A stretch of DNA of 64,000 bases from positions 32,001 to 96,000 of the forward strand of contig JBHHTW010000003.1 of the NCBI GenBank assembly GCA_046861385.1, written 5' to 3'. The translations under genes were made by a program, and so were the position numbers. Under the pieces are notes generated by a model, which ran no database searches, was not told where the DNA came from, and was given only the letters and a program-made list of their open reading frames with translations. Of the stretch, positions 1 through 64,000 are shown piece after piece; the stretch's first letter is position 1; every line of letters begins with the position of its first letter. Source of the stretch: Fidelibacterota bacterium. GTDB lineage: Bacteria; Fidelibacterota; Marinisomatia; Marinisomatales; TCS55.

Positions 1-264
1 TATTTTGAATATTCCGCTAAATTTCACCACGGTCTCTACCCGTCTACCAACACTTTTATGGCTATTTATTTTACATTAACTGGGTTACATATGCTCCACA
101 TTATCGGTGGAATGATTGTTAACGGATATTTTTTCGGGCCCGGATCCAAAATGTGGAAAACAGAGCCGGAACATTTTACAAACAGGATTGAAACAGCAGG
201 ATTATACTGGCATTTTGTTGATCTGGTATGGATTTTTCTATTCCCTGTTCTTTATTTACTCTAG
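1..264 (+). CDS. ctaE: Cytochrome c oxidase subunit III, 3' part (starts before the window)
   Basis: Frame open from base 1. Contains YFTLTGLHMLHIIGG and GLYWHFVDLVWIFLFPVLYL, the COX3 signatures. Confidence 0.93.
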   Translation, partial: YFEYSAKFHHGLYPSTNTFMAIYFTLTGLHMLHIIGGMIVNGYFFGPGSKMWKTEPEHFTNRIETAGLYWHFVDLVWIFLFPVLYLL

Positions 265-275
265 GAGTTAGACAT

Positions 276-584
276 ATGAATACAGAAGTAACGGCCTTAG
301 AAATTAAAAACCACGTAAAGGTCTATATCATGATCTTCGGCCTATTAGCCGTATTAACGCTGGTAACTGTTGGTGCATCCTATCTGAACCTGGAAGCGGG
401 AGAGACCATTTTTTTGGCCCTGTCTATTGCCACCATTAAGGGATCGCTGGTCGCGGGTTATTTTATGCATTTGATTTCCGAAAAAACCATGATAAAATGG
501 GTGCTTATGCTAACCATATTTTTCTTTTTACTGCTGATGTTTCTTCCAACCATTTCTGTGATAGATCAGGTGAATTTCCGATGA
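276..584 (+). CDS. ctaF: Cytochrome c oxidase subunit IV family protein
   Basis: AGGAG at 263-267 precedes ATG 276. Three TM helices with KGSLVAGYFMHL motif; directly follows COX3. Confidence 0.85.
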   Translation: MNTEVTALEIKNHVKVYIMIFGLLAVLTLVTVGASYLNLEAGETIFLALSIATIKGSLVAGYFMHLISEKTMIKWVLMLTIFFFLLLMFLPTISVIDQVNFR

Positions 585-775
585 TTTCTCTAAAAACATT
601 TCACCTGTTTTTCATTTCCATGTCATTCATTATTACCATCTGGTTTGCCATTTATATTTTTCAGCAGCCATCCAATGGACTGTCGCCTGCTGTGGGCATT
701 TTATCATTGGTTTGTGGAATGGGACTGTTGATTTATGGAAAAAATGTCTACAAAAAATTCAAAGGATTATCATGA
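581..775 (+). CDS. Small two-TM membrane protein in the cox operon
   Basis: ATGA overlap with the previous stop; MISLKTFHLFFI start; two hydrophobic segments. Confidence 0.7.
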   Translation: MISLKTFHLFFISMSFIITIWFAIYIFQQPSNGLSPAVGILSLVCGMGLLIYGKNVYKKFKGLS

Positions 776-999
776 AGAAATTATTCACAACCATTATGGT
801 AATGGCATTATCATCTGAAATGATCTGGGCTTGTGCGACTTGTTTTGGAGATCCGGATGCACCGGCAACCCACGGAATGAATGGAGCCATTATCGCGTTA
901 TTACTTGTAATCGGAAGCGTGCTGTCTGCTGTGGCAGTAAATATTGTATCTTTTAGAAATAGAGCAAAAATGTATATGAATCAAGAACATAGTCAATGA
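772..999 (+). CDS. Small exported/membrane protein with CxxC (CATCFG)
   Basis: ATGA overlap; signal-like N-terminus, then CATC and one TM helix. Confidence 0.7.
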   Translation: MKKLFTTIMVMALSSEMIWACATCFGDPDAPATHGMNGAIIALLLVIGSVLSAVAVNIVSFRNRAKMYMNQEHSQ

Positions 1000-1013
1000 G
1001 GGATTAAGATTTA

Positions 1014-1844
1014 ATGATTGAAATACTTCGACATGTTGGGTTACCGATCAGCGCATCTACAGATGGAGTAGCCATCGATGAAATTATTGGCTTGGTACAC
1101 TGGCTTATGTTAGTGTTGTTTATTGGATGGGGTCTGTTTTTTATTATTTCCCTTGTAAAATTTCGTGCATCAAAATACACCAAAGCGGATCCGGAAGGCG
1201 TTAGGTCACATATTTCATCTGTGTTAGAAGTCGTTGTAGCCATTATTGAAATGATTATTTTAGTCGGTTTTGCCCTTCCTGTTTGGGCGAATCGTGTGAA
1301 TAATGTGCCAGATTCTGGTGACGATATCGTCCATTTGCGAATTGTGGCCCAGCAGTATGTCTGGAATATCCACTATCCGGGACCGGATGGAAAATTCGGT
1401 GAAACAAGGCCGGAACTAGTCGATGAAATGGAAAATCCTATCGGATTGGATCGTTCATCTGAGTTTGGAAAAGATGATTTTCTCACCATTAATCAACTCC
1501 ATATTCCTGTCCATAAAACGGTAAGAATAGATTTATCAACCAAAGACGTGATTCACAGTTTTTTTCTTCCTGAATTGCGGGTAAAACAGGATGCCATTCC
1601 TGGAATGAATATCCCTGTTCATTTTGAAGCAACGATGACCACAGATAAATTCCTGGATTCCGTGAAGGGAACACCGAGGGAAGGAAAAGGATTCGAAATT
1701 GCCTGTGCTCAATTATGTGGTATGGGACATTATAGAATGAAAGGCTTCTTGACCGTCCACGATCCGGCAGGATATGAAGCGTGGTTGGCTGATCAAGAAG
1801 CATTGTTAAATGAAGAAGATGATTGGGAAGATGATGGTTGGTAG
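1014..1844 (+). CDS. ctaC: Cytochrome c oxidase subunit II
   Basis: Two TM helices, DVIHSF and the CuA motif CAQLCGMGHYRM. Confidence 0.95.
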   Translation: MIEILRHVGLPISASTDGVAIDEIIGLVHWLMLVLFIGWGLFFIISLVKFRASKYTKADPEGVRSHISSVLEVVVAIIEMIILVGFALPVWANRVNNVPDSGDDIVHLRIVAQQYVWNIHYPGPDGKFGETRPELVDEMENPIGLDRSSEFGKDDFLTINQLHIPVHKTVRIDLSTKDVIHSFFLPELRVKQDAIPGMNIPVHFEATMTTDKFLDSVKGTPREGKGFEIACAQLCGMGHYRMKGFLTVHDPAGYEAWLADQEALLNEEDDWEDDGW

Positions 1845-1985
1845 GTGTCATAGTATTCTGTTCAATTATGGTTGATCAATCCTGGTGATAACACTTCATT
1901 TCAAAACGAATGATCAAAATATTGCATTCTAATCCATAACCATTTTTATGTTAACAGAAATATCCTACCTTTATTATCCATCAAA

Positions 1986-2969
1986 ATGATGACTTCCCAT
2001 TGCCATATTTTTCGCTGTTATACCAAATTTGTTGTGGGAATGACTCTTTTTTTGATTTTTGTTGGGGCATTGGTGAAGAGTCACGAAGCCGGACTTTCTG
2101 TGCCGGACTGGCCGACAACCTACGGGTACCAAATGTTTGCCTTTCCCTGGTCCGATATGGTTGGGGGCATTTTTTACGAACACGGTCACCGGATGCTTGC
2201 AACTTTCTTAGGCGCCTTGACTTTAATAATGGCTTTCTGGCTGGGATTAAAAGAAAAGAGAAAGCCGGTGAAACTCTTGGGTTATACCGCTTTGGTCCTG
2301 GTTATTGTCCAGGGACTTCTTGGTGGATTAACCGTTTTGTTTTTTTTACCTGTTTCTATTTCTCTCCTTCACGGTGTGGTGGCTCAAACATTTTTTCTTG
2401 TTGTTATTTTGATTGCTTTTTCCCAATCCAAGGAGTTCCATCAAGGAAAGCGATCTTATCGGGATGGAAGTTATTTTTATATCCTGGCATTGTTAATTGC
2501 TGTTTTTATTCAATTAATTATCGGTGCTTGGATGCGCCATACTGAATCTGGATTGGCCATATATGATTTTCCCAAAATGGCGGGAGCCTGGTTGCCGTTG
2601 TTTAATCATGCGATGTTGAAACATATTAATGACTGGCGTTTTAATATGGACCTGCCCGATGTGACGTTATTTCAGGTAATGATTCACTTTATTCACCGGT
2701 TAGGGGCATTGGTTATTTTCGTACTTACAGTTGTCACTCATTATAAAATGATCCGCTATCTAAACCGATATTCAAGGAGAATTAAAAGGAACCTGTATTT
2801 TTTAGATAGCCTAATTTTGATCCAAATTCTATTAGGCGCTTTTACCATCTGGTCAGCCAAAGGGCCTTTCATTACGAGTTTTCATGTAATGAATGGCGCC
2901 ATGGTCATGGGTGCTTGTTTTTTATTGTTATTAAGATTGTCCGATTTATCATTTTTAAGGGCGACATAA
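1986..2969 (+). CDS. ctaA: Heme A synthase (COX15/CtaA)
   Basis: Multi-TM protein with GLSVPDWP, EHGHR and HRLGA motifs. Confidence 0.9.
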   Translation: MMTSHCHIFRCYTKFVVGMTLFLIFVGALVKSHEAGLSVPDWPTTYGYQMFAFPWSDMVGGIFYEHGHRMLATFLGALTLIMAFWLGLKEKRKPVKLLGYTALVLVIVQGLLGGLTVLFFLPVSISLLHGVVAQTFFLVVILIAFSQSKEFHQGKRSYRDGSYFYILALLIAVFIQLIIGAWMRHTESGLAIYDFPKMAGAWLPLFNHAMLKHINDWRFNMDLPDVTLFQVMIHFIHRLGALVIFVLTVVTHYKMIRYLNRYSRRIKRNLYFLDSLILIQILLGAFTIWSAKGPFITSFHVMNGAMVMGACFLLLLRLSDLSFLRAT

Positions 2970-2972
2970 ACG

Positions 2973-3851
2973 ATGAAAACCAAACGAATGACAGGAAAAA
3001 ACTTTGCTGCCTATTTTGAATTAATGAAACCCAATATCATGTCTTTGGTATTGGTCACTACCGTATTGGGGTATTACTTAGGTGGAAATGGTATTGATTC
3101 CTGGTCCAGGTTGGCAATGGTCCTTTTCGGGACGGCCTTAACGGCCGGGGGGTCTGGAGCATTAAATCATTATTTGGAAAGAGATTCAGATAAATTAATG
3201 GACCGGACCAAAAATCGACCAATTCCAACGGGGATGATTTTACCGGCTGATGCGTTAATATTCGGTGTAATCCTGGTGGTCTCCGGGACCGTATTCCTCG
3301 CATATAATATTAATTTATTAACGGGGTTTTTGTCAATAATGACATCATTCCTGTATATTTTGGTTTATACGCCATTAAAAAAAATAACCTGGTTGAATAC
3401 TTCAATAGGATCGATTCCAGGGGCCTTGCCGCCTGTAGGAGGCTGGGCAGCGGCTACAGGAGACCTAAGTACTGGTGCATGGATATTATTTGCCATTATG
3501 TTTCTATGGCAACATCCCCATTTCTATGCAATCGCGTGGATATTTAAAGAAGATTATGCCAAAGCTGACTTTAAAATGCTTCCGGTCATAGAGCCGGATG
3601 GAAAAAGAACCGTCAGGCAAATATTCTGGCATTTGATTTTATTAATTCCCATATCTGCTATGCCATATTTTAGCGGCATTTCCGGGGATTTCTATTTGTT
3701 TAGTGTTATTATTTTAACTGGACTCTTTTTTATTTCAGCGATACCCATGTATCGTGAAAAAAACAGAAATAATGCCAGGGCGCTTTTAAAGTCGTCCATT
3801 ATTTATTTACCAATTTTATTAATCTTGATTGTTGTTGATAAAGCTATATGA
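2973..3851 (+). CDS. ctaB: Protoheme IX farnesyltransferase (heme O synthase)
   Basis: NHYLERDSDKLMDRTKNRPIP, YTPLK, GALPPVGGW and WQHPHF motifs. Confidence 0.95.
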   Translation: MKTKRMTGKNFAAYFELMKPNIMSLVLVTTVLGYYLGGNGIDSWSRLAMVLFGTALTAGGSGALNHYLERDSDKLMDRTKNRPIPTGMILPADALIFGVILVVSGTVFLAYNINLLTGFLSIMTSFLYILVYTPLKKITWLNTSIGSIPGALPPVGGWAAATGDLSTGAWILFAIMFLWQHPHFYAIAWIFKEDYAKADFKMLPVIEPDGKRTVRQIFWHLILLIPISAMPYFSGISGDFYLFSVIILTGLFFISAIPMYREKNRNNARALLKSSIIYLPILLILIVVDKAI

Positions 3852-4423
3852 TTTCTCAACGTAACCGATTCATTATTTATGTGATTGGTGCTATAATAAT
3901 TGCCGGCACGTGGTGGATAAAGACCCCGAAACCATTGCCGATTCTTGGGAGTATACCTTCATTTGACATGATTGATACTAATGGCGGTCCATTTGGATCG
4001 ACGGACTTAAAGGGAAAAATCTGGGTAGCTGATTTTATTTTTACCACCTGTGCCGGTCCATGTCCCGTAATGAGTTCAGAAATGGCTGGAATTCATAAAA
4101 CATTTATCAATGATCCAAATATTCAGACAGTTTCTTATTCAGTTAATCCTGATTATGACACACCGGAAGTTTTGAATGAATATGCCAAACGATTTGATGC
4201 AGACACGGATCAATGGCATTTTCTTCATGCTCCAGAAGAAGATATTCGATCGATCATTATAAATGGATTCAAAATGGGGGACATGGAAGATATTGTATTT
4301 CACAGCACGCGATTTGCATTAGTAGATAAAAATAATAAAATACGCGGTTACTACATCGGCACGGATCACGATGAAGTTAATAAGCTGAAACACGACATAG
4401 TTCAATTAAGCCAATCAAATTAA
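3848..4423 (+). CDS. SCO1/SenC copper chaperone
   Basis: FTTCAGPCP (CxxxC), DTPEVL and HSTRFALVD. Confidence 0.92.
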   Translation: MISQRNRFIIYVIGAIIIAGTWWIKTPKPLPILGSIPSFDMIDTNGGPFGSTDLKGKIWVADFIFTTCAGPCPVMSSEMAGIHKTFINDPNIQTVSYSVNPDYDTPEVLNEYAKRFDADTDQWHFLHAPEEDIRSIIINGFKMGDMEDIVFHSTRFALVDKNNKIRGYYIGTDHDEVNKLKHDIVQLSQSN

Positions 4424-4426
4424 TAA

Positions 4427-4954
4427 ATGTCTGATTCCATAAAATCAGATAGATTCTGGCTAAATATTATTTATATTGCTTCTACGATTATTACTTTCGC
4501 TGTTGCATTTTTAATCCTGGGGCCAAGACCTGAAGGAATGGAAGGGAGTATAGACGTTTCTTCCTTACCCACCGTTAATGCTGTACTTAATAGTATCACT
4601 TCCATTCTTTTAATTATTGGATTCTTTTTCATCAAACACAAGAAAAAAGAGATTCATAAAAAATTTATGTTAACAGCATTTGGCACCTCATTTGCATTTT
4701 TAGTTTCCTATGTCATCTACCATTGGTTTAAAAGTGGTCCAAAGGTCTACGTGGGAGATTTTTCCTCTGTATATTATATCATTTTATTAACACATATACT
4801 GCTTGCTGTTATCATAATTCCTCTAGCACTGTTAACGTTATATAGAGGTTGGACGACTCAGTTATCCAAACACCGTAAAATAGCGAAAATTACATTTCCC
4901 ATTTGGATGGTTGTGTCCGTTTCCGGCGTGTTAGTATATTATATGTTATATTAA
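4427..4954 (+). CDS. DUF420 family membrane protein
   Basis: LPTVNAVLN, HKKFM, FLVSYVIYH, HRKIAK and SGVLVY pattern in cox operon context. Confidence 0.85.
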   Translation: MSDSIKSDRFWLNIIYIASTIITFAVAFLILGPRPEGMEGSIDVSSLPTVNAVLNSITSILLIIGFFFIKHKKKEIHKKFMLTAFGTSFAFLVSYVIYHWFKSGPKVYVGDFSSVYYIILLTHILLAVIIIPLALLTLYRGWTTQLSKHRKIAKITFPIWMVVSVSGVLVYYMLY

Positions 4955-7900
4955 AGAATTTTTACTAATCCTGCAAAATTGGGATTGGTTTTGAATCCAT
5001 GATGCTGGAAAAATTCCGACGTCATAAATGGAACGGTCACGTAGTGTACTGAATTTTTCTTTAATCGCTGCAAACATTCATTTAGCAGTCTTGCGCCCAA
5101 ACCACTATTATGATATTTTTCGATAAGCGCTATTTTTTCCAAATGAGCTGTTTGGTCATCAATGATTTTCCAATAAATGCCTCCACATTGTTTATTAGCA
5201 GGTGAAAACATCAATAAAAATATATGTTCTTCAGTAAAATTTGCATGAAGATTAAAGGATAATAATAAATCATGAAATAACGCTAATTCTTTTGGTTTAT
5301 GTGGTGGTCGTATAGTAAATAAATTATTTCCTTTATCCTTAATCTTAACGATTAATTCATGTTTATGCATTCCAGAATCATGGAGTATTAATTCGGCATA
5401 GTCTGAAGGTTCTACATGATGATAAATTAATCGAGTCAGGAAATAGGCATCATTCTCAGAACAATTCGAATCAATTATTAATCTCCGTATCATGGATTCG
5501 GCTTCCTCTTGGCTCATGGTGGAGTTAAATAATCCTGATGATAATCTAAGAAGTTCCTTCACAAGGTGAGTTTCATGATTTAGAAAACAGGTTAAAAGAA
5601 AAAATCGAATCCTAATGACCGGGTTTTCTTCGTGCAATTCATGCAATTTATAATCTTTATATAATTCTTGAAGAATTTCACTCTGGGCCTGGATAGTTGC
5701 ATCTTTATTCAAATCCATCCAGCGTTGAAATCGACGAGAAGCAAAAACGACCGGTTTTGGTAAATATCCATACATTGAAACTTTGTCGATGTACTCTTGA
5801 ATGACTTTGGCATTTAACCCATGTATTTCATTATTTCTTAATTCATGACCAATTTTCGTTAATATGGATAACCCATCTGCTGTACCTGATGTTTGCAATA
5901 TGCAGGAAAAAATAACATCCCATTTCACTACATGATTCAATCCTTGAAAACGGTTTTCAGTCGATATAATGAGATTTTCATATAAAGATATTAATGCCTC
6001 TAAAAGAGATTCTACTTTTATTGTCTTGAATGTTCGTATTAATCGCACATGTGTTGCATTGTCAAATTCAGAAACAATCACATTCTTGATAGTGGGATTT
6101 TTAATTGTAAGCTTGTAGTCTGTTTTTGCCATAAAATCTATATATCCCTGCAAGCTGCTCCATCCAAAATGCAGCCAGCGCATATCCCATCTATCACGCA
6201 ACTTTTTGTTATTTATTTCATTCTCCCTACTTTTTAAATACCAATAAACGTCCGAACCACGGTCATACTCAGTAATAATGGTCTTTTGTTCTGGCCAGTA
6301 TGTAATAAAATTATTTAGGAGATTTGTATTTTCAATTCCCGAACTCATTAGTATTTGCCGGTTAGATATATCATCTATTTCTTTCTTGGTAACGTTTGGT
6401 AAATGAGAAATGATAAAATTGTATGCGGATCCGTCCATCAAAGTCAAAAGGGTTCTGTATTGGATACATCCATCTTCACGGCTTAGTTCACTGACCCAAA
6501 TCCCTTCATTATCAATTTCAGAAAGATCAACAATTCTTCCACCTGTAAGAACAAAAATTGTTGAAAAAATGACCGATTGTTTTTGAAATAGATTGAGGAT
6601 GTAAATCTGCTGATCTCTTTTAATTGACGGTTCAAATTGTATTCTTTTTTCCCAGTCTTTCCCGTTGGTTTTTTGTTTTGGCAACATAGTGAAAAATCGC
6701 TCGGACAAAACTTCCATACTCAACTTAATGTGTGGAGATAATTCAGTATTTATCGATGAATGCGTCCAGTTGTTTAATTCATGCCTAATAAAAGAAAAAT
6801 ATTTCGGATGGATTAATGCAATATCAACACATAATTGAAACAGCATCTCTATAAAATGATGAGATGTGGAGTCGGTCGAATTTTGTTTTCTGGCGGAAGT
6901 AAGCTCTAATAAAATTGCTTCTATATGGATATATTTCAGCCTGGTTTTATCTAAATCCCATGTTTTAAGTTTTTTAGCATTACGCAACTTTTCAAATAGG
7001 ATCTTTAAGTTTATTAGAAAAACGGATTCGTCAAGATAGGGGATAATGAAATTAAAGATCTTTTGGGAGAATCTTAAATTCTTGTCGTGAATCATACGCT
7101 CCAGTATAGCAACACCAATTCTTCTAAACTGGTTATCACTGTTATCAAACACTCTATTTATCAATTTCAACCCAGATAGTTTGTGTTCCATCAGTGCTAA
7201 TACTGCATTATTCAACAAGTTCAAGGGTGAGTTAGTATCAGCCATCGGTTGTGCAGGCGATTTAATGGCCATATCAAACACTGATAATTCTTTTGATTTT
7301 TTAAAATGTATTAAATCGAAAACAAGACGCCCGGTAAATTCAATTAATTGTTGATTTCCAATCCACAATCTTGGATCGAGAAGAAGCTCCTCAAGATCTA
7401 TATGATCTTGGTTAACCTTATATATGAAATCTCCTAAATGCAGATGATTTCCTCTCCAAGTACATCTGCATCTTTTATTGATGGATTTTATAATCAAATA
7501 CTGTTTTTTTAAGTGAATACCTTGCGGTATAATTTCTAATTTCTTAAAAAACCAATTTGGAATCGATAGGCGATTCCCATTTATATTCAATTCAGTCTGA
7601 TCACTAGAATATAACTGTTGAATAATATCAGACCATCGATTGAGGATATTTTTCCGCTTATAAGTTCCTTTCTGTGTAAGTTCATCATTTTCAATCGTAA
7701 AATTTCTGGGAATGACAGCAAAATTAATCATGCGTTCATAACTCGATAAAAAACCATTCACAGAGTGGATGAGTGCTCCGATAGAAGATCTGATTTCATC
7801 AGGATTTCTGTCGGGGAAATGAGCGTCTAAATATTTGGGATTTGGGTAGATTAATACAGTATTATAATCCATTCGATCACCGACCAGAAAAGCCGATTCG

Positions 7901-9447
7901 ATTGCATCAAATTCTTTCAGCATATTTTCGATTTTTTGTGGGGTAATTGTTTGTCCGGATGCACTTTTATAGATTTCTTTTTTTCGATCATGTATATAAT
8001 AATGACCATTTTTCTCAGCAAAAATATCACCAGTGTGAAACCAGCCTTTTTTCAATGTTGAAACTAGAGGATCTCCATAGTAATGTTTAGAAATATAAGG
8101 ACCTTTGAGCAAAAGTTCTCCATCGGTGGAAAGACGAAGCTCTATACCAGGTAAAGCAAGCCCAACCGAATCAATATTATAGTCACCTGGAGGAGTCATT
8201 GTAATTCCGCCAGTAGCTTCAGTCATTCCGTACCCGCTCAAAAGATTAATGTCATTTGATTGAAAAAATTGAAAGATATCCGGATCAAGATAGCCAGCAG
8301 CTGATAAACCCCATTTTAAAGAACCGCCTGTTACTTTTTTAACGACATTTTTTATCAAAATATTATCATTTGTATCCGCCGATGTTGTTGACTGTATGGT
8401 ATTATATAATTGAGTCCATCTTCGGGGGACACTAATAAAAACAGAAGGCTTTATGGTTATAAAATTATTCTGCAATGCCTTAAAAGAAGAATCTTGGGCA
8501 AACGTATAAGACGCTCCCCAAAAAATACTGCCTTGCAGTTCAAAAAATCTACCGAATGTGTGATAGAGTGGGAGGTAGCATAAAAAGGAATCTTTTGAAC
8601 CAATTTCAGGTAAAGCCAATGCTCGGGCGAAGCGTTTAATTATAAAATTATTCTGTGTAAATGCAATGCCTTTGGGTTCCCCTGTTGTCCCGGATGTATA
8701 CATAATAGTAGCAATGCTATTTAAATTAACTTGGTTAATCCGTTTTAAAACGAGCATGGGGTCAATTTTTGTATGATTTGATATAAAGGAATCCCAATGA
8801 GACGAATTAAAATTGATTAGGGTTAAGTTTGAAATGGTCGCCTGTAAATATTCATTCCAGTGAATTTGTTTTTCTCCACCAATAAAAATATGGGTTATCC
8901 CGCTCTGATTAATGATGAATTCGATGTCACTATCCGGTGCATTTGCAGGTATAGGAACATTGACAAAATTATATGAAAGACATGCCATATCTAACAAAGC
9001 GCCGTGAAAAGAATTTGGAGTTAATATTCCGACTCGAATAGGTTTATCGGCAGCAGTTTCTTCAAATGTTAATGCTTTGGCAATTGTTAATACTTTATTC
9101 CAGACTTCATCATAAGTGAAAATATTTAATTGTGTTCCATGAAATTCTCTAAAAAGGACGTTGTTTTTATATCGCCGGGTTCGGTTATAAAATAAATGTC
9201 CGAACGAATAATGGGATATTTGAATTAATTCAATCAGTAGGTTGAGCCAGTCTTCAATCCGATTATGCATTACAACCGAAGAGTTCACTTGTGGAAAATG
9301 ACCTAGATCAAGAAAAGTGTGAATGACTCTACGATCAATTTTTCCGGATACTAATTTCCGGCCAATATCAAATAGGTGTTCAATATTTGGAGAGTCGACC
9401 AATGATTCTTGAATCAGATCTTGCATGGATTCCCTTGTTAAGTCCAT
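4951..9447 (-). CDS. Multidomain protein: long-chain acyl-CoA ligase-like AMP-binding domain, unknown/kinase-like middle region, C-terminal GNAT
   Basis: IMYTSGTTGEPKG, GYGMTE and GWFHTGD in the N-terminal ~610 aa. C-terminal LEKIAL..YHNSGLGARLL...FFQHHGF GNAT motifs. Confidence 0.85.
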   Translation of the reverse strand: MDLTRESMQDLIQESLVDSPNIEHLFDIGRKLVSGKIDRRVIHTFLDLGHFPQVNSSVVMHNRIEDWLNLLIELIQISHYSFGHLFYNRTRRYKNNVLFREFHGTQLNIFTYDEVWNKVLTIAKALTFEETAADKPIRVGILTPNSFHGALLDMACLSYNFVNVPIPANAPDSDIEFIINQSGITHIFIGGEKQIHWNEYLQATISNLTLINFNSSHWDSFISNHTKIDPMLVLKRINQVNLNSIATIMYTSGTTGEPKGIAFTQNNFIIKRFARALALPEIGSKDSFLCYLPLYHTFGRFFELQGSIFWGASYTFAQDSSFKALQNNFITIKPSVFISVPRRWTQLYNTIQSTTSADTNDNILIKNVVKKVTGGSLKWGLSAAGYLDPDIFQFFQSNDINLLSGYGMTEATGGITMTPPGDYNIDSVGLALPGIELRLSTDGELLLKGPYISKHYYGDPLVSTLKKGWFHTGDIFAEKNGHYYIHDRKKEIYKSASGQTITPQKIENMLKEFDAIESAFLVGDRMDYNTVLIYPNPKYLDAHFPDRNPDEIRSSIGALIHSVNGFLSSYERMINFAVIPRNFTIENDELTQKGTYKRKNILNRWSDIIQQLYSSDQTELNINGNRLSIPNWFFKKLEIIPQGIHLKKQYLIIKSINKRCRCTWRGNHLHLGDFIYKVNQDHIDLEELLLDPRLWIGNQQLIEFTGRLVFDLIHFKKSKELSVFDMAIKSPAQPMADTNSPLNLLNNAVLALMEHKLSGLKLINRVFDNSDNQFRRIGVAILERMIHDKNLRFSQKIFNFIIPYLDESVFLINLKILFEKLRNAKKLKTWDLDKTRLKYIHIEAILLELTSARKQNSTDSTSHHFIEMLFQLCVDIALIHPKYFSFIRHELNNWTHSSINTELSPHIKLSMEVLSERFFTMLPKQKTNGKDWEKRIQFEPSIKRDQQIYILNLFQKQSVIFSTIFVLTGGRIVDLSEIDNEGIWVSELSREDGCIQYRTLLTLMDGSAYNFIISHLPNVTKKEIDDISNRQILMSSGIENTNLLNNFITYWPEQKTIITEYDRGSDVYWYLKSRENEINNKKLRDRWDMRWLHFGWSSLQGYIDFMAKTDYKLTIKNPTIKNVIVSEFDNATHVRLIRTFKTIKVESLLEALISLYENLIISTENRFQGLNHVVKWDVIFSCILQTSGTADGLSILTKIGHELRNNEIHGLNAKVIQEYIDKVSMYGYLPKPVVFASRRFQRWMDLNKDATIQAQSEILQELYKDYKLHELHEENPVIRIRFFLLTCFLNHETHLVKELLRLSSGLFNSTMSQEEAESMIRRLIIDSNCSENDAYFLTRLIYHHVEPSDYAELILHDSGMHKHELIVKIKDKGNNLFTIRPPHKPKELALFHDLLLSFNLHANFTEEHIFLLMFSPANKQCGGIYWKIIDDQTAHLEKIALIEKYHNSGLGARLLNECLQRLKKNSVHYVTVPFMTSEFFQHHGFKTNPNFAGLVKIL

Positions 9448-9536
9448 GAAGAAAATTACGGAGATTCTGTTGAATCTTTAGGCAGGATTTGATACAATAA
9501 AGACTCTCATCATTAGCCTTTACTATACCAGCAATA

Positions 9537-10628
9537 TCAGAAGTTTAAACTAAAGGTAATGCGGTTTACTAAACCCAGTAATCCTAAGCTAGAGATAGAA
9601 TAATCCACCCGAAAATTGATCGGGACGAAGGATAATTTTTCAGTATCAATTCCAAAGCCGTACGCCATGTTTGAAACATACCCAAAACCATTGTCACTAT
9701 CGATAGCGTCTTGATATGCAGCGGCATCTGTATCATCGCTTAAGTCATCACTGAATTGCATGAACTTGAATTGCATCCCCGTACGAATATAAAATGCATC
9801 CAGAATTTTTACTTCACCGCCCAGGACATAATAGGGATTGTAATCTCGGGGGTCAAAATATTCCCAGTTCACGGTCACCTCAGCCAATTCCTGTTTTATA
9901 AATCCATTTTTTCCAACTGGTGTCATTGACAACCCAAATCGAAATGCCATGGGTAAAGACCAATCATCTGTATTTAAATGAGCTACAACACTTGGACGCC
10001 CAGGAAACTCTTCATCTTTCACATCCACTTTATTATCTGTTCCATACAAGCGCATCTTTGTTCCAAAATTTGTAACAGCCATACCGATACGAAGTCCATA
10101 AAAATCAGTGACATATTGTGAGCCAGCATCAACGGCAAATGCGGTAGCGGATGAGAATGAAATCGTTTCTTTAATTATTTTTGCTTGCACACCGACTGCA
10201 AAACGGTCACTAATTTTTTTACCATATCCTAATCCAATGGAAAAATCACTAGCGGTAAACGTCCCTTCTCCATCAGTAGCAAATTCTGTCGTTTTTGTCA
10301 TCTCACCCATATCAAAATAAACAAGACTGACACCAAATGACCCAAGTTTTCCAGCCGGAAAAGCCGCAGCTATATAGCTGTGTTTCATATCTGCAATCCA
10401 GTTAAAGTAACTGAATTGAACCTGTGGTGAAGTTAAATGAGCGATTCCGGATGGATTCCAGTATAAGGCGGATGCATCAGCGACTTGGGCTGTATACGCA
10501 CCTCCCATTCCTTCCGCTCGGCTGCCCACTCCAATTTTTAAAAAATTAACAGCAGACGTTCCAACATTATCAAACTGAGCGCTGGCTATTCCAACCAGCA
10601 GGATGGATAGTATAAGTATTTTCTTCAT
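9537..10628 (-). CDS. PorV/PorQ (UPF0164)-like outer-membrane beta-barrel
   Basis: Signal peptide; FLKIGVGSRAEGMGGAYTAQVADASALYWNPSG; terminal Phe. Confidence 0.85.
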   Translation of the reverse strand: MKKILILSILLVGIASAQFDNVGTSAVNFLKIGVGSRAEGMGGAYTAQVADASALYWNPSGIAHLTSPQVQFSYFNWIADMKHSYIAAAFPAGKLGSFGVSLVYFDMGEMTKTTEFATDGEGTFTASDFSIGLGYGKKISDRFAVGVQAKIIKETISFSSATAFAVDAGSQYVTDFYGLRIGMAVTNFGTKMRLYGTDNKVDVKDEEFPGRPSVVAHLNTDDWSLPMAFRFGLSMTPVGKNGFIKQELAEVTVNWEYFDPRDYNPYYVLGGEVKILDAFYIRTGMQFKFMQFSDDLSDDTDAAAYQDAIDSDNGFGYVSNMAYGFGIDTEKLSFVPINFRVDYSISSLGLLGLVNRITFSLNF

Positions 10629-13600
10629 TTGATCACCGCGAATTTGCTTATGAATTCTTTTTTAGCTGAAATCACATGAAAGAGATAAACTCCAAACGCG
10701 ATTTCCTGACGATTGTATGTTTGTAAGTCCCACGCTTCAATGCTGGGGCCACGCCAGCCATTACTGTTCTCTTCATGTTTGAGTATTTGTACCAATTCAC
10801 CTGCAGTATTGTATATGCGAATTACACATTTCTCAGGTAAGTTTTGAAATTGTAATTCTCTTTCATATGCAACTGATTCATATGCAGACGTTGATTTATA
10901 TGGATTGGGAACAACCAATATCTCATCAATATCCCCCTGTTCAAGAACGTAATCATCAGCGACTGTCGTAATGGTATATACATCCTCTCCGGGAAGCAAA
11001 GGATTTTGAAAGGAAACTCTGAAAATATTACCCGACTCAAATCGCGTACTGCTTTTATTGAATTTCATCATCCATCCGAATAATCCAGCGTCGGCAGCAT
11101 AATCAAATGAAAACAGGTGTGTAATGTTCGCGTTATAACTTTCGTATATGGGAATGAAAAACACATTTTTTGTGAATTCATAAACACCAGGTCGATCATT
11201 CGTTTCTTCAATAATTGGTTTACTACCGGCAGCTTGGTAGACTAAACAACCGATCTGTTTATTTTCTTCTGTTGACCAAATCGAAAATGGTAACGCTATG
11301 GTATCCACTGTAGTAAGTGTAGAGTTAAAATAGCATGCAATTGAATTTTCACCAAATCTAAAATCCAAATCAAGCTGAAGCTGTGAGAGTTCAGGCCTTC
11401 CTTCGGGTTGATTCACGGGAATATTTTCCAGAAATCCAGCAAACGTTCCGTCCGTTGAACCTGTATAAATACCTCCAAAAACTATGGACGTACTTGTATC
11501 ATTATCCGCAATTGTTTCTAAAGAAGAAAAACTTTGAATATCCCATGCCGCATCTGAAAAAAGCGGAATAAACCCATCAATGACATGAGTCATTATTCCG
11601 GCACTAATATCCGAAGTATCCATTGACACAACCATTTCCATAACATCAGTGTCATAAACAGAGTAGTAGTTTGACTCAATAGTATCAATTGCAGCAAAAC
11701 TGCTATCGCTGGTGACTTCAGTTGTGTCGTACAAAACAGTGTCTCCAAATGTTATCGTATATGTATGACCTTTACTTACGAAATCGTCTGGTGTAATGGG
11801 TAGACCTAGAAATTCCAAGGTGGACGGAACGGCTAAAACAGCCGTTAGTACTGCATCAGATTCTCCGGATGAATGATCTACTGTAAATGACCCCCTATCA
11901 AAACCGGCCGAATTTTTTTGGGGTATAGCAGCAACTGTATTGTCTGAATCGTTGGCATAAGCATTTTTCGACCTCGAATTCTCAAGCGGATCAACAGCAG
12001 AACCTGCCCAGTCATCAGGACCGTCATAGGCTGAAACAGCATACCAATACTCATATCCATTCACAACATTATTATCAACAAATGAATATTGCAGACCCGC
12101 ATCAGATCCTAAGTTATAATAAATCAATGGGTCTGTAATAACGTAGGAACCTGCTATACCGTCAGGCTTGTCATAAATAGCTAAAGGTTTGTATACATCT
12201 GTGGGATCACCGTTAAGATCTGTGACGACAGTTCCCCACATATTCCCACGGTCCATGCTGCGGTATACGCGATACCCCTGGAATGCATTATTCAGTGTAA
12301 CAGGGTCTACGGAATCTTCACTACGATCGTCCCAAAATAGGACAATTTGACCGTCATCTTCGATAACCTGTACAACCGGCGATTCAGGTGGCTTGGGTGT
12401 AGCGCAATCATTATCATACAATGATTGAAATAACTTTGCATTTCTGATTAAATCAGCCTCATTAATTCCCACAAAATCAGCGAACGTAAAAATGACTTGT
12501 TCTCCCGGAGCAACATCAAAAGGGCCTGCATTGATGACCCAAGTAATATCAGGACCGTAAGAATAGGGTTTCTGATAAATATCATTAACATTCGGTGTGA
12601 TATTCTGAGGGGTTTGTATTCCGTGCTGCATCTGCTCAGTATAAGCTTGTGCATCGCTCTGAGAATCTTGACTGTATTCGTACGTGTAAAAATTGGAGAC
12701 ATCATAAGACGAATCAGTTCCATCACTGTTAAATTTAGTACACTCGAGAAATTTCAATCCAATCCAGCCAATACCCGAAGATTTAAATCCTTCAGAAGCA
12801 TCATCCCCATCGTACACTAAAGCAAAATTTGAGAGAAGCTTCGCATCGGTTGTATCTACTAATTTTTCAGCAATAAGTGAATCATTTTTCGGAATAAAAA
12901 GTGCAAAATCATCTGTCCATTCAGCTCCACCTTGTTCAGGTGCATCAGGATCACCGGCAATTCCAACATAGCAGTCTTTAATAGTATCTTTTCCGACGTT
13001 CGTCATCTGTTGTATGAATATGAGACCGTCATTTCCAAATGACAAGGAATAATTCAGTACCCACACATCGAAGCGGACATTTAATGGACCCACACCATTA
13101 TTACTGGCAAATGTGTTTCCTTCTGCAGGATCATTGTCCGTAACCACAAAATACGCCTCCCTTTCTGCTTGGACACCAATACCGCATGGTGCATCGGGAA
13201 AACCATCCGGACCCAATTCCGGTTCGATGCCGGGGAAATAAAGCGTATCCCCGTTTCCCTCAATGTCATAGATAATGGATTCATACGTACCTGTATTATC
13301 AGTTTGCCGAGGCCAAGTTGCAGGCCATGACTCCGGCATATCGCTAAACGCGATTCCAATATTTGCTATCGCATCTACTACGCCTGAATCATATCCCGAT
13401 AACGGCTCAAATTCTTCTTCATTATCCCGGACAGAACCACGAACGCCCACTGCAACAGATGGCTCCCCATTAATGAGACCTCCGACCATGGGTGAGGCTG
13501 TCCAATAATAAGTACAGCAGCCATCTTTGAGCATACTTCCGGCGGGGAATTCATGATTCAATCCCCAACGATCATAACCATATATAGCGGCATTGGATAA

Positions 13601-13804
13601 ACGGAGTGTCAAATTTCCTTTGTCTAACACACTCCGTTTTCTATCGTCATACGAAGAAATTTTTTCTATTCTATCCGGAAGAAGCTTTTTGTCGTATTGT
13701 GGAGCAATCACTCTATTGTAATATTCGATTTTCGAAAGTGTGCTTGCATCGCCACTGTATAATAAGGCGCAACCGAACAAACCAAAAAAAATAATTTTAT
13801 TCAT
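10625..13804 (-). CDS. Large secreted acidic protein with Fn3-like segment and T9SS/FlgD-like C-terminal domain
   Basis: Signal peptide; FQGYRVYRS...GYEYWYAVSAYD segment; C-terminal VVPNPY..IRIYNTAGELV..WDL..GVYLFHV..KFAVIK. Confidence 0.75.
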   Translation of the reverse strand: MNKIIFFGLFGCALLYSGDASTLSKIEYYNRVIAPQYDKKLLPDRIEKISSYDDRKRSVLDKGNLTLRLSNAAIYGYDRWGLNHEFPAGSMLKDGCCTYYWTASPMVGGLINGEPSVAVGVRGSVRDNEEEFEPLSGYDSGVVDAIANIGIAFSDMPESWPATWPRQTDNTGTYESIIYDIEGNGDTLYFPGIEPELGPDGFPDAPCGIGVQAEREAYFVVTDNDPAEGNTFASNNGVGPLNVRFDVWVLNYSLSFGNDGLIFIQQMTNVGKDTIKDCYVGIAGDPDAPEQGGAEWTDDFALFIPKNDSLIAEKLVDTTDAKLLSNFALVYDGDDASEGFKSSGIGWIGLKFLECTKFNSDGTDSSYDVSNFYTYEYSQDSQSDAQAYTEQMQHGIQTPQNITPNVNDIYQKPYSYGPDITWVINAGPFDVAPGEQVIFTFADFVGINEADLIRNAKLFQSLYDNDCATPKPPESPVVQVIEDDGQIVLFWDDRSEDSVDPVTLNNAFQGYRVYRSMDRGNMWGTVVTDLNGDPTDVYKPLAIYDKPDGIAGSYVITDPLIYYNLGSDAGLQYSFVDNNVVNGYEYWYAVSAYDGPDDWAGSAVDPLENSRSKNAYANDSDNTVAAIPQKNSAGFDRGSFTVDHSSGESDAVLTAVLAVPSTLEFLGLPITPDDFVSKGHTYTITFGDTVLYDTTEVTSDSSFAAIDTIESNYYSVYDTDVMEMVVSMDTSDISAGIMTHVIDGFIPLFSDAAWDIQSFSSLETIADNDTSTSIVFGGIYTGSTDGTFAGFLENIPVNQPEGRPELSQLQLDLDFRFGENSIACYFNSTLTTVDTIALPFSIWSTEENKQIGCLVYQAAGSKPIIEETNDRPGVYEFTKNVFFIPIYESYNANITHLFSFDYAADAGLFGWMMKFNKSSTRFESGNIFRVSFQNPLLPGEDVYTITTVADDYVLEQGDIDEILVVPNPYKSTSAYESVAYERELQFQNLPEKCVIRIYNTAGELVQILKHEENSNGWRGPSIEAWDLQTYNRQEIAFGVYLFHVISAKKEFISKFAVIK

Positions 13805-13806
13805 TA

Positions 13807-16800
13807 TTACCTCAATCCTACATTGATTCCAAATTCAATATGCCGCGGTGCACTGTAATAATAAGGTCGATTTACCCACATAGGTGAATTATTGGGGTTC
13901 AAACTTTCATCAGGTTTACCGGTGTCATTAAATACATTTAATATATTTTGACGATCAAATAAATTTGTCACGTCTGCATAAAATCGTACATTTGCAACAT
14001 TACCAATTTTCATATCGTAATATGCCTTGGCATCAAACGTTGATGTGAAAGGCATGCGGCCGGAGTTTTCATCATCAATATTCCTTCCACGAGAATCAGT
14101 TGGGGTATATGGCAACCCACTTCCCATATTTCCCAATACATTTACGCCAAAACCCTTTGGATGCTGAAAGTCTAAGCGCATGTTGAGGGTATGGGGTTGA
14201 TCCCAAGCCATCGTAATTGTCCTGTGAACTGGGTGATCTCCATAAACAGATGCGTAGTATGCAGCCCAATAGTCTGATTCTTCATTTCCTGTATTTCCTT
14301 CAGATCGGGAGAACGAGTAAAATATTTCCCAGCTGAAGTTTTGGGTCATTAACTTCCGCAAACCCAGTTCAAATCCTTTCGAGTTAGCGTAATCCATATT
14401 TTCAAAAATGGCATATTCTGTGGGATCTGCATCATATATATTGGCTGATATATAATCATGACGATCGTTGTAAAATAGAGTTAATGTTAACAAGAATTCC
14501 GGATTTACAAGTGTTCTCAAGCCAAATTCATACTGAACCGCACGCTCCGGTTTAATGTTGGGAGAACCAACAGGAGGGATGTACCAATCGCCCAAATTAA
14601 ACGGGAATGGATACATGGAATTTCCAAACATCCCAAATAGTGTTTGAGAACTGACGTTTGATAATCCACCGGGAACACCTTCATTTCCAATGCCATTCGA
14701 GTTGGAGTAGTCATACATATATTCATAGTCAGGGTACTTGAAAAAGTGACCATAGGAAAAATGAAATGCAGTATTTTCTGTTACAGGATATCCAATCCCT
14801 ATTCTCGGACTCCATTGTGTTTTTACGGTTGCTTTATCCGGTCGGCCAAATGAACCGTCTTCTTCGATATATCCCCATTCCACATCGCCGGCAGCAAAGG
14901 CATCAAAGTCAATGGATGTTAAATCACTCGTTTCATAGACTTCACCGTTGTAACGATATCCTAGATTTTTTGTGGGATCTGCATATTCACTTTTGGGATC
15001 AAGGACATCATAACGTATTCCAAGGTTGATGATAAGGTCATCGAACTCCATTTTATCTCGAATATAAAAAGATGCCTCGATAGGTTCTTTTTCCCATAGG
15101 ATAAATGATGCATCTGAACTTCTTCCGTAATACCCACCGCCAACTGAGTACGCCGAAAAATTAAATAATGAGTGCTTCTTTTGTGTATAACCCGTTTTGA
15201 TTTGATGCACTTTATTGAACTGCCAAGTCAATGCACTTTCGTATTGAATCGTTTCTGAATAATCATTAAAATAATTATGGTATGTTGAGAAACCCATCCT
15301 CACCGTATCTCCAAAATTATTTACGATCGGATAACTTCCGTAAAATTCATAGTTGGATGTATTGTCATAAGCATCTCCTTCACGAAGATTTGTAAATACT
15401 CCCCAACTGTAGGTATTATCATTATTTAAATCACTATATTCATCAACTCCAACCGTATAAGCGCCATCCTCATCTACGTCATTATATGGTTCAGCGTAAT
15501 AACTGAGCCAGGTAAACTCAGATCCAGGTTCAAATATTGAGTTCTCCCAGTCATCCGGGATGATGTAAATATCAGAAAAAAGTTCATGGTTATTATCTAA
15601 GAATTTTTCACCTGGAATTTTAGGTCCCCTCCAATTCTCGACTCTGTTCTTTGAATAAGAAAAGGTTGCAAACATATTTTCAGAAAACGCTATATTTAGT
15701 TTTCCGTACATGAGTTTGCTTTCCTGCCAGTCGACGGCGTTACGTTCCGGAAGTTGTCGATAACTCATACTGAAACCCCGTTTTTCATTATTCTGAATAT
15801 TGGTTCCCAGGATGATTTTAAGGTTATCCAACGGACGCAATACGACTTTTCCCATGATCCTATCCGTCCAATCATAAGTGGCTGTAATTTCGTGGGCTCC
15901 TTTTTTTAATAAATCAGCTTTTCCATCACCATTAATATCAGATAAAGCATACACATCTCCATTACGGATTCCATCTCCATTTTCATCAGTGAATTCTTCA
16001 CCCTCATCATAAACATTATTGGCAACATCAACCCATGATTCTGCAGCTGAAATTAAAGTTCCTGATGTGTCATAGACGGCATGATCCCACATGCCATTAT
16101 TATTGTTATCTGTGTATGTTTCACCGAAATCATATTGGTTATTTGCAACATCAATCCAAGCTTCACCAGTATCATATACGCCATCATCATCTTCATCCAC
16201 TTTTAAAACATCCCATGGGAGATAATTATTTTTCAATCGTCCATCCGTTCGGTTTCGGTCCGCAGAAATAAAAAATGTTACCAGATTTGGCATAGCAGGA
16301 ATGATGGGTCCGCTGGCGGTTCCTTCAATTCTGCCTGTATTCCAATTATTGCGATCTCCAAATTGATCAGTGGAAGCTCGAAAACTCAAATCATATTCTG
16401 CGCTCCCTTCCCGTGTAATGATATTAACAATACCACTCATGGCCTGTCCGTATTCAGCATCGAATGATCCGGTAATAATCGACAATTCGGAAATGCCTCC
16501 TCGGGCAACATCTGTAGCCATACCACCGTTAATGATATCTTTAACGTAAAAACCATCTACCAAGTAGGCAGTTTCACCGGAACGCCCGCCACGGATATGA
16601 ATACCATCGTCCCCGCCACCGTTATCATTTTCAATTACACCGGCAACATTATCAATAATGTCCGTATAGGAATTGATGGGCATATTTTCAAAATCTTCTT
16701 CTTCAATGGTTGTTGTAGTAGCTGTTTGATCTCGGACAATAACCGGGCGTTCAGCTTCTACGATCACCTCTTCACCTTCCACAGCAGATATTTCCAGGGA

Positions 16801-17097
16801 AAAATCGATTCTGGTTGTGCGATCTGCATTGAGGCGCACATCCGTAATGGATGTCATCTTAAAACCAATGTAAGAAGCCATTACTGTATAATTATCTGCA
16901 GGTATGTTTAAAATCATGTAATCGCCGTTTTCATCACTGGCTGCACCGAATGCAGTCCCTTTCAAAACGACGTTCACACCAATGAGCGGTTCACCAGTCG
17001 CGGCATTAGTGATTCTACCGACCAATTTACCCGTGACTCCTGCAAATAAAATGTTGGCGCTTATGAGTATGAAGAGAGAAAGGCGTTTTTGTCTCAT
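13807..17097 (-). CDS. TonB-dependent receptor with N-terminal carboxypeptidase-regulatory-like domain
   Basis: RBS AAGGAGG upstream; GKLVGRITNAATGEPLIG; plug motif HIRGGRSGETAYLVDG and FDAEYGQAMSGIVN; C-terminal PRHIEFG. Confidence 0.92.
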   Translation of the reverse strand: MRQKRLSLFILISANILFAGVTGKLVGRITNAATGEPLIGVNVVLKGTAFGAASDENGDYMILNIPADNYTVMASYIGFKMTSITDVRLNADRTTRIDFSLEISAVEGEEVIVEAERPVIVRDQTATTTTIEEEDFENMPINSYTDIIDNVAGVIENDNGGGDDGIHIRGGRSGETAYLVDGFYVKDIINGGMATDVARGGISELSIITGSFDAEYGQAMSGIVNIITREGSAEYDLSFRASTDQFGDRNNWNTGRIEGTASGPIIPAMPNLVTFFISADRNRTDGRLKNNYLPWDVLKVDEDDDGVYDTGEAWIDVANNQYDFGETYTDNNNNGMWDHAVYDTSGTLISAAESWVDVANNVYDEGEEFTDENGDGIRNGDVYALSDINGDGKADLLKKGAHEITATYDWTDRIMGKVVLRPLDNLKIILGTNIQNNEKRGFSMSYRQLPERNAVDWQESKLMYGKLNIAFSENMFATFSYSKNRVENWRGPKIPGEKFLDNNHELFSDIYIIPDDWENSIFEPGSEFTWLSYYAEPYNDVDEDGAYTVGVDEYSDLNNDNTYSWGVFTNLREGDAYDNTSNYEFYGSYPIVNNFGDTVRMGFSTYHNYFNDYSETIQYESALTWQFNKVHQIKTGYTQKKHSLFNFSAYSVGGGYYGRSSDASFILWEKEPIEASFYIRDKMEFDDLIINLGIRYDVLDPKSEYADPTKNLGYRYNGEVYETSDLTSIDFDAFAAGDVEWGYIEEDGSFGRPDKATVKTQWSPRIGIGYPVTENTAFHFSYGHFFKYPDYEYMYDYSNSNGIGNEGVPGGLSNVSSQTLFGMFGNSMYPFPFNLGDWYIPPVGSPNIKPERAVQYEFGLRTLVNPEFLLTLTLFYNDRHDYISANIYDADPTEYAIFENMDYANSKGFELGLRKLMTQNFSWEIFYSFSRSEGNTGNEESDYWAAYYASVYGDHPVHRTITMAWDQPHTLNMRLDFQHPKGFGVNVLGNMGSGLPYTPTDSRGRNIDDENSGRMPFTSTFDAKAYYDMKIGNVANVRFYADVTNLFDRQNILNVFNDTGKPDESLNPNNSPMWVNRPYYYSAPRHIEFGINVGLR

Positions 17098-17218
17098 ATT
17101 GAGCCTCCTTGTACGATGGAAAAATAATCTGATATTTTTGATGAAACAAGTAGAAGGTTATTGAGCATCAACTAACATGTTCGTAACTTCAAAAAAAATT
17201 TACTAGGGAGTTATCTAA

Positions 17219-18922
17219 ATGAGTTTAGAAAACGGTAACAACAACGAACAAGAGTTTGGACTTTCTCATGAAGAATTATTACATATTCTTGAAACAGCAC
17301 CCAGTGGAATTAAGTCCTATATATCTCACTTAGAACAGCAAATAAAGAATTTTTCTGATATTGGACTTTCATTATCCAAAGAGAAGGATATGAACGTTCT
17401 CTTGGAAAAAATCTTATTGGAAGCTCGACGCATTACCATTGCAGACGGCGGTACACTTTATATGATGACGAATAATAAACAATTACGATTTGAAATAATG
17501 ATGACTGATTCACTGAATTTTCACATGGGTGGCACATCCGGGAAAGACATCCCATTTTATCCCATTAAATTGTATAATGATGATGGAGAACCAAATGAAA
17601 CAATGATCGCTGCTTATGTGGCATTAACCGGTAAAACTGTAAATCTTCCGGATGCTTACGAAGCAAAAGGATTCGATTTTTCCGGAATGAAAGCATTTGA
17701 TCAAAAAACGGGTTATAGATCCAAATCTTTTCTCACCGTGCCTTTAAAAAACCATGAAGATGAAATTATCGGTGTTCTTCAATTATTGAATGCCCAGGAA
17801 AAGAAGACCGGAGAAGTGATTCCATTCTTACCGGATGTTCAAGAACTGGTTGAATCTCTTGCCAGTCAAGCGGCAGTGGCTATTACCAATAAAAATCTTA
17901 TCAAAGATTTAGAGATATTATTTGAATCCTTTATCAAATTGATCGCATCTGCGATTGATGCGAAATCACCCTACACCGGAGGTCATTGTTCCCGAGTCCC
18001 TGAAATTACGATGATGATAGCCGAAGCAGTGAATGATTCGCAAAATGAACATTTCAAAAATATCCATTTTAATGAGAAAGAACTATACGAATTGAAAATA
18101 GCTGCGTGGCTTCATGATTGCGGCAAGGTAGCGACGCCCGAGTACGTTGTAGATAAAGCAACAAAACTAGAAACAATTTATGATCGTATCCATACGGTAG
18201 AAACCAGGTTTGAAGTGTTGAAAAGAGATTACGAAATACAATTTTTAAAACAGCAGCTTAAACTTGAAAAGGATGAATCACTTTCTAAACAAGAAATAAA
18301 AAATGCCCTAAATAAAATTAAAGACAAGTACAAAAAACAATTAGTACAGCTGAATGAAGAAAGAACTTTCGTTAAAGAAATTAATATCGGAGGTGAATTC
18401 ATGTCGAAAGATAAAAAGGAACGTGTGAATAAAATAGCCGGATACCAGTGGATTGATAATGGTAAAAAGAAAAATTTCCTTTCAGAGGATGAAGTAAAAA
18501 ACCTTTGTATTGCAAAAGGGACGTTAACAGCAGAAGAGCGAAAAATTATTAATGACCACATTGTGCATACAATTGATATGCTAAAACAGCTTCCCTATCC
18601 AAAGCATCTGAAAAATGTTCCGGAATTTGCAGGTGGTCACCATGAAAAACTGGACGGTACAGGGTATCCACTGGGCTTGACGAATGATGAAATGTCCATC
18701 CAGGCAAAAGCAATGGCAATTGCTGATGTATTTGAAGCCCTAACTGCAAAAGACCGACCGTATAAAGACGGAAAAACTCTTTCAATGGCCATGCGCATTA
18801 TGGGTTTTATGAAAAATGATGCTCATGTGGATCCTCATCTGTTTGATTTATTTGTCCAAGAGAAGATCTATTTGAAATACGCCGAAAAGTATTTGTCAAA
18901 AGATCAATTGGATATGGATTAA
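17219..18922 (+). CDS. GAF + HD-GYP phosphodiesterase (cyclic dinucleotide)
   Basis: GAF (YRSKSFLTVPL..IGVLQLLN); DAKSPYTGGH, LHDCGK, HHEKLDGTGYP and ADVFEALT. Confidence 0.92.
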   Translation: MSLENGNNNEQEFGLSHEELLHILETAPSGIKSYISHLEQQIKNFSDIGLSLSKEKDMNVLLEKILLEARRITIADGGTLYMMTNNKQLRFEIMMTDSLNFHMGGTSGKDIPFYPIKLYNDDGEPNETMIAAYVALTGKTVNLPDAYEAKGFDFSGMKAFDQKTGYRSKSFLTVPLKNHEDEIIGVLQLLNAQEKKTGEVIPFLPDVQELVESLASQAAVAITNKNLIKDLEILFESFIKLIASAIDAKSPYTGGHCSRVPEITMMIAEAVNDSQNEHFKNIHFNEKELYELKIAAWLHDCGKVATPEYVVDKATKLETIYDRIHTVETRFEVLKRDYEIQFLKQQLKLEKDESLSKQEIKNALNKIKDKYKKQLVQLNEERTFVKEINIGGEFMSKDKKERVNKIAGYQWIDNGKKKNFLSEDEVKNLCIAKGTLTAEERKIINDHIVHTIDMLKQLPYPKHLKNVPEFAGGHHEKLDGTGYPLGLTNDEMSIQAKAMAIADVFEALTAKDRPYKDGKTLSMAMRIMGFMKNDAHVDPHLFDLFVQEKIYLKYAEKYLSKDQLDMD

Positions 18923-18942
18923 TACCTTCATTCATTAATATT

Positions 18943-20745
18943 ATGACCGCCGATATCGCCATTGTTTTGGGTTTGATCGCCCTAATGCTTATCTTATTTA
19001 TTAAGGAAACATTCCCCTTGGATGTGACTGCGTTAGCCATTTTATCTATATTTATGGTGACGGGTTTTTTGACGGTTGACGAAGCCATTAGCGGTTTTTC
19101 AAATCAAGCAGTCCTGACCATTGCGACCTTATTTGTTTTGAGTCACGCACTACAAAAATCCGGTATTTTAGAATACGGAATTGTTCGATTAAATAAATTA
19201 ACTGAAACATCAAAATTATTGGGTTTAGCGGTATTTTTAATTTCGGTTGCGTTTGCATCGGCATTTGTGAATAATACTGCGATTGTTGCAATGTTCATTC
19301 CCTTAACGATTCGTATTGCAAAAAAATACAATTTAAGTCCATCGAAATTATTGCTGCCGTTAAGCTATGTTGCCATTATTGGCGGAACACTCACTTTAGT
19401 TGGCACCTCCACGAATCTTCTTGTTAATTCTATTTTTACTGAGTCAACAGGATTTGAAGCATTGGGTATGTTTGAATTTTCAAAATATGGAATATTCATA
19501 TTATTGGTTGGACTTGTATATATGATTTTTGCGGTACCCCTTATCATGCCATCAAGAACAGTTACGACCAGTTTGACCCAAAGCTATCACATGGGTGGCT
19601 ATCTTACAGAATTAAAAGTGTCTGAAGATTCACCACTTGTTGAAAGAACCTGCATGGAAAGAGCCATCAATAAGAATTTTGATATAACCGTTTTGGATAT
19701 AATTCGGGAAGGAAAAGTCATTAGCAGTAATATTCGAAATACCATAATTCATCCTGGTGATGTGCTTTTTGTCAGAGGATCCATTGAAAATTTTCTCCGG
19801 ATGAAAGAGGTGGAAAAAGTCACCATGCTAACTGATGAAAAATTAACTCAGGAAGAATTAGAGAGTGACGAAAATTTATTGGTAGAATGTTTATTAACCC
19901 AGCAGTCTGATTTGGTGGGTAAAAGTTTAATGGAAATAAATTTTCGCAGGAGGTTTGGAAGTTTTGTACTGGCAGTCCGACGGGAAGGTTCCATTTTGCG
20001 GAGAAAGATTGCCCATGTTATTTTAAACTCCTTTGATACATTGTTGATGTATGGTTCCAGGGAAAAAATTCAGGAATTGACAGATTCCGGTCATTTCATT
20101 GTCTTGGGAGAAATTGAAGCTTCCCTAAAAAAACATCGTTTCTGGTGGGTGAGCCTGACGGTAATTTTAGCAGCAGTTATCTTGGCAGCACTTGGCATAA
20201 TACCCATTCTGACAGGAGCATTAATCGGTATGATTTTGCTTTTGACTTTAAGAGTCATCACCACCAATGAGGCATATAACTCCATAAATTGGCAAGTGAT
20301 CATATTAATTGCAGCGTTGATTCCTATTGGCATTGTAATTCAAGAAAGCGGAGCCGCAAAACTCATTGCATCTATGTTGAGCAATCTGACCAATATGGTG
20401 TCTGTTGAAAATCGCCCTTTCGTGATGCTGTCATTAATTTATTTAGTCACAATCATCTTAACTGAATTGGCTTCCAATGCTGCGACAGCGATAATCATGA
20501 CACCAATCGCAATTTCTGCAGCGATTCAATTAGGATTGGACCCTCGTCCATTTATTTTCTCAGTTTGTTTTGCCGCTTCTGCCTCCTTTATTACACCCAT
20601 TGGATATCAGACTAATTTGATGGTTTATGGTCCAGGCGGATATAAATTTTCTGATTACGTAAAAGTTGGTTTACCATTGGCGATCACATTCTGGCTGATG
20701 GGAACATTCCTTATTCCGGTTTTTTGGCCCTTTACAAATATTTAG
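18943..20745 (+). CDS. SLC13/DASS family transporter with TrkA-C (RCK_C) domains
   Basis: SAFVNNTA, GGTLTLVGTSTN, SNAATA and TPIGYQTNLMVYGPGGY; two cytoplasmic RCK_C-like repeats. Confidence 0.92.
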   Translation: MTADIAIVLGLIALMLILFIKETFPLDVTALAILSIFMVTGFLTVDEAISGFSNQAVLTIATLFVLSHALQKSGILEYGIVRLNKLTETSKLLGLAVFLISVAFASAFVNNTAIVAMFIPLTIRIAKKYNLSPSKLLLPLSYVAIIGGTLTLVGTSTNLLVNSIFTESTGFEALGMFEFSKYGIFILLVGLVYMIFAVPLIMPSRTVTTSLTQSYHMGGYLTELKVSEDSPLVERTCMERAINKNFDITVLDIIREGKVISSNIRNTIIHPGDVLFVRGSIENFLRMKEVEKVTMLTDEKLTQEELESDENLLVECLLTQQSDLVGKSLMEINFRRRFGSFVLAVRREGSILRRKIAHVILNSFDTLLMYGSREKIQELTDSGHFIVLGEIEASLKKHRFWWVSLTVILAAVILAALGIIPILTGALIGMILLLTLRVITTNEAYNSINWQVIILIAALIPIGIVIQESGAAKLIASMLSNLTNMVSVENRPFVMLSLIYLVTIILTELASNAATAIIMTPIAISAAIQLGLDPRPFIFSVCFAASASFITPIGYQTNLMVYGPGGYKFSDYVKVGLPLAITFWLMGTFLIPVFWPFTNI

Positions 20746-20752
20746 GATAGAA

Positions 20753-22177
20753 ATGACGATTGAAGAAAAACAAGAATCAAGGTTAAACGATTATTTAGAT
20801 AATCCCGATAGCGCCCTTTGGAAACTGGCTCTTCCTGTCATGGCAGGGATGGGAATCCAAACATTGTATACGATTGTGGATATGATATTCATCGGACGGA
20901 TCAGTGGGCTGGCGATCGCGGCTGTAGCTTTCAATATGCCCTTATTCTTTTTTGTCCTCGGATTAACGATGGGACTGGGATCAGGAGTGACAGCTTCGAT
21001 TGCGAGATTTATTGGCGCCAGGGACAAGAAAAACGCTGATAATGCTGCTGAACACGCTGTCATTATGGGATTGGTCATTTCTTTTGTATTAACCACCATC
21101 GGCCTGATTTGGGGGAAACAAATACTATTGACCATTGGCGCAACAGATGATGTTATTAACATGAGTTGGTCATATTTACGTATCATCTGCTACGGATTGC
21201 CTTTTATGGTGTTTTCTGCGTTTTTCAGATCCATATTAGTGGGAGAGGGGGATACAAAATTCCCCATGACAGTTGCTGCGTTTGGCACGGTGCTGAATAT
21301 AATATTAGATCCCATTTTTATTTTTACACTTAAAATGGGTGTCTCCGGAGCTGCATGGGCCACAGCCATCAGCCAATTCGTTGTTTTTATCATTTTTATT
21401 TATATGCTCTTTGTAAAAGAACATTCCTATATCCGATTTCGAATGAAAGATTTTTCACCATCTGCCTTTATCATAAATGATATTATCAAAGTGGGACTGC
21501 CTGCTTCACTCTCTATGGTAATCATGTCCATTGGGCAATTGGTATTCAATAGAATACTCGTCTTTTTTTCAACGGATGTTGTGGCTGCATATCAGGTTGC
21601 GGGTCGGATAGACATGCTAATCTTTTTACCTATTATGTCCATTTCGTATGCTTTAACAACATTGGTAGGAATGTTTTTTGGGGCCAAACGTATGGGTAGA
21701 TTGAAACATATTATTTATTATGGATTGAGCCGGTCATTTATGATTGCAGTAGTAACATCAACGCTTGTTTACTTTTTGGCGCCAACACTTATCAAGTCTT
21801 TTACTCACGTTGAGCCTATTCAGGAAGTGGCAATAACCTATCTCAGGCTCATGGCCATGGTCTATCCTGCCATTGCCATTGCCATGCCATGTGGAAGAAT
21901 TTTGCAGGGTTTTGGATTGGGTTTGCCTACGTTGATTATCACAATGATTAGAGTACTCATCGTGGCAACTCCACTTTCATTATTCTTTGTTTTCATTCAA
22001 AATAAACCGGTTGAATGGGTTTGGTACTCTATGATGATATCAGCAGCGGTATCCTTTGTTGTTGCTCTTGGTTGGGTCATGTGGGCGATTAAAAAATATT
22101 CGGTTTTCCCATCAGAGTTGGAACAGGAAAAGATTCAACTTGAAGCGAATCAGCAAAGCAATGAGATTCCTTACTAG
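20753..22177 (+). CDS. MATE family efflux transporter
   Basis: LALPV..QTLYTIVD; GEGDTKFPM..NIILDPIFI...GVSGAAWATAISQ; about 12 TM. Confidence 0.93.
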   Translation: MTIEEKQESRLNDYLDNPDSALWKLALPVMAGMGIQTLYTIVDMIFIGRISGLAIAAVAFNMPLFFFVLGLTMGLGSGVTASIARFIGARDKKNADNAAEHAVIMGLVISFVLTTIGLIWGKQILLTIGATDDVINMSWSYLRIICYGLPFMVFSAFFRSILVGEGDTKFPMTVAAFGTVLNIILDPIFIFTLKMGVSGAAWATAISQFVVFIIFIYMLFVKEHSYIRFRMKDFSPSAFIINDIIKVGLPASLSMVIMSIGQLVFNRILVFFSTDVVAAYQVAGRIDMLIFLPIMSISYALTTLVGMFFGAKRMGRLKHIIYYGLSRSFMIAVVTSTLVYFLAPTLIKSFTHVEPIQEVAITYLRLMAMVYPAIAIAMPCGRILQGFGLGLPTLIITMIRVLIVATPLSLFFVFIQNKPVEWVWYSMMISAAVSFVVALGWVMWAIKKYSVFPSELEQEKIQLEANQQSNEIPY

Positions 22178-22359
22178 ATGGACAGATTCTCATGACTCTG
22201 GAGGTGTTAACAAAAAAATTGCTACGGCAATAACAATGGATTCATTGTTTTAGTAAATTTCTTATTTTAAAAGTCTTTTAAGTATAATCAAGCCCTTTTC
22301 TTTTTCTTCAAGAATTTTGTTTAAGTTATATTCCCAGTAATCCTTTTAATATTTTACAC

Positions 22360-23289
22360 ATGACAGATTTGATCACCGGACTCTTGCAAGAATCGATTAG
22401 CGGTATTGCTCTCGGGTGTATTTATGCATTAATCGCCCTTGGTTTTACTCTCATTTATAAAGCAACGGAAGTTGTGAATTTTGCTCAGGGAGAATTGATG
22501 ATGGTGGGGGCTTATGTCAATTTTTTCTTTGTAACCAAACTCATTTCATCTGCCGGAGAACCGTCGCTCTGGATTTTTTTAGTCGCATTGGCGGGCAGTC
22601 TTTTATTCTCCATCATATTCGGATGGTTACTGGATTTGATCATAAACCGGCCTCTGAAAGATGAACCGATATTTTCCATTATAATTGCCACCATCAGTTT
22701 ATCCATCATTCTCCGGGCCGTCGTTGCCATGATTGCAGGGCCCATGAGTTTATTACCAGTCTCTCCCTTTGGAGAGAGCGTAGTAAAAGTGGGAGGGATT
22801 GTTATATCCATCCTGGATATTTTTATTGTAGGAAGCGCTGTGATCCTCGTGGCCCTATTCTATTATTTTTTCAATAAAACACGTTGGGGAATTGCCATGC
22901 AGGCCACTTCGGAAGACCCCATTGCAGCCCAACTGATGGGGATTCCCGTTAATCGGGTACATTCTCTCGTTTGGATATTTTCTGCACTGGTGGCTACTAT
23001 CAGCGGAATTTTACTCGCTCCCCGGTTGTCTCTGTTGGATACATCCATGGGATTTTTAGGACTAAAAGCATTCCCGGCGGCTGTATTGGGCGGGTTTGGA
23101 TCCATCGGCGGCGCCATTGTGGGTGGTATCATCATGGGGGTGATTGAAACAGTCAGCATAGGAACGCTATCGTTTCATTATTCCTGGATAAAAGAAATAA
23201 ATGATATTATTGTTTGGATCGTCCTGATTGCCGTTTTAATGATTAAACCGGATGGTCTTTTCGGTGTGGAAAAAGTAAAGAAGGTATAA
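22360..23289 (+). CDS. livH: Branched-chain amino acid-type ABC permease (LivH-like)
   Basis: YALIALGFTLIY..VVNFAQGE, KAFPAAVLGGFGS and KPDGLFG. Confidence 0.9.
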   Translation: MTDLITGLLQESISGIALGCIYALIALGFTLIYKATEVVNFAQGELMMVGAYVNFFFVTKLISSAGEPSLWIFLVALAGSLLFSIIFGWLLDLIINRPLKDEPIFSIIIATISLSIILRAVVAMIAGPMSLLPVSPFGESVVKVGGIVISILDIFIVGSAVILVALFYYFFNKTRWGIAMQATSEDPIAAQLMGIPVNRVHSLVWIFSALVATISGILLAPRLSLLDTSMGFLGLKAFPAAVLGGFGSIGGAIVGGIIMGVIETVSIGTLSFHYSWIKEINDIIVWIVLIAVLMIKPDGLFGVEKVKKV

Positions 23290-24326
23290 TGAAAGGTCGT
23301 TACGAAGAAGAAAACCTTAATTGGATTCCCATATTAATCGGGTTTGTGATTCTTCTTCCATTTTTGCTGAAGTCAATGACTTTCAGCTATAAATATTATT
23401 TATTTATTTTAAATATAGCCGGTATTTATATTATTCTTGCCGTGGGATTGGATTTGCTCAGCGGGTTCACGGGGCTCATTTCTTTGGGGCATGCTGCTTT
23501 TTTAGCTATTGGCGCCTATACATCGGCCATTCTGGTTAATCAGGCAGGGGTACCTTTTATCTTGTCCTTAATCGTTTCTCCGCTGATTGCAGGACTATTC
23601 GGGTTTATTATCGGATTTCCTGCGCTTCGAATTTCAGGAATGTACCTGGGATTAACCACAATGGGTTTTGGCTTTATCGTCAAGCGGCTTATCATTGCAT
23701 TCAGAGAATGGACTCAAGGAGCCGGTGGACTGGAAGTATCTTCACCTGTGATATTTGGTTACACTATTAAATCAGATTGGGATAATTATTATTTAATATT
23801 CACATTTGCCATATTAGCCGTTGTATTAGGAAGAAGAATCAGCAAGTCAAAAATAGGCAGAGCATTTATGGCTATTCGGGATTCAGAGCAGGCGGCAGAA
23901 GCATCCGGAGTTAATTTGGCAAAATACAAAATGTTATCATTTTTTATATCAGGATTATTTGCCGGGTTTGCCGGTGTTTTATTTGCTCATACCAATCACT
24001 TTATTTCTACAGACCATTTTGATATGCTTCTTTCTATATATTTTATTATCATGGTTCTCGTGGGAGGTGCCGGCTCCATTTATGGCGCTGTATTAGGGAC
24101 GTTATTCATTGTGCTGCTGGATTACCTCATTGTCCCCCAGTTAAAAGATTGGGTGCATCTTTATTTAAATACGGATGCGGGAGATATCCAGTCACTCATT
24201 TTCGGTCTTATAATGCTATTGTTTATTATATTCCAACCCTTGGGATTATACGGTATGTGGTTGAAAATGAGAATATACTGGAAAATATTTCCATTTAATC
24301 CACGGAAGAAATTTAAAATATCATAA
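23289..24326 (+). CDS. livM: Branched-chain amino acid-type ABC permease (LivM-like)
   Basis: GFTGLISLGHAAF, GRAFMAIRDSE and VGGAGSIYG. Confidence 0.9.
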   Translation: MKGRYEEENLNWIPILIGFVILLPFLLKSMTFSYKYYLFILNIAGIYIILAVGLDLLSGFTGLISLGHAAFLAIGAYTSAILVNQAGVPFILSLIVSPLIAGLFGFIIGFPALRISGMYLGLTTMGFGFIVKRLIIAFREWTQGAGGLEVSSPVIFGYTIKSDWDNYYLIFTFAILAVVLGRRISKSKIGRAFMAIRDSEQAAEASGVNLAKYKMLSFFISGLFAGFAGVLFAHTNHFISTDHFDMLLSIYFIIMVLVGGAGSIYGAVLGTLFIVLLDYLIVPQLKDWVHLYLNTDAGDIQSLIFGLIMLLFIIFQPLGLYGMWLKMRIYWKIFPFNPRKKFKIS

Positions 24327-24342
24327 CAAGAGGAGAATAAAC

Positions 24343-25509
24343 ATGAAAAGAGTAACAGGGTTATTGGTATTCATCGTGCTCATCCTGACCGGATGTAGCA
24401 AACAGGCCAAGGCGCCTGGAGTAACGGATACCGAAATATTGATCGGAAATATACAGGACCTGAGCGGCCCCATGAAAGAATTAGGTGCCGTATTGCCTGC
24501 AGGATCAAACGTTTATTTCCGCTACATTAATGAACAGGGCGGTGTCCATGGCCGGCAGGTGAAAATGATGGTGGAAGATCATCAATATAATCCGCAAAAG
24601 GCCGTAACAGCTGCTAAAAAATTAATTGAAAAAGACCAGGTGTTTTGTCTCTATCAAGTGATCGGAACTTCCCCCTGTGAAGCCATTCGTCCGATTCTGG
24701 TGGAAACGGGCACCCCTCTGATTGCTCCGGCCACCCAGTCTGGTACCATGTCTGACTTATCCCGTCCCGCAGGTGATTTGATCTTTCATACCGATACGGG
24801 CTACGATAAGCAAACCAATATCCTAGTGGATTATATTCTGAAACAGGATGCCAATGCAAAAATCGGTTTAATCTATCAGGACGATGACTATGGACAAAAT
24901 GTATTGAAAGGTGCAGGCGAAGCGGAAACCCGTACGGGTGTGTCTATCCAGAAAGAAGCTTATCAACGGGGAGCAACTGATTTTACGGGCCAGGTCGGCA
25001 ACTTGATAAAAGGCGGAGCCACACATGTGATAATTGCCGGTGTCGTCAAAGAACCGATTATTGTAATGAAAACAGCAGCAGCAATGGGTTATTCACCCCA
25101 ATTCTTTGGCACAAGCCCAACGATGGATCATCGTGTTGCTTTAGCCGCGGGACCAGCAGGTGAAGGTTTTATTGCTTCCAATTTTGCTAGCTTATGGAAT
25201 TCGGATGCAACTGCCGCTGTCAAGTATAGAGAACTTTGTAAAAAATATGAAGTCCCTGAAGCCTATATGGGTATGTATCATTTTTATGGATTTATGACGG
25301 CCATGGTTCTCGTAGAAGGCTTGGAACGGGCAGGAAAAAATCCGACCCGGAAACGTTTGGTAAAAGGAATGGAAACATTCAACAAATGGAAGTCTGGTGC
25401 GTTTCCTCCCATCACCTACACCTCTAAAGATCACGCCGGAACCGAATCCGTGATTCTGGTTCAGGTGAAAAATGGTGTACAAACTGTTATTACGGACTGG
25501 GTTGATTAA
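24343..25509 (+). CDS. Liv-family ABC substrate-binding lipoprotein
   Basis: RBS AGGAG; lipobox LTGC; GVTDTEILIG..DLSGP and INEQGGVHGR. Confidence 0.9.
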   Translation: MKRVTGLLVFIVLILTGCSKQAKAPGVTDTEILIGNIQDLSGPMKELGAVLPAGSNVYFRYINEQGGVHGRQVKMMVEDHQYNPQKAVTAAKKLIEKDQVFCLYQVIGTSPCEAIRPILVETGTPLIAPATQSGTMSDLSRPAGDLIFHTDTGYDKQTNILVDYILKQDANAKIGLIYQDDDYGQNVLKGAGEAETRTGVSIQKEAYQRGATDFTGQVGNLIKGGATHVIIAGVVKEPIIVMKTAAAMGYSPQFFGTSPTMDHRVALAAGPAGEGFIASNFASLWNSDATAAVKYRELCKKYEVPEAYMGMYHFYGFMTAMVLVEGLERAGKNPTRKRLVKGMETFNKWKSGAFPPITYTSKDHAGTESVILVQVKNGVQTVITDWVD

Positions 25510-25511
25510 TA

Positions 25512-25705
25512 TTACTACGGCATAGGTTAGCGATAGCTTTCGTATGAATCACAGTTACAAATAGACAATTACATTTCTGTCATTACGAAAAGTGGAGCGA
25601 CGAAGTGATCTCCTTGGGAATGATGAAAGAAGGAGATTGCTTCGTCGCTCGTTCCTCTCTTCTCGCAATAACATTAATTTATTACGAAAACCATTACCAG
25701 ATTAA
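25512..25705. mobile_element. MITE-like element, copy 1, with internal REP-like palindrome
   Basis: TA on both sides (25510-11, 25706-07). Ends TTACTACGG...CCAGATTAA. Internal TGTCATTACGA...TCGCAATAACA (25578-25673) with a 21-bp stem 25595-25615/25630-25650. Related to 61398-61578. Confidence 0.75.
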
Positions 25706-25758
25706 TAATAAAATGAATAATAAAGCCCTCGATGTTATTATCGAAAGCTTTATTTACT

Positions 25759-26520
25759 ATGACTGAATTAAATATTCAAAATTTACATATGCAATTCTCC
25801 GGAGTAGTGGCTCTGGATGATGTTTCATTTGATGTAAGAGAAGGTGAAATATTTTCATTAATTGGTCCCAATGGATCAGGAAAATCCACACTGTTTAATT
25901 GCATTAACGGTTTCAATCGACCCCAGAAAGGTTCAATCAGTTTTGGTGATATAGATTTGCTGGACAAGCAGCCCCATCAAGTGATTAAAGTGGGAATTTC
26001 CAGAACATTTCAAAACGTCCAAAATATTCCATTTATGACTGTACTAGATAATATCTTATTAGGTGCACATCAGCGTATTGATAATAAATCAACTTTAAAA
26101 CGCTGGGTGAGTAGAACACAACGTTTGAAAGAAGAAGCCATGGGGTTGGAAATATTAGATTTTTTAGGTATTGCCAACTATGAAAAAAAATACATGACAG
26201 GTCAGCCCTATGGAATTCAAAAATTAACGGAAATCGCCCGAGCGTTGGTTGCAAAACCCAATTTAATACTCATGGATGAACCAGCCGCAGGAATGAACGA
26301 CCAGGAAACCTTTGAAATAGCCAAAATCATATCAGAAATCCGCGAGGATTTGGGTATTACGGTGTTGGTAGTGGAACATGATATGAATCTGGTTATGAGT
26401 ATTTCTGATCGTATTTGTGTTTTGGATTCGGGCAAAATTCTGGTCATCGGCAAACCAGAAGAAGTCAAAAACCATCCCGAAGTCATTAAGGCATTCTTAG
26501 GAGATCTCACCGATGCTTAG
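25759..26520 (+). CDS. livG: ABC ATP-binding protein (LivG-like); alternative start 25732
   Basis: GPNGSGKST, RTFQN, MDEPAAG and VEHDM. Confidence 0.92.
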   Translation: MTELNIQNLHMQFSGVVALDDVSFDVREGEIFSLIGPNGSGKSTLFNCINGFNRPQKGSISFGDIDLLDKQPHQVIKVGISRTFQNVQNIPFMTVLDNILLGAHQRIDNKSTLKRWVSRTQRLKEEAMGLEILDFLGIANYEKKYMTGQPYGIQKLTEIARALVAKPNLILMDEPAAGMNDQETFEIAKIISEIREDLGITVLVVEHDMNLVMSISDRICVLDSGKILVIGKPEEVKNHPEVIKAFLGDLTDA

Positions 26521-27256
26521 ACTGATCGGGGTAGAAACATATTATGGTAAAGTTAAAGCACTTCATGGTGTATCACTCGAAGTAAAAGAAGGACAACTCG
26601 TCACAATACTCGGTGCGAACGGCGCCGGGAAAACAACGATCCTTAAAGCAATTAGCGGTTTGGTTGAACCTGAATACGGAACCATTCATTTTCAAGAAAT
26701 GCGAATCGATAGAAAAAATCCCGAAGAAATTGTAAAACTGGGAATCAGTCACGTACCGGAATGGAGAAGGATTTTTCCTGAGCTGACCGTAGAAGAAAAT
26801 TTATTGATGGGTGGATTCTTAATTATAGATAAGGATTTACTGTATCATCGAATGGAAGAAGCGTTTCAGCATTTTCCATTATTAGAAAAGCGAAAACACC
26901 AACGTGCAGGAAATATGAGCGGTGGAGAGCAACAAATGCTTGCTATTTCCAGAGCATTGATGATCAAACCAAAACTACTCCTATTAGATGAGCCGTCCCT
27001 GGGACTCTCTCCTTTACTTGTCCGGCAAATTTTTAGTACGATTCAAAAGCTCCATCAATCAGGTGTAACTATTTTGCTTGTAGAGCAAAATGTAAACCAG
27101 GCGCTGAAAATAGCAGACTATGGATACGTTCTCACATCCGGGAAAATATTCTTAAGTGGCACCTACGATGAATTGTACGAGGAGGAAAAAGTAAGAGAAA
27201 TGTACTTGGGTGAAGGGAAATATGTCCGAAGAGCAAAATTGTGGAGCGGACGTTGA
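26513..27256 (+). CDS. livF: ABC ATP-binding protein (LivF-like)
   Basis: GANGAGKTT, MSGGEQQM, LDEPSLGL and VEQN. Confidence 0.93.
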   Translation: MLRLIGVETYYGKVKALHGVSLEVKEGQLVTILGANGAGKTTILKAISGLVEPEYGTIHFQEMRIDRKNPEEIVKLGISHVPEWRRIFPELTVEENLLMGGFLIIDKDLLYHRMEEAFQHFPLLEKRKHQRAGNMSGGEQQMLAISRALMIKPKLLLLDEPSLGLSPLLVRQIFSTIQKLHQSGVTILLVEQNVNQALKIADYGYVLTSGKIFLSGTYDELYEEEKVREMYLGEGKYVRRAKLWSGR

Positions 27257-29079
27257 ACAGTCCTGATTTATTAGTATATAATACCGTGCCGAAATTGTTT
27301 TGGTATAATGTTGAAAACTATGGCAATGATATCACAACATGGTGGAAACAAAAAGGTCTTTGGGAATCCATAACCTGGAAGCAATATGGAGATTGGTCTC
27401 AGGATATTGCCAATGCATTATTAAATGCCGGAGTGAAACCAGGGGATAAAGTATCCATTCTCAGCCAAACCCGGTTTGAATGGGTGGTCGTTGATTTAGC
27501 CATCATGTCCATTGGTGCGGTGACTGCTCCGATTTATCACTCAAACACAGATGAACAGGTCCACTATATTGCAGATCATAGTGGATCGATATTAATATTT
27601 GCCGAGGATCAGGAACAGTTGGATAAACTGTTGAATATCTGGGGTCAATTACCGAATGTGATCCAGATTATTGTGTTTGACAAATATCAGCCAAAAGATA
27701 TTCCCAATGTGTCATCTTTATCATCATTTAGGGATAAGGGGATTCAATATGGGAAAGATAATCCCGATGAGTTGACAGATAAAATAAAACAAGGAAAGCC
27801 GGAAGATTTAATCAGTTTCATTTATACTTCAGGAACCACCGGACACCCTAAAGCGGGGATGATCAACAATCGAAATGTGTTGGCAGTCATTAAACATTTA
27901 AAGCCAATGTATCAAATGACTCGAGAAGACATGTCTATTGCATATCTCCCGCTGGCTCATATTGCGGAAAGAGACTTGGGTCATTTTATGAAACTCTATA
28001 TCGGAAATATAACCGTATTTGCCGAAAGCATGGAGGATATGCCTGCTAATTTGCGTCAAACAGGTCCAACGGTGATGTTTGGAACACCTAGAGTGTTTGA
28101 AAAATTCTATGCACGAATAACTACCGGAATAAAAGATGCCACATTGATCCAGAAAACCATTTATGAATGGGCGTTAAAAGTGGGTCAATTATTTTCAGAA
28201 ACGAAAGATGAGAATAAATCGATTTCGTTTATTTTATGGATTAAACATAAAATGGCACATTTTTTCATTTTTAAAAAAATTCATGACATTTTCGGAGGCA
28301 AAATTCGATTTATGATATCCGGCGCTGCTCCCATTTCGCCGAACATTATTCGTTATTTTCATTGGATAGGATTAGATATTTATGAAGTATATGGGATGAC
28401 AGAAACTACAGGCGTTATCTCCGCCAATCAAATGGGTCAAATCAAAATTGGATCTGTCGGGAAAATATTCCCGGATACTGAAGTCAAAATTATGGAGGAT
28501 GGAGAAATATGCTGTCGTAGTCCCCAAAATATTCAAGGTTATTATCAAAATGAAGAGGCTACTTCTAAATTATTGATTATTGATGACCAGGGAGACGAAT
28601 GGCTCCACACAGGCGATGTGGGTCACATAGATGAAGATGGTTATTTATTTATTACAGACCGGAAAAAGGATTTAATCATTACCGCAGGTGGTAAAAATGT
28701 AGCGCCACAAAATATTGAAAATTTGCTTAAGACAAGTCCTTATGTCAGCCAGGCCATGGTTTACGGGGATAAAAAGGCGTATTTAACGTCTTTGATAACT
28801 ATGGACGAAGATGAAATTGCAAAATTCGCCAGGGACAGGAAAATTTTATATCAGGACCTGGGAGATTTAACCAGGAAAAAGGAAGTCATTGAACTCATCC
28901 ACCATGAAATTTCAGTATTAAACAGAGAATTGGCTAATTATGAAACCATCAAGAAATTTCACATTCTGGAAGAAGACTTTGATCAGGATAAGGATGAACT
29001 GACTCCGACTATGAAGGTTCGCCGAAAAGTGGTTACAGAGAGATATAAGAACATTTTGGAAAATCTGTATAGATTGTAA
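27241..29079 (+). CDS. Long-chain fatty acid--CoA ligase
   Basis: IYTSGTTGHPK, YLPLAHIAE, YGMTE, WLHTGDVG and ITDRKKDLIITAGGKNVAP. Confidence 0.92.
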   Translation: MERTLNSPDLLVYNTVPKLFWYNVENYGNDITTWWKQKGLWESITWKQYGDWSQDIANALLNAGVKPGDKVSILSQTRFEWVVVDLAIMSIGAVTAPIYHSNTDEQVHYIADHSGSILIFAEDQEQLDKLLNIWGQLPNVIQIIVFDKYQPKDIPNVSSLSSFRDKGIQYGKDNPDELTDKIKQGKPEDLISFIYTSGTTGHPKAGMINNRNVLAVIKHLKPMYQMTREDMSIAYLPLAHIAERDLGHFMKLYIGNITVFAESMEDMPANLRQTGPTVMFGTPRVFEKFYARITTGIKDATLIQKTIYEWALKVGQLFSETKDENKSISFILWIKHKMAHFFIFKKIHDIFGGKIRFMISGAAPISPNIIRYFHWIGLDIYEVYGMTETTGVISANQMGQIKIGSVGKIFPDTEVKIMEDGEICCRSPQNIQGYYQNEEATSKLLIIDDQGDEWLHTGDVGHIDEDGYLFITDRKKDLIITAGGKNVAPQNIENLLKTSPYVSQAMVYGDKKAYLTSLITMDEDEIAKFARDRKILYQDLGDLTRKKEVIELIHHEISVLNRELANYETIKKFHILEEDFDQDKDELTPTMKVRRKVVTERYKNILENLYRL

Positions 29080-29088
29080 ATTGATGCC

Positions 29089-29988
29089 ATGAAGAAATAT
29101 GTATTATTGTTTATTATTCTTTTCCTGGCTGGCTGTGAAAAGGAAGAAGGAGAATCTTATCCTAAAGATTTGATAGGCAATTGGAAAGGATTCGAGAGAA
29201 ACTATTCCTATAATATGATTTCCAATTTATCTCAAACTGTAACTAATCCTTATGCTGAAGGTACCGGTTCAATTGAACTGAATGGAGCTGAAACTGCTTC
29301 ATTAAAATATATCTATTTTCTCAATACTAATGGTATTGTACAAATCGCTATGGCAAAAAATGTATTTGGAGTTATTTCAGAAGATATAAATTTTTCGTTA
29401 AATATTTATGACTACGGCGATTTGGGATCTTACAGTCAGTTAAAGGTATCATCAGATGATGCTGCTGAAAATTATGAAGGAGAACTTGAATTCTCATTGA
29501 TCTCCGATAATTTAGATGGCTTTGTTGAAATAGCCATAGTATCAGGTGCATTATATAATGAATTTGTTAACGATAGTGTAACAGTTACAGGTACACTAAC
29601 ATCTGTTCAGGAAAACGTGGATGCGAACAACGAAATAGAAATAGGCAATATCGATTGGGAGTTCGTTTCCTACGAAATCAGTTTTCTGATTAATGAAGAT
29701 AAGTCATTTGAGCAAACAATTCGCACAATTGATTCAGAAACACTTGAATATTCCGGCACATGGGATGCTACTCATGACGCAATAACATTTCATCATAAAA
29801 ATTATTCAGAAACATTTGAGTATAGCGTATCAAATTCAGGTCTTGAATTGATGGTTGCAAATGACCTTTGTCTTTTAAATCCCGATGTATGTTTATCACA
29901 ATATGAATTAATGTATGGAATGGAAGTGGGATCTTTGGAAAGCGTTATTTTAAATGAAACGACGTTTTTTAATAGATCATCAAATTAA
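29089..29988 (+). CDS. Hypothetical acidic lipoprotein
   Basis: Lipobox LAGC; beta-rich; lipocalin-like LIGNW and YSGTW motifs. Confidence 0.7.
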   Translation: MKKYVLLFIILFLAGCEKEEGESYPKDLIGNWKGFERNYSYNMISNLSQTVTNPYAEGTGSIELNGAETASLKYIYFLNTNGIVQIAMAKNVFGVISEDINFSLNIYDYGDLGSYSQLKVSSDDAAENYEGELEFSLISDNLDGFVEIAIVSGALYNEFVNDSVTVTGTLTSVQENVDANNEIEIGNIDWEFVSYEISFLINEDKSFEQTIRTIDSETLEYSGTWDATHDAITFHHKNYSETFEYSVSNSGLELMVANDLCLLNPDVCLSQYELMYGMEVGSLESVILNETTFFNRSSN

Positions 29989-30725
29989 TTACTACCAAAC
30001 ATTCTCATGAGTCCGTCCGGCATGATTCTTAACAAAGGAATCATCATCTTCATTTGCCATGGGAAGACAAACGTTTTCTTACCTTTATCAATTGCCCTTA
30101 CTATTTTTTCAGCAGCTGTTTCCACTGAGAGGAGAAATGGCATGTGTTTTTGACCTGCTGTCATGGGAGTTTCAATAAACCCGGGGCAAATGGTTGTTAT
30201 TTGAATATTGTATTTGGATAGGGTTACTCTCCAACTGTCAGCCATCAAACGAATATTTGCTTTCGAACCGGCATATCCACCGTGGTAAGGAACACGCAGG
30301 TAGGATGCTACAGAACTGACATTTGCTAAAATGCCGCTTCGCTGCTCCTTCATGATCGGAATAAATGGAATTAGTGTATTGGTCACTCCCGAAACATTTG
30401 TCATTATTATTTTATTGATGGCAGATGAATCACCGTTCATCAGATCATCATGTCCGCCTACGCCGGCATTGGCTATGACCAAATCGATTCCTCCTGCCAA
30501 GTTAATAAAATCTTTTGCTGCATGTTTGGATGCTTTTTGATCTGTGACGTCTAAGGGATAGATTGTTGCATTTCCTCCCAGTTCCTTGCATTTTTCTGCA
30601 ACTTCTTCCAACTTATCTTCTCGACGGGCAGAGAGTCCGATTATGGCACTTCTTTTTGCATAATTATATGCTAAATATTCACCAATACCGCTGCTGGCGC
30701 CGGAAAGAAAAATTCGCTTTTTCAT
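29985..30725 (-). CDS. Short-chain dehydrogenase/reductase
   Basis: SGASSGIG, ANAG, YAGSK and PGFIETPM. Confidence 0.93.
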   Translation of the reverse strand: MKKRIFLSGASSGIGEYLAYNYAKRSAIIGLSARREDKLEEVAEKCKELGGNATIYPLDVTDQKASKHAAKDFINLAGGIDLVIANAGVGGHDDLMNGDSSAINKIIMTNVSGVTNTLIPFIPIMKEQRSGILANVSSVASYLRVPYHGGYAGSKANIRLMADSWRVTLSKYNIQITTICPGFIETPMTAGQKHMPFLLSVETAAEKIVRAIDKGKKTFVFPWQMKMMIPLLRIMPDGLMRMFGSN

Positions 30726-30832
30726 AGAGATCTTATCAAAATGTTTGGATGATAAAATGAGTCAGACGAAAACTGACTTATGCACGATGCTGTGTCCTGC
30801 ATAGCAATGAATTAAATACCCGTTATAAAAAT

Positions 30833-31948
30833 TCAAATTCGGATAAATATTTTTTTTCTGTACAACCAATAAAGAATCAACCACCACATCAAAACATGGG
30901 TCAGGGCAAATAATAGGGAACCATTCATGTTCCCTGCCATTGGCTGAAAAATTGTTTTATATAAATATGAATAGCCGGAGACCATTTCGCCGTTCAGCGA
31001 AAATTTTATTTTTAATATGGTTTTAGCCCATAATCCTGATCCCACAAATACAAAAATGGAATTGGTTCCATAGATGATAAAGGGCTGAAAAATCTTCTTG
31101 TAACCTTTGATATCAATAACCCAAATCAGTCCTGTTAAAACCAGCGTGGCAATCCCTGCAGTAAATACCACATAAGAACTGGTCCATAACGCTTTATTGA
31201 TGGGCATAAAAATAGACCATATTAGTCCAACGATAATTTGAATTGATCCGGTAATGGCTAAATTTTTCAGAATTTTCCCCCGATTTTCTCCGGCTGTTTG
31301 AATCATCACACCAGCCATATATCCAAAAAGTACCGTTATAACAGATGATATAGTGCTGAATAGTCCTTCCGGATCAAATGGAATACCCGTTCCCCTCCAT
31401 AGATGGTTTGATCCGAGTAGAAACATATCTATTTTCCGGATAAGATTTCCTTCCAGTGAATATGGATCTGGGCCTCCAAATCCCCACATGATAAGCCAAT
31501 AAGCAATTAATGTTGCCGGAATTATTTTCCAAAGGTCTTTAATTGAAAAACGAATTACAAGAACAGCGCTGATTCCGTAAGCTAATGCAATCCTTTGGAG
31601 AACTCCCATAATGCGGATATTTCCCCAATTCCAATCCTGGCGAATAAATGGAAAAATGCCTAAAAGGAATCCGAAAACGAAAATGGTTACAGTTCGCCAA
31701 AATATTTTCGAGTATATTTCCCGACTAGGTTTAAAATCGAATTTTGAGAATGAAAACCTCATGGCAACGCCGACAATAAATAAGAAAAATGGAAACACTA
31801 AGTCAGTGGGTGTACATCCATGCCAGTGTGCATGCCGGAATGGAGCATATACATAAGACCAACTACCGGGGTTATTGACCAGTATCATTAAGGCGATGGT
31901 CATGCCTCTAAATACATCCAGGGCGAAAAATCTATTTGTTTGTTTCAT
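30833..31948 (-). CDS. HGSNAT/NagX-like (DUF5009) membrane acyltransferase
   Basis: ALDVFRG..MILVNNPG, HAHWHGCTPTDLVFPFF, GVLQRIAL, DPEGL and PINKALWTSSYV. Confidence 0.88.
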   Translation of the reverse strand: MKQTNRFFALDVFRGMTIALMILVNNPGSWSYVYAPFRHAHWHGCTPTDLVFPFFLFIVGVAMRFSFSKFDFKPSREIYSKIFWRTVTIFVFGFLLGIFPFIRQDWNWGNIRIMGVLQRIALAYGISAVLVIRFSIKDLWKIIPATLIAYWLIMWGFGGPDPYSLEGNLIRKIDMFLLGSNHLWRGTGIPFDPEGLFSTISSVITVLFGYMAGVMIQTAGENRGKILKNLAITGSIQIIVGLIWSIFMPINKALWTSSYVVFTAGIATLVLTGLIWVIDIKGYKKIFQPFIIYGTNSIFVFVGSGLWAKTILKIKFSLNGEMVSGYSYLYKTIFQPMAGNMNGSLLFALTHVLMWWLILYWLYRKKIFIRI

Positions 31949-33762
31949 GAGTCTAATTGTGAAATGAGTTTACTCCAAATCCACCAAAACCCAAAGCCTG
32001 ATAAAGCAAAAAGCAGCAAGGCGTAACCATTGTTCCCAAACATCCAGTTTCCAATGGCAAAATTCAATCCATAAATCAGCGCGATACCTGCAATCCAGTT
32101 GAAAAAGAAACCATCGGTAACCGGCTGCATCGTTGAATGCTTTGCAAACTTCCCCCAATATCCCCCAGGTTGAACACGGTTATAGAAATTCTTTAAAGTG
32201 GCTTCAGGTTCCGGTTTAGTCAAATATGTCACAACGAGCCAAACGATGATTGCCGCTGGTACTATGATCATTAGTTTATGATGAACCTGAATCGGAATTC
32301 CAAATAAAATAGGCGTTTCATTAAACAGGGCATAAGTTTTACCACCAGCGATGGTTTGCTGCCAGGCAATAATTTCCAGTATAACTGTAATAATGATCGA
32401 GGTTAGTAATGCAGATATTTCTGTCCAGGCATTGATTCGCCACCAAAACCAGCGAAGAATCAGGACTGCACCAATTCCAGCTCCCATGGCAAAAATAAAT
32501 TCCCATGCTTTGCTGATGCTATGCATATTAATGGCAACAAAAGCGGCAAATACCATAAGTAAAACTGTTATGATTCTACTGACAAAAACATAATGATTTT
32601 GATCTCCATCCTTTTTAATAAACCGTTTATATACATCATTAATTAAATAAGACGCTCCCCAATTCAGATGGGTGTCAATGGTGGACATAAATGCCGCCAA
32701 AAATGAAACCACTAATAATCCTTTTAATCCCGGTCCAAGAAATTGATTCATAATGAGAGGGTAACCTGCTTTGGAACCCAACGCGGCGTGGGATTCCGGA
32801 ATGATGGGAAATACAACAATTGAGACTAAGGCAACTGCAACCCAAGGCCAAACACGTAAAGCATAATGGGCTAAATTGAACCAAAGTGTCGCTGCTAATG
32901 CGTGCTTTTCATTCTTAGCGGATGACATACGTTGAATAATATACCCGCCGCCATCTGTGCCGTGGTGGGACCACCACATGACAGTGATAAATATTAAGAA
33001 TTTTGAAAATGGAGATTCCCAAAATGTTGAAGTGGCAATATTGGCATCCGGAAGGGGAGGGATAAATTTCAACGTTGTATCATGAACAGCGCCTGAAGAG
33101 GAAAGAGCAGCTAATTTTTCTAATAATACATTCATACCACCCACAGCATCCACAGCGATGATTGCAAGTATAATTGAACCAGCCATGGCGATAATAAACT
33201 GAACCAAATCAGTAACCACCACACCCCAAAATCCCGAAAGAAGTGCATAAAGAAGTGCGATAATCACACAAATCCACACGGCAGTCCAGCGATCTATATT
33301 GAGCATTACCGCAGCGACTGACGCCATGGCATTAATGACCCATCCCATGACAATGAAATTATACAAAATAGCAAAATACCCAGCCTTGAATGCTCTTAAT
33401 ACAGCCGCCGGTTTTCCGCTATAGCGGATTTCCAATAATTCATTATCCGTTAATACTTCTGCCCGCCGCCAAAGCCGTGAGAAAAGCAATGCGCCAAGGA
33501 GGCCGGATAATAATAAATTCCACCAAAACCAATTTTGCCAAATTCCCGGTCCCCGGACAAATTCGGTGATGGCAAGAGGCGTATCTGCGGCGAAAGTCGT
33601 GGCCACCATAGAAGTTCCCACTATCCACCAGGGGAGGGTACGGCCGGAAAGAAAATATTCCTCCGTATTTTGTCCCGCTCGCTTGGAAAAATAAATTCCA
33701 ACGCCTAATGAAAATAAAATGTATACAATAATGATGATCCAATCGATTGTTGCTAATGCCAT
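31945..33762 (-). CDS. Sodium:solute symporter
   Basis: EYFLSGRTLPWW, ATTFAADTP, QRMSSAK and AAFMSTIDTHLNWG. Confidence 0.92.
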   Translation of the reverse strand: MALATIDWIIIIVYILFSLGVGIYFSKRAGQNTEEYFLSGRTLPWWIVGTSMVATTFAADTPLAITEFVRGPGIWQNWFWWNLLLSGLLGALLFSRLWRRAEVLTDNELLEIRYSGKPAAVLRAFKAGYFAILYNFIVMGWVINAMASVAAVMLNIDRWTAVWICVIIALLYALLSGFWGVVVTDLVQFIIAMAGSIILAIIAVDAVGGMNVLLEKLAALSSSGAVHDTTLKFIPPLPDANIATSTFWESPFSKFLIFITVMWWSHHGTDGGGYIIQRMSSAKNEKHALAATLWFNLAHYALRVWPWVAVALVSIVVFPIIPESHAALGSKAGYPLIMNQFLGPGLKGLLVVSFLAAFMSTIDTHLNWGASYLINDVYKRFIKKDGDQNHYVFVSRIITVLLMVFAAFVAINMHSISKAWEFIFAMGAGIGAVLILRWFWWRINAWTEISALLTSIIITVILEIIAWQQTIAGGKTYALFNETPILFGIPIQVHHKLMIIVPAAIIVWLVVTYLTKPEPEATLKNFYNRVQPGGYWGKFAKHSTMQPVTDGFFFNWIAGIALIYGLNFAIGNWMFGNNGYALLLFALSGFGFWWIWSKLISQLDS

Positions 33763-33763
33763 A

Positions 33764-35020
33764 TTAATAGAGTTTCTTTAGGTTTGAGTTTGTGAAATAA
33801 TGAGTGAGTATATCTTCGGTTGAATAACCGTTTAAGGCCATGCCCAACGCTCCAATTTGACAAAGGCCTACTCCATGTCCCCAGCCGGCACCTTTGAATT
33901 CAATATGGTCCCCATCCATATTGACCATAAAACATGAACTATATAAAAAGGATGGATGCAGCATTCTACGAATCTCATACTCGCTCTTAATTTGAATTGT
34001 TTTGGATTTACCTTCACTTGTTTGGTAGTCTAAATATAAGTGATTTATTCTTCCCGATTTACCACGTTTTAATGAATCAATTTTATCAATATGACTTACT
34101 GTCATATTAATTATTTTAGAAAAAAATGCGCAAAACTCTTTCTGAGTAAAATTCACGTTCCAACGAAAATAGGAGCCCTTTTTATCAACGATTCCCAAAT
34201 AGGCGTGAAGATCCATTTCATTTGCGTAAGTCGGACTACAAAAAGTATTTGGACGATCGTCGAACCATTGATCCCAATCTATGTTAACATCTGTTTCCGG
34301 TCCATCGTAAACACTGGTTAAATACGGTTTTGGTTCCATGTCCCAGACGTATTCTGCTCCCTCTGTTATTCCGCCGCAGGATTTTGAATACCTTGCATCG
34401 CAAATTTGATTGTCATGAATCAGGAATATCCCCTTTGAATCATTGGCTGCTTTGATAGATATTTCGGTCATTTGTCCCAATCCCTGATATCGCTGACAGC
34501 AATCATCGTTACAGGCATCCAAACCCAAATCGCCATGCTTCTTTTCTTCGGCAGCCATAATCCAGGACCGGGCAGTAATGGTTTGAGCTTCTAATAATGC
34601 CGGAGGGCATTTCCCGCTCATTTCCGAAACCGCCACACAAGCAAGATATTGTTCCAGAGGCACTTCATTGACCACAAGCAAATATTGATTTTGGGATTTT
34701 ATTCTGATATTTCCCGGTAAAATAACGTCAATGGGTTTTTCCCAGTGGAATCCCCGGCCAGCCGGCACTTCATGAACGGTAATGCCACGTGGATCAAATT
34801 GTGACTTGCTTTTTCGTATAAATACATCGCCGTCCTCGATCGAAATATTTAATTTATTTTTATTTTTTCCGATCCATGTTAATGGTCTGTTTGAATCTAT
34901 TTCATACTGGGACGGATGGGTAAAGGAAAGGGTGACCGATTTTCTTTGATCCTCCGGTAAAATAATCCCAATTTGAATCAGGGGCTCAGAACCGGGTAAT
35001 ATATTTGATGAAATATTCAT
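33764..35020 (-). CDS. SpoIID/LytB-domain protein (lytic transglycosylase-like), no signal peptide
   Basis: VNEVPLEQYLACVAVSEM, EAQTITARS, CQRYQG, YSKSCGG and GAGWGHGVGLCQIGA. Confidence 0.88.
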   Translation of the reverse strand: MNISSNILPGSEPLIQIGIILPEDQRKSVTLSFTHPSQYEIDSNRPLTWIGKNKNKLNISIEDGDVFIRKSKSQFDPRGITVHEVPAGRGFHWEKPIDVILPGNIRIKSQNQYLLVVNEVPLEQYLACVAVSEMSGKCPPALLEAQTITARSWIMAAEEKKHGDLGLDACNDDCCQRYQGLGQMTEISIKAANDSKGIFLIHDNQICDARYSKSCGGITEGAEYVWDMEPKPYLTSVYDGPETDVNIDWDQWFDDRPNTFCSPTYANEMDLHAYLGIVDKKGSYFRWNVNFTQKEFCAFFSKIINMTVSHIDKIDSLKRGKSGRINHLYLDYQTSEGKSKTIQIKSEYEIRRMLHPSFLYSSCFMVNMDGDHIEFKGAGWGHGVGLCQIGALGMALNGYSTEDILTHYFTNSNLKKLY

Positions 35021-35059
35021 TAACCTGACAATGGAATTTCTCGTATTGCCATCATTTTT

Positions 35060-36247
35060 TCAATTATTCTTCTCGAAGAGGACTGCATCAATTCCGGCTC
35101 CTAAAGCGGGTGCATCACGAAGGGTTGAAATGTGGATCAGGTCCGGATTTAATTCTCCGTTTTTCAAATAAGTCGATTTTGCAGTGGAGTTGAGGGAGAG
35201 AGCCTCTTCGATCCGATGGACAATGTGAGCCGTCAGAGGTTCCCAAAATAATCCCATTCCCTTTGAATCATTGAGGAGCATTCCCAACCGCTGGCCCAAA
35301 ATGATTCGTTCAACCACCGTTCCCAAAAACGGGTGATCCGGAGAGGGAACTGCTCGGTCAGGGTTGATTAATCCGAATCGGCCGCTCCAACCTGAAAAAA
35401 TGGTTTCAATTCGCTCAAAAATGAGTTCGGCCAGGTTGTGACTGACATCCCGGAAAGTGAGATTTGCAGCATCTTCACCTTGGTGAGCCAGTTCCAGAAT
35501 GACTGTTGGATAGACTGAATCCCGGATTAATATATCCATTGGAATACCCGAATGGCGGCAGTAAATGGATTGAATTCCTCCCGCTGATGCAAACTTTTCC
35601 AAGGGAATGTTTTGAGCGTTGACCATTTCCCATGATTTTAATAACCAGGATTTTGTTTGATCCAGCGGAACCAATTCGCCATTTAATTTCAAGGCGTCTG
35701 CGCTACCGGTTCCACCACCTAAATAATACCCATTCTCTACGGACTGAAATAACCCATCTTTTGCATATTCCTCTCCCAATCCACAATAGTCAGCGTCGCT
35801 GCCCAATCGATGAATGGGCTTTGCCAATTGTATATTGGCATTAATGAGCGCCTTTTCTAAATCATCGGAAAATTGAGGCATTCTGGGTCCATTTGCCATG
35901 GCGGCAATTCCCCGGCCATCCAGTGTTTTTAATCCTGGCATCCCAATGCCGAGAACCACAGGTTTATCCCGATATAGGTCTGATATGGTTTTTATAAATG
36001 TTTCAATTATCGCTTTTCCTTGATTCAATTCGTCCGACGTTAATTGAATCTTCGATTTCATTTCTTTGAGTTGGATTTGAATATCAACGGGTGAAAATTT
36101 TTCGATAAAAAGGGAGGAGTCAGAATATTTATATTGAGAATGGGATTCTCCTAAACAAAATCCATCTCTGGATTGTAGAACCTCCCTGGCACTGATTTTT
36201 GTCGCACCGCCGTCAATTCCCATGATCATTGGGTGGTGAGTCATCAT
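35060..36247 (-). CDS. ROK-family (ASKHA) sugar kinase-like protein
   Basis: GIDGGATK, GIGMPG, SDA (for NDA), GGGTG, LEKFASAGGI and APALGAG. Confidence 0.72.
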   Translation of the reverse strand: MMTHHPMIMGIDGGATKISAREVLQSRDGFCLGESHSQYKYSDSSLFIEKFSPVDIQIQLKEMKSKIQLTSDELNQGKAIIETFIKTISDLYRDKPVVLGIGMPGLKTLDGRGIAAMANGPRMPQFSDDLEKALINANIQLAKPIHRLGSDADYCGLGEEYAKDGLFQSVENGYYLGGGTGSADALKLNGELVPLDQTKSWLLKSWEMVNAQNIPLEKFASAGGIQSIYCRHSGIPMDILIRDSVYPTVILELAHQGEDAANLTFRDVSHNLAELIFERIETIFSGWSGRFGLINPDRAVPSPDHPFLGTVVERIILGQRLGMLLNDSKGMGLFWEPLTAHIVHRIEEALSLNSTAKSTYLKNGELNPDLIHISTLRDAPALGAGIDAVLFEKNN

Positions 36248-36370
36248 ATCAGTTCTAAAAGCCTTGAATTATGGTATAAATACGAAGGTACTGCAGACAT
36301 TCTTGTCTGTACAACGACGAAAAAATAATTAATTAATAAAACGACGATTGATATTATTCTCGCTTGTTTG

Positions 36371-37897
36371 TCAAGATGATTGATTCAGTGCCTGCCTTCT
36401 ATTTATTGCTTTTAAACGCATTTCATCTTTTGCTTCATCATTTCTAACAATAGTTACTTCGTCAATGCTGTGATCGGTACCTCCGGGATGACGAATCACA
36501 TCGTAAATGGCATCATAAATTCTCCCAATGCGATATCGCTCACTGATCCGAAGAACCATTTCATAATCCTCAGCATAATTTCTAGTATAAGGATCATCAT
36601 TCATCCCAAAATAACCAATATCTTTGATGACCTGAATGGCCATGGAACGGGGGGCTCCGGCGCCACCGATCCTCAATAAATTATTTCGTCCATTATCTTC
36701 GGTCCATTCATCGTGAGTGACAGTGGGAATCTCTGTTTTCCTCAAGAGAGAGCCATCTTCTTGTTTTTCCCAGACATCATAACTCCCAATGACCATTCCC
36801 ACTTCCGGGTGGGCATTAAAAATATTCAATATTGATTCAACTGCATGTGGTTTTAACCGGTCATCAGAATCCAATTGGACGTAAAATTCTCCCCGGGAAG
36901 CCTCCACGCCTGTGTTCAGACAAAAACCAATATTATTTATATCCACAACCTGGAGTCGCACATCCGGGTTCTCTTCACGGTATTGATCCCCGCCGGGCAG
37001 ATATCGTTTGATTTCCGGAATGGTGGAATCGTCTTCTCCGCCATTTACGACGACGATAATTTCAATATTTTTTTCAGTTTGTTGAAAACAACTTTCCAGA
37101 GCTGTCGCCATGAATTCCGGTCGCTCATTCACAGGAATAATTATTGTGGCTTTGACGGTGGGTTGGTGTTGGGGTATCGGTCGTTTCCGGTAGAATTTAC
37201 CGGGAGGCAAATAAGCACCGATTCGCCGGAGATGAGCCGTACATATTTCTTCAGCTTCTAGCTGGCTGCCCTTGCTTTCCATAAGGTAATCAAACACATT
37301 CGCAGATTCTTTGGGTGCAGTGATAGTATATAAACTTCCACTGTATTTATTTCCGATCCGAATCAATTTCCCTGCTTCAGATAATTTCAACCTTAAATCA
37401 TAGAGAGGATGGTACTGAAGAGACGTCTTCATTCCTCCGCATTTTAAAAAAGCAGATGTTCGAATGCAAAAAACGCGGCCATAGTCCTGATTGTCCCGGA
37501 CCCTGCCCAAATGGTGATGCAATAAATGGATTTCCTGGATGCCATGCTCATTTTCCAAATCATAATCAGAATAAATCATGGATGCCTTGGGATTGCGCTT
37601 TAGAGTGAGTGTCAATATGTCCACAGCAGATCGATTCAAACGAACCGGTGTTGTTCGGTTATCAATAAGCAGAATAAAAGGATCATTGGATTCCTGAACC
37701 GCTTGATTGACGGAAGCAGCATAGGAATCTTTTCCTCCGGATAAAAATTGGATGGAAGAATCTGCATCGGCAAAAGGTTTGCCAATGGCTATAATTTGCT
37801 CAACAGGTGTGGATTGTGATAAAATGGAATGGATTGTATCCCGGATATCAGTAGCTGACTGATTTTTCAGGTCAGGGATGGAGAAAATGATGGTCAT
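36371..37897 (-). CDS. Glycosyltransferase family 2 with two GT-A-like domains
   Basis: C-terminal domain TIIIPVNER, QLDSDD and AEDYE; degenerate N-terminal domain (MIYSDYD, DYG, YDLRLKL). Confidence 0.85.
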   Translation of the reverse strand: MTIIFSIPDLKNQSATDIRDTIHSILSQSTPVEQIIAIGKPFADADSSIQFLSGGKDSYAASVNQAVQESNDPFILLIDNRTTPVRLNRSAVDILTLTLKRNPKASMIYSDYDLENEHGIQEIHLLHHHLGRVRDNQDYGRVFCIRTSAFLKCGGMKTSLQYHPLYDLRLKLSEAGKLIRIGNKYSGSLYTITAPKESANVFDYLMESKGSQLEAEEICTAHLRRIGAYLPPGKFYRKRPIPQHQPTVKATIIIPVNERPEFMATALESCFQQTEKNIEIIVVVNGGEDDSTIPEIKRYLPGGDQYREENPDVRLQVVDINNIGFCLNTGVEASRGEFYVQLDSDDRLKPHAVESILNIFNAHPEVGMVIGSYDVWEKQEDGSLLRKTEIPTVTHDEWTEDNGRNNLLRIGGAGAPRSMAIQVIKDIGYFGMNDDPYTRNYAEDYEMVLRISERYRIGRIYDAIYDVIRHPGGTDHSIDEVTIVRNDEAKDEMRLKAINRRQALNQSS

Positions 37898-38009
37898 GGT
37901 GTATGGATTTTATATGTTTAATTGATTTTTAAGAAGCAGAAACTAATGAAAATAAATTCATAGTTCAGGCAACTTTTTTTGTTCTATTATCTATTATTAA
38001 AAAAACAAT

Positions 38010-39251
38010 TCAAGGAGAAACGGTTTGCATGATAATCCCACATAACCAGGCTCCGTAAGTGCCGACAGCATAACCAAAAACTGCAAGTAGAACACCCACC
38101 GATGCGAGGGATGGATGAAAAGCCGAGGCTACGATGGGCGCTGAGGCAGCCCCTCCAATATTTGCCTGACTACCCACAGCGAGGAAAAAGAAAGGAGCCT
38201 TGATTATCTTTGCTGCAACGATGAGTAAAATGGCATGAATACTAATCCAAATAATTCCCACGAGGAAAAGACCTGGATGATCAAAAATGGCTAATATATT
38301 CATTTTCATTCCAATGGTAGCTACGAGAATATAAAGGAAAAGACTTCCAAAATTGGATGCACCGACACTTTCAAGATTTCTTACCCTGGTAAACGAAAGG
38401 AATATGGCGATGGTTGTGGAAAGAACAATGATCCAAAAAAAACCAGATGTTAAACTAAATCTCGACAAATAAGGAGCATGAATTTGTATCCAGGGTGCAA
38501 TCAAATCTGATAAATAATGAGATAATGATGTAATTCCAAATCCGGCACCAAGGATAGTGAACAAGTCTACCAATTCTGGTATTTGTCTGGTTCGGGCATG
38601 GTAATTCTCCATTTTAATAACTAACCTATCAATAGAAGATGTATCTCCCTTTAACCATTTATCAATTTTTTTATGAATGCCTGCACCATATAAAAGAAAA
38701 GCCATCCAAATATTCGCAACAATTACATCGATGGTAATCATGGCTGAAAATAAGTTATCATTCACTTCGAAAACTTCTTTCATGGCGGCTTGGTTGGCAC
38801 CTCCACCTATCCAACTTCCTGCAATCGTTGTCAACCCTCGCCAAACGGCTTCGGAACCAGCGCCACCAACTGTTTCAGGAGAAATTAGAGACATAATTAA
38901 AATAGCGATAGGACCGCCAATGATAATACCAAATGTCCCTGTTAAAAACATGATTAATGCTTTGGGCCCTAATTTTAATATTTCCTTTAAATCAATACTT
39001 ATGGTTAGAAGCACTAGGCTGGTGGGTAGTAGGTATCGGGATGCAACAAAATACAATTTAGAATCGTCGCCTGAAATAATTCCAAATGAATTGAGCAATG
39101 ATGGAATAAAATAGGCCAATAATAAAGTAGGAACAAAAGTATAGAATTTTTTCCAAAAAGGAGAATTGCATTTTGATGTTCTAAAAATAAAAACAAGGAT
39201 TCCTATTAGTATACCTAATACAACTGCATCGTTTGTAATGAATGGTTTCAT
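38010..39251 (-). CDS. DUF819 family membrane protein
   Basis: AGSWIGGGANQAAM and GSQANIGGAASAP; multi-TM. Confidence 0.85.
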   Translation of the reverse strand: MKPFITNDAVVLGILIGILVFIFRTSKCNSPFWKKFYTFVPTLLLAYFIPSLLNSFGIISGDDSKLYFVASRYLLPTSLVLLTISIDLKEILKLGPKALIMFLTGTFGIIIGGPIAILIMSLISPETVGGAGSEAVWRGLTTIAGSWIGGGANQAAMKEVFEVNDNLFSAMITIDVIVANIWMAFLLYGAGIHKKIDKWLKGDTSSIDRLVIKMENYHARTRQIPELVDLFTILGAGFGITSLSHYLSDLIAPWIQIHAPYLSRFSLTSGFFWIIVLSTTIAIFLSFTRVRNLESVGASNFGSLFLYILVATIGMKMNILAIFDHPGLFLVGIIWISIHAILLIVAAKIIKAPFFFLAVGSQANIGGAASAPIVASAFHPSLASVGVLLAVFGYAVGTYGAWLCGIIMQTVSP

Positions 39252-39466
39252 AAAGTTTTTCTCCGTTTTCTACTATGATACGTCCATATCAAATTCAATA
39301 ATTAATCGTGTAAAACCTAACGCAAAATATTAGTAAAAAATTTCATGGAGCTTCAGAAATTAATAGTGAGCTAACTATCAATATTTTTTCTCTGTGGCGA
39401 TAAAACAGATGATCCTTTTATAGTAATGGAACGCTAATTTAAATTGTACTCGCTTTTAAGAATACC

Positions 39467-40300
39467 GTGTGGCATAAAATACTAAATAACATTTTCGTCA
39501 AAAATCAATTTCTCGTTGGTTTTGTTCTCATTTTGGCTCTTAACGGCGCGGAAAAAAATACAGTCATCATCCATAGCAATACTATGGATAAGGATTTACC
39601 CTGTATCGTTATTCTTCCCGATAATTATACTGTTTCAACAGATCGATTTTCTGTCGTTTATCTTCTCCACGGGTATGGTGGTAATTACCAAAACTGGTCT
39701 GAACATAAGGATTTGGGAAAAGAATCAGATAAATACAATCTCATAATCGTTTGCCCGGACGGAGGAACCAATAGCTGGTATTTAGATAGTCCTATCGATT
39801 TGGAAAGCCAATACAGGACTTATGTAGGACAGGAAGTGGTTCAATATATTGATATGTATTATAAAACCATTCCTGATAAGCACAATAGAGCCATTACAGG
39901 GTTAAGCATGGGGGGGCACGGTGCATTATATCTGGCTTTAGAATTTCCTGATATATTCGGAGCTGTCGGAAGCATGAGTGGCGTCGTTGATTTAACCTAT
40001 ACGACTAAAAAATATGAACTGATAGAAAAAATTGGTTCATTTGAAAAATACCCTGAGCGGTGGGAACAATATTCTGTTATTTCGAACGTGGAAAAATTTA
40101 TAGGTACCGGCACAAAAATAATTATGGACTGCGGTGTGGACGATGTATTTATTGAAAGTAATCGAGCATCCCATAAAAAATTACTTGAATTGGAAATATC
40201 CCATGATTATTCGGAAAAACCCGGCGGACATAGCTGGAATTATTGGGTAAACATTTTAGATTATCATTTGATGGCCTTTCAAAAATTTTTTCAACCGTAA
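39467..40300 (+). CDS. Secreted esterase (tributyrin esterase/CE1-like alpha/beta hydrolase)
   Basis: VYLLHGYGG, GLSMGGHG nucleophile elbow, DCGVDD and GGHSWNYW. Confidence 0.88.
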   Translation: MWHKILNNIFVKNQFLVGFVLILALNGAEKNTVIIHSNTMDKDLPCIVILPDNYTVSTDRFSVVYLLHGYGGNYQNWSEHKDLGKESDKYNLIIVCPDGGTNSWYLDSPIDLESQYRTYVGQEVVQYIDMYYKTIPDKHNRAITGLSMGGHGALYLALEFPDIFGAVGSMSGVVDLTYTTKKYELIEKIGSFEKYPERWEQYSVISNVEKFIGTGTKIIMDCGVDDVFIESNRASHKKLLELEISHDYSEKPGGHSWNYWVNILDYHLMAFQKFFQP

Positions 40301-40567
40301 ATTCAGCATATCCATTGTATGGAAACTTATATATTCATCCTTTTTGGTAGAAAGATCCTAGACTCTGGTAAATAACAAACTTATCTGGATTTTTGGATTG
40401 CTCCGACAGGGTCAATGGATTCCATATTCTCAACGGATTTATTTAATTATCAGAAAAGAAGAGAGGGGGGGGTGGTATAAAATCCACAATATTCCATTTT
40501 GCGTTTTATAGTTTCTAAAAAACTATTTTTTTAGTATTAGATTTGGTGCTCCAAAATCAGAGTATTC

Positions 40568-43489
40568 ATGAAAAAAACTTTCAAAATTTTACTTAATATT
40601 TCTTTTTTACTATTCCTGGCTGGCTGTTCCGGTTCGGGTCAATCCCTGGTACAGTCATCCTGGGCAGAACAAACATTGAATCAATTGACTCTACGGGAAA
40701 AAATTGCACAAATGATGGTTTACCACATGAACATGCGCTTTTTAAATGAAGAAGACCCAAAATGGAAAGAGTTAAAATCACTTCTGGAAACAGACGGAAT
40801 CGGTGGCATACATATTTGGTTTGGTGATGCCGGAACTTCCTTAACACTTCTTAATGAAATACAACGACTGTCAAAAGTCCCAATACTGGTAGATGCAGAT
40901 ATTGAATATGGCCTTCATCGACGGTTTCCTGCTGGAACGGACTTACCACCCCTCATGGCCATTGCTGCTACCGGGAGCACAAAATACGCGTATGAAGCAG
41001 GGAAAATATCGGCATTGGAAGGAAGGGCATTGGGAATCCAGTGGAATTTTTCACCCGTTACTGATGTCAATAATAATCCAAATAACCCCATTATAAATAC
41101 ACGTTCCTTCGGTGAAGACCCGGATGATGTCGGAAAATATGCTGTGCAGTTTATGAAAGGTCTGCAGGACAATGGTATGTTATCTACAGCAAAACACTTC
41201 CCCGGTCACGGAGACACAGAAACCGACTCCCACACAAGCCTGGCCACTATTCCCAGCGATTCATCCCGTTTATGGTCATTGGAATTAAAACCATTTCAAA
41301 CTGTGATTGATGCCGGAGTGGATGCGGTCATGGTGGCTCATGTTCATTCACCTGATTTCCAGCCCAATGCAAATCTGCCGGCCACTTTATCCAGATTCTG
41401 GGTTACCGATGTTCTTCGGGAGAAGATGGGTTTTAAAGGTGTCATTGTGACTGATTCTATGGGAATGGGTGGCGTCACCAGAAATTACTCAGACCCTTAT
41501 GCTTTGATCCATGCTATCAATGCTGGCTGTGATTTTATTCTGCAAAATTTTAATGTAAAAAAATCAATTGATGCAGTAGAAAATGCAGTCCAAAGGGGAA
41601 TCATATTGGAAGATCGAATTAATGATTCCGCTTTAAAAATGCTGAAAATGAAAGAAAAAGTGGGTTTGCATGAACAGCCTTATATTTCTATGGATGAAAC
41701 CAGAAAAATTCTGGGAAACCACCAGTTTAAACGAACAGCAGATAAAATGGCTTCCCGATCCATTACTTTGGTGAAGAATGAGAATTCATTTTTACCATTA
41801 AGCGTTGATGAAAATGAAGAAATTATCATTATTGATATTTATGATACTCCCAATAATCATGATGAATCGATCATGACAGCAAGAATAAAACAAAATGGAT
41901 TAAAAGTCAGATCATTTCAGGTTGATGAGTCAGACAGTAATTCCTATTATAAATCGATCCTGGAAACCATACCGGATAATGCAAAAATTATTGTAAATGC
42001 ATTTGCAAGTCCTTCAGCAAGGAAAAATCGAATATTTCTACCTGAACACCAAATGGAATTTATCCGTACATTAAATCGGATGTCAAAACGGATTCTTCTG
42101 ATTAGTTTTGGAAATCCTTATTTGATTCAGGGATTCCCTGAATCTCCGGCTTATGTCTGTGCTTGGAAGGGAAGTTTGATTATGCAAAATGCTATGGTTC
42201 AAACATTGCTTGGAAGGAATGGTTTTTCCGGCATACTACCCATAACCATTCCGGACATTGCGCAGAAGGGGTTTGGAATCCCATTAAAGCAGGATTCCCT
42301 AAAATTGGAATGGACTATTTCTATTCCAGGAACAGTAATTCAACATATTATGCCTTACGAAATGGACATTGATACTAAAGAGGTAAATACATTCCTTCAA
42401 GCAGCCGTTGCGGATTCCGCATGGCCTGGCGCAGTGTTAATTGCAGGAAAGGACGGAAAAATATTTATTCATGAGGCTGTGGGATACCATACATACAAAG
42501 GAAAACAAAAAACACAGAAATCGGATATTTTTGACCTGGCATCGATCACTAAAGTGATTGCCACTACATCAGCCATTATGAAATTGGTGGAATCCGGTGC
42601 GCTTGACCTGGATGAAAAAGTGGTAACATATCTTCCGGAATTCAAGGGGAAACAAACAAAATATTTTAAACAAAAAAGTGAAACTAGTATAAAGAATTTG
42701 TTAACCCACACAGCCGGTCTCCCACCTTTTAAACAATATTATCTCATGAATGGAGATATCCATTCGCGGCTGGACAGTGTATTTAACACAGAGCCGATTC
42801 TAGGGTTGGCGGAAAAGACGGTTTATTCGGATATTGGTCTGATTACTTTGGGAAAAGTGATTGAAAGGGTGAGTGGATCTACACTGGATGAATGGGTGGA
42901 TTCTCTTGTGTTCCGGCCATTGGGAATGAATACAACCTTTTTTAATCCACCGCGTGAAAAACTTCATCGAATTGTTCCAACAGAAATAGTCGATGGATAT
43001 CGTAAAGGATTAATTCATGGGGAAGTCCACGATGAAAATTCCTTTAGTTTGGGTGGTATTACCGGGCATGCAGGACTTTTTTCCACGGCAGAAGATTTGG
43101 CAATTTTTTCCCAAATGATGCTTAATGGAGGATTATATGATTTTCACCGGATATTTGAAGAAGAAACAGTAAATTCATTCACCACGAAAGCCAATGTGGT
43201 AGAAGGCAGTTCGCGGTGTCTCGGTTGGGATAGCCCGGAAGGAAAAGCATCTGGTGGTGTGTACCTGAGTGATAACAGTTTTGGTCATACTGGATATACA
43301 GGAACATCATTATGGATTGATCCGGAAAACCAAATGTTTGTTATTCTACTGACGAATGCGGTCCATCCAAACCGTTCTTGGAAAGATCCAAAATATTATG
43401 ATTGGAGGCAACTGATTCATTCAGCTGTTTACACAGCGGTTGGAATTACTGAAAAAAATCCTAAACTAGATTGGAGAAAAGATTGGTGA
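40568..43489 (+). CDS. GH3 beta-N-acetylglucosaminidase (NagZ-like) fused to a beta-lactamase-family serine hydrolase; lipoprotein
   Basis: Lipobox LAGC; KHFPGHGDTETDSH and VTDSMGM (GH3 NagZ); ASITK (SxxK), YSD and GHTG in the C-terminal domain. Confidence 0.92.
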   Translation: MKKTFKILLNISFLLFLAGCSGSGQSLVQSSWAEQTLNQLTLREKIAQMMVYHMNMRFLNEEDPKWKELKSLLETDGIGGIHIWFGDAGTSLTLLNEIQRLSKVPILVDADIEYGLHRRFPAGTDLPPLMAIAATGSTKYAYEAGKISALEGRALGIQWNFSPVTDVNNNPNNPIINTRSFGEDPDDVGKYAVQFMKGLQDNGMLSTAKHFPGHGDTETDSHTSLATIPSDSSRLWSLELKPFQTVIDAGVDAVMVAHVHSPDFQPNANLPATLSRFWVTDVLREKMGFKGVIVTDSMGMGGVTRNYSDPYALIHAINAGCDFILQNFNVKKSIDAVENAVQRGIILEDRINDSALKMLKMKEKVGLHEQPYISMDETRKILGNHQFKRTADKMASRSITLVKNENSFLPLSVDENEEIIIIDIYDTPNNHDESIMTARIKQNGLKVRSFQVDESDSNSYYKSILETIPDNAKIIVNAFASPSARKNRIFLPEHQMEFIRTLNRMSKRILLISFGNPYLIQGFPESPAYVCAWKGSLIMQNAMVQTLLGRNGFSGILPITIPDIAQKGFGIPLKQDSLKLEWTISIPGTVIQHIMPYEMDIDTKEVNTFLQAAVADSAWPGAVLIAGKDGKIFIHEAVGYHTYKGKQKTQKSDIFDLASITKVIATTSAIMKLVESGALDLDEKVVTYLPEFKGKQTKYFKQKSETSIKNLLTHTAGLPPFKQYYLMNGDIHSRLDSVFNTEPILGLAEKTVYSDIGLITLGKVIERVSGSTLDEWVDSLVFRPLGMNTTFFNPPREKLHRIVPTEIVDGYRKGLIHGEVHDENSFSLGGITGHAGLFSTAEDLAIFSQMMLNGGLYDFHRIFEEETVNSFTTKANVVEGSSRCLGWDSPEGKASGGVYLSDNSFGHTGYTGTSLWIDPENQMFVILLTNAVHPNRSWKDPKYYDWRQLIHSAVYTAVGITEKNPKLDWRKDW

Positions 43490-43539
43490 TTGGTAGAGTA
43501 GTAACTAGTGGATTGGTGAGTAGTGGATTGGTTGTTGGT
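43481..43539 (+). repeat. Heptamer tandem array (GATTGGT/GAGTAGT/AACTAGT), about 8 units
   Basis: GATTGGT GATTGGT a GAGTAGT AACTAGT g GATTGGT GAGTAGT g GATTGGT TGTTGGT, read directly. Confidence 0.85.
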
Positions 43540-43567
43540 GGAATAGAAACTCGTAGAGAGGTAAGCG

Positions 43568-43855
43568 GTGAAGTTTAAAGATATTGAAGTAACTAAAACT
43601 GGTTTTATAAGTGAGCCGGATCGATTTAGGTTAGATGATTTTGAAGTCTATAAACTGGCTCATAGGTTTAGAAAGAAATTATCTCCAATGATAAATCAAT
43701 TACCTGAAAAGGAAAAATACAAATTAACAAGCCAAATGCGTGATGCAATCATTTCAGTGACCAATAATATTGCAGAAGCACATGGACGTTGGCATTATAA
43801 AGAATCAATGCTTATTTCAATAACCAAAAAAGTCAAAATAACAAATAACCAATGA
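43568..43855 (+). pseudogene. Four-helix-bundle protein (23S rRNA IVP/TIGR02436 family), probably internally deleted and frameshifted
   Basis: FEVYKLA..LPEKEKYKLTSQMRDAIISVTNNIAEAHGR signature. The sequence diverges after HYKE, while a family-like C-terminus RINAYFNNQK lies in another frame (43801-43848). Confidence 0.78.
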
Positions 43856-43917
43856 ATACTCACCAGTTACCACTCGCCAGTTACCGCTCACCAGCTACCG
43901 CTCACCACTCACCAGTA
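43841..43917 (+). repeat. Heptamer tandem array (ACCACTC/ACCAGTT-like), 11 units, inverted relative to 43481-43539
   Basis: ACAAATA ACCAATG AATACTC ACCAGTT ACCACTC GCCAGTT ACCGCTC ACCAGCT ACCGCTC ACCACTC ACCAGTA, with exact 7-nt period. Confidence 0.9.
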
Positions 43918-44733
43918 TTATTATTTTTTACTTTTTACTTTTTACTTACCATTGGATATTCGAATCAGGACAATTGGGTGAGTTCGCTGCCAAAACCCTG
44001 GAGTTTAAATGAAGAGCAAATATCAGAAATTTTACCCCAATTTTATCAGCATTATCCCGATTTTCATGACCGCCTTAAAGCATTTGCCGTGTGGCAAGTG
44101 GGTAAACCGTACGAAATATATAAACTGGGAGATGAAGTCGAACCGGATCCTGATCCTATCATCAGGCTGGATGTTTCTGATTGTACCGTTCACGTATTGA
44201 CCAGCCTGGCCTTTTCCCAGAGTAAATCCTGGGAGGAAGCCAGATCCAATATGATAGCAATCCATTATAAAGATGGAATTCCATCTTATAAATCACGGTG
44301 GCATTATACCACTGACCGTATTCAGGAAAATCCATCTACGGTTAATATTACAGAAAAATTATTGGATAAAAACCAGTTGGAAAAAATTAACATTACTCTG
44401 AATAAAAAAGAAGATGACAGTGAATTTCTGGACTTGGATTGGGAGAAAAATACTTCTGTTTATTTTATACCGAATCAAGAAATCAATAAACAACTATTAA
44501 AAAAACTTCCGGAAGTTTGCGGTGTTGCATTTGTCAGGATAAAATATTTTAAAATTGGGATTGTAATTGCCCACGAAGGAATGATCATTGATCAACAAAA
44601 TCTGGTTCATGCATCATCGGAATATGGTGAAACTGTCAGTGTGGACTTTATGAAATATTATTTTAGGGATGATGGTCCAGTTTTTGACGGTATTATGATC
44701 TATTCATTTCATCCATTATCAGGGATCAAATGA
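43852..44733 (+). CDS. DUF1460 (AmiA-like, NlpC/P60 fold) N-acetylmuramoyl-L-alanine amidase-like protein
   Basis: GKPY..LG..D..DCTVHV, RWHYTTD, AHEG and HASS; hydrophobic signal segment. Confidence 0.8.
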   Translation: MNTHQLPLASYRSPATAHHSPVLLFFTFYFLLTIGYSNQDNWVSSLPKPWSLNEEQISEILPQFYQHYPDFHDRLKAFAVWQVGKPYEIYKLGDEVEPDPDPIIRLDVSDCTVHVLTSLAFSQSKSWEEARSNMIAIHYKDGIPSYKSRWHYTTDRIQENPSTVNITEKLLDKNQLEKINITLNKKEDDSEFLDLDWEKNTSVYFIPNQEINKQLLKKLPEVCGVAFVRIKYFKIGIVIAHEGMIIDQQNLVHASSEYGETVSVDFMKYYFRDDGPVFDGIMIYSFHPLSGIK

Positions 44734-47048
44734 TGAAATCAAGTGTAGAGAAATGTTTTTTAGAAAGATCAAATTACATTCAACAGAATACAAAAATACC
44801 TTATATAGTTGTCGAGAATTTCCCAAGACTCGGATTATTAACGTCTTTAAGATTTCTGGAATGGGTCAGTCACCATCCGGAAGGTGTTATCAGCCTACCC
44901 ACAGGAAAAACTCCTGAATTTTTCATCAAATGGACTCAACATATTCTGGATAAATGGTCTGATAAAAAAATAGAACGAATTCGTAAGAGTAACGGACTCG
45001 AAATAAATCAAAAACCGAACATGAGCAGACTTAAATTTGTGCAGATCGACGAGTTTTATCCTATTAATCCCAGGCAGCACAATAGTTTTTATAATTATGT
45101 TCAGCGCTTTTATGTATCAGAATTTGGCCTTGATGCCACTCGAGGACTATTTATGAATTGTGATGATATTCCAACTGGGGATGGGAAATCATTAATGGAG
45201 ATATTTCCTGATCAAAAAGTGGATTTATCACTCCGATACAGAGAACCGAAGTCTGAATCAGAAAAGAATCAGCAGGATACAATTTTTCTCGTAGATCAAT
45301 GGTGTACTGAATATGAATCAGCGATCCGGGAAATGGGAGGAATCGGTTTTTTCCTGGGGGGAATTGGTCCTGATGGACATATTGCCTTTAATGTTCGTGG
45401 TTCAGATCATCATTCAACGACCCGACTCATGGAAACAAATTTTGAGACCCAAGCGACTGCCTCCACTGATTTAGGCGGTATCGATATTGCCAAAAGCCGT
45501 TTGGTAATCACCATTGGTTTATCCAGTATTACTGCTAAACAAAATGTAACAGCTATTATTATGGCAGCCGGTGAAGCCAAAGCAGAAATAGTAAAAAAAT
45601 CATTAGAAATGGATCAGAATATTCAATATCCCGCCACTGTTTTACAATTATTGGAAAACAGTCGATTCTACTTAACACAGGGAGCTGCATGTCGATTAAA
45701 TGATGTGACTGATTATCATTTATCACATGATCCGTGGACGAAGGAAAATACAGAGAGGGTGGTTGTAAATCTCTGTCAAAAACTAAATAAGTTCGGTCAT
45801 AGACTCAGTGTAGAAGATTTTAAAGATGATTCTGTAGGGTTGCTCATAAAGGATATTGATGAAACGATAGTTCCCACTGTCATTCAGTCGTTTCGCAGCA
45901 AGTTAGAAAAAGCAATTCATGTTCCGGATGGCGAAACTTTTTTACATACTGGGCCTCACCACGATGATATTATGCTGGGTTATTTACCCCATATTATTCA
46001 TTTAGTGCGGTCTCCGAAAAATAGAAACTACTTCGCGAATTTAACTTCGGGATTTACTTCTGTTACTAATCGATACCTCGCGGATGTATTGAAGGAAACA
46101 GCAAAATTATTAACTGCTGGTAGAATTGAAATGACTGATTTTACAGATTTTTTTGAAAAAGGATACAATCGAAAACGAGATAAAGATGTATATCATTATC
46201 TAGACCGGATCGCTGAAGGGAATACTCAAGGACAAAAAAGAGGATTAAGCCATCGCATCGTTCGAGCCCTTGTTGAAATCCATTCCATAAAATCCAAAGA
46301 TGAATTAATTCAAAAAATTAATGAATCCGAATCCTATTTAAAAACATGCTATGATGGTCAAAAAAATCCCGAAAATATTCAAAAGCTAAAAGGGATGATT
46401 CGCGAATTTGAAGAAGAATTGGTGTGGGCTCATTACGGCGTTCAGGTCAAAGATGTTCATCATTTACGATTGGGATTCTATCAGGGAGATATTTTCACAG
46501 AGACGCCGGAAAAAACACGGGATGTTGAACCTATTTTAGCCCTTTTAAAGAAATTAAACCCAACAGTAATTACTCTAGCGTTAGATCCGGAAGGAAGTGG
46601 TCCCGACACTCATTATAAAGTATTGCAAGCCATTGCTGAAGCGGTGCGTTTATGGGGAAAAGAAACCGATTTAACTCATTTGAAGATTTGGGGTTATCGC
46701 AATGTCTGGTATCGATTTAGCCCGTGGGAAGCGGATATAATTGTTCCTGTTTCACTCAACTCCATGGCCATGCTCCGCGATACATTTATGAATTGTTATT
46801 TAAGCCAAAAGGATGCGTCTTTCCCCAGTTACGAATTGGATGGTCCTTTCTGTGATTTAACTCAAAAAATTTGGTATGAACAGCATAAGCTAATGGAATT
46901 AGTCTTGGGCAGGGATTTTTGGTACCAGAATGAACACCCCAGGTTGCGAGCAACCCACGGTCTGGTTTACCTGCGAGAATTGTCTGTCGAACAATTTTTG
47001 AGCGAAGCCAGACGATTAGAAAAATCAATCGAAGGTGAGATCGATTAA
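44730..47048 (+). CDS. nagB: Glucosamine-6-phosphate deaminase fused to a PIG-L/LmbE deacetylase-like domain
   Basis: LPTGKTP, IDEFY and GGIGPDGHIAFN; C-terminal GPHHDD and DPEGSGPDTH. Confidence 0.88.
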   Translation: MMKSSVEKCFLERSNYIQQNTKIPYIVVENFPRLGLLTSLRFLEWVSHHPEGVISLPTGKTPEFFIKWTQHILDKWSDKKIERIRKSNGLEINQKPNMSRLKFVQIDEFYPINPRQHNSFYNYVQRFYVSEFGLDATRGLFMNCDDIPTGDGKSLMEIFPDQKVDLSLRYREPKSESEKNQQDTIFLVDQWCTEYESAIREMGGIGFFLGGIGPDGHIAFNVRGSDHHSTTRLMETNFETQATASTDLGGIDIAKSRLVITIGLSSITAKQNVTAIIMAAGEAKAEIVKKSLEMDQNIQYPATVLQLLENSRFYLTQGAACRLNDVTDYHLSHDPWTKENTERVVVNLCQKLNKFGHRLSVEDFKDDSVGLLIKDIDETIVPTVIQSFRSKLEKAIHVPDGETFLHTGPHHDDIMLGYLPHIIHLVRSPKNRNYFANLTSGFTSVTNRYLADVLKETAKLLTAGRIEMTDFTDFFEKGYNRKRDKDVYHYLDRIAEGNTQGQKRGLSHRIVRALVEIHSIKSKDELIQKINESESYLKTCYDGQKNPENIQKLKGMIREFEEELVWAHYGVQVKDVHHLRLGFYQGDIFTETPEKTRDVEPILALLKKLNPTVITLALDPEGSGPDTHYKVLQAIAEAVRLWGKETDLTHLKIWGYRNVWYRFSPWEADIIVPVSLNSMAMLRDTFMNCYLSQKDASFPSYELDGPFCDLTQKIWYEQHKLMELVLGRDFWYQNEHPRLRATHGLVYLRELSVEQFLSEARRLEKSIEGEID

Positions 47049-47080
47049 TATTTTTCAATTTATTTATAATCGTTTATAAA

Positions 47081-47683
47081 ATGTCTTTTAAAATACGCTG
47101 TTATCGCCCTGATGATTTTAATGCTATTTATAAAATTTGTCTTGAAACGGGCGATAGTGGAAAAGATGCCACAGAACTGTTCAACGATCCGGATCTTCTG
47201 GGCCATTTATATTCAGGACCCTATGTTATCCTTGAGCCGGAGTCGGCATTCATATTAGAAGATGCCATGGGTCCCTGTGGCTATATTATTGGGGCGTTGG
47301 ACTCAGAATCATTCTATAAGAAAATGAATGACTTATGGCTGCCTCAAATCCGTAAAAAATATACAGATCCGAAACCGGGTTTAACCCAATGGACGAAAGA
47401 TGAAGAATTGATTCATCATTTATTCCATCCGAAGGAGCCAGTCATTTTGCCGGACTATCCGTCCCATCTTCATATTGATTTATTATCCCGGGCGCAAGGC
47501 CAGGGACAGGGGAAAAAAATGATGGACCATTTCTTTCAATATTTAAAAGTAAATCATTCCAAAGGAATACACCTCGGTCTGAGTATTCATAATAACAGGG
47601 CGTTTCATTTTTATAAACAATACGGAATGACAGAATTATTTCGCAATTCAGACGCCATTATTATGGGGTTTTCTTTTGAGTAA
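47081..47683 (+). CDS. GNAT acetyltransferase resembling the O-GlcNAcase C-terminal AT-like domain
   Basis: IRCYRPDD..YKICLET, LYSGPYVILEPESAFILED, YPSHLHIDLL, QGQGQG and FYKQYG. Confidence 0.82.
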   Translation: MSFKIRCYRPDDFNAIYKICLETGDSGKDATELFNDPDLLGHLYSGPYVILEPESAFILEDAMGPCGYIIGALDSESFYKKMNDLWLPQIRKKYTDPKPGLTQWTKDEELIHHLFHPKEPVILPDYPSHLHIDLLSRAQGQGQGKKMMDHFFQYLKVNHSKGIHLGLSIHNNRAFHFYKQYGMTELFRNSDAIIMGFSFE

Positions 47684-49115
47684 TCTTTTCAGGAAGATAT
47701 TATCTTTCGGAAAAGTCCATCCCCTGTTTTCTTTCCTATCCTTTCTGATCGCCGGGTTAAATATCTTTTTCCACATTCCTGTTCAGATTATTAATGCAGT
47801 TACTTTTTTACCGGAAACTCAGTTCAATATTCACATCAGCTGGATCAGAATATTAGTGGAACCCTTTGTGGGTTTTCCTCTCTTCCTCTTACGTTCTAGC
47901 CAAGCCCTCGAAGAATATTTTGTGATTTGGCTGTGGCTGTGTGTCATATTTGGTATTTTACTCATCCTTAGGTGGAAAAATGAATCCTACTTTCAGCCCC
48001 TGAAACTGTTTGTTCTTTCCATTCCTGCCATGGTCGGCATAGCATTATTCGTGTTGGTATGGATGGTTTTCTGGCCTTTGCCTGCAAATCGAATCGTAAA
48101 TCATTCTGAAAATATGATTTTATTCAATGCCCATTCCCATTCCCATTTTAGTCATGATGGGTTAATGATCCCTGAAGAACTGATGAAGTGGCACGAGAAA
48201 AACGGATTTGATGCTTTTTTCCTTACGGAACACAACCATAATCCGGAAACATTGAAGCTGGTTCATCGGCAAGAAACGGGTCAATTATCTCAAACGCCAC
48301 ATATCATAACAGGCATTGAATTCTCCGGAAGTAACCATTTATTATTATTAGGCCTGACAGACACCCTGATTACATTTGGGAAACAGGATACATTTGCCAT
48401 CAATGAAACCCATCGGCAGGGGGGACTGGTTGGCGTCGCCCATTGGTTTGACGGCCAAAAAAAATCATTAACCCACTACTTGGATACCGGTATAGACGGA
48501 TTTGAAATTGCCAATCAAAATTTAATCTCGTACCCGAAAGAAATCCATGATAAAATGGTAAGGTTATGCCGGGAGAATCATTTATTTCTATTAAGTAATG
48601 CTGATTACCACGGTTATGGGCCGACTTGTAATACATGGAATGGGCTGGAAATACCTCATTGGAATGATTTAAACCACCGGAAAAAAACAGAGGTCATCTT
48701 GAAAGGGCTAAAAGAAGGCAAAACAAAAACGTTGTTCTACCATGACCGTGCGAATACGATTCAGGGTAATATTTGGATAAGTCCTTTATATTATTGGTTG
48801 AACTACTTCAGGGGATTGAACGGCTGGCAGCTTTTTTCCTGGCTTCTGTGGAGTCTGTGGATATTGTATAAAAAAATAAATTGCAGTCCCCGGCGCATGA
48901 TGATCTGGATTCCATTCATAGCAGGAATCTCATTATTTATCCAAGGAGAAATACTCCTTTCAAGATCAGGGGATGTCCTGAAAACCAATGAAATTTATTT
49001 AGAATATGGACATTTACTTTTTAATTCAGGATTGGCATTATTCATCGCCGGAGCAATCCTTTTTATCTTATTCAAACGGTTTCCCCAATGGGTCCGAGTG
49101 CCTGATCGTTATTAA
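47676..49115 (+). CDS. Membrane-anchored PHP-domain metallophosphoesterase
   Basis: HSHSHFSHDG, TEHN, AHW, GFEIAN and NADYH, flanked by TM segments. Confidence 0.8.
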   Translation: MSNLFRKILSFGKVHPLFSFLSFLIAGLNIFFHIPVQIINAVTFLPETQFNIHISWIRILVEPFVGFPLFLLRSSQALEEYFVIWLWLCVIFGILLILRWKNESYFQPLKLFVLSIPAMVGIALFVLVWMVFWPLPANRIVNHSENMILFNAHSHSHFSHDGLMIPEELMKWHEKNGFDAFFLTEHNHNPETLKLVHRQETGQLSQTPHIITGIEFSGSNHLLLLGLTDTLITFGKQDTFAINETHRQGGLVGVAHWFDGQKKSLTHYLDTGIDGFEIANQNLISYPKEIHDKMVRLCRENHLFLLSNADYHGYGPTCNTWNGLEIPHWNDLNHRKKTEVILKGLKEGKTKTLFYHDRANTIQGNIWISPLYYWLNYFRGLNGWQLFSWLLWSLWILYKKINCSPRRMMIWIPFIAGISLFIQGEILLSRSGDVLKTNEIYLEYGHLLFNSGLALFIAGAILFILFKRFPQWVRVPDRY

Positions 49116-49922
49116 TCCACCAACCATTTTTCGTTAAAAACGGCGTGCATGATAGTTTTGCCCTGAGAATTGTGGTAAGTATAAGTCAAATGGAGGTTTC
49201 CATCATTCGTTTGAATCAGTGAAGGGTAAGAAAAACTTTCTGATAAATCATTGGATAACCCGATATGACGTGTTCAACCCCAGGATTTGCCTTCGTCGTC
49301 AGATACAGACACAGCCCAGCTGTTTCGATTGTTTTCCGTGTCATTATACACCATCATCCAATGCTCATTATTTAGAACAATCACTTCCAGGCTGGAACCG
49401 GGGTTTGGAATGTCCGTATCGATAGCGAAAGACCAGGATTCTCCTTCATCGACTGATTGACTAATCATCACCCGTTGGGGAGTACTTCCACCGTCTCTTA
49501 AATAGGCGGTAATGGTTCCATTCTTTTTCACGGCCAATGTCGGTTGAACAGGGCCAAGTCCGATGATCGGAGAACTGGCTCTCCATGATGCCCCTGAATC
49601 GTCACTGATGGCCATGAGAGAGATATTGAACCCATCCGAATACAAGGGAAGTAATATTCTCCCGGAAGAAAGGATAGTGGGATGAATTCGGGTCATCCAA
49701 CCTTTCTGGCGTTTTTCCTGATCAGATGCCGCCTCAGTAATGAGTCTTTCGTAAGGCAAAGCGTACTGGGCCCAAACAGGATCAGTGTAATGATCTTCGA
49801 AGGCTTTTTTAATTAAATGATAAAAAGAATCACCCGGTTTTAATATAATGATATCCTGCCATTCCCATTGGGGGACGCCTTTTTGGTTGTAACGGGTTGA
49901 TGTCTTAACCCTCAGAATTGAA
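49112..49922 (-). pseudogene. BNR/Asp-box exo-alpha-sialidase-like pseudogene (5'-truncated, internal TGA)
   Basis: Asp boxes SDDSGASW, SVDEGESW and SDDEGKSW. The frame continues past TGA 49274-76 (TRHI..SYPSLIQT..LHLTYTY..KWLVD*) to 49112. No plausible native start. Confidence 0.82.
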
Positions 49923-52277
49923 TTATTCCCGGATAAAATTGTAATATAATCCCATATAATAAGGTAAAAGAAATACCGTCCCATCGGCGAGTTCCTGTCC
50001 GTTCCCGCCTGTGTTCAGGGTCCAGGGATCCCGATTCCAGTGGTTAAAAAAACATTCGTCCACCGGAATGACTTTACCATCTACCCGATATCCCTTTCGG
50101 GAATTATCCCCGTCAAATGTACGATTCCATGAATGGAGTTTTAACAAATCGATTCTCTGACTGTTTTCATGACGCCAATTGAATCGATCCAGAGGAAAGC
50201 GAACCAGCGTCTCAACCGATTCTTCCAACCATTTTTTATGTGGAGCTAAATCATAAGTCCCCCAGGCATCTGAAAAATTCAAGCCAGTGGTAGCCGCCCG
50301 AAAAGTAAAATTGAAAAAGGGATTCAGTTCCGGCGCCAGCAGCATCCAGTTCATATACATGGAAAAGGCATATCGGGACTTCAATTCAGGATCCCACTCA
50401 TAGTTTATTAAATGATAATAAGCCATCATGGCCATTTCGTCATCCGATTGATTTCCGGTGCCAACCCCCCGTTGGAATTTCATATCAATCATATTTTGGG
50501 CATACCCGTGTTCTTTATTAAGCCATTGGGAAAGTTCTCTGTATTTTGAGTTTCCGGTCATATGGTAAGCAACTGCTAAATAGGAAAGCATACTTAGAGA
50601 ATTGAGTCCACGCTCTGCAAACCAATTTTTACTGTGATTAAGTTCGTCGGGGTTGAATCGCGCCCATCGTGTGGGTCTGCCGTCGTGGTCTACCAGTTGA
50701 AAATCGTGATTAATTAGATGATTGGTCAGCCGCACAACGTGTTCCCTCACCTCGGCTTTTTCTGCTTCCGTCTCAGCCACCAAATCATAATACAAGGCGT
50801 ATAAGAAATAATGTCCGTCCAATTCGTCAGAACTGGTATCTGTTTTATAATACCATTTTCCGTCCCTGCTTTTTGGCCATCGGGGTTCATAGACCTTCCA
50901 TAATTTATCATAATGATCATGGGTTTGTTGATCGTTTTCCAACCGCCCGTCATTTGGATCCGGCCCGCTGGTTGGAAGGATAGTCCTGGCTACAAAGCCG
51001 GGAGGAGGAGAAATGGGAGCGTTCTGGGTAACATCTCCTAAAAATTTTAATGCCTCAAATGCTTTTTTAGCCCTGGCTTTTGCTTTTGGATCTTTGGTGG
51101 CTCCATAAGCAAAACATTCAGCGGCGCCATACATTCCTGTCCACAATCCGTCATTGTCACTATCGTGTTGCGTCCACGTGGATGTATCTCCGGGAGCAGA
51201 AAGAGAAACATCCAGCACATATTCGTAAGGTGTTCGTCGGTGGAATTTGTCAATGGCATCTTCGTAAAATTCCGCTTTTTCAGCCAGGGTCATTTCAGAT
51301 TTATAAATTTTGGACAGACCTTGACTGGTAGCAAACCAGACGGTACCGTCTTTTGCAACTGCAACATCATGAATATCATCATCCGGCAGCCATCGCTTTC
51401 CCTGTCTATATTCCCAGCTGTTACCGTCAAAATGGATCGCCCCTTTATGGGTTCCAAACCACACATCCCCATCGGGTCCGGCAGCCATTTTGGTGAAATC
51501 ATTATAAGGCAGACCATCTTTTCCCTCGTAGAGAGTCCATTGACCATCATAAACACCCACACCTTGGGGGCTGGCAAACCAGAGGCGGTTTTTGGAATCA
51601 ATGACCACACTTCTGCAATCATTCAGCGCCCAGCTCCGATCACCCGATGAAGGAAAAATTTGTTCCCAGACCTTTTTTGAGTTGTACTTTTTGTATAATC
51701 CCGATCCACTAGCAATATAAAGAGTATTGTCCTCCCCGATGGCTATCTGGTTAATGTGGCTACCCGGGAATTCTATTTCTTTTAGTCCACTTTGTTTATT
51801 TTGCTTATCTGGAATATTAAATGAAAAAAGTTTCCCTGAATAGGCAAGATATACCCGGCTCTCTGAAAGAAAAATATCGCCCGATTGAACATTCATTTGA
51901 ATTTGTTTTGGTAGTGGGATTTTATGTGTCAGAATTTGATTTTTGATGATATACACCCATCCCAAACCATCTTTATTATTTTCCGGCTGAGTAAAAACAG
52001 CCACTTGCTTACCATTTGAATTAACAAAATATCCCGGTTCTTTAACGGTCCAAAATTCTTCCCATTTATTATTTTTCCGGTTCAGAATTGACATGCCCTC
52101 ATCCGTACCTCCATAAACCTCTCCGTCGTTCGTAACGACGACAGAATGAACGACTTGCCCTTTCAGTTCAACGGATTGTTTTTCCTGGAGGAAAGAAGGG
52201 ATAAATATGGATTCACCGGCAGAAGCGGAGCTGAAAAGAAAAAGAATAATATAAATGATGGATTGATTAAAGCGCAT
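49923..52277 (-). CDS. Secreted protein: regulator-type beta-propeller repeats plus a C-terminal helical domain of unknown function
   Basis: Signal peptide; repeats LWFASPQG, DGLPYND and VWFGTHKG; C-terminal DSDNDGLWTGMY and TSSDEL. Confidence 0.75.
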   Translation of the reverse strand: MRFNQSIIYIILFLFSSASAGESIFIPSFLQEKQSVELKGQVVHSVVVTNDGEVYGGTDEGMSILNRKNNKWEEFWTVKEPGYFVNSNGKQVAVFTQPENNKDGLGWVYIIKNQILTHKIPLPKQIQMNVQSGDIFLSESRVYLAYSGKLFSFNIPDKQNKQSGLKEIEFPGSHINQIAIGEDNTLYIASGSGLYKKYNSKKVWEQIFPSSGDRSWALNDCRSVVIDSKNRLWFASPQGVGVYDGQWTLYEGKDGLPYNDFTKMAAGPDGDVWFGTHKGAIHFDGNSWEYRQGKRWLPDDDIHDVAVAKDGTVWFATSQGLSKIYKSEMTLAEKAEFYEDAIDKFHRRTPYEYVLDVSLSAPGDTSTWTQHDSDNDGLWTGMYGAAECFAYGATKDPKAKARAKKAFEALKFLGDVTQNAPISPPPGFVARTILPTSGPDPNDGRLENDQQTHDHYDKLWKVYEPRWPKSRDGKWYYKTDTSSDELDGHYFLYALYYDLVAETEAEKAEVREHVVRLTNHLINHDFQLVDHDGRPTRWARFNPDELNHSKNWFAERGLNSLSMLSYLAVAYHMTGNSKYRELSQWLNKEHGYAQNMIDMKFQRGVGTGNQSDDEMAMMAYYHLINYEWDPELKSRYAFSMYMNWMLLAPELNPFFNFTFRAATTGLNFSDAWGTYDLAPHKKWLEESVETLVRFPLDRFNWRHENSQRIDLLKLHSWNRTFDGDNSRKGYRVDGKVIPVDECFFNHWNRDPWTLNTGGNGQELADGTVFLLPYYMGLYYNFIRE

Positions 52278-52287
52278 TTTGATTTCC

Positions 52288-53085
52288 TTAATGGATCGAT
52301 AGCAGTTGCCGCCAGAATTGATTGTAATAGTCCCACTTCATGAAATTAATTCCCCAGTGAGGCGTGGCGCTGGTCATCCATCCGGAGGCTCTTCCAAGTC
52401 CGTATCTTCGGGTAGCACAAAGGGGATGCCATTTCCCCTGATCTTCAATTTCAACAATGATTTCTGCATCATTTTTTAGACGTGTTTCATTAAACCCCAA
52501 GAGGGGAGGAGCTGTCGTCCAGTCTATACCCCGGAGTGCAGAATGGTCAGGATTTGGGGTTCGCAGGGGGTATCCGTCCGTTGATTCAATCAGGTCATCG
52601 TAAGGCATACAATGTACCGGAAGAACATCATTAAGTCTGCTCCGACCCCAGCCCCCTTTTCCCCGTTCCCCGGAAAAACTGTACCATCCTCCCAACATAA
52701 GAAAATGTCCTCCATCATGAATCCACTGTTTCAAGAGGTCAAATCGGTCGGGAAAAGTCAATGGTTGATCTCCCCATTTTCCCCGATTAAAGAAATCAGG
52801 ATGAAGCATCAGACACTTGGCTTCAACATCGCCAAACACCATATGGGTTGCCCAGGCCAATTTTTCTTCAAATGCTTCAGGAGACATGTGGTATAAATCC
52901 CAGGAAGCAGAAGATTCTACCACAGAGTTTGGGATGGTCTTCACTGCGTCGACAAATGGCTGACCATAATTATGAATTTCAACATCCTTGCTGGGAGAGA
53001 CAAAAGGGGATTCTATATATTTTTGCCCCACATGGATGCACCAGTTGCCTACATGCCAAATATTAGGTTGATTATGATTCATCAA
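52288..53085 (-). CDS. GATase1-like (DUF1355-type) protein
   Basis: GGHFLMLGGWYSFSG..G.WG, VLPV and PHWG..F..WDYY..FW. Confidence 0.75.
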   Translation of the reverse strand: MMNHNQPNIWHVGNWCIHVGQKYIESPFVSPSKDVEIHNYGQPFVDAVKTIPNSVVESSASWDLYHMSPEAFEEKLAWATHMVFGDVEAKCLMLHPDFFNRGKWGDQPLTFPDRFDLLKQWIHDGGHFLMLGGWYSFSGERGKGGWGRSRLNDVLPVHCMPYDDLIESTDGYPLRTPNPDHSALRGIDWTTAPPLLGFNETRLKNDAEIIVEIEDQGKWHPLCATRRYGLGRASGWMTSATPHWGINFMKWDYYNQFWRQLLSIH

Positions 53086-53274
53086 AACTATCTCCTTCGA
53101 TTCTCTGGTTCACAGAATATTGAATATCCAACTTAATGAGAATAGAGGCAGGCTTCCAAAAGTGATTTTTGTGAATTAAATGAGTTTATGGTAATAAATG
53201 TATTTGCCGGGATGTGTTAAAAGTTTCTATTATCAATAGCAGGTCAAAAGGTTTAAAATGAGACAAGGAACAGT

Positions 53275-55851
53275 ATGAAGAAAAATAAAACACGTTTATT
53301 TCAATTCATCTTATTTTTTCCATTTATTTCTGCTTTTCTGTTAGGTCAGGAAATCTCAGGTATTGTAACGGATCAGGATGGTACTCTTTTATCGGGAGCC
53401 AATATTATTGTAGAAGGGACCAGCTCCGGTGCAGCAACTGACATGGATGGTGCATTTTCATTCCCGTACTCGCCTTCAAAAGAGTTTACCATTGCGGTCA
53501 GTTATATTGGATATCAAACGACCAGACAAACCTTTAAAAAAAATGAACCTGCAACCGATCTGCATTTTATCCTGATTCGGGGAAGCCTTTTTGGGAATGA
53601 AGTCACTGTTTTGGCGAGAAAAAGAGAAGAAATGATTAAGGAAGTTCCTATTTCAATGGTAGCTCTTCGAGAAGAAACGATTACGGATATGGGTGCAACT
53701 TCTATTGAAGATTTAACATCAGCAGTTCCCAATGTGTTTGCATACGATAAACAAACTGAAACGGGATTTAATATTCGGGGTATTACCGGTGGCGCCCGGA
53801 ATCCAGGTATGGCAACGGCTGAGGGTGTCTATATGGATGGCGTTGTGATGGGAAGACCCAATTTTATTTCCACAGATATCATTGATGTTCAACGTGTTGA
53901 ATTCCTTCGGGGTCCCCAAGGAACTTTATTTGGACGAAATACCGTTTCCGGCGCTATTAATCTAATATCGATAAAACCAACCCCCATCAATGGGAGATCT
54001 TTTTTAGTTGAAAAAGGAGATTTCGGTTATTTAAAGCTGAAAGGGTCAACCAATATTAAATTGACAGATAAAATCTACAGCAGGTTTTCCTGGTATTCTT
54101 TTGATCATGACGGATATATGAAAAATAGTTATGATGATACACAGAAGAAGTATAAAAATAATGTAGGGGGTCGATTTTCTTTACGTTTTTTACCTAATGA
54201 AAAATTAACCATTGATGCCAGTATTGATTTTTTAAATGAAGACCTCAATCAAATGGGTGAGCATGTTTCAGATTGGCGAATTTCCAGCGACGCAGAACGG
54301 TATAACAATGAGCTGCTTGACACTCTTTATTTTGCCTTGGATTCCATCGATATTTCGAATGAGGATATATATACATTTAGTCATGATACAGCAGGTAATG
54401 CCAGTAGAGATTTGAAAGGGTTGACAATCAATACGACTTATTCAATAAATGACTATCTCAATCTAGTTTCCATATTATCATACCGGACAGCGACTGTAAA
54501 ATGGTTCAATGATGAGGATGGTACCGGAATAGATTTGATGACTGGAAGATGGAATAATGTGGGAGAACAAACATCCATGGAGTTTAGACTCATTTCAAAT
54601 TTGGATTCCAAAATTTCATGGCTGACAGGTATATTCTATAATAATCTCTATGAATATTTAAATGGTCCTGTTTATCCTAAACCTTTATTAATTCATTATA
54701 TTACAGGTTATTCTTTGTTCTTAGTTGAACATCTGTATGCTGACGCTATAGTTAAACCTGAAGGAGGTGGAAATACCGTTAGTCTGGGATCTTATGCTTC
54801 TTTGGACTATGATGTATCTGATAAACTTACATTAACACTGGGAGCACGATATTCCTATGACGTTAAACATTTTAAATTCAGACAGGTAGGATTAGATGGA
54901 TTTGGTTATATTAATCTTCCAGCTGATTCAAACGGTGCCTTAGTCGATGGATTTTTTGACAGCACCAAAACTTGGAGCGCCTTGACGCCTTCGTTTAACA
55001 TTAAATATGCTATATCACCCAATATTAATTTGTTTTGCACTCTATCAAAAGGGTACAAAAGTGGCGGATTTAATACAGACTATGTGACCAGCTATGAGTC
55101 CGTGGCAATCCCCTTTAAACCTGAACAAATTACCAATTACGAGTTTGGAATTAAAGCTGGAAACCAGGCAAACACTTTTTTTCTGAATACGGCAGTTTTT
55201 CGAATGGAATATGATAATATGCAGGTGAGTCAATTCCAGGATGTGTTTGAGGGATATATGATTAGTAATGCCGCCTCTTCTACTATCAATGGACTGGAAT
55301 TGGATTTTTCAGTTCGCTTATTAAAAAACGCACTGACACTCATTGGTGGGTATGGCACGACAGAAGCAGTGTTTAATGATTTTCACGATGGATATTTTAA
55401 CGGGGACTGGGACGAAGGTGAAACCTATACAGATGCCAACATGAATGGGCAGTACGATACCGGCGAAGATTTTATTGACAAAGATAATAATTATTCCGGT
55501 CAGGAAATTAGCCTATACCCAAAGCAGTCCTGGAGTTTTATGGCGGACTTTAGAATGCCTATCAACAGCAAAATGTTGTTTGTAACTCAAATTCGAAGTG
55601 ATTTCATTGATGAAAAATTGGCTCAGTTATCCACAGATAAAGATGCAAATTTGTTAAGAGACGATGCACGGACACTGGTTAACGGACACATCGGTATTGA
55701 GACCAATACCTGGGGAATATTTGCCTGGGGGGAAAACCTGCTGGACAAGGAATATATTGTAGAGCAGGGAGTAAATTCCTATCTTGGTTTTATTGAACAA
55801 GTATGGGGACAACCCCGATTAATGGGAATCAGAGTAACCTATAAAATCTAG
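53275..55851 (+). CDS. TonB-dependent receptor
   Basis: Signal peptide; plug VEFLRGPQGTLFGRNTVSGAIN; GYKSGGFN; C-terminal GQPRLMGIRVTYKI. Confidence 0.93.
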   Translation: MKKNKTRLFQFILFFPFISAFLLGQEISGIVTDQDGTLLSGANIIVEGTSSGAATDMDGAFSFPYSPSKEFTIAVSYIGYQTTRQTFKKNEPATDLHFILIRGSLFGNEVTVLARKREEMIKEVPISMVALREETITDMGATSIEDLTSAVPNVFAYDKQTETGFNIRGITGGARNPGMATAEGVYMDGVVMGRPNFISTDIIDVQRVEFLRGPQGTLFGRNTVSGAINLISIKPTPINGRSFLVEKGDFGYLKLKGSTNIKLTDKIYSRFSWYSFDHDGYMKNSYDDTQKKYKNNVGGRFSLRFLPNEKLTIDASIDFLNEDLNQMGEHVSDWRISSDAERYNNELLDTLYFALDSIDISNEDIYTFSHDTAGNASRDLKGLTINTTYSINDYLNLVSILSYRTATVKWFNDEDGTGIDLMTGRWNNVGEQTSMEFRLISNLDSKISWLTGIFYNNLYEYLNGPVYPKPLLIHYITGYSLFLVEHLYADAIVKPEGGGNTVSLGSYASLDYDVSDKLTLTLGARYSYDVKHFKFRQVGLDGFGYINLPADSNGALVDGFFDSTKTWSALTPSFNIKYAISPNINLFCTLSKGYKSGGFNTDYVTSYESVAIPFKPEQITNYEFGIKAGNQANTFFLNTAVFRMEYDNMQVSQFQDVFEGYMISNAASSTINGLELDFSVRLLKNALTLIGGYGTTEAVFNDFHDGYFNGDWDEGETYTDANMNGQYDTGEDFIDKDNNYSGQEISLYPKQSWSFMADFRMPINSKMLFVTQIRSDFIDEKLAQLSTDKDANLLRDDARTLVNGHIGIETNTWGIFAWGENLLDKEYIVEQGVNSYLGFIEQVWGQPRLMGIRVTYKI

Positions 55852-55925
55852 ATAGGATTACCTGAACAACCACAGATAAATGCAGATAGCTTAATATTTT
55901 AAAAGATTAACGAGAAAGAAACGGT

Positions 55926-57701
55926 ATGGCATTAGGCGGACTTGATTATTTTATCATTATTCTTTACCTAATCGGAACCGTTTCATTCGGAATCTATATT
56001 GGTCGGAGAATGAGATCCGGGCAGGATTATTTTCTGGCAGGACGATCTCTCCCTTGGTGGGCTATCGGAATGTCCTTGGTCGTGACTGATATTGGCGCTG
56101 TGGATATGGTGGGAATTGCCGGAGCTGCCTATTTATACGGCATTGTTCTGGGAAATTATGACTGGCTGGGGAGTGTTCCAGTGATGATCATTGGTGCATT
56201 TTTATTTATTCCCATGTTTTGGAGATCCAAAGTCAGTACCATTCCAGAATGGCTGGGAGCAAGATACAATATAAGCGTCAGAACCATTACAGCTGTCATT
56301 TGGGGTGTAGTGACTGCTTTCGGTTTGGGAATCACTCTTTATGCAACAGCCCTGATGCTTAATTTATTATTGGATTTAAATCCAAACGTAGTAGTCGTAA
56401 CCGATAGTCAGAGTACAAGAGAAAAAGTCGTCAGGGCAACGGGAGTTGGGAAAACACATGATTTTATTTTTATCAACGATTTAAATAACTTGGATCAAAT
56501 CATTATCAGTAAGAACCCAAATCTGGTCTTGGTAGATGATAAATGGAATGCAATGGATGAAGATTATCCTGTGGGAGTGTTTCAATTTCACGAAGAAGAA
56601 ATTACTAACGCATGGGGAAAATCCATGATGGACAAAGCTCGCTCACCCACCTGGACTCTCATGTATTCTATTATTATTATGAGTATTTTGATTGGAGCCT
56701 ATACCTTGCTGGGAGGATTAAAAGCGGTGGTCTATACTGACGTGATTCAATGTGTTGTCATGCTGGGAGGCTCATTATTTGTATTATTTTTTGGTATTTA
56801 TAAATTAGGCGGGCTCGGTGAATTTGTGTCCATCATCCATTCATTGGGTGAACGGGCTCAACATCATTTTGATTTGGTATTAGCCGCCGATACAGCGACG
56901 CCTCATCCCTGGTCTGGAATCTTTCTTGGGCTGGGACTGGTTCTTGCCAATGCCTATTGGCTCGGAAATCAAAATATGGTCCAGAGGACCTTAGGCGCAA
57001 AATCAGAAGCGGATGCCAAAGCATCTTATGTATTTGGTTCCATCCTGAAAATTCTGATTCCCTTTGCCATGGTCGTTCCCGGAATCATCGCCTTAGCCCA
57101 TAACCCTAATATTACCGATGCGGACAAGGCCATGGCCACATTAGTGAGGGATATTATGCCCACAGGTTTGCTGGGAATTTTCTTTGCTGCCTTTCTCGCC
57201 GGACTAATGTCTTCTGTGGATTCTGCCCTTAATTCAGGTGCGACTATCTGGACAAAGGATGTTTATCAAAAATTTATTAAACCGGATTCCACAGATGAAC
57301 AACTATTAATTGTGGGACGTTGGATTACGGCTGCCATGCTGGCGGTGGCCATTTTTTTCGCACAATTTGCCACCCGGTTTGAAAGTATTTATGATTTGAC
57401 CCAAACGTTGCTTTCGCTGTTCCAAGGCCCGATTTTAGCCATTATTATTCTGGGAATGCTCTGGAGACGGGCTACAGGGATAGGGGCCTTGACTGCTTTA
57501 CTGACCGGTGTCATTTTTTCCGGAACGCTTATGTGGGTCAACAGCCATGCAACTGTTCCGCTCTTTCAGGTGTCGGAACCCTTTTTATATATTGCATGGT
57601 GGTCTTTTGTTCTCTCTTTTATTGTAACTATTGTGGTGAGTTTACTAACTCCACCAGAACCTGATTCGAAATTGAAAGGATTGGTGTATCGCTATGAATA
57701 A
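55926..57701 (+). CDS. Sodium:solute symporter (SGLT-like) with inserted soluble domain
   Basis: YFLAGRSLPWW, GGLKAVVYTDVIQ, NQNMVQRTL and AGLMSSVDSALNS; about 90-aa hydrophilic insert. Confidence 0.92.
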   Translation: MALGGLDYFIIILYLIGTVSFGIYIGRRMRSGQDYFLAGRSLPWWAIGMSLVVTDIGAVDMVGIAGAAYLYGIVLGNYDWLGSVPVMIIGAFLFIPMFWRSKVSTIPEWLGARYNISVRTITAVIWGVVTAFGLGITLYATALMLNLLLDLNPNVVVVTDSQSTREKVVRATGVGKTHDFIFINDLNNLDQIIISKNPNLVLVDDKWNAMDEDYPVGVFQFHEEEITNAWGKSMMDKARSPTWTLMYSIIIMSILIGAYTLLGGLKAVVYTDVIQCVVMLGGSLFVLFFGIYKLGGLGEFVSIIHSLGERAQHHFDLVLAADTATPHPWSGIFLGLGLVLANAYWLGNQNMVQRTLGAKSEADAKASYVFGSILKILIPFAMVVPGIIALAHNPNITDADKAMATLVRDIMPTGLLGIFFAAFLAGLMSSVDSALNSGATIWTKDVYQKFIKPDSTDEQLLIVGRWITAAMLAVAIFFAQFATRFESIYDLTQTLLSLFQGPILAIIILGMLWRRATGIGALTALLTGVIFSGTLMWVNSHATVPLFQVSEPFLYIAWWSFVLSFIVTIVVSLLTPPEPDSKLKGLVYRYE

Positions 57702-57969
57702 TGTTTTATTATCAATGACAGCCATTGCTGACGCCATTGCAAATCTTTTCCGCGGAATGGGAGATGTGATGAGAGGGTGGATGCTGGCCATTCCCATGAG
57801 TGTAGCAAAAGGTATATTTATCGTGTATTTCCTCGCCTTAATTATCTGGGTAATCAAACTCCCGGATAATGAAGTAACCCTGGTATTAACCAGCGGGAAA
57901 ATAATTCACCTCCGGCCCTATGCCCTGGCTTCTTTGATAATTATGGTATTGATTTACCTCATTTTTTAA
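57694..57969 (+). CDS. Small membrane protein coupled to the SSS gene
   Basis: Overlaps the SSS stop and the GH84 start; two hydrophobic segments. Confidence 0.7.
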   Translation: MNNVLLSMTAIADAIANLFRGMGDVMRGWMLAIPMSVAKGIFIVYFLALIIWVIKLPDNEVTLVLTSGKIIHLRPYALASLIIMVLIYLIF

Positions 57970-59279
57970 TGAAAAATACAGACTTCATTTGCGGAACCCT
58001 TGAAGGCTTTTACGGCCGGCCCTGGAAAACATCCGATCGGTACAAGTTATTCAAGTGGATGGAAGATTGGGGAGGAATGAATACCTACATGTATGCTCCC
58101 AAAGATGATTTATACCACCGGAGCAAATGGCGGGAATTATATCCGGACCATCTGTTGAAGGAATTAAAAGAATTAATGGGTGCCTGCCATCGCCGTCATT
58201 TAACATTTATTTATGCCATTGCCCCGGGACTGGATATAAAATATGGCGATGAAAATGATTGGAATTGCTTAATGAGAAAAATCGATCAGATCCAATCGCT
58301 GGGTGGTGTTGACTTCGCCATTTTATTTGATGATATCCCAAATGAATTGTCTGAGGAAGATCAGGACAGATTTTCTTCATTTGCAGAGGCTCATGCTCAC
58401 ATCACCAACCGCTTATTTAATACGTTGCAACAATCCAATGCTGACTCATCCCTCATATTCTGCCCCACCGTTTATTGCGGCAGGATGGCCGATTACGATG
58501 TGGCCGGCAATCCTTATTTGAATGAATTGGGACGATTGTTACATCCTGAAATTGGATTTTTCTGGACGGGGCCGGACGTTATTTCATCTGAAATTTCTGT
58601 TGAATCCATCCGGGAATTGCGCCAGGTTATTAATCGAAAACCAGTCATCTGGGATAACCTCCATGCCAATGATTACGATATTCGACAAATGTTTTTTGGA
58701 CCCTATTCCGGTCGTCCTGTTGAACTGAAAAATGAACTATCCGGCATTTTGAGTAATCCCAACTGCCAGTTCTGGGCGAATGTTATTCCGCTGAAAACAC
58801 TGTCTATGTTTCATCTGTCAACCGGGGAATGGCACCCGGAGCAGGCTTATCTGGATGGTTTATCAGAGTGGAAAAATTTCTTTGGGAATGATAATCTGAT
58901 AGAAAAAGAAGTTCAATTACTGGGGGACTGTTTTTATCTCCCGGGAAAAATGGGAGAAATGGGAAATAAGTTATTGGAGAGTATGGACTCCATTTTAAAA
59001 ACAGAACCAGAAAAATGGGGTGTTCATTTAGAATCATTCAATGAAATGGAAACTTTGTTGAATTCACTTTGCAAAAAATTAATGGAAGCAACGAACCGTG
59101 ATCTCCTCTATGATTTTTATCTCATTCTTTGGGAACTGAAAGAAGAAGTGGCATACGTTTCCTCCTGGATCCAGTGGAAAATATCTGGAAAAGGTGAATT
59201 CAAATCCACGGATTTTGTCCCCAGACGCCAGGGGCTTTTATACGAAATACAACGAAGAGTTTATCCCGAAGGGAATTGA
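57969..59279 (+). CDS. GH84 O-GlcNAcase/beta-N-acetylglucosaminidase, no signal peptide
   Basis: EGFYGRPW, YMYAPKDD, catalytic FDD, FCPTVY, WTG, WDNLHANDYD and NPNCQF. Confidence 0.92.
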   Translation: MKNTDFICGTLEGFYGRPWKTSDRYKLFKWMEDWGGMNTYMYAPKDDLYHRSKWRELYPDHLLKELKELMGACHRRHLTFIYAIAPGLDIKYGDENDWNCLMRKIDQIQSLGGVDFAILFDDIPNELSEEDQDRFSSFAEAHAHITNRLFNTLQQSNADSSLIFCPTVYCGRMADYDVAGNPYLNELGRLLHPEIGFFWTGPDVISSEISVESIRELRQVINRKPVIWDNLHANDYDIRQMFFGPYSGRPVELKNELSGILSNPNCQFWANVIPLKTLSMFHLSTGEWHPEQAYLDGLSEWKNFFGNDNLIEKEVQLLGDCFYLPGKMGEMGNKLLESMDSILKTEPEKWGVHLESFNEMETLLNSLCKKLMEATNRDLLYDFYLILWELKEEVAYVSSWIQWKISGKGEFKSTDFVPRRQGLLYEIQRRVYPEGN

Positions 59280-59424
59280 TTTGTTTTAAGTAACTTTGAT
59301 CTATGAAATGGATAGTATGGATTAGGTTTGGTTATACCCATGACCCTGTTATTTAAATAATATTACGTGCAATGCCTTGCAAAACCACCTTTTTAAAGAA
59401 TACAATAAATAGAAAAGAATATAA

Positions 59425-61017
59425 ATGGTAACGAAAACAACATTTAAAGCACTTGGACTTCCGGCAGATGTTTTGGAAGCAATTAATCAAAAAGGTTTTG
59501 AGGAACCAACTGAAATACAGGTTTTAACGATTCCTGTTATGCTCAGAAATGATACTAATATTATTGCACAGGCCCAGACCGGAACGGGAAAAACAGCAGC
59601 ATTCGGTCTACCACTAATCAGCATGATTGATACAGCGTCCAAATCCGTTCAGGCACTGATTCTGGTCCCGACACGTGAGTTGGCGATCCAGGTCTCTGAA
59701 GAGATCAATTCACTCAAGGGTAACAAACCAATTAAAACGGTTCCCATTTATGGCGGGCAGTCCATTGATCAGCAATTACGCAGATTGAAAAAAGGTGTGC
59801 ATATCGTCGTGGGATCGCCAGGCAGAGTGATAGACCATTTAAAAAGAAAGACGCTGAAACTCGGTCAAATTGATCATTTAATTCTGGATGAAGCAGATGA
59901 AATGCTGAATATGGGTTTTATAGATGATATGGAAGAAATTTTCAAATATACCAATCCGGGTAAAAAAACCTTATTGTTTTCCGCAACCATCCCGGGAAAA
60001 ATCAAAGAACTCGCTCATCGATATATGGAAGGTTATGAGCTTATTAAAGCATACAAAAAACAACTAACAACCAACCTGACTGAGCAGATTTATTTCGAAG
60101 TAAAAGCTTCAGATAAATTTGAGGCGCTATGCCGGATCATTGATATTGAAAATAATTTTTATGGTTTAGTTTTTTGCCGAACAAAGAAGGATGTGGATTC
60201 TGTACTGTCCCATCTTATAAATCGTGGTTATAGTGCTGAAGCGATTCATGGAGATATTACCCAAAGTCAAAGAGAGCGAACTCTGAATAATTTTAAGAAA
60301 AAAAGAATAAATACACTTGTAGCTACCGATGTTGCCGCCAGAGGAATCGATGTAGTAGACCTTACCCATGTAATCAATTATTCTCTTCCCGGAGATCCTG
60401 AATCTTACGTCCATCGTATCGGCCGGACCGGCCGTGCCGGGAAAGAAGGCACAGCGATTACATTTATTACACCAAGCGAATATAAACGGCTGATGTTCAT
60501 CCAGCGATTAGCCAAGACGGATATTAAAAAATCTGTCGTCCCAAAAGTAAAAGATATTATTTATGCCAAAAGGAAAAAGATCAATGATGATCTGAATACG
60601 ATTAAGAAAAGCGAAATAGATGCGAAATATTATAATTGGGCAAAAAAACTCCATGAAGAACATAATCCAACTGAAATATTAGCGGCTGTTCTGAATTATT
60701 GTTTTGAAGATGAACTTAACCCGGATGCATACACTGAAATGACGGAGTTCACCGGAAAGCGCAAAAAACTTGACCCCCAAGGCAAAACTAGACTTTTTGT
60801 TGCGTTGGGAAAGAAAGATCGGATGAATCCAAGAAAGCTGGTGGACCTGATTACGAATAGAGTATCCATTAATTCCAGACAGATTAGCAGTGTTCAGGTA
60901 ATGGATAAATTTTCATTTATAACAGTACCGTTTGAAAAAGCGGAAGAGATTATTGCCAACTTCCAGAATAAAGGACGCAAGCAGTTAGTTTCTCATGTGA
61001 AGAAAGGTAAAAAGTAA
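59425..61017 (+). CDS. deaD: DEAD-box RNA helicase with DbpA-type RNA-binding domain (DeaD/CsdA-like)
   Basis: AQTGTGKT, PTRELA, DEADEM, SAT, ARGID and HRIGRTGRAG; C-terminal RLFVALGKKD. Confidence 0.9.
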   Translation: MVTKTTFKALGLPADVLEAINQKGFEEPTEIQVLTIPVMLRNDTNIIAQAQTGTGKTAAFGLPLISMIDTASKSVQALILVPTRELAIQVSEEINSLKGNKPIKTVPIYGGQSIDQQLRRLKKGVHIVVGSPGRVIDHLKRKTLKLGQIDHLILDEADEMLNMGFIDDMEEIFKYTNPGKKTLLFSATIPGKIKELAHRYMEGYELIKAYKKQLTTNLTEQIYFEVKASDKFEALCRIIDIENNFYGLVFCRTKKDVDSVLSHLINRGYSAEAIHGDITQSQRERTLNNFKKKRINTLVATDVAARGIDVVDLTHVINYSLPGDPESYVHRIGRTGRAGKEGTAITFITPSEYKRLMFIQRLAKTDIKKSVVPKVKDIIYAKRKKINDDLNTIKKSEIDAKYYNWAKKLHEEHNPTEILAAVLNYCFEDELNPDAYTEMTEFTGKRKKLDPQGKTRLFVALGKKDRMNPRKLVDLITNRVSINSRQISSVQVMDKFSFITVPFEKAEEIIANFQNKGRKQLVSHVKKGKK

Positions 61018-61151
61018 TATCAAAACCAGAGGGCCCGATCAACACCGTGAAATTTAGCTAATTTTTTATTTATTGCTTCTTTATACGGTCATTTCTCCAT
61101 AATTACCATCAATTCATCGCTGGTTCGATTACAAACTCTGGATGACATATT

Positions 61152-61709
61152 TTAGAATTCGACGAACCCAATTTTTTCATTAATCAGGCCCAATGGTATG
61201 GGGATTTTCCCTGAAATACCAATCGTATCGTATTTGGTTTTTAACGAAGGAAGAATTAATCGATCGTATGAAACAAATCCCACTGCAAGACCACCAAAAC
61301 CGGAAAGACGCCATCCTTTTTGCCGGGCACCTTTGTCATTGAAGAAAACACGCCCAACCGAAAAGTTCATCATAGATCCGCCTTGAACCGCAATATATTA
61401 CTCCGGCGATAGTTAGCGGTAACATATTAAGGTCATTGCGATCCACCAAATGGTGGAGAAGCAATCTCCTTCCATTAGCAAATCCAAGGAGATCGCTTTG
61501 TCGCAGACTCCTCGCGATGACAAATTTAAATTAAGAATGAATACTAATGATTCATACGTTGCACCTATGCCAGATTAATAATTAAAGGATGTTGGATTAT
61601 TTGGAATCTTTTGGCGCCCGATAGCGATAGAATAAAATCTTGCATTAATATCATCAAAAACCCCGAGTGTAATTTCAGTATTCCAGGAAAAGCCTTCGCC
61701 AAATACAAT
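61152..61709 (-). pseudogene. Remnant of a beta-strand-rich (possibly outer-membrane) gene interrupted by the MITE-like element
   Basis: Removing 61398-61578 plus one TA gives an uninterrupted frame ...PNNPTSFN-YIAVQGGSMMNFSVGRVFF...GFVEF*. No start codon is visible. Confidence 0.6.
61398..61578. mobile_element. MITE-like element, copy 2, with internal REP-like palindrome
   Basis: TA flanks at 61396-97 and 61579-80. Ends TTACTCCGG...CCAGATTAA. Core GTCATTGCGA..GAAGCAATCTCCTT..AAGGAGATCGCTTT..TCGCGATGAC (61432-61521). Confidence 0.78.
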
Positions 61710-62942
61710 CTATAATAACATCACAACTTGATTCTTTAATCGGCTCTCTTCTGCGGCAAAGGCCATTAAATGACTCTCTAATGATGCTTCAATTGACGAC
61801 TCAAAGAGAGAAGGGTCATCTGCTCGAACGGCTTGTATAAATTGCTTAATGAGGCCATAATCACCACCACCGTGTCCGTAGGCGTCATTTGACTCATGTT
61901 CCCATACTATTTCCGGTTTTATATTGTTAAATCGTGTCAGGGTGATGGTTTGAAAGTTTCCCAATATTTCACCTTCGGTTCCCATGATCCGAGTTCGTCG
62001 TTGTCCATCGGTAAAAGCGGACATGGTGAAAGAAGCGGTCATCTTATTTTCAAATTCCATGGAAACCACCTGGTGATCCACCACATCATTGTCACAGCGG
62101 TAAACACAACGCCCATAGGGTCCACTGTGCAGCGCTTTTTCCCGTCCTTCCCTGGATAGATCATCTGTAATGACATTCACAGGCCATCCGGTCACTTCCA
62201 TATTCAAATACAGTTTAAGGGCAGAATAAGGACATTCAGTTTCTACAGGACAATGATCGATACATCGTTCGGTACTACCTTCCGGAGCATTTTCTTTTTT
62301 AAAATGAGAGAGTGACCCAAAAGAAGAAATGAATTTGCACGGGGAGTCAGCAAACCAGAGCAATAAATCCATATCATGGCAGGATTTAGCCAGAATCATG
62401 GGAGCCGATTCATCTTTTCTCCTCCAATTTCCCCGAACGTATGCATGGGCCATGTGCCAGTAATTGACCGGCTCAATATGTTCGATGGTTATAAGGGAGC
62501 CAATAGCGCCGGACTCTATTATATTTTTCATTTTTTGGTAATGGGACGTATATCGAAGGACGTGACAAAGCCCGAATATTTTCCTTGAAATTATTGCTTT
62601 TTCAGTCAGAAGCCGGCAATCCTTTTCCGTCGTTGCCATAGGTTTTTCCAAAAGGACATGATAACCGGCATCTAAAGCTGCCACCGCTGGATCCACATGG
62701 AATTGATCCTGAGTGGTAATGATAACTCCATCTGCAAAGGGCTTGTCTTTTAGGGCTTCTTCCCAAGTTTCATAATTTTGTGATGGATTTAAATGATATT
62801 TTTCGGAAAAATGTTTTCTTTTTTCTGGATTGGGTTCCGCCACAGCCACGACTTTCATATCTTCAGGAAAAAGGTCGCTATAGGAAGCGTAAGTATTGCC
62901 CCTGTTTCCTGCACCGATGATGATTATTTGCATTGGTTTCAT
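61710..62942 (-). CDS. Gfo/Idh/MocA family oxidoreductase (start MKPMQ likely)
   Basis: IIGAGNRG, LLEKPMA, YVRGNWR, KSCHDMD and GHGGGD. Confidence 0.92.
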   Translation of the reverse strand: MKPMQIIIIGAGNRGNTYASYSDLFPEDMKVVAVAEPNPEKRKHFSEKYHLNPSQNYETWEEALKDKPFADGVIITTQDQFHVDPAVAALDAGYHVLLEKPMATTEKDCRLLTEKAIISRKIFGLCHVLRYTSHYQKMKNIIESGAIGSLITIEHIEPVNYWHMAHAYVRGNWRRKDESAPMILAKSCHDMDLLLWFADSPCKFISSFGSLSHFKKENAPEGSTERCIDHCPVETECPYSALKLYLNMEVTGWPVNVITDDLSREGREKALHSGPYGRCVYRCDNDVVDHQVVSMEFENKMTASFTMSAFTDGQRRTRIMGTEGEILGNFQTITLTRFNNIKPEIVWEHESNDAYGHGGGDYGLIKQFIQAVRADDPSLFESSIEASLESHLMAFAAEESRLKNQVVMLL

Positions 62943-62998
62943 AAATAGGTCTTTCAATCGTGTGTGGAATTTGTGAACTTTCATGTCAACTATCCAGC

Positions 62999-63730
62999 AT
63001 GAGAATGAAGTTTTTTAATAAAAAATATATCTGGTTTATTCTTTTATCCGGAATAATAACGGGTCAAACTTTACCCGGTGACTGGGTAAACTATTGGGAG
63101 GACTCCGGTCAGTCAATTATAACAGACCATACAAATCAGTGGATTTTAGGAATAGGTGCCCTGGCTGCTATCGGCGCCACCCGGGTTGATTTGAAAGTGA
63201 AAGATTATGCCCAGACCAGGGGTTTGCTTTCCGATCCTGTCTCTCATTTTGGAGATTTATATGGTGGAACCTGGGCTCACTGGATCTTATTTTCGTCCAT
63301 TTTGGTAACATCAGCCACCGGGAATGATAACCTGGATGATTTTATGGCCAAAATGGAGTTTTCCACTTTTGCCATGATGACCAATGGAACCCTGACATAT
63401 GGAATGAAAAGGGCATTTGGGAGGAAACGCCCTAATGGCAGTTGCTGTACATCATTCCCATCCGGTCATACTTCCCATAGTTTTGTTATTGCTGCCATTA
63501 TTCAGGAACTATACGGAAATAAAATAGGGAAATTTGCTTACGGGATGGCCACCCTGGTTGCCATCAGTCGCATTAATGATAATAAGCATTATTTGAGTGA
63601 TGTCATTTTTGGATCCGCTCTGGGCACAGCTGTGGGTCGGGCATTTGGAAATAATTATCATCAATACACTTTTAAAGGATTAGGAGTTGGTATCACTCCC
63701 TATAGTCTGAGGATCACTATTCCATTATGA
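62999..63730 (+). CDS. PAP2 family phosphatase
   Basis: KRAFGRKRP, SFPSGH and SRINDNKHYLSDV. Confidence 0.88.
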   Translation: MRMKFFNKKYIWFILLSGIITGQTLPGDWVNYWEDSGQSIITDHTNQWILGIGALAAIGATRVDLKVKDYAQTRGLLSDPVSHFGDLYGGTWAHWILFSSILVTSATGNDNLDDFMAKMEFSTFAMMTNGTLTYGMKRAFGRKRPNGSCCTSFPSGHTSHSFVIAAIIQELYGNKIGKFAYGMATLVAISRINDNKHYLSDVIFGSALGTAVGRAFGNNYHQYTFKGLGVGITPYSLRITIPL

Positions 63731-64000
63731 GCATACATAAACAAGTTCGGACAGCTTTTGTTTATTTATTTTCTTTAACCTTATTATACTCACAAATCCA
63801 GCAGGAAACCATGAAGCCCCCTCGCGGCTATCCCAATATGACTTTTTTAAGGTGGGCTATGGCATTGGGTTTTCTGGACTTGGTGGATTTGAAACCGGAA
63901 AAACCTGATTCAATTAGGGTTTTTAAAGATCTGGTTTATAAGGAAACGGATCAACGGTCACTTCGATTGGATATTTACAAACGTAATTCGATAACAAAGT
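63727..64000 (+). CDS. Secreted alpha/beta hydrolase (esterase), 5' part, runs off the window
   Basis: ATGA overlap with PAP2. My translation MSIHKQVRTAFVYLFSL...FKDLVYKETDQRSLRLDIYK matches the typical N-terminus of lipase/esterase-type hydrolases. Confidence 0.6.
   Translation, partial: MSIHKQVRTAFVYLFSLTLLYSQIQQETMKPPRGYPNMTFLRWAMALGFLDLVDLKPEKPDSIRVFKDLVYKETDQRSLRLDIYKRNSITK

Follow-up and report, generated by a model that had tools for sequence, protein, structure and literature searches.

How does a small four-helix-bundle gene, bracketed by inverted heptamer arrays, come to lie between two host genes of a bacterial operon? We addressed this question at one locus within a 64,000-nt stretch of a Fidelibacterota genome, hereafter the window, in which positions 43481-43917 had been described in an initial annotation as a candidate self-contained mobile or hairpin cassette. 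We put at roughly 60% the probability that the locus represents the dead remains of a selfish cassette, consisting of a gene and inverted-repeat arms, designed like the ORF-bearing intervening sequences (IVSs) of 23S rRNA and located at an operon stop/start junction. All features described lie on the forward strand, except the deletion breakpoint, which has no strand.

A broken gene between inverted arms

Both host neighbors of the cassette are cell-wall-recycling genes. The upstream gene (40568-43489) encodes a GH3 beta-N-acetylhexosaminidase-like protein fused to a beta-lactamase-fold serine hydrolase, and the downstream gene (43852-44733) encodes an AmiA-like amidase (PF07313, DUF1460). Profile searches confirmed that the ORF between them (43568-43855; 95 amino acids) is a TIGR02436-like gene, with scores above the curated cut-offs for both TIGR02436 (44 bits; cut-off 24) and PF05635 (50.7 bits; cut-off 33.8). 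As first reported, rRNA, reverse transcriptase and transposase are absent: there is no Rfam match within 38000-50000 and no rRNA gene around the cassette, the source genome (97.85% complete) has no match to the reverse transcriptase profile PF00078, and the PF05635 ORF is the sole ORF inside the cassette.

The gene is broken. Its protein matches just positions 1-54 of 109 in TIGR02436 and 2-58 of 106 in PF05635, and relative to the intact relative L078 it has lost 148 nt at 43809/43810, visible as a 148-column alignment gap. Homology extends up to 43809 (helices 1-2) and is followed by a frameshifted tail, with the original-frame 3' remnant at 43810-43848. In alignment, homology ends near residue 81 of an intact paralogue, whose predicted structure has helices at 27-43, 54-74, 78-104 and 110-143. 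Deletion and frameshift have thus eliminated helices 3-4, and the complete bundle predicted for paralogue L001 is absent from the window copy. Because its protein lacks these helices, the initial description of the cassette as self-contained is not supported for the window copy. An assembly artefact was considered: contigs of two sequencing runs (X2 and X4), spanning 43536-44700, carry the deletion and show no difference, but both runs are of one sample, possibly the source itself. The initial annotation mentioned neither the deletion nor a third array (TTACTTT), and did not remark that the cassette ends reach into the coding sequence of both neighbors.

The left arm (43481-43569) comprises about 12 degenerate units of the GATTGGT, GAGTAGT and AACTAGT type, alternating between 7 and 8 nt with a 15-nt super-period. 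Tandem Repeats Finder (TRF) detected 8.1 copies at period 7 (43481-43540; 64% matches; score only 30) and gave a score of 55 at period 15; by eye, the arm extends to about 43569, where the cassette gene has its start codon. The array of about eight heptamers noted previously is therefore present but longer and less regular than claimed, because the alternating units reach about 43569. In the right arm (43841-43917), the unit is the reverse complement of the left-arm unit. Eight clear units (ACCAGTT, ACCACTC, ACCGCTC) occupy 43862-43917 in exact 7-nt register, and the 11 heptamers originally counted are reached only if three degenerate in-register units from 43841 are included. The sequence next to this arm (43918-43947) consists of TTTTTAC units (TRF array TTACTTT at 43921-43947) and is a relic of the right arm of another, unrelated type of cassette. 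These units also flank another PF05635 subfamily (L070, L071 and L084), and nine relatives have paired purine-rich and pyrimidine-rich arms at the position of the relic.

The left arm begins at, and provides, the upstream stop codon: the last codons of the GH3 gene belong to the arm, with the TGA at 43487-43489 inside it. At the other end, the cassette gives the downstream gene a start codon. The only in-frame start of the AmiA-like gene is the ATG at 43852, inside the cassette and 5' of the clear right-arm units; in translation, the frame reads through the right arm as the protein's N-terminus, and the TTTTTAC relic encodes the hydrophobic part of its signal peptide. In empty relatives, by contrast, the AmiA-like gene starts at a codon overlapping the end of the GH3 gene. 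An open frame also runs through the left arm (43483-43578; 31 codons from a TTG start), with its stop just past the cassette gene start. This frame might conceivably serve as a translational-coupling leader; a similar frame is readable by eye in L001 and L078. A promoter and terminator scan gave no signal exceeding shuffles.

Arms and gene travel together

The gene and its arms travel as one. The inverted flanking arrays expected at paralogues were found: for inverted multi-register flank words, seven of ten rank in the top 3% of 1911 ORFs and two more at 5.3%, placing nine of ten in the top 6%, while the tenth has just 35 nt of contig upstream. Inverted periodic arms were present at 11 of 12 loci examined within the phylum and 12 of 16 in other phyla, the others (one and four, respectively) having no clear arms. 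Among 16 control tiles none was periodic, and seven had a weak single inverted pair at similar spacing.

Repeat units differ by protein subfamily, each subfamily having its own. Beyond the phylum, the TGGT unit persists in the closest relatives, at 59% identity in Pirellulales and at 53% in Bacteroidetes, there as 8-mers, and the unit departs from TGGT below about 46% protein identity. An apparent direct-repeat subfamily (L059 and one L052 gene) was rejected: the left arm of L059 was found farther upstream, and the related L125 and L157 are plainly inverted. Of 121 genomes sampled from the phylum, 100 have PF05635 matches; copy number ranges from 0 to 44 per genome, and many copies are broken; matches were found in only 22 of 72,556 plasmid records. 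The cassette class appears to be widespread and as yet undescribed; its members come and go in bacterial operons and leave scars of repeats behind.

Sites are gained, lost and re-occupied

Comparison of junctions across relatives shows that sites are gained, lost and re-occupied by other subfamilies. Empty sites had been anticipated at the GH3-AmiA junction, and the cassette gene is indeed present in none of 26 relatives: 15 junctions are plain, eight hold gene-less hairpins of another repeat type, two are of other kinds, and one (G013) has, of the window-type cassette, just the left arm, plus a gene-less hairpin of the other type. Of 30 loci at the fusA-HIT junction, five carry the window subfamily, with one further internally deleted copy and one left-arm relic; four carry another subfamily, with one fragment and one right-arm relic; ten have a short gene-free spacer, and seven are unreadable or non-syntenic. 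At the pruA junction (five genomes), we found a full cassette in one genome, left-arm relics in three and a near-empty site in the source genome. At both the fusA and pruA junctions the window-type unit is likewise fused with the upstream stop codon. Within the source genome, all nine other places that were read hold window-type gene-less hairpins or solo arms. Copies thus form a decay series from internal deletion through gene-less hairpin to solo arm, with solo left arms the commonest relic seen. The window-unit pattern read backwards gave 23/44 matches, and is uninformative as a control because it matches the same arrays; a separate pattern search returned 0 matches.

Vertical inheritance combined with horizontal exchange of whole junctions could yield the same patchiness, because the copies in the source genome are diverged (judged by eye, the proteins of the closest pair are about 75% alike) and different genera have several sites in common. 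No recent jump was caught among the copies compared. When their junctions were inspected by eye, neither a target-site duplication nor a fixed end recurred consistently, and copies differ in where they end and in how long their arms are. L078 has a 6-nt repeat at both ends, which may be arm sequence.

Window-type arrays occur at about two dozen places in the source genome, many exactly at stop codons, and intact fusA-HIT copies are conserved across genera, as might be expected if the arrays served the host. The protein, as a pentamer, would then be a ring-shaped post-transcriptional regulator of heptamer arrays, autoregulatory at its own gene and controlling those at other gene ends as a regulon through translational coupling or mRNA stability, with the gene moving only by ordinary horizontal exchange. 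MacGregor suggested a translational role for TAACTGA repeats (PMC4679880). We nevertheless consider a host regulatory module unlikely, given that copy number varies from 0 to 44 per genome within one phylum, that many copies are broken, that a single junction can have one subfamily in place of another, and that the neighbors (amidase, HIT, uvrA, tRNAs) have no common function.

Arm pairing and excision

Folded as RNA, 43481-43917 reaches -115.9 kcal/mol (z -4.70), a value matched by none of 100 shuffles, and the arms are predicted to close the stem in both MFE and centroid structures, bearing out the suggestion that they pair beyond shuffled controls. The same segment gave z -3.57 as DNA, and its opposite strand gave z -2.01 (2 of 100 shuffles as good). 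The flank duplex of the window cassette (-73.1) is the strongest among 1911 ORFs with full flanks. Pairing in many registers held in part: several registers were found, the longest ungapped one being 16 nt at most, and the predicted stem is interrupted. In two intact relatives, the whole-cassette fold did not exceed shuffles (L236, z -1.58; L238, z 0.05); the arms nonetheless pair in MFE and centroid. A sense-strand (G-U) bias (z -4.7 versus -2.0 in the window; -3.9 versus -2.9 and -6.8 versus -5.5 in two gene-less hairpins) was rejected as proof of RNA-level pairing, not being reproduced in L236, L238 and L013. Together, paralogue arrays, gene-free relatives and arm pairing above shuffles support the proposal that a gene-plus-repeat cassette enters operon junctions.

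The initial annotation further suggested that the insert may be excised like an mRNA intervening sequence, in which case the arms would be an RNase III substrate and the cassette would be cut from the transcript, leaving the operon mRNA split or rejoined. The cassette shares its protein family and arm design with the Coxiella IVS, in which RNase III cleaves the stem at the first heptamer (PMC4990558), and the window arms are predicted to fold. Removing exactly 43481-43917 would also join the GH3 and AmiA-like genes in frame, an outcome with a one-in-three chance that depends on the chosen ends. Against this, interruptions limit the helices of the window stem to about 11 bp at most, no ligation follows the excision of an IVS (PMC4990558), and solo left arms cannot form a stem. 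The cut-out would also take with it the GH3 stop, which lies in the left arm, and the sole in-frame AmiA-like start, which lies inside the cassette; mRNA excision is therefore improbable, and clean removal from either mRNA or DNA is not supported. No DNA joint skipping the cassette was present in contigs of four runs, which is not proof that excision does not occur, since contigs drop rare variants.

Chance, whereby slippage-made simple repeats happen to flank a small pseudogene, is scarcely credible: although the left array alone is weak at period 7, control tiles contain weak inverted pairs and slippage is one proposed general origin of heptamer repeats (summarised in PMC4679880), the window cassette ranks top among 1911 ORFs, its complementary two-sided units change together with the protein subfamily, other phyla carry the same unit beside the same subfamily, and the paralogue and cross-phylum counts refute it unless a larger sample uncouples arms from subfamily.

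Relation to known elements

The closest known system is the ORF-bearing 23S rRNA IVS (S23p) of Coxiella burnetii and Leptospira (PMC4990558). Both share the protein family, an ORF in the loop of a terminal-inverted-repeat stem, tandem heptamers of variable copy number 5' of the ORF, a sporadic distribution, ORF deletions in some strains and a length of about 430 nt; in Coxiella, the termini are documented as inverted repeats, and heptamers precede the ORF (PMC4990558, including the legend to Fig. 6). Whereas the 23S IVS resides in rRNA, the cassettes lie between protein genes, as the window copy does, and gene-less ones between tRNA genes. Their stem is degenerate, multi-register and interrupted, unlike the near-perfect 28-bp stem of the Coxiella IVS (PMC4990558); their ends overlap host stop and start codons; a genome carries them at many sites and with many repeat units; and excision is unsupported for them.

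The intact paralogue model folds like Avd (PDB 4DWL, 8UB7) and Xcc0516/BT_0352 (2GSC, 2RLD), with TM-scores by target of 0.85-0.89. Both Avd and Xcc0516 form pentamers, and Avd is an RNA-binding protein that contacts flipped-out bases between protomers (10.1101/2023.10.23.563531). The truncated window protein scored 25.3 bits against the Avd profile NF033474, below its cut-off of 80. In contrast to DGRs, there is no linked reverse transcriptase, and the window copy lacks helices 3-4.

The TAACTGA repeats of Beggiatoaceae (PMC4679880) and the GGGAATC inverted pairs of Xanthomonas (PMC4692102) are likewise intergenic 7-nt units, often lie across stop codons, form inverted pairs close together and are of unexplained origin. 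Their main texts do not contain "helix bundle", "S23" or "intervening", nor do they tie the repeats to the PF05635 family; unlike in those reports, a gene-bearing parent form and a decay series are seen here. Cyanobacterial STRR is another dispersed heptamer repeat. MITEs and REP/RAYT elements are non-autonomous hairpin relics that exist beside rarer gene-bearing forms, are intergenic and have empty sites in relatives. The cassettes resemble them in all these respects, but have no transposase or HUH nuclease and no fixed termini or target duplication that we could see, and their arms are degenerate tandem arrays whose unit tracks the protein subfamily. Our searches of the literature, supplements aside, yielded no description of an intergenic class of PF05635 gene-plus-arm cassettes.

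Mechanism and implications

For the selfish cassette, we envisage that a pentameric Avd-like protein would bind the repeat units of its own cassette when these are single-stranded, most probably in the transcript, with one unit per protomer interface, and that the paired arms would conceal the insert from the operon. Insertion would be rare, would favor junctions already holding arms and would need an enzyme supplied in trans, none being encoded in the cassette; we know of no enzyme that mobilises such cassettes. As the host now depends at the window junction on the cassette ends for stop and start codons, the ends there outlast the gene.

A broader proposal, which we advance tentatively and think somewhat more likely to fail than to hold, is that PF05635 genes and their arms constitute a distinct class of mobile element without its own transposase, integrase or reverse transcriptase. 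A ring-shaped protein would read its own repeat unit, and the bound hairpin would insert at operon stop codons, rRNA helices and tRNA spacers. The ORF-bearing rRNA IVSs would represent a handful of insertions that happened to fall in rRNA, and scars of the element would account for many of the heptamer repeats in bacteria that lack an explanation.

The PF05635 family is abundant, yet its function is unknown, and we know of no accepted origin for bacterial heptamer repeats; the pairing of subfamily and unit ties both questions into one direct test. Genes of the family are found within cas operons (PMC3936711) and at dispersed sites in rRNA (PMC11270868), where they have no role, and the cassette reading, if true, would explain both. 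The locus shows the end state, in which the ends of a dead cassette now give the host a stop codon, a start codon and signal-peptide sequence.

A broken four-helix gene between GH3 and AmiA

Profile matches and ORF positions confirmed the initial annotation's placement of a TIGR02436-type gene between the GH3 and DUF1460 (AmiA-like, PF07313) genes. The cassette ORF (43568-43855) passes both TIGR02436 and PF05635, each profile being matched in its first half only, and lies between a GH3/beta-lactamase-fold gene (40568-43489) and the AmiA-like gene (43852-44733). Compared with intact relatives, the gene is broken, with 148 nt missing after 43809 and a changed frame. Four helices are predicted in the intact paralogue L001 (model pLDDT 86.6), and the window copy retains just the first two; structure comparison showed that the L001 model resembles Xcc0516 (2GSC), BT_0352 (2RLD) and Avd (4DWL). 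The deleted form is unchanged in contigs of two sequencing runs, both from one sample that may be the assembly's source, and no DNA joint skipping the cassette was present in run contigs. The feature is real and its gene copy is a pseudogene. Within the left arm, 43505-43565 forms a small bubble where one sample has two alleles, with contigs at depths of 30 vs 17 and 14 vs 9. The host operon (40568-47048) resembles a unit for peptidoglycan recycling and encodes a GH3-serine hydrolase fusion, an AmiA-like amidase and a long glucosamine-6-phosphate deaminase-like protein. The closest named relatives of the source genome, G000, are Marinimicrobia MAGs.

Inverted arms are a trait of the family

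The flanking heptamer arrays are inverted arms as first described, but the left one is less regular than claimed: from 43481 to about 43569, 7- and 8-nt units alternate, and TRF scores period 15 better than period 7. On the right, 8 clear units in exact register (43862-43917) follow three degenerate ones. Arm pairing exceeded shuffled controls, the segment folding as RNA with z -4.70 (0/100 shuffles equally good), as DNA with -3.57 and on the opposite strand with -2.01. None of the other ORFs with full flanks (1911 in all, out of the 1991 that a simple ORF finder returned for G000) has as strong a flank duplex. In two intact relatives whole-cassette folding was no better than in shuffles, and a sense-strand bias did not hold generally. 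Elsewhere, an intergenic hairpin at 25595-25650 (21 nt, 90% complementary) resembles in style one in the compared locus L352 (490-530).

We scored paralogue flanks by the number of inverted 5-mer pairs between them. Of 10 PF05635 matches in G000, 9 fell in the top 5.3% of the 1911 ORFs (7 in the top 3%, 2 at 5.3%); the remaining one, with just 35 nt of upstream contig, did not score. The family occurs in 100 of 121 genomes of the phylum, with a maximum of 44 matches, and periodic inverted arms flank the gene in 11 of 12 loci chosen among the 30 best-scoring. In other phyla, 16 loci hand-picked out of 61 for phylum spread gave clear arms in 12, doubtful arms in 1 and none in 3. Of the 16 tiles taken from the window as controls, 7 had one weak pair of similar spacing (<=27 nt, 70-83%) and none had visible periodicity.

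The repeat unit is constant within a subfamily and different among subfamilies. Two MAG relatives keep the TGGT unit of the window's subfamily, one from Pirellulales (59% identity) and one from Bacteroidetes (53%), the latter as 8-mers; at <=46% identity the unit differs, with lengths of 7, 8 or 10, and L002, L060 and L082 have 6-mers.

Several loci carry further rearrangements. In L059 (1080-1840) a PF05635 gene is partly duplicated in tandem, joined at an intragenic stretch resembling a right arm, and in L085/L088 (G018:C47, about 95850-96450) another is interrupted by an ORF that by eye is GIY-YIG nuclease-like. Several genomes have short GC-rich hairpins (CCTGCC...GGCAGG or CCCGCC...GGCGGG type) nested in heptamer arms or next to them (L056 1320-1410; L233 2450-2480; L012; L067; L352 255-275; L339 1560-1585), which we read as a second small repeat element landing in arms. 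G000 also houses small IR-flanked nuclease genes: G000:C73:37821-38384, G000:C60:20895-21473 and G000:C72:151377-151751 score among the highest for inverted flanks, two being RAYT-like and one DUF559-like by eye.

Gain, loss and decay at junctions

The AmiA-like gene was detected in 32 of 41 genomes. We read 26 GH3-AmiA junctions (30 loci minus G000 and four unreadable, plus one added later); the two genes adjoin in all, and the search for empty sites proposed earlier found the cassette gene in none. Fifteen junctions are plain (in the one checked, the end of GH3 and the start of AmiA overlap), 8 hold a gene-less purine-rich/pyrimidine-rich hairpin and 2 are of other kinds; in the last, that of G013, the only arm of the window's type is the left one, with a 15-nt stretch in common, and a purine/pyrimidine hairpin follows it. 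Units of the 8 hairpins match arms of another subfamily (L070, L071, L084), and the TTTTTAC array at 43918-43947 is a right arm surviving from a second cassette of this type.

In three checked relatives the hairpin lies inside the AmiA signal-peptide coding region. In several, both arms fall within the signal peptide, the purine-rich arm giving a Lys/Arg/Glu-rich N-region and the pyrimidine-rich arm a Phe/Leu-rich core (window 43918-43947; L013 1378-1500; L014; L021 1381-1500).

Of 30 fusA-HIT loci, 5 hold the window's subfamily, 1 an internally deleted copy of it and 1 just a relic of its left arm; a different subfamily is resident in 4 and is represented by a fragment in 1 and by a right-arm relic in 1. 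A gene-free short spacer occupies the site in 10, and 7 are not syntenic or unreadable. Of 5 genomes read at the pruA 3' end, one carries the full cassette and three keep left-arm relics; the site in G000 is almost empty. The left arm starts at the upstream stop codon in all three junctions. At G000:C96/C99 and G004 fusA-HIT, the resident right arm is followed, as in the window, by one of a different type that has lost its left arm and gene.

A pattern search placed the window's unit at about two dozen sites in G000, some likely chance; all 9 further sites read lack the gene. Hairpins stand in front of uvrA and in the gap between two tRNA-like genes; other sites have solo left arms on stop codons or stacked arms of different types. 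Gene-less AAACGTA arrays (G000:C80 around 135350-135450 and 136750-136850; G000:C35 near 2400-3500 and 6480) carry the unit of the paralogue at G000:C78:51722-52198.

Comparison of the loci shows that stop/start junctions gain, lose and exchange gene and arms as one unit, which decays into hairpins and solo arms.

A probable mobile cassette and its alternatives

We favour, at a probability of about 0.6, a selfish or mobile gene with inverted arms whose window copy is dead. By analogy with Avd and RNA, the pentamer would bind its own repeat unit in single-stranded nucleic acid; insertion would require an enzyme in trans and may prefer junctions already holding arms. STRR, MITE and REP/RAYT elements are comparison systems. 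Against mobility count the lack of any recent jump among the loci compared, of a consistent target duplication, by eye, at the cassette ends compared and of a known mobilising enzyme. So do the absence of reverse transcriptase, which held genome-wide (no PF00078 match in a profile search of G000), and the few plasmid records with a match (22 of 72,556).

A host role, with the pentamer regulating through repeat arrays, is unlikely. Doubtful too is an mRNA intervening sequence cut from the transcript: the cassette ends supply the GH3 stop and the AmiA start. The excision first envisaged was not borne out and is unlikely in clean form for this copy, since GH3 stops, and AmiA has its sole in-frame start codon, inside the cassette. 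That simple repeats happen to flank a small pseudogene is very improbable.

In Coxiella, the 23S IVS is described with S23p within the loop, a terminal stem of 28 bp, heptamers 5' of the ORF and RNase III cleavage with no ligation; one strain has an ORF deletion of 176 bp (PMC4990558). IVS-type ORFs are also reported from CPR bacteria, at scattered positions in rRNA (PMC11270868), and within cas loci (PMC3936711), the protein is described as homologous to Avd (PMC10053308), and Avd is reported to bind flipped-out RNA bases between protomers (10.1101/2023.10.23.563531). Heptamer repeats of unexplained origin are described, not tied to a PF05635 gene (PMC4679880, PMC4692102). The window element is like ORF-bearing IVSs in design but differs in location. 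A literature search, covering few subscription papers and no supplements, found no publication on intergenic gene-plus-arms elements. The window element belongs to a class apparently undescribed, and the value of this copy is that it documents decay and host co-option.
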